This document shows, in pieces, positions 1-17,572 of a stretch of 17,572 nt of DNA (the stretch's first letter is position 1; each line of letters starts with the position of its first letter). The stretch comes from Pseudobdellovibrionaceae bacterium (GTDB taxonomy: Bacteria > Bdellovibrionota > Bdellovibrionia > Bdellovibrionales > Bdellovibrionaceae): assembly GCA_041288045.1 (NCBI GenBank), contig JBGGMM010000163.1:1-17572 (forward strand), given 5' to 3'. A program made the translations under genes and the position numbers. The notes beneath the pieces are model-generated. The model was not told where the DNA came from. It saw nothing but the letters and a program-made list of their open reading frames with translations, and ran no database searches.

Positions 1-744
1 AAAACTCAGCTGCAGTACTGGCAACCAAAGCACGGTTTTCGCTTGCAAACTCGCTCCGAGAGCCCGGTCGGTGGAGGCTTGGGGGGAAGTTCCAGTCTCA
101 CCATCTCCCTGCTGAAAGCTTTCAACCAATTCTGCGAAGGCGACCTGAAGGATGTGCATCAAATGGTGGAAGTTGCGCATAACTTGGAGGCACAGGTTCT
201 CAACACCCCAACTGGAACCCAGGATTACTATCCGGCGGCCAGTGGAGGCATCAATATCCTGCGCTATTCCGCCGAAGGAATTGAGCAAACTGTTTTGGAT
301 CAAGAGACTTCCATTCTCGCTCAAAATTTCATGTTGGTTTACACTGGGAAAGCTCACCATTCAGGATTGAATAATTTTGAAGTGTTGACCAAAGCTGTGC
401 AAAAAGATTCTCAAACCATCAGGGCCCTCTGGGAATTGAAGCAGATTTCCGAAGAGACCCTTGAAGCTGTTCAAGGCGGCCAGTGGTCCCTTTTGCCGGC
501 GCTTTTTCAAAGGGAATTCAAAGCTCGCGTGGCTTTGGCTCCCGCTTTTTCAAGCCCTGAAATCGACAAATTGGCCGAAGTTTCTTTGCAGGCGGGGGCC
601 TCGGCTGTTAAAATTTGTGGAGCGGGGGGCGGTGGATGTGTCCTTGTCTGGACCGAGCCTTCTGCCAGGGAAAGGGTGCGTTCAGCATGTCAGGGGGCCG
701 GATTTCAAGTCCTCGCCGCACAACCAGTCGGAAAGCTCCGGTAA
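1..744 (+). CDS. GHMP-family sugar kinase (HddA/galactokinase/fucokinase-like), 5' end outside window
   Basis: Frame is open from base 1 (KTQLQYWQPKHGFRLQTRSES...). It carries the GHMP motif PVGGGLGGSSS, GTQDYYPAASGG and C-terminal KICGAGGGG. Stop TAA at 742-744. Confidence 0.9.
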   Translation, partial: KTQLQYWQPKHGFRLQTRSESPVGGGLGGSSSLTISLLKAFNQFCEGDLKDVHQMVEVAHNLEAQVLNTPTGTQDYYPAASGGINILRYSAEGIEQTVLDQETSILAQNFMLVYTGKAHHSGLNNFEVLTKAVQKDSQTIRALWELKQISEETLEAVQGGQWSLLPALFQREFKARVALAPAFSSPEIDKLAEVSLQAGASAVKICGAGGGGCVLVWTEPSARERVRSACQGAGFQVLAAQPVGKLR

Positions 745-1568
745 CGGGTTCCGGAGCTCACAAACCGAAAGTTCATCGGTTTGTCGGCGTCTCATTGTCA
801 GGTGGAAAATCCGACAAGGCCTGTGTTGCTGTGGTCGAGTACTTTCCAGAGCACCAGAAAATTTTTCTCGGCAGGCTTTACGAAAAAATCAAAACCGAAG
901 AGTTCATTTCTGCCGATTTGAAAATCCACGAAATCATCAGTCAATTTCACCAAGACATCGAGTACTTGGCATTTGACGTTCCTTTGACATTGCCCACTTG
1001 TGTGCATTGTCAGCTCAATTGCCCAGGCTATGAAACCTGTTCAGAAACCGAAATGGAATGGCTGCGCCAATTCTACTCGGAAGTGAACAAACAAAAAAAA
1101 CCAAAGAAAATGTTCACTCCCTATACGCAGAGAGCGGTTGAGGCCTACGTCGCTCACGGCCTCGAAGAACACTTTGAAATCCATCACGCTCTGGGATCCA
1201 ATCTGGCTCCCTTGACCGTCAGGGCCCAGTTCATCAAAAGGCGCTTAAAAATCCCAGCAGTCGAAGTTTTCCCAAAACTTTCTGTCTGGAGAATCGGCCA
1301 AGAACTGAAAGTGTCCAAAGTCCATTTGAAATACCACAAGCACTCAGTCGGCGGCGACGAAAGCCGAAAAATTTTCCTCCAAGCCCTGTGTGACAAAAAA
1401 GAAATTTTCGTCTACCAACAAGATTTCAAATCCATGGTCGAAAACAACCACGCCTTCGAAGCTTTCATCTGCGCCTACACAGCCTACCTCAAATTCATCA
1501 AAGCCACAGAACCAAAGCCGGCCGGCTTTCCACGAAAAGAAGCCTGGATCGAATTTCCGAAGATTTGA
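687..1568 (+). CDS. DUF429-like RNase H-fold protein with Cys-rich insertion
   Basis: Motifs FVGVSLSG, AFDVPLTLP, VEVFP and HAFEAFICAYTAY match the DUF429 pattern (GID/IDAPL/EVYP/DA). Insertion CVHCQLNCPGYETC. Start chosen at ATG 687 (purine-rich GGGAAAGGG upstream), overlapping the kinase 3' end; the true start is uncertain. Confidence 0.75.
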   Translation: MSGGRISSPRRTTSRKAPVTGSGAHKPKVHRFVGVSLSGGKSDKACVAVVEYFPEHQKIFLGRLYEKIKTEEFISADLKIHEIISQFHQDIEYLAFDVPLTLPTCVHCQLNCPGYETCSETEMEWLRQFYSEVNKQKKPKKMFTPYTQRAVEAYVAHGLEEHFEIHHALGSNLAPLTVRAQFIKRRLKIPAVEVFPKLSVWRIGQELKVSKVHLKYHKHSVGGDESRKIFLQALCDKKEIFVYQQDFKSMVENNHAFEAFICAYTAYLKFIKATEPKPAGFPRKEAWIEFPKI

Positions 1569-1600
1569 GTTGAGCTGAGAGCCCTTCAATTGGAACACCA

Positions 1601-1619
1601 CAACACCATCGTGGTGTTG
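1601..1619. repeat. Perfect inverted repeat/hairpin next to the transposase remnant (possible REP or IS200-type end)
   Basis: CAACACCA-TCG-TGGTGTTG, 8-bp stem; preceded by a direct copy AACACCA at 1594-1600. Confidence 0.5.
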
Positions 1620-1633
1620 CTCTGCGCGATTTG

Positions 1634-1928
1634 CTACGCAGTCGGTTTCTTTTCTGGTCTGAAAATCAGACCTCGAGTTTCCATCTGATTGATGATGAAG
1701 TAATTGAGAACCGATTTGAAATCCCGACCCCATGAAATAATGCGAGTGAAGGGGCGAAGGTCAAAAAGTGTTTCAAGAGAGGTTTTCGCGCTCTTTGATC
1801 TTGATAATCAAATGAAAGTGAGACCAATTAATAGCAAGCCCATAAACTTTCACATTGAATTTCTGAGCCTGACTGTGAATCAGCTTTTCCAGTGAATGAT
1901 TACCAGGAGAAAAAACTAATTTTTCCGT
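1634..1928 (-). pseudogene. Fragmented HUH/Y1 tyrosine transposase (RAYT / IS200-TnpA-like) remnant
   Basis: Manual translation of the minus strand. 1928-1773 reads TEKLVFSPGNHSLEKLIHSQAQKFNVKVYGLAINWSHFHLIIKIKERENLS* (HUH = HFH, 1820-1812). A shifted frame from ~1783 to 1634 reads TSLETLFDLRPFTRIISWGRDFKSVLNYFIINQMETRGLIFRPEKKPTA* (putative catalytic Tyr at 1702-1700). No proper start; in-frame TAA at 1931-1929. Confidence 0.7.
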
Positions 1929-1943
1929 TTACATTCCTTGCGG

Positions 1944-1968
1944 CTGCGAGAAGGCTTCGCAGTATTTT
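1944..1968. other. Hairpin between Nudix stop and transposase remnant (terminator or element end)
   Basis: CTGCGA(1944-1949)...TCGCAG(1957-1962), followed by TATTTT on the + strand. Confidence 0.35.
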
Positions 1969-1976
1969 AGCCAGCC

Positions 1977-2525
1977 CTAAAACTTGCCAAAATGTCGAAG
2001 CAGCCAAAACACGCAAATCTGCGTCTTCACGTCGGAGATTTCGTGGTTCCAGATTTTGGCTTGGATTTCTTCGAGAGTGAGCTCGACGGTTTCGAGAATT
2101 TCATCGGGGTCGGGGAGTTTGGGTGCTGGCTTCAGGTTTTCAGCCAGATACAGATCGATTCTTTCGTTGGAGTAGCCGATCACTGGGTGAATGTGGGTCA
2201 GAAAAGTGAGCTTGCCGGGTTGAAAGCCAACTTCTTCTTGCAGCTCCCGGGCGGCGGTGATTTCGGTTTTTTCTCCGAGATCGGCTTTGCCAGCGGGGAA
2301 TTCAAGAAAAACTTGGCCGACTGAGTGGCGGTACTGATAGATCATCAAAAATTTTCCATTGTCCAAATGGGGCACGATGGTAGCGGCGCCTGGATGCTTG
2401 ATGTATTCGCGGAAGGATTGATGGCCATTGGGAAGTTCGACTTCGTCTCTCCAGATTTTCAGGAAGCGGCCTTGAAAAACCACAGCCGAGGAGAGGACTT
2501 TTTCGATCAAATTCTTTTTCGTCAT
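1977..2525 (-). CDS. Nudix hydrolase, ADP-ribose pyrophosphatase (NudF-like)
   Basis: Complete Nudix box GKADLGEKTEITAARELQEEVG; N-terminal VFQGRFLKIWRDEVELPNG...REYIKHPGA, QYR and ISDVKT, typical of ADPRases. Confidence 0.9.
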   Translation of the reverse strand: MTKKNLIEKVLSSAVVFQGRFLKIWRDEVELPNGHQSFREYIKHPGAATIVPHLDNGKFLMIYQYRHSVGQVFLEFPAGKADLGEKTEITAARELQEEVGFQPGKLTFLTHIHPVIGYSNERIDLYLAENLKPAPKLPDPDEILETVELTLEEIQAKIWNHEISDVKTQICVFWLLRHFGKF

Positions 2526-2532
2526 TCCATCA

Positions 2533-2560
2533 AGACTAGCACATCCAAAGTCCGGGTCTA
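2533..2560 (-). promoter_or_regulatory. Sigma70-type extended -10 promoter, probably leaderless, for the Nudix gene
   Basis: Minus strand TAGACC-16 nt-(TGC)TAGTCT (2538-2533), then 7 nt to ATG 2525. Confidence 0.5.
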
Positions 2561-2629
2561 CGAGTCTTTTGTCGAAACTTGCGGAAGATTTTTGTCCTCC
2601 GTCAGCTGGGAAAATGTAAGATAAAAAGG

Positions 2630-3562
2630 ATGCGAATCTTTCTTTTTTTTCTTTTTCTGATCCCGCTTTTCCCGGACGCCGCGCGAGCTGAAGTTGAACA
2701 CACTTTGCTCAGACGAATTGCCGTTTTTCCGATTGCTGAAGCCAATTTATCAAATAATGAAGAAGCCTGGTGGCAAATGCGTGAACTTCTGACGAAGGAT
2801 CAAAGATTTTTCGTCGCCAGCAGGCGCTTTATGATCAATCGCGGGGTTTTTCAACCGCGCAAAACCCTCAAACCTGCGGATGCCATCATTCTTGGAAAAA
2901 TTTTGGATGCCCAGGCGTTGGTTGTGACTTTCCTGAAAGAGCGGACTTTGCAGATGCGAGTCTATGAAGGTGAAAATGGTTATTTGCTTTGGGAAGGGGA
3001 TGCCGAATTTCATCCTGCTTTGCCCATCAATGACCAACTCGTGCGAATGAGCACACAATTGATGAATGCCTTTATCCTGGCAGTTCCCTATCAAGCTTTT
3101 CAGGTCACCGACCAAGTGATCGGCAAAGCCGTCTATGAAGAAGACGGAAAAAGCTTTGCGCAAATTTACATCGGTGCCAACTCAAAAATTGAAGTGGGGG
3201 ACACGGCTCAGTGGATTCAAGTGGTCGGAGATGTGAATGAAGCTTTTTTCAGCAGCACCACCAAAGTGACAGTGACTGCCGAGGGCCGAGTTCAATCTTT
3301 GAAGGGCGACCGAGCTGTGGTCGAAATTCAAAAAATGTCAGACCCTTCGCAATTGAAAGAAAATTCGCTGGTTCGGTTCCCAAAGGAACTCAATCGACTG
3401 AAAGAACTTTATTCGGGTGGAGAGAAAGATTCAAATCTGGCCCCAGAATACCTGTCCTCAGAACTAAAAAACTCTGCCGAATTTTCAAAAGATCATCAGT
3501 CCACTTCGACATTCATGTTATGGGTGACAAGCCTGGCCGGCATTCTGCTCTTGGCTTTCTGA
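2630..3562 (+). CDS. Exported protein with CsgG/FlgT-like alpha-beta domain, FlgT_C-like beta domain and C-terminal membrane anchor
   Basis: Start ATG 2630 gives signal peptide MRIFLFFLFLIPLFPDAARA. RIAVFP...QRFFVASR...AIILGKILDAQALVV...MRVYEGENGYLLW resembles the CsgG/FlgT fold; IYIGANSKIEVGD...GRVQSLKGDRAVVEI resembles FlgT_C; ends in hydrophobic FMLWVTSLAGILLLAF. The CDS is solid; the fold call is pattern-based. Confidence 0.7.
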   Translation: MRIFLFFLFLIPLFPDAARAEVEHTLLRRIAVFPIAEANLSNNEEAWWQMRELLTKDQRFFVASRRFMINRGVFQPRKTLKPADAIILGKILDAQALVVTFLKERTLQMRVYEGENGYLLWEGDAEFHPALPINDQLVRMSTQLMNAFILAVPYQAFQVTDQVIGKAVYEEDGKSFAQIYIGANSKIEVGDTAQWIQVVGDVNEAFFSSTTKVTVTAEGRVQSLKGDRAVVEIQKMSDPSQLKENSLVRFPKELNRLKELYSGGEKDSNLAPEYLSSELKNSAEFSKDHQSTSTFMLWVTSLAGILLLAF

Positions 3563-4681
3563 GCGAATTTTTGGAAGAGGTCTGAAAATCTCTTTCAATT
3601 CCGGTACCTGCAGCGGCGTTTTTTCATAGGAAGAGATCCAAGACTCAGGTGTTTCCATGCAAAGAAAAACTTTCCAAGCCGGATCTTTCGCTTTCAAGCC
3701 GTGGACAACGAAATCAAACATTTCTTTGCGAAGGTTTTGGTCGTAGCGAAGCTTTCCGCCTTCACTTTGAAACATTTCTGCCGAAGTCACCCAGCTGCTC
3801 ATGCCGAAACGCTCTCGCATCAAATGTCTTTGCTCTGGCTGAAAGCGAAGGGCTCCCACTGAAACCACATGCACTTCCGAAGGCCGAAAGCGGGCGTGAA
3901 TTTCATCAATCAGGCTCTGATAGCCCTGCTGCCAACCCGAATGATAGATCAAGGGATCAATGTGAAAAGCAACTTGAAAGCCGCGGTCCGCACATTTGCG
4001 AGCCGCCTTCAAACGGGCTTCAAAGCTGGCAGTGCCATGTTCTTCTCGGGAAATCACTTCCGGAGCATTGATGGACCAGCTGACCACGACATTTCCCGCA
4101 TGCTCGCAGTCCAAGAACTGATCGACTTTATCGGACTTGGTCTTAAATTCCAAAGTCCACTTGGGAAATTTTTTGAAAAATGCGATGAGCTTTCTTGAAT
4201 GCAAGCTGATTTCATCCAAGCTCAAGCTGTCGATCACTTCGCCAGTCCCTACGCGGTAGGGAAGGTCCGGATGAGTTTCAGCCATGTCCTCGAGCTCTTT
4301 CAGAGCCTGATCAATATTTGAGTACATCTGCATAGTGGGAGTATTGAGATAACTTTGCAAATAGCAGTAAGAGCAATTCATATTGCACTGCTGACCCAAG
4401 TTCAAAACATAATAATTGCAGCAAGTGAGAACTTTTTTCTGACTGGCTCCCGGGCAACGTTTGAAGAAATGACCTTCAAAGGGTTTCACATAGAGAAGCC
4501 GTTTGCTGCGATCAAATTGCTCAGCAGACAAAGGCCCTTTGTTGGAAAGGGGAGGACCCAAAACAAATTGAATCTTCTCGGCTGGAAAAATCTGCAGAAC
4601 TCTCTGCGCGAGTTCTGAATCCCGACTTTTCTCATCGATAAAGATTTTTTCAAAATGTTGAACAATCTCGGGAGAAATCAT
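3518..4681 (-). CDS. Spore photoproduct lyase-family radical SAM protein
   Basis: CNMNCSYCYL radical SAM motif with the SPL YCY tyrosines; downstream EFKTKSD, WSINAPEVISREEHGTAS, RLKAA...GFQVAFHIDPLIYHSGWQQGY align with SplB. The 3' end overlaps the convergent gene by 45 nt. Confidence 0.88.
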   Translation of the reverse strand: MISPEIVQHFEKIFIDEKSRDSELAQRVLQIFPAEKIQFVLGPPLSNKGPLSAEQFDRSKRLLYVKPFEGHFFKRCPGASQKKVLTCCNYYVLNLGQQCNMNCSYCYLQSYLNTPTMQMYSNIDQALKELEDMAETHPDLPYRVGTGEVIDSLSLDEISLHSRKLIAFFKKFPKWTLEFKTKSDKVDQFLDCEHAGNVVVSWSINAPEVISREEHGTASFEARLKAARKCADRGFQVAFHIDPLIYHSGWQQGYQSLIDEIHARFRPSEVHVVSVGALRFQPEQRHLMRERFGMSSWVTSAEMFQSEGGKLRYDQNLRKEMFDFVVHGLKAKDPAWKVFLCMETPESWISSYEKTPLQVPELKEIFRPLPKIRSESQEQNAGQACHP

Positions 4682-5538
4682 CAGTGTTTAGTTCCCGTCG
4701 CCTCTTGTTCGAGCAGATCTTGAACTTTATTGAGAGACTGAAGATATTTTTTTAAATCCGAAGGCTGAGAAACAAATAATTTCAGTTCGATTCCGGTTTT
4801 GTCGCCTTGACGAATCCATTTGGCGTGACTGGTGCCAGGCCAGGGAAGAGAGGTCATTTTCTCTTCTTGCGCTTGATCGCGTTTGAATGTTTCAGGGTAA
4901 CGAAGCTGCTTGAGCGCGGCAATCCAGGCTTCTCCGGGCGATTGCCCATTGTTCACAAAGCTCAAAAGTTTTTGGCAAGTGAGATTTTCAACCGTTTGTC
5001 CCTGCAGAATCAATTCAATTCCCAGCTCAAGCGCTTTCACTCCAAGAGATTTGGAAAGCTGAAAATGAAGGATGTCATGAAAAAGCTGCTTGAGCTCCAG
5101 TCCATCGGCAGACAGCAAAGGAGCCAAATCCTGAGGTGACACTTTCTTTTCCGTGCACCATTTTTGAAAGCCCACCGGAGTTTTCACCAAGCGATCGGCA
5201 ATTTGGAAAAACTGATCATTGGCCTGCCAGCCGAATTTTTGCACAAGTGCAGCCAACGGAAACCAAGAAAGAAATTTTGCTTTTTGCGAAAGCCTCGCCA
5301 TTTCGGCAAAGCTGAGATCAAAATACAAAGAGCGAAACAAAGTGCAAATTCCTTCGACGTCATTTTCTTCGAGCTGATGATTAAAGACAAACTCCCGCGA
5401 AAATCCTGCCAGTACAAAAGAGTTCACAGCCACTGCAGGAAGTCCCTCGGGCCAAGACTGAAGCGGGGAAAAATCCAAGCTTTTATCGCATTGCGACATC
5501 GAGCAGAGTTGGGGAGGCTTCAGGTCAGACTTTGACAT
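4681..5538 (-). CDS. Hypothetical protein, possibly degenerate ParB-like partner of the SPL-like enzyme
   Basis: 285-aa ORF whose TGA overlaps the radical SAM ATG (TGATG, 4683-4679). VLAGFSR resembles the ParB GxxR box; C-terminal LKQLRYP...LPWP...IELKLFVSQPSDL. Confidence 0.7.
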   Translation of the reverse strand: MSKSDLKPPQLCSMSQCDKSLDFSPLQSWPEGLPAVAVNSFVLAGFSREFVFNHQLEENDVEGICTLFRSLYFDLSFAEMARLSQKAKFLSWFPLAALVQKFGWQANDQFFQIADRLVKTPVGFQKWCTEKKVSPQDLAPLLSADGLELKQLFHDILHFQLSKSLGVKALELGIELILQGQTVENLTCQKLLSFVNNGQSPGEAWIAALKQLRYPETFKRDQAQEEKMTSLPWPGTSHAKWIRQGDKTGIELKLFVSQPSDLKKYLQSLNKVQDLLEQEATGTKH

Positions 5539-5563
5539 AGGAGGATCCGGGTATCATGAAGGG

Positions 5564-5592
5564 TGGTCAGACGCAATCCAAAGTGGTAGCTT
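5564..5592 (+). promoter_or_regulatory. Extended -10 promoter, probably leaderless, for the HAD phosphatase
   Basis: TGGTCA(5564-5569)-17 nt-(TGG)TAGCTT(5587-5592), then 7 nt to ATG 5600; no SD. Confidence 0.5.
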
Positions 5593-5599
5593 TTCCTTC

Positions 5600-6676
5600 A
5601 TGGCAGATTGGCGCGATCGCAGTCAAATCACAGGAGATGTGGTCTTTTTTCGCTACGTCACTCAGGGAGTCGAAAAAAACATCGACGAAGTCTTCGTGTG
5701 GGATTTGGATAAAACCTATCTCGACACCAGTATCGATTCTTTGAGCGCTCTTTTAAAAACCGCTATTGAGCGGGCCCTCAATAAGAAAAATGTTCCAGGC
5801 ACCAGCACACTTTTGCAAGTCATTGCTCAGCGCTGGCAGGAGATCAAAGGCCAAAGCCGATTTCCACTTTATTTTATTTCAGCTTCGCCTCCGCAAATGG
5901 AAGCTCGTATCGCTGAAAAATTCACGATCGACAACATTCGCCCTTTTGGCTGCTTTTACAAAGACAACCTCAAGAACCTCACTCCCAAAAGACTGTGGCG
6001 ATTGAACAAACAAGTGGGCTACAAAATCCAAGCTCTGTTGATGCTGAGAATGAAACTGCGAGAAGATGTCAGGCAAGTCTTCTGGGGAGATGACAGCGAA
6101 TCCGATGCGGTCATTTACAATTTGTACTCAGACATTTGCGCCAGACGAATGGGAGCTCAAGATCTCAGAAATGTACTAAAGGGTTTTGCCGTCACCAATG
6201 ATCAGATCGATGAAATTCTTCTCCTGCAATCGCAAGTGCCAGAGCACGATCCGGTTGAAAAAATCTACATCAACCTCGCCGTCGACACAGATCCCGATTA
6301 CTACTTGAAATTCGGCAGAAGAACTCTACCGACCTACAACACTTTTCAAGTGGCCTGCGATCTGTTTCAAGATCAGCGAATTTCCGTCGAAGCAGTCCAC
6401 ACTGTCGCCCAAGACATGATCTTTAATTACGGCTTCGCTCCCGAAGAACTGGTGCGGAGCTTCGACGAACTCATCCGCCGTCACGTCCTCGGAGAATCCG
6501 CAGTTCAAAGGCTCACAGCCTATTTCATCGACAAAGGAATTTTCCCCGGCAACTTCACCCCCAGCATCCCCGCAGTCCGAGAAACCAAAGTCATCGAAGG
6601 AAAAGTCTTCGAGCTCGAAGGCCATTTCGAGCCTTGGGTTCAGATGCGGGTGGATTACCTGCATGATTACCGGTGA
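5600..6676 (+). CDS. HAD-superfamily phosphatase (App1/DUF2183/LNS2-like)
   Basis: HAD motif I WDLDKT, motif II ISASP, motif III Lys in GYKI, motif IV WGDDSESD. Confidence 0.8.
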   Translation: MADWRDRSQITGDVVFFRYVTQGVEKNIDEVFVWDLDKTYLDTSIDSLSALLKTAIERALNKKNVPGTSTLLQVIAQRWQEIKGQSRFPLYFISASPPQMEARIAEKFTIDNIRPFGCFYKDNLKNLTPKRLWRLNKQVGYKIQALLMLRMKLREDVRQVFWGDDSESDAVIYNLYSDICARRMGAQDLRNVLKGFAVTNDQIDEILLLQSQVPEHDPVEKIYINLAVDTDPDYYLKFGRRTLPTYNTFQVACDLFQDQRISVEAVHTVAQDMIFNYGFAPEELVRSFDELIRRHVLGESAVQRLTAYFIDKGIFPGNFTPSIPAVRETKVIEGKVFELEGHFEPWVQMRVDYLHDYR

Positions 6677-6694
6677 TCCCGCAAGCGAAAGGCA

Positions 6695-8911
6695 TCACTT
6701 CCCCAGTCCTAAAATCGCCTCGCGCTTGCCGACAATCCAAATCAGATCCTTGGCTTGAATCAGAAAGCTAGATTCAGGGTTGAGGATTCGTTTTCCGGCG
6801 CGTTCAATCCCAACCACAATCCCGTGAGTCAGCTCGCGAATTTGGCTATCGCGAATGGTTTTTCCTAGCAACGGAGATTGGTCGGAAACTAAAATGGGTT
6901 CCAATTGAATATCTTCTTCATGCTCATGGTTTCCTTCTTCGCTTTCGAGTAGAGAAGAGACTTCGCTGATCTGTTGATCGGTTCCCAAGACCAAGACTTG
7001 GTCTCCAGGGAAAAGAAAATCACCGCGTTGCGCGGGGAGGATGCTTTTTTTCCCTCGAAGAATCATCACGACTGTGACGCCGAAGTGCTCGCGCAGTTTG
7101 GCTTCGGCCAAGGTCTTTCCGACAACTGATGACTGCGGGGAAATTTTGACTTGTGCCAAGCTTGTGTTCCAAGGAGCAAGGCGGTGAGCTTCTGCCGATT
7201 CTGTTGTCGAGGGTTCAGTTTCGGTCTCGGACAGATTTTTTCGAAAGCGCATTTCCATTTTTTGATAAATGAAAGTCGCCGATTGATGTCCGAAGTAAAC
7301 TAAGACGGGCAGAAGAAAAAGAACCAGCAATCGAGAAGAGGGATTGCCAGGCAATAAGAGAATGGCAGTCAAAATCAATATAAATCCTAAAATTCCGCGA
7401 AGGGCGGTGGTCGTGACGAGAAAGGGATCCATGGCCATGGGACTTTTCATCATTCGAATCAACCGGCGAATTCCAATGATTTCCCAAATAAAGGGAAAAG
7501 CCAGAGTCAATGTGAGCATGGAAAAGAGGGTGGGTCCGAAAAGCTCGTCATTGAGGATATGGGGGAAGATGGGGTAAACCCAATTTTTCATACTGAAAAC
7601 AATGGCCAGAACCAAAACTGAATTGAAGAGGAGCACAAAGCCACTGTCCTGCAGAAACTGGCGAACAAAGCCTGTTGATTTTTTGTTTGGATCCGATTGT
7701 TGGTAGCGCACAAGCTTCTCAAGAAAAGAAGCCGGAAGCTTTTGGCTGAGCCAATCACTGACGGGATCCGAAGCTTTGATCAGATAGGGAGTGGTGAAAG
7801 TCGTAATCGCTGAAACCGCAACGGCAATGGGGTAGAGAAAATCACTGGTCACTTTCAACGAAAGCCCCAAAGTCGCAATGATAAAAGAAAATTCCCCAAT
7901 CTGTGCCAGACTGAACCCGGCTTGCACGGAATGCCTGAGGCTTCGTCCTGCCAGCAGAGCCCCAAGACTCGTGCTAAAGATTTTCCCGAAAATTGTGAGT
8001 GCCGTCAGCAGCGTGATGACTTTCCAATGCTCAAGCAGGGACCTGGGCTCAATCATCATCCCCACCGAGACAAAAAAGATAGCGCCAAAAAGATTCTTCA
8101 CAGGCATTAATGTGTGCTCAACCCTTCGTCCTTCGCGAGTCTCCGCAATCAAAGAGCCCATGATGAAAGCTCCCAATGCCGGCGAAAAATTCAGCTGGGT
8201 CGCAATCATCACCATTCCCAGACAAAGTCCAATGCAGACAATGAGAAGTGTTTCTTCATTGAGAAATTTCCGTAGAGTTTTAAACAGATTGGGCAAAATA
8301 TAAATCCCAAACAAAAACCAAAGCACCATGAAAAAAGGCAACTTCAAGCTGGTCAAGGCCAGCTCGGCCCCCGCACTCTCACTGGCGCTCGCCACTGTAG
8401 AAAGCAGCACCATGAGAAAAATGGCGACCAGATCTTCGACTATCAAGGCGGCAAAAACCAAAGAGACAAAAGCTCTTTTTTTCATTCCCAATTCTTCCAG
8501 AGCCCGAATGATGATCGTCGTTGAAGAGATGGCAAGAACCCCGCCCAGAAACAGACTGTCCATCATCGACCAACCCAGCAGCTGCCCCGTCAAATAGCCG
8601 AGAGCCATCATAAAGACGATTTCAAAAACAGCAGTGATCGAAGCGCTCGGCCCCACTTTCAAAAGCTTTCGAAAGCTGAACTCAAGCCCCAAACTAAAAA
8701 GCAAAAAGATGACGCCGATCTCGGCCCAGATCTTGATGCCCTCAACGTCAATGACCGTTGGGTGAAAGCCAACATGTGGACTGACAAGAAATCCCGCCAC
8801 CAAATAACCCAGAACAACCGGCTGTTTGAGATAGCGGAACAACACAGTAGTCACTGCCGCTGTGATCAGAATAATTCCTAAATCGTGAATGAGCTGTGGA
8901 ACATGAACCAT
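6695..8911 (-). CDS. CPA2-family cation:proton antiporter with two C-terminal RCK_C (TrkA-C) domains
   Basis: Many TM segments with KQPVVLGYLVAG, AEIGVIFLLFSLGLEF, ISSTTII, LIVEDL, FFVSVGM, LAQIGEFSFIIA; two RCK_C repeats (SSVVGKTLAEAKLRE..GVTVVMILRG; SPLLGKTIRDSQIRE..GIVVGIERAG). SD GGGAGG at 8927-8922. Confidence 0.93.
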   Translation of the reverse strand: MVHVPQLIHDLGIILITAAVTTVLFRYLKQPVVLGYLVAGFLVSPHVGFHPTVIDVEGIKIWAEIGVIFLLFSLGLEFSFRKLLKVGPSASITAVFEIVFMMALGYLTGQLLGWSMMDSLFLGGVLAISSTTIIIRALEELGMKKRAFVSLVFAALIVEDLVAIFLMVLLSTVASASESAGAELALTSLKLPFFMVLWFLFGIYILPNLFKTLRKFLNEETLLIVCIGLCLGMVMIATQLNFSPALGAFIMGSLIAETREGRRVEHTLMPVKNLFGAIFFVSVGMMIEPRSLLEHWKVITLLTALTIFGKIFSTSLGALLAGRSLRHSVQAGFSLAQIGEFSFIIATLGLSLKVTSDFLYPIAVAVSAITTFTTPYLIKASDPVSDWLSQKLPASFLEKLVRYQQSDPNKKSTGFVRQFLQDSGFVLLFNSVLVLAIVFSMKNWVYPIFPHILNDELFGPTLFSMLTLTLAFPFIWEIIGIRRLIRMMKSPMAMDPFLVTTTALRGILGFILILTAILLLPGNPSSRLLVLFLLPVLVYFGHQSATFIYQKMEMRFRKNLSETETEPSTTESAEAHRLAPWNTSLAQVKISPQSSVVGKTLAEAKLREHFGVTVVMILRGKKSILPAQRGDFLFPGDQVLVLGTDQQISEVSSLLESEEGNHEHEEDIQLEPILVSDQSPLLGKTIRDSQIRELTHGIVVGIERAGKRILNPESSFLIQAKDLIWIVGKREAILGLGK

Positions 8912-8918
8912 AGAGAGA

Positions 8919-8989
8919 CATCCTCCCGAAGAAAAAATGGAACTGATTTTTCAAAAAAAGCTGAAAGCTCAGCCCAATTTCGGAGGATG
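8919..8989 (-). promoter_or_regulatory. SD-sequestering stem (translational attenuator) for the antiporter
   Basis: mRNA CAUCCUCCGAA (8989-8979, codons H-P-P-K of the leader ORF) pairs with UUCGGGAGGAUG (8930-8919), which contains the antiporter SD; 11 bp with one bulged G. Confidence 0.7.
8953..8973 (-). terminator. Intrinsic terminator-like hairpin overlapping the leader ORF stop codon
   Basis: mRNA GCUGA-GCUU-UCAGC (8973-8960) followed directly by U7 (8959-8953); TGA at 8971-8969 lies in the 5' arm. The stem is short. Confidence 0.5.
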
Positions 8990-9259
8990 GAAAATCGAAG
9001 GCGGAATGCCATCCGAAATTCCGAGAAATTCAAATAGAGATGGTTTGAGAAAAATCAATTCTTGAGAGACAAAAAGAAAAAAAGAGGCCGCTTCACAAGC
9101 GTGCACAGGCGCCTGGTCCGCGATCGGTGGCAGAGAATCTGATGAAGGCAAAGACTCTTCCTGAGCTGCCGGGGCCGAAGCGCGAATGAAATTCGAGGAA
9201 GGATCCGAAAGCTCAAAGGCCAATAGAAATAAAATGAAGATGCTGATCCATCTTGCCAT
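8969..9259 (-). CDS. Small exported leader protein with C-terminal IFHPP motif (candidate arrest peptide/uORF)
   Basis: 96 aa; N-terminal hydrophobic MARWISIFILFLLAF, low-complexity linker, HAC, ending GIPPSIFHPPKLG; near-consensus promoter 7 nt upstream of the ATG. Confidence 0.7.
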   Translation of the reverse strand: MARWISIFILFLLAFELSDPSSNFIRASAPAAQEESLPSSDSLPPIADQAPVHACEAASFFLFVSQELIFLKPSLFEFLGISDGIPPSIFHPPKLG

Positions 9260-9266
9260 GATTTGG

Positions 9267-9295
9267 AGCCTAACAGCTCACCCTTGCAGACTCAA
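9267..9295 (-). promoter_or_regulatory. Sigma70 promoter for a leaderless leader ORF-antiporter transcript
   Basis: TTGAGT(9295-9290)-17 nt-(TGT)TAGGCT(9272-9267), then 7 nt to ATG 9259. Confidence 0.7.
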
Positions 9296-9326
9296 TTGTT
9301 TGATACCAAGGATTGCGAGATCAGTT

Positions 9327-9476
9327 TTAAGCGAGGCTTGGGCCAAAAACCAGAGCAATGGCAATGGTGATGATCAGTGGAATGGCGGCATACATAAAAA
9401 ATGGCAACATCTCAGTGCGGACCGCTTGTTCTTTTTCGTCTTTTGACAAATTTTTGTAAGTATTTTCGTTGGCCAT
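9327..9476 (-). CDS. Small single-pass membrane protein (49 aa), not in ORF track
   Basis: GGAGGA-AACC-ATG; MANENTYKNLSKDEKEQAVRTEMLPFFMYAAIPLIITIAIALVFGPSLA*; has its own promoter upstream. Confidence 0.8.
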   Translation of the reverse strand: MANENTYKNLSKDEKEQAVRTEMLPFFMYAAIPLIITIAIALVFGPSLA

Positions 9477-9505
9477 GGTTTCCTCCGCAGACTGTCTCTA
9501 GAGAA

Positions 9506-9534
9506 ATCCTAACAATCCCTTATTCAAACTTCAA
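9506..9534 (-). promoter_or_regulatory. Sigma70 promoter for the 49-aa gene
   Basis: TTGAAG(9534-9529)-17 nt-(TGT)TAGGAT(9511-9506). Confidence 0.65.
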
Positions 9535-10323
9535 CGGGAATAACGTCGAGATTGAAGGCCCTTTGAACGAGCGGAACTCAATGCGACGAAGCACTTCTAA
9601 CAGGCATTTTTTAAATTCGTCATTGGTCATTTGGCTGGCAGTGACTTCGGCGACGCTGAGCTTGCCATTGTTTTCAATTGTGAAGCTCAAAGCCACATTG
9701 CCCTTGGCCGAGGGCTCTTTCTGCAGAAGCTGAGTGTAGCATTTAAAAAAACTGCTGCGATGATTGTTCATCACAGTCCCAATTTCATCTTCCGTGAGAC
9801 CCAGATGCACAGGTCCTGGATTGGGAAGATCATCCACTGGTTTCATCGGCTCGACTGCCATTTGGGCAAGAGGGGAGCTGTTGTAATCGGTGGCAGAAAC
9901 TCTCTCTCCATTTTTTGCAATGACAAGCTCGCCTTCGCGGCCAAAGTTTTCGACTCGAACTTCGCCGCGTTTCACAATCATCAGGACTCGAAAGGATTCC
10001 TGGTCTTCAATGCGCTCAAGTGTCACCAAAGTGTTGTTGGAAAGGCGAACTCGGTAAGCGCTTTCGAAAGAAAGAAGCGCTTCGCCAGTTTCCATGGTCT
10101 CAACCGAATCCAAATTGTAAACATTGATTTTACGATCGACATTTTCTTTTTGAGTGTAGCCAGATCTGAGAACCGAAACCTTGCCACTTTCTCTTTCAAT
10201 TCGAGCCAAACGAATTTCCTGCACGCTAGGTTTGGGCGCAAAAAAAGAAAAGTAGGTCGAGACGCCAATCAGCACCAGTCCCAGGAACAAAAATCCGAAG
10301 ACCACTTGGCTCTTTTCAGGCAT
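9520..10323 (-). CDS. Membrane-anchored protein with FecR-like beta region and AgmX/PglI (TonB-C-like) C-terminal domain
   Basis: N-terminal TM; GKVSVLR...LDSVET...EALLSF...VRLSNNTLVTL is FecR-like; FFKCYTQLLQKEPSAKGNVALSFTIENNGK...FKKCLLEVLRRIEF...FPLKFE matches the AgmX/PglI C-domain with its Cys pair. Confidence 0.8.
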   Translation of the reverse strand: MPEKSQVVFGFLFLGLVLIGVSTYFSFFAPKPSVQEIRLARIERESGKVSVLRSGYTQKENVDRKINVYNLDSVETMETGEALLSFESAYRVRLSNNTLVTLERIEDQESFRVLMIVKRGEVRVENFGREGELVIAKNGERVSATDYNSSPLAQMAVEPMKPVDDLPNPGPVHLGLTEDEIGTVMNNHRSSFFKCYTQLLQKEPSAKGNVALSFTIENNGKLSVAEVTASQMTNDEFKKCLLEVLRRIEFRSFKGPSISTLFPLKFE

Positions 10324-10329
10324 GCAGTC

Positions 10330-10707
10330 TTACTTTTTAGGAGCTTGTGTTGTCGTTGTGGTTTCCGCGGCAGGAGCAGGAGTGGTTGCGGCAGCTGCGG
10401 CATCACCTGAAACTGCCGGTGCAGCCGTTTCAACCGGAGCTGCTGGCAAGTTTTTCAGATTGTCGACAACCGATGATCGTTTGTTAGCAAAAGTCGCAAG
10501 CAAAATGCTGGTCAGTGCGAAAATCACAGCCGCAATGCGAGTGACTTTTTGAGCTAGTGTCGCGCCGCCGGTCGCACCGAGGATGGAATTCGAACCACCA
10601 CCACCAAAAGCTCCACCCATTCCGCCGCCCTTCGAGTCCTGCAAGAGAACCAGAGCGATCAAAGCCAAAGCCGTGATTATATGAATAATGGCGATAAACG
10701 TTTCCAT
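10330..10707 (-). CDS. secG: Preprotein translocase subunit SecG
   Basis: LIALVLLQDSKGGGMGGAFGGGGSNSILG...LAQKVTRIAAVIFALTSILL; GGAGG SD before ATG 10707 (the track start at 10767 is too far upstream); Ala/Thr/Pro-rich tail. Confidence 0.95.
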   Translation of the reverse strand: METFIAIIHIITALALIALVLLQDSKGGGMGGAFGGGGSNSILGATGGATLAQKVTRIAAVIFALTSILLATFANKRSSVVDNLKNLPAAPVETAAPAVSGDAAAAATTPAPAAETTTTTQAPKK

Positions 10708-10767
10708 CGTGATGAAGCCTCCATGAAATGACGGATCAATATAGAAAAAACCAGACCTCAAAGTCAC

Positions 10768-10797
10768 TTGAAATCCAGAGTCCCTCCAGGGGATAAT
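10768..10797 (+). promoter_or_regulatory. Putative sigma70 promoter, divergent from secG
   Basis: TTGAAA(10768-10773)-18 nt-GATAAT(10792-10797); SD GGAGGA at 10808-10813 before ATG 10818. Confidence 0.45.
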
Positions 10798-10817
10798 GCA
10801 AAATGTCGGAGGATTCC

Positions 10818-11741
10818 ATGGCCCCTTTCTTAGCTTTGATCTTCACTTTGGCGGTCACAGGTTCGAGCTTTGCCAAAGACAAACTGAGCCTTGAGAAAAT
10901 GACTTCAGGAATTCAAAAATCCGATGAAATTGCCGCTCTTTACAAGCTCACAGCCGATTTGCAAAAAGACCCGGCAAAAGAGCTGAAACCCTTGCTTCAA
11001 GCCAATCAAAAGCCACTTGCGCAGTTGCAAAAAGAATTTCTGGAATCCGCCAATTTCATTCGTGGTGAAATTGAAAGTGAAAAAGTCCTCAATCAACTGA
11101 TGGCCTGCCTGCAGCTTTCCATGCTCAAAAGTAGAGCTCACAGCTTTCAATCCGAGTGGCCACAAATGCAAAATGAATTCTCCAGCTGGTTTCTGTTTGC
11201 CGCTGATTTCCCCTACGAGGAAAGCTCCCTGGTGGGACTTCGTACCAGTGGAGTCATCCGCTCGCTCTTGCTCGATGAGCTTGAAAAAATCCAAACTCGT
11301 TTTGCTGCCCAATTGGCCTCACAGCCGACTTTTCGCCAGTGGTTTTTGAAAGTCAGAGCGCCTTGGCCTGTGGACCGTGTCCTCATTAGTGAAGCCAAGC
11401 GACTTCTCAAGCCGCCGATGATGTCCGTGGCTAACGCTGCCGCTCGGGCTTTTCAAAAAAATCCCTATCAAACCAGTCAACAGGCACTTGAGAAAATCAA
11501 AGGCGGGCAGAGTGAAGGGGCTGAGCTCTTGAAGCAAATCTGGCGAGAAGCTGACATTCAGCTGATGAAAACAGAAATCAATCGCATTGGAAAACTGAAA
11601 TTGCGTCTGGCGAAAGCTGAGTTTGAGAATGTGAATAAAAAAGCGCCAGATTCTGTGCAGACTCTTCTCAACGCAGGCCTCCTAGATCAGGCACCTGTCG
11701 ACTATTTCACTGGCAAGGCCCTCGATTTGACTTCTTTGTAA
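10818..11741 (+). CDS. Secreted, mostly helical hypothetical protein
   Basis: SD plus ATG 10818 gives signal peptide MAPFLALIFTLAVTGSSFA; C-terminal KAPDSVQTLLNAGLLDQAPVDYFTG resembles the GspG/pilin-type tail. Confidence 0.8.
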   Translation: MAPFLALIFTLAVTGSSFAKDKLSLEKMTSGIQKSDEIAALYKLTADLQKDPAKELKPLLQANQKPLAQLQKEFLESANFIRGEIESEKVLNQLMACLQLSMLKSRAHSFQSEWPQMQNEFSSWFLFAADFPYEESSLVGLRTSGVIRSLLLDELEKIQTRFAAQLASQPTFRQWFLKVRAPWPVDRVLISEAKRLLKPPMMSVANAAARAFQKNPYQTSQQALEKIKGGQSEGAELLKQIWREADIQLMKTEINRIGKLKLRLAKAEFENVNKKAPDSVQTLLNAGLLDQAPVDYFTGKALDLTSL

Positions 11742-11761
11742 AAACAAAGCACAAGTTTCCC

Positions 11762-12400
11762 ATGCCATTTATTGTGTTTGAGGGCTTGGACGGCTCTGGG
11801 AAAAGTTCATTGATGACGGCGCTGGAAACCGAGCTGAAGAGCAAGGGGCTTCCTGTCGTTCGAACTCGTGAACCCGGAGGCACTGAACTCGGGGATCAAA
11901 TTCGCGAAATGATTCTCAACAAAGCAGGACCAGCTCCCACAGCCCGCACAGAGCTTCTTCTCTATGAAGCCAGTCGCTCTCAACACGTCGATCAAGTGAT
12001 CAAGCCGGCTTTGCAAAAAAGCGCTTGGGTTCTCTGCGATCGCTTTTCAGCAAGCTCCATTGCTTTTCAAGCCGGAGGGCGAGAGATTGCCGAAGAGTGG
12101 GTGGAAAGACTGAATGAATTTGCAACTGATGGTTTGTCGGCTGATCTTACTGTGCTTTTGGATCTTTCCGTCGAGGAAAGCCGTCGTCGTCGCAATCAGC
12201 GCCATGCTCATGGTGGGGAAAGAGAAGACAGAATCGAATCAGAAGCGGATTCTTTTCATGAGCGAGTGAGAAAATCATTTCTCTCCCAAGCTGGGAAATT
12301 CCCACACCGCTGGCTGGTTCTGAATGCCGGTGAAACTCCAGAAGCTCTCTTGAGTCAAACTCTCCAGCACATTCGGAGTCTGCGATGGCTCAACTCTTAA
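11762..12400 (+). CDS. tmk: Thymidylate kinase
   Basis: FIVFEGLDGSGKS P-loop, TREPGGT, ELLLYEASRSQH, VLCDRF. Confidence 0.96.
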   Translation: MPFIVFEGLDGSGKSSLMTALETELKSKGLPVVRTREPGGTELGDQIREMILNKAGPAPTARTELLLYEASRSQHVDQVIKPALQKSAWVLCDRFSASSIAFQAGGREIAEEWVERLNEFATDGLSADLTVLLDLSVEESRRRRNQRHAHGGEREDRIESEADSFHERVRKSFLSQAGKFPHRWLVLNAGETPEALLSQTLQHIRSLRWLNS

Positions 12401-13383
12401 AAGGAGTTCTGGACCATCAGGACATCATCCAGCGCTTTCTCAATTCCTACAAAGAAGGCCGACTGCCGCACACTTTTCTTTTTGTCGGCCCGGCCGGCGT
12501 GGGCCGAAAAACAGTGGCCATTGCTCTCGCCCAGAACTTGCTCTGCGAAAAATCGGTCCCAGCTTGCGGACTTTGTGGGAGCTGCCTGCGAGTGAGCAAC
12601 TGGGCCAGCGCTCTGAATTCAAAAAAAAATTCCGCCACTGGTCATGCCACTGGCACGGAATCACTGTGGCTCATTCAACCAGAAAAAAATCAAATCCGCT
12701 TGGATCAAGCCCATCAGATTTTGGATTTTTTGAGCTTGCGAACTCTTTCTAAAAACCGAGTGGTGATCATCGATGGCGCCGAGACTCTCAATCCACAAGC
12801 TGCCAATTCTCTGTTGAAATCTCTGGAAGAGCCGCCTGTGGGGACCTATTTTTTTCTGATTGCTCCCAGTGCAGCTCACGTGCTTTCGACTTTGAAATCG
12901 CGGGCGCAGGTGGTGGCTTTTTCTCCTCTGCAGCCAAGTGATATGAAAAAGAAAGTGTCAGCTCCTGAATGGGCGCTTCGTGCCAGTCAGGGCAGCTTTG
13001 AAAGGCTTTCGCAATTGTTGGAAAAAGACGAGCTGGAAATTCGTCAAAGCGCTCTGGCCTGGTTGCAGGATTGGGCCAGTGGCGAGGGACAAGGCTATCT
13101 GAAATCAGAAAACCGGGAACTTGTGCGCGATCGATCCGTGGCTCGCAGTCTTGCTCATCATGTGTCCTGGCTGCTTCGGGATGCTATGTATTTGAAACTG
13201 GGAGCTTCCGAGAAGGTTTTGAATTCAGATCAAATCCCAGTGCTTGAAAAACTCAATCAGTCTCTTTCAGTGGATCATTTGTTGAGAGCTTGTGAAAAAT
13301 CACTTTGGATTGAGCAAAAGCTGGATCAAAACCAGGATTCTTCTCTCGTCTTTGAGCAGTTCTGGATTGAGACCAGGCCTTAA
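12385..13383 (+). CDS. holB: DNA polymerase III delta' subunit
   Basis: LPHTFLFVGPAGVGRK, Zn-module cysteines C..ACGLCGSC, AANSLLKSLEEPP, TLKSRAQ; canonical tmk-holB-tatD order. Confidence 0.9.
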   Translation: MAQLLKGVLDHQDIIQRFLNSYKEGRLPHTFLFVGPAGVGRKTVAIALAQNLLCEKSVPACGLCGSCLRVSNWASALNSKKNSATGHATGTESLWLIQPEKNQIRLDQAHQILDFLSLRTLSKNRVVIIDGAETLNPQAANSLLKSLEEPPVGTYFFLIAPSAAHVLSTLKSRAQVVAFSPLQPSDMKKKVSAPEWALRASQGSFERLSQLLEKDELEIRQSALAWLQDWASGEGQGYLKSENRELVRDRSVARSLAHHVSWLLRDAMYLKLGASEKVLNSDQIPVLEKLNQSLSVDHLLRACEKSLWIEQKLDQNQDSSLVFEQFWIETRP

Positions 13384-13395
13384 GAGTGATACTTT
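13367..13395 (+). promoter_or_regulatory. Internal leaderless promoter for tatD
   Basis: TTGAGA(13367-13372)-17 nt-(TGA)TACTTT(13390-13395), then 6 nt to ATG 13402. Confidence 0.6.
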
Positions 13396-13401
13396 CAGAA
13401 T

Positions 13402-14172
13402 ATGTCTTGGATTGATGTTCATGCCCATTTGGATATGCTGGAGGACTCTCCAGAAGTGACTTTGCAAAAAGCCAAAGCCGCCGGCGTCAGTAAAATCGTC
13501 ACCATCGGCACAGAGCCTTCGGATCACGAATTCGTTTTAAAAACGGCCAAGCAATTTTATCCCGATATTTACTGCACTTTGGGCGTTCATCCTCACCAAG
13601 GCATGCAGTGGAAAGAGGAAATCGGCGATTGGATCGAAAAGCATTTGCCAGAAAAAGAAGTCATCGCAGTTGGCGAAATCGGCCTTGATTACTATTACAA
13701 CCAATCTCCAGTGGAAGAACAGAAGCTGGCTTTTCGTCGCCAGTTGGAAATCGCCCGCAAGCACCGAATGCCTGTGCAGATTCACACTCGCGAGGCAGAG
13801 CAGGACACAGTTGAAATTCTGAAAGAGTTCAAAGGCGAAGTCGGAGGATTGATTCACTGCTTTACAAGCTCAGCTTGGCTGGCCCAAGAGGTTCTGGATT
13901 TGGGATTTAACATTTCCTTTAGCGGTGTTGTGACCTTTAAAAATGCTGAAAGTTTACGCGAAACCTGCAAAATGGTGCCTTTAAATCGCCTGCATGTGGA
14001 AACCGACGCCCCATTCCTGGCGCCAGTGCCCCAGCGCGGGAAGAAAAACACACCGGCTTTTGTGGTTCATACGGCCTCTTTGGTGGCCCAGCTCAAAGGT
14101 GTCTCCGAAGAAGAACTTGCTGCCGCCACCAACGAAAATGCGCGTCAACTCTTCCCGAAAATCGTCTGGTAA
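13402..14172 (+). CDS. tatD: TatD-family deoxyribonuclease (YcfH-like)
   Basis: IDVHAHL, GVHPH, VGEIGLDYY, IHTREA, IHCF, VETDAPFLAP. Confidence 0.93.
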   Translation: MSWIDVHAHLDMLEDSPEVTLQKAKAAGVSKIVTIGTEPSDHEFVLKTAKQFYPDIYCTLGVHPHQGMQWKEEIGDWIEKHLPEKEVIAVGEIGLDYYYNQSPVEEQKLAFRRQLEIARKHRMPVQIHTREAEQDTVEILKEFKGEVGGLIHCFTSSAWLAQEVLDLGFNISFSGVVTFKNAESLRETCKMVPLNRLHVETDAPFLAPVPQRGKKNTPAFVVHTASLVAQLKGVSEEELAAATNENARQLFPKIVW

Positions 14173-14236
14173 GCCATGATCCTAAGCTTTAAGAGACTTC
14201 CTCGAGAGGTCCAACTCTTTTGCAAAAGGATTTTCA

Positions 14237-15241
14237 ATGGCAAAACTCAAAGTCGGTATCAATGGTTTTGGTCGCATCGGTCGCGTTTTGTTTCGCGCCG
14301 GATTTGAACAATTCGAAGTCGTCGGCATCAACAACATGGACAGTGTCGAGGGTGCAGCCCATCTTCTGAAGTACGACAGTGCTCACGGCATTTTTAAACA
14401 CGATGTCTCTTTCGATGAAAAAAGCATCATCGTCAATGGCAAGAAAATTCCAGTTTCCAAATCGAAAAATCCAGCTGAAATCCCGTGGAAGCAATGGGGA
14501 GCCGATATCATTCTTGAGTGCACAGGCGCTTTTAAGAAAAAAGAAGATTTCCAGCTGCATTTGCAAGCGGGAGCGAAGCGGGTCATGGTCTCGGCACCAG
14601 CTGAAGGCGCAGATTTGACCATCGTTTACGGAATCAATCATGAAACTTACGATCCCAGCAAGCACACCATCGTCAGTAACGCCTCTTGCACGACCAACTG
14701 TCTGGCGCCTGTGGCGAAAGTCATGCATGAAGCTTTCGGAGTCGAAAGTGGAATGATGACCACCATTCACTCTTACACCAACGATCAAAGAATCCTCGAT
14801 GCTCCTCATAGTGATTTGCGACGAGCTCGTTCAGCAGCTGTGAGTATGATTCCGACCACCACGGGAGCTGCGAAAGCTGTGGGATTGGTTCTCCCGGAGC
14901 TGAAAGGCAAAATCGACGGCACTTCGATCCGAGTTCCTACTCCGAATGTGAGCTTGGTGGATTTCACTTTCAATTCAGCTCGTGATCTCAGCATTGAAGC
15001 CATCAACGAAGCTTTGAAGAAGGCCTCTCAAGGAGCCTTGAAAGGGGTTTTGGCGGTTGAAGAAAATGAATTGGTGAGTGTCGATTTCAATGGCAACCCT
15101 TACTCTTCCATCGTCGATCTTCCCTGCACCATGGTGATTGGCAAACGTCTTGGAAAAGTGATGTCTTGGTATGACAACGAAACAGGCTTTTCAAATCGCA
15201 TGGTGGATTTGGCCCATTACATGGAAAAACGAGGTCTTTAA
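14237..15241 (+). CDS. gap: Type I glyceraldehyde-3-phosphate dehydrogenase
   Basis: GINGFGRIGR, SNASCTTNCLAP, WYDNETGFSNR; SD AAGGA. Confidence 0.98.
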   Translation: MAKLKVGINGFGRIGRVLFRAGFEQFEVVGINNMDSVEGAAHLLKYDSAHGIFKHDVSFDEKSIIVNGKKIPVSKSKNPAEIPWKQWGADIILECTGAFKKKEDFQLHLQAGAKRVMVSAPAEGADLTIVYGINHETYDPSKHTIVSNASCTTNCLAPVAKVMHEAFGVESGMMTTIHSYTNDQRILDAPHSDLRRARSAAVSMIPTTTGAAKAVGLVLPELKGKIDGTSIRVPTPNVSLVDFTFNSARDLSIEAINEALKKASQGALKGVLAVEENELVSVDFNGNPYSSIVDLPCTMVIGKRLGKVMSWYDNETGFSNRMVDLAHYMEKRGL

Positions 15242-16458
15242 TGGCAGCCGGTCTCAAAGGGATTAAAACCATCCGTGATTTTGAGTTGAATGACAAAGTG
15301 GTCTTTTTGCGATTGGACCTCAATGTGCCAATCGAAAATGGCAAGATCAGTGATGAAACCAGAATCACAGCCAGCCTTCCCACCATTCAGTATGCTCTAG
15401 AAAAGGGAGCAAAGCTGGTGATGGCCTCTCATTTGGGACGTCCGAAAGCTTTTGGAGATAAGAAGTACTCTCTCGAGCCAGTGGCCAACCGACTGACTGA
15501 ACTTTTGAAGCGAGAAGTGATTTTGATTGAGGATCCTAAATCAGAAGCTGTGAAACCGCTTCTGGTTGGGCTTCGGAAAAACCAAGTCATCCTGCTTGAA
15601 AACCTTCGCTACGAAGCTGGTGAGACTGAGAATTCAGAAGAATTCGCTCAAGTGCTGGCGAGCTACAGTCAAATCTACATCAATGATGCTTTCGGCGCTT
15701 CTCACCGAGCGCATGCTTCGATCGATGCTTTGCCTCGGTTGATGAAAGATCGGGGGATTGGCTTTCTGATTGAAAAAGAAATTAAGATGCTCGATCAGCT
15801 GATGGAAAATCCAAAACGTCCTTATATTGCAATTATGGGCGGAGCCAAAGTCAGTGACAAAATCGAAGTGATTGAAAAACTCATGAATGTGGTCGATGGC
15901 TTTGTGATTGGTGGAGCCATGGCTTACACTTTCTTAAAAGCCAAAGGCATGGCAGTGGGCCGCTCCTTGGTTGAGCAGGACAAGGTTGGATACGCCAAAG
16001 AGATGATGGCGCGAATCGAGGCCAGAAATAAAACTCTGCTTCTGCCTGTGGATCATCAAGTGACAATGGATATAGCATCTAATCAAGTGCAACTGGCTCC
16101 GACGCCAGCAATTGAAGAAAATTTTATGGGCGTCGATATCGGCCCCCAGACAATTAAAAATTATTCGACAGCAATTCAAAACGCGGCCACTGTTTTTTGG
16201 AACGGTCCTATGGGAATTTTTGAAAACCCAGTTTATTCCAAAGGAACTTTTGCCATTGCCAAGGCCTTAGCTGAAAGCAAAGCTGTGAAAATCGTTGGCG
16301 GCGGGGATTCTGCTGCAGCTGCTGAAGCTTCAGGATTTGCCTCCAAGATGACTCATATCTCAACAGGTGGCGGTGCCTCTTTGGAATACTTGCAAGGCGA
16401 TCGATTGCCAGGTCTCGAAGTCCTCCGGCCTAAAAAAACTTCGGAGAATTTGCAGTGA
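15241..16458 (+). CDS. pgk: Phosphoglycerate kinase
   Basis: RLDLNVP, SHLGRP, LLENLRY, NDAFGASHRAHAS, GGAKVSDK, HISTGGGASLE; TAATG overlap with gap. Confidence 0.98.
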   Translation: MAAGLKGIKTIRDFELNDKVVFLRLDLNVPIENGKISDETRITASLPTIQYALEKGAKLVMASHLGRPKAFGDKKYSLEPVANRLTELLKREVILIEDPKSEAVKPLLVGLRKNQVILLENLRYEAGETENSEEFAQVLASYSQIYINDAFGASHRAHASIDALPRLMKDRGIGFLIEKEIKMLDQLMENPKRPYIAIMGGAKVSDKIEVIEKLMNVVDGFVIGGAMAYTFLKAKGMAVGRSLVEQDKVGYAKEMMARIEARNKTLLLPVDHQVTMDIASNQVQLAPTPAIEENFMGVDIGPQTIKNYSTAIQNAATVFWNGPMGIFENPVYSKGTFAIAKALAESKAVKIVGGGDSAAAAEASGFASKMTHISTGGGASLEYLQGDRLPGLEVLRPKKTSENLQ

Positions 16459-17192
16459 AAAAAATCTTTGCCGCCAACTGGAAACTTCACAAAAATCCCC
16501 AAGAGACTCGGCAATTTTTCACCGAGTGGAAAAAGCAATGGAATACTTCCTCCCAGGATGAAGTGGTTTTCTTTCCTCCAGCAACCAATCTAGAAGCCAC
16601 TGCTCAGGCTTTAGACGGAACGTCCCTCCGTTGGGGATCGCAAAACTGTTACTCTGAAGTCAAAGGTGCTTTCACGGGAGAGATTTCAGCTCAGACCGTG
16701 AAAGATCTCGGCGGACAGTATGTATTGATTGGCCACAGTGAAAGGCGCAGTCTTTTTCTAGAGAAAGACAATCTGATCGCCAAAAAAGTGGCGCTGGCGC
16801 AGAAACTGGATTTGATTCCGCTTCTTTGCATTGGCGAAACTTTGGGTGAGCGAGAATCCGGGCGGACCCTTTATATTTTACGATCACAATTGGAAGAGGG
16901 ACTTTCGCAGGCTGACTCCATGAAACGATTGGTGATTGCCTATGAACCGGTTTGGGCGATTGGGACTGGCAAAGTGGCAAACAATGATCAAGTCAAAGAA
17001 GCCCATAAAGAAGTGAATTCACTTCTTCAGTCCTTGGGATTTCCAGGCGCCACTCCAATTCTTTATGGTGGCAGTGTCAAAGCAGAAAATGCCAAAGAGC
17101 TGGTTTCCATTCCGCATGTGAATGGGTTTTTGGTCGGCGGTGCATCGCTTGAGGTACCAAGCTTTTTGCAGATCTGCCGCTCAAATTCTTAA
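16455..17192 (+). CDS. tpiA: Triosephosphate isomerase
   Basis: AANWKL, GAFTGEIS, IGHSERR, AYEPVWAIGTG, LYGGSV, LVGGASL; GTG start overlapping the pgk stop (GTGA). Confidence 0.98.
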   Translation: MKKIFAANWKLHKNPQETRQFFTEWKKQWNTSSQDEVVFFPPATNLEATAQALDGTSLRWGSQNCYSEVKGAFTGEISAQTVKDLGGQYVLIGHSERRSLFLEKDNLIAKKVALAQKLDLIPLLCIGETLGERESGRTLYILRSQLEEGLSQADSMKRLVIAYEPVWAIGTGKVANNDQVKEAHKEVNSLLQSLGFPGATPILYGGSVKAENAKELVSIPHVNGFLVGGASLEVPSFLQICRSNS

Positions 17193-17211
17193 CGCGAATT
17201 CTTAAATTGGA

Positions 17212-17235
17212 GAAAAAGAGTGTTAGCTCTTTTTC
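17212..17235. terminator. Inverted repeat between convergent tpiA and the small ORF (possible bidirectional terminator)
   Basis: GAAAAAGAG-TGTTAG-CTCTTTTTC, perfect 9-bp AT-rich stem. Confidence 0.45.
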
Positions 17236-17447
17236 AAATTGATTTTCTTGTTTGTTTTTCGGTCCGCGATCTTCATGGTGTTTTTGCTCTTCGCGGTTGG
17301 TTTTGATTCAAGCTCGGCAGCCGTGATTTCTTTGATGGCTTTCGGCTGAGAAGCAAGATTTCCACCCATTGGAGCTGACAACATCCCCACCAGAATCAAA
17401 GCTGAAACAGCAAAAAACAATCGCACAGCTTCATTCCAAATTGTCAT
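17223..17447 (-). CDS. Small hypothetical exported/membrane protein with basic tail
   Basis: 74 aa; hydrophobic LFFAVSALILVGML followed by a Lys-rich C-terminus; fills an otherwise empty gap; weak SD (GGGGG). Confidence 0.55.
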   Translation of the reverse strand: MTIWNEAVRLFFAVSALILVGMLSAPMGGNLASQPKAIKEITAAELESKPTAKSKNTMKIADRKTNKKINLKKS

Positions 17448-17492
17448 ATTTACTTTTGAACCCCCGGTAAATGAGAGAACAGATCCTCCGCA

Positions 17493-17515
17493 GCCCTGAA
17501 TTGCACATTCAGGGC
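17493..17515. other. Strong hairpin just after a probable upstream gene end
   Basis: GCCCTGAAT-TGCAC-ATTCAGGGC, perfect 9-bp stem; no U-tract on either strand. Confidence 0.45.
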
Positions 17516-17520
17516 CAGGG

Positions 17521-17571
17521 CTAGCGAAAGCCCAGGATTGTCAGCATGTCAGACAGACCTGCAAAATCTTC
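17521..17571 (-). CDS. Probable 3' end of a gene entering from beyond the window
   Basis: Minus frame reads EDFAGLSDMLTILGFR* to TAG at 17523-17521, followed by a hairpin; too short to identify. Confidence 0.3.
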   Translation of the reverse strand, partial: EDFAGLSDMLTILGFR

Positions 17572-17572
17572 A

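Follow-up and report, generated by a model that had tools for sequence, protein, structure and literature searches.

A Bdellovibrionota leader family with an invariant C-terminal Pro-Pro: a putative translational attenuator ahead of a cation:proton antiporter gene

The window analysed here is a 17,572-nucleotide stretch from a Pseudobdellovibrionaceae bacterium (contig JBGGMM010000163.1), in which a short leader open reading frame (ORF) is followed, after a gap of 57 nt, by an antiporter gene (Table 1). A sequence-only reading of this DNA had described a 96-residue leader with H53-A54-C55 and the C-terminal end PPSIFHPPKLG, all of which lie on the reverse strand where that reading placed them, with the Pro-Pro at residues 92 and 93. 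Its assignment of the next gene to the CPA2/RCK_C antiporters likewise holds, on the evidence of PF00999 and two TrkA_C stretches. The best NCBIfam matches of the antiporter (TIGR00932, YbaL, MagA, and KefB/C) all fall under their cut-offs, the scores being 114 to 150 bits against equivalog cut-offs of 700 to 804 for KefB/KefC and YbaL. Two DNA sequencing runs, both from one study, cover the stretch and show no differences; the sequencing-run listing yielded no RNA run containing it.

Table 1. Features of the leader-antiporter locus (positions in the window)
Feature	Positions	Strand	Basis
Promoter-like TTGAGT-17 nt-(TG)TAGGCT, 7 nt upstream of the leader start codon ATG	9267-9295	-	Read from sequence, inferred
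Leader ORF, 96 aa, unnamed Bdellovibrionota family	9259-8969	-	ORF list, genome and profile searches
Predicted N-terminal membrane anchor (helix 2-18), then motif E16-L-S-D-P-S-S-N-F24-I-R26	9182-9259	-	AlphaFold and alignment
His53-Ala-Cys55, 39 and 37 residues before Pro92, acidic linker ahead	9095-9103	-	Spacing statistics
Putative pause site at the I-F-H-P-P codons; anti-SD strand CAUCCUCC	8981-8995	-	Pro-Pro conservation, pair probabilities, footprint gain
Weak terminator-like hairpin (leader stop codon inside) and U run, in competition with a longer fold	8952-8975	-	Fold, -7.5 kcal/mol
Antiporter Shine-Dalgarno (SD) region GGGAGGAUG, sequestered in the predicted fold	8919-8930	-	MFE, pair probabilities
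CPA2-type cation:proton antiporter, two TrkA_C (RCK_C) domains, 738 aa	6695-8911	-	PF00999 E 6e-56, PF02080 x2

The leader ORF is real, in that it belongs to a conserved protein family, of which 30 members were aligned. The family was found solely via genome and profile searches (single-sequence protein searches returned the leader itself or one weak relative), and at a mean identity of ~27%, a Glu (E16), an Arg (R26), and the C-terminal Pro-Pro are invariant, with F24 nearly so. The family layout comprises a membrane anchor, a Glu..Arg motif (ELxDPSTNFIR), an acidic linker, one Cys/His, and the Pro-Pro. The N terminus of the window protein is basic and the helix hydrophobic, with a Glu directly after it and no Ala-x-Ala at its end; the AlphaFold model (pTM 0.28) leaves everything beyond residues 2 to 18 without secondary structure. 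Spacing is tied to the C terminus, with the Cys/His lying 37 to 40 residues ahead of the Pro-Pro in 26/30 members (mean 6.5 and maximum 15 in 10,000 shuffles) and positions -41 to -55 carrying net negative charge in 27/30; the distance from the Glu to the Pro-Pro varies from 72 to 112 residues. The tails read IF[Q/H]PP, xxRPP, or FTPP, most commonly SIFQPPK; thus, the Pro-Pro of the originally proposed IFHPP motif is invariant (30/30), but HPP is a local variant of a family pattern IF[Q/R/H]PP. The reported lack of a CxxC extends to the family, where two of 30 members carry that motif, and the RAPP/RGPP signature is also absent (Arg at -2 with Ala or Gly at -1 in 0/30).

No Pfam or NCBIfam profile matched any of the 26 scanned members (the window protein and 25 relatives), four unrelated weak singletons at a Pfam E value of <=1 apart. 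The DUF2946 profile (PF11162), against which the sequence-only reading had proposed a search, matched none of these same proteins, nor did the CzcI, DUF6660, and DUF6769 Pfam profiles match, although the Pfam copy used is older than that of the Atlas and may lack PF28244. The named Atlas neighbours of the leader are nevertheless CzcI, DUF6769, and DUF6660 (similarity, 0.91 to 0.93; 84 to 115 of 256 features shared), which we take as a lead only, and hhalign matches the C-terminal 35 columns of the family alignment to a His/Cys-rich leader ending in IFQPP (85%).

The family is patchy, with hits at E<=1e-6 in 8/384 genomes of the order and in none of seven genus-mates, and its tree is poorly resolved. 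The window's own genome holds no second copy by search and none, by eye, among 64 hydrophobic ORFs ending in Pro-Pro. DNA pattern searches returned two metagenome loci and 23 genome loci, three of the latter being known family members and the rest chance matches. A CPA2 antiporter heads the downstream side in 6/19 leader loci, a strong enrichment for CPA2 genes; other loci precede polyamine genes, MORN/proBA genes, or a K+-channel-like gene, and the genes that follow the leader are mutually unrelated. Approached from the antiporter side, the expectation that homologous antiporters would also be preceded by the leader failed: it is absent from all 29 loci, taken from the 50 other matches listed (two of them with <320 nt upstream).

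The promoter previously described as near-consensus was overstated, since it retains 7/12 consensus bases and is not reported by a promoter scan, and it carries an extended-10 TG. The proposed leaderless start fares better: the layout TTG..17..xAxxxT, 5 to 9 nt ahead of the start, recurs in 13/19 family loci versus 191/1890 long ORFs of the genome, and in those 13 loci, the leader is always the first gene behind its own promoter-like site. The leader mRNA is, judging from this layout, probably of the leaderless type; a literature search on leaderless mRNA in Bdellovibrio found nothing.

In the minimum free energy (MFE) fold (-38.1 kcal/mol; z, -2.99; 2/200 shuffles equally good), CAUCCUCC at 8989-8982 pairs with GGAGGAUG at 8926-8919, so that the region coding for the Pro-Pro covers the antiporter SD. 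The pairing of the H-P-P-K codons with the SD, as first proposed, stands for its core of eight pairs (probabilities of 0.73 to 1.0) but is weaker in the GAA/UUC extension (just 0.35 to 0.38). At -10.3 kcal/mol, this SD is the strongest among 30 antiporter loci compared, of which seven reach -6. Masking the Pro-Pro codons with a ribosome footprint is predicted to yield a gain of 4.1 kcal/mol in the window, a value reached by 5/202 ordinary gene pairs. Across the 16/19 loci that could be folded (three were excluded for an unclear next start), the footprint frees the next ribosome-binding site (gain of >=2 kcal/mol) in 10, compared with 14/202 ordinary pairs (p 6e-6).

Native tails with their own intergenic regions gave 3.5 versus 1.7 when swapped (P 0.0005), a difference that persists in the 13 loci left after removal of close kin (P 0.0001). 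Tails recoded synonymously gave 2.07 (P 0.002), and restricting the set to 10 loci, with hand-chosen starts and close kin (L077 excepted) dropped, left P at 0.009. With a simpler duplex test, P was about 0.08 on a core set that includes one wrong and one arguable start. The SD is sequestered by the Pro-Pro region above chance, also with compensating changes, as with CCUCC/GGAGG in the window and CCACC/GGUGG in L122. Six of the 16 loci show no predicted switch, among them the other direct CPA2-TrkA_C pairing (L068; gain, 0.1), and in the window alone, 6/25 recoded tails equal the native one because Pro codons complement any G-rich SD. A fixed anti-SD through a first Pro codon that is always CCU was rejected (8/19 loci), and an Rfam scan of 8500-9700 gave no match at E<=1, hence no known riboswitch in that interval.

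Several described systems resemble this arrangement. The leader agrees with the size and position parts of the rule of Ozturk et al. for CutF-like proteins (<150 aa, Pro-Pro within the last 15 residues, and a same-strand gene within 1,000 nt; 10.1101/2022.11.11.516240), with its 96 residues, Pro-Pro at 92-93, and 57-nt gap. As in the cutF-cutO pair of Rhodobacter capsulatus (DUF2946), there is an upstream ORF of <150 aa, exported in CutF and putatively so here, with a C-terminal Pro-rich motif (10.1101/2022.11.11.516240; 10.1101/2025.02.05.636593), a ligand site at a fixed distance from that motif, and a short intergenic stem shielding the next SD, here in silico only (10.1101/2022.11.11.516240). 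Unlike CutF, the leader has no CxxxC, its one Cys/His stands at 37 to 40 rather than 45 residues, it adds an invariant Glu..Arg motif, it matches no Pfam profile, and its family precedes antiporters and other noncopper genes. CruR of Bordetella pertussis (DUF2946) is likewise the first gene of its operon, with an export signal (putative in the present leader), a C-terminal Pro-Pro near the stop codon, and conserved spacing, whereas its CxxC, RAPP, 162-nt gap, and Rho-dependent control were not found here (PMC9426467). Small secretory or membrane ORFs ending in Pro-Pro also make up the RAPP/RGPP leaders of a 2025 census (PMC12992588). The overall layout and the C-terminal 35 residues are shared with the CzcI/DUF6660/DUF6769-like His/Cys-rich IF[Q/R]PP leaders, which in the same phylum precede TolC/CusA-like genes (same predicted switch in 7/12) but have a Cys/His cluster at -36 to -50, no Glu..Arg motif, and few acidic residues at -41 to -45 (D/E, 0.02 versus 0.25 in the present family). 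SecM, MifM, and VemP, whose arrest is freed by export pulling and whose stalled ribosome opens the next SD (10.1101/2025.02.05.636593; PMC12992588), share that logic with our proposal but no sequence likeness, and the targets here are not Sec or YidC genes.

We consider it likely that the leader acts in cis as a CutF/SecM-type translational attenuator, with putative stalling. We infer that a leaderless mRNA would begin at the leader ATG and that, upon translation, the N-terminal anchor would target the nascent leader to the Sec translocon. A ribosome dwelling at I-F-H-P-P would cover CAUCCUCC, leaving the antiporter SD free for translation, and its footprint would extend over the weak terminator's 5' arm as well; a pulling force on the chain would end the pause, whereupon the stem could re-form and turn antiporter synthesis off. 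Because ApcA/ApdA/ApdP tolerate no substitute for the Arg of RAP (PMC12992588) and no RAPP is present, IFHPP may give only an EF-P-sensitive pause.

That the leader instead functions in its own right as a small membrane protein (for example, in assembly or as an accessory factor), the stem merely tying translation of the next gene to ribosome passage without a regulated pause, seems unlikely to us. Its Glu..Phe-Ile-Arg motif is as invariant as the Pro-Pro and has no counterpart in the parts of the CutF and CruR reports used here, and the 6/16 loci lacking a predicted switch would suit such a protein; yet the leader is predicted to be unstructured past its anchor, conservation is tied to distance from the Pro-Pro, the downstream genes are mutually unrelated, and the leader heads its transcription unit wherever a promoter-like site is present. 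Still harder to credit is a decayed metal-sensing leader of the CutF/CzcI type that travels with various genes after losing its regulatory role, which we regard as very improbable: the spacing of the single Cys/His does correspond to the last part of the Cys/His cluster in His-rich leaders, and the family is thinly scattered, but invariant residues despite low identity, intact frames, a promoter layout of its own, and locus-specific pairing indicate ongoing selection on the leader.

The main switch might also be transcriptional, with the paused ribosome standing in the way of the hairpin-U7 terminator or, as for CruR, of Rho, and with SD pairing in a secondary role. The leader stop codon indeed lies in the 5' arm of a hairpin followed by a U run, as the sequence-only reading noted, that arm falls inside the ribosome footprint on the Pro-Pro codons, and CruR acts by Rho-dependent termination (PMC9426467). 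However, the hairpin (8975-8958) has 7 bp, including two G-U pairs, and reaches merely -7.5 kcal/mol, and the gaps are short (47 to 96 nt in the 16 folded loci, against 162 nt for cruR); we rate this explanation as quite improbable. A conserved intrinsic terminator was rejected, a hairpin with a U tract occurring in 4/19 family loci, two of them weaker than -5, and terminator-like sites are common (12 found versus 6.4 expected in the 4-kb region scanned).

If the leader is an attenuator, our tentative choice of signal is an export or proton-motive force that acts through the acidic linker, and export force or membrane potential leads among the candidates; metal or thiol chemistry at the His/Cys is possible, as are other cations, pH acting on the His, or binding of a partner to the Glu..Arg motif. 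Since the family lacks the metal-binding motif of known leaders, it may sense something else, perhaps the membrane energy state, and in Escherichia coli, the membrane potential pulls on acidic segments located about 50 residues from an arrest site (10.1101/310698). His-rich metal-type leaders are acidic too (linker mean of -1.7 versus -2.5 in the present family), so an acidic linker is no specific mark of voltage sensing. A more specific scheme is doubtful but worth stating. In it, a metal-sensing leader would have lost its Cys/His cluster and gained the Glu..Arg motif and an acidic stretch ~41 to 55 residues from the pause, just where a chain in the translocon is pulled by membrane potential; the result would be a voltage- or pH-sensing nascent chain through which the membrane energy state tunes cation:proton antiporters, a K+-channel-like gene, and polyamine genes.

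The exported proline-pause leaders with a demonstrated signal sense export defects (the SecM class) or copper (CutF and CruR). The present family keeps their layout while dropping both RAPP and the metal cluster, and what is new is the family itself, its non-RAPP, non-CxxC anatomy, and the fact that antiporters captured it, apparently more than once and in two cation:proton antiporter subfamilies. It offers a compact, testable case for the source of the releasing force in leaders whose targets are not Sec genes, and it is a candidate for a natural, translation-based sensor of membrane potential or pH. Should the signal be a metal, or the stem plain coupling, the family would be a modest extension of the CutF class; were voltage or pH sensing true, it would, together with RAPP leaders before antiporters in other phyla, represent a widespread, convergent, and unstudied control of ion and pH homeostasis.

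Our literature search found no paper on the leader family or on a tested leader ahead of an antiporter, but the initial statement that no such pairing had been described is wrong at the class level. The family, being IF[Q/H/R]PP and not RAPP, could not be listed by the RAPP census, and a search of its main text and of 10 supplement files other than file 10 (file 8 in part) gave no hit for "Bdellovibrio" (PMC12992588); more generally, motif-based censuses (RAPP, CxxC) miss IF[Q/H]PP families. The rows of that census nonetheless include leaders before K+/H+ and Mrp-type antiporters, and "cation:proton antiporter" is enriched 3.6-fold behind RAPP upstream ORFs (75 RAPP versus 81 AAPP; adjusted p 1.7e-12; PMC12992588, Fig. 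4B source data).

The 96-aa leader ORF directly 5' of the antiporter gene is a real feature and a member of a real protein family. Single-sequence searches with the leader returned almost no matches, and 182 genomes of the same family yielded three full-length relatives (E of about 1e-5); the leader family was assembled by profile rounds and one metagenome pattern scan. Its 30 aligned members, from sources named Bdellovibrionales, Oligoflexia, or Bdellovibrionota, have a mean column identity of 27%, with E16, R26, P92, and P93 invariant, and none of the 26 scanned matched Pfam or NCBIfam. A basic N terminus with one helix is followed by an ELxDPSTNFIR motif, a variable linker (72 to 112 residues from Glu to PP), and a tail of [S/P/G/D]IF[Q/H]PPK or xxRPP, 1 to 7 residues before the stop. 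A Cys or His lies 37 to 40 residues before PP in 26 of 30 leaders (shuffle mean, 6.5; maximum, 15), a moderately hydrophobic 35-residue stretch separating it from the tail; because members are related, such motif and spacing counts overstate independence. Its occurrence is scattered, with matches (E ≤ 1e-6) in 8 of 384 genomes from the order and in none of seven genus-mates, and with members in 6 of 75 genomes of another family and 1 of 34 of a third.

Features of the window and of related loci
Feature	Location	Strand	Basis
Radical-SAM-like protein with CxxxCxxC motif	window 3518-4681	-	resemblance
APP1-type phosphatase	window 5600-6676	+	domain match
CPA2-type antiporter gene, 738 aa, PF00999 and two TrkA_C stretches	window 8911-6695	-	domain matches
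Out-of-frame AUG within the sequestered SD strand	window 8921-8919	-	
Leader ORF, 96 aa, C terminus PPSIFHPPKLG	window 9259-8969	-	ORF reading
49-aa ORF with C-terminal hydrophobic helix	window 9327-9476	-	
TonB_C-like gene	window 9520-10323		
secG-like, tmk-holB-tatD-like, and gap-pgk-tpi-like genes	window 10330-17192		resemblance
Second CPA2-TrkA_C antiporter of the same genome	G000:C152:12863-15073	-	
Two-helix channel-like protein, 115 aa, between leader and antiporter	L052:908-1252 (G263)		Ion_trans_2, E 2e-5
Polyamine gene set	L133:2282-4249 (G589)		
Polyamine gene set	L134:1854-3728 (G129)		

The sequence-only reading had placed this ORF before the antiporter and paired its H-P-P-K codons with a segment holding the antiporter SD. 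The ORF is present, 57 nt from the antiporter, and the best fold (z of -2.99) contains the pairing, with CAUCCUCC (the H91-P92-P93 codons) opposite GGAGGAUG across the SD (pairing probability of 0.73 to 1.0 for eight stem pairs and about 0.35 for a GAA/UUC extension). The promoter claimed as near-consensus exists (TTGAGT-17-TAGGCT, extended -10 TG) but matches at just 7 of 12 positions, under the scan threshold. A TTG..16-18..xAxxxT site 5 to 9 nt before the start codon recurs in 13 of the 19 leader loci with DNA; genome-wide, it precedes 191 of 1,890 long ORFs and 444 of 15,158 start triplets taken at random. The layout supports a putatively leaderless mRNA. Rfam gave no family match at the leader-antiporter region, and the antiporter scores under the NCBIfam cutoffs of YbaL, KefB, and KefC. 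The out-of-frame AUG has no SD of its own and starts a 57-codon frame across the antiporter start.

Upstream of antiporter homologues, the expected small PP-ending ORF was absent at all 29 loci; the antiporter SD in the window is the strongest among 30 antiporter loci compared. Conversely, 6 of 19 leader loci head a CPA2 gene, far above chance because the window's genome has two PF00999 genes in 2.89 Mb. Pairing is direct, with the TrkA_C type, in that genome (G000) and G569; one small gene stands between the leader and a TrkA_N-type CPA2 elsewhere, for a MORN_2 protein in G061, G111, and locus L077 and for a channel-like protein in G263, the pore region of which is without the usual K+ filter signature. 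In the tree, the G569 antiporter joins a supported clade with three leader-less antiporters, apart from that of G000, and the TrkA_N type is separate. This tree tentatively suggests three or more leader-antiporter pairings, repeated leader loss being a possible alternative. Elsewhere the leader precedes MORN and then proBA (3 loci), AdoMet decarboxylase-LysE-BpsA polyamine genes (2 loci), short ORFs (three loci), no clear gene (one), and, at one locus each, an ICMT-like region, a GMC oxidoreductase, an SRPBCC protein, and a response regulator. The polyamine set, from two distant genomes, comprises AdoMet decarboxylase, a LysE exporter, and a protein with a branched-chain polyamine synthase domain (BpsA_C); BpsA is known from thermophiles. 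At L073/L081 (G566), short imperfect tandem repeats behind the leader read as repeating peptides in several frames, and the contig ends before any clear gene appears.

The leader is quite probably a cis-acting translational attenuator of the antiporter. An export-coupled ribosome pause at IFHPP would free the antiporter SD, and its release would let the stem re-form. We scored this predicted switch as the gain, the drop in the energy needed to open the downstream ribosome-binding site when a ribosome footprint covers the PP codons, excluding 3 of 19 loci with unclear starts. The gain was ≥2 kcal/mol in 10 of 16 leader loci and, among 202 ordinary gene pairs from the genome, in 14 (p = 6e-6); 5 of these 202 pairs equal or exceed the 4.1 kcal/mol of the window. 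Since a G-rich SD is complementary to Pro codons in any case, tails were swapped between loci (native 3.5 versus 1.7, P = 0.0005, and P = 0.0001 for the 13 loci that have no close kin) and synonymously recoded (2.07 versus native 3.5, P = 0.002). Four starts had been picked with the SD in view; minus these and two of three close kin, P is 0.009 for 10 loci. Locus L122 has a compensating stem, CCACC with GGUGG. A simpler, earlier duplex test gave P = 0.08, 6 of 16 loci have no switch (including L068, the direct CPA2 pairing of G569), and the window alone did not differ significantly from its recodings (6 of 25 as good). The leader stop codon lies inside a hairpin of -7.5 kcal/mol that has a U run and to which a terminator role had been ascribed; a hairpin with U tract occurs at just 4 of 19 loci, and termination is rejected as the family mechanism.

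The putative pause is argued from the invariance, position, and spacing of the Pro-Pro. The Arg of RAPP is irreplaceable in ApcA, ApdA, and ApdP (PMC12992588); since the leader is without it, the IFHPP pause may be weaker and EF-P-sensitive, like the EF-P-dependent control of CutF (10.1101/2025.02.05.636593).

As to the signal, His-rich leaders of the same phylum carry Cys/His across -36 to -50 from PP, whereas the leader family retains a single one near -38, has acidic residues at -41 to -45 (D/E, 0.25 versus 0.02 in the His-rich leaders), and has a net negative charge at -41 to -55 in 27 of 30 members. In E. coli, a five-Asp segment about 50 residues from the arrest site feels membrane-potential pull (10.1101/310698). 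By analogy we favor an export-force or voltage input. Such an input fits the antiporter, channel, and polyamine targets, although the leader charge is smaller than in that experiment and metal-type leaders are acidic too, further up (mean, -1.7 versus -2.5). Ligand sensing at H53/C55 is a close second. A bolder reading, in which the nascent leader itself senses membrane potential or pH to serve ion homeostasis, seems rather unlikely.

A second Bdellovibrionota leader class, weakly matched by the family search, is His/Cys-rich, ends in [IL][FY][RQK]PP, and mostly precedes genes named TolC- or CusA-like by sequence resemblance (L069, L075 with two in tandem, L076, L091, L092, L094, L096, L098, L099, L100, L102, L104, L058, and L153). 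These are probably CzcI/CutF-like metal sensors; 7 of 12 tested have the predicted SD switch.

Among known systems, the leader would resemble CutF in mode of action and falls within the CutF paper's size, PP, and spacing filters (10.1101/2022.11.11.516240 and 10.1101/2025.02.05.636593). It is not a RAPP peptide, lacks CxxC as the sequence-only reading stated, falls outside DUF2946 on profile and metal motif, and differs from CruR (PMC9426467) in motif, gap, and Rho control. That reading knew of no leader-antiporter pairing, yet the class is on record: the main text of PMC12992588 does not mention antiporters, but in the source data of its Fig. 4B, cation:proton antiporters are an enriched class downstream of RAPP uORFs (75 cases, 3.6-fold, adjusted p = 1.7e-12), among them at least K+/H+ and Mrp-type antiporters. 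The literature searched contained no tested leader before an antiporter and no account of the family, and the main text of PMC10987492 does not mention Bdellovibrio, QPP, or HPP. What is new is the unnamed leader family itself, which has neither RAPP nor CxxC, carries a new invariant motif, and is repeatedly linked to ion antiporters.

The upstream 49-aa ORF behind the TonB_C-like gene is conserved in four of four genus-mates and is missing at the corresponding position in a genome from a different genus. A convergent APP1-like gene follows it by 37 to 911 nt in three of four genus-mates examined, and other genes in the fourth; this arrangement argues that leader and antiporter form a cassette whose insertion site varies. 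Their window neighbors form an ordinary housekeeping context. The RCK_C region of the second antiporter contains an in-frame TGA, which reflects either gene breakage or an error in the assembly.
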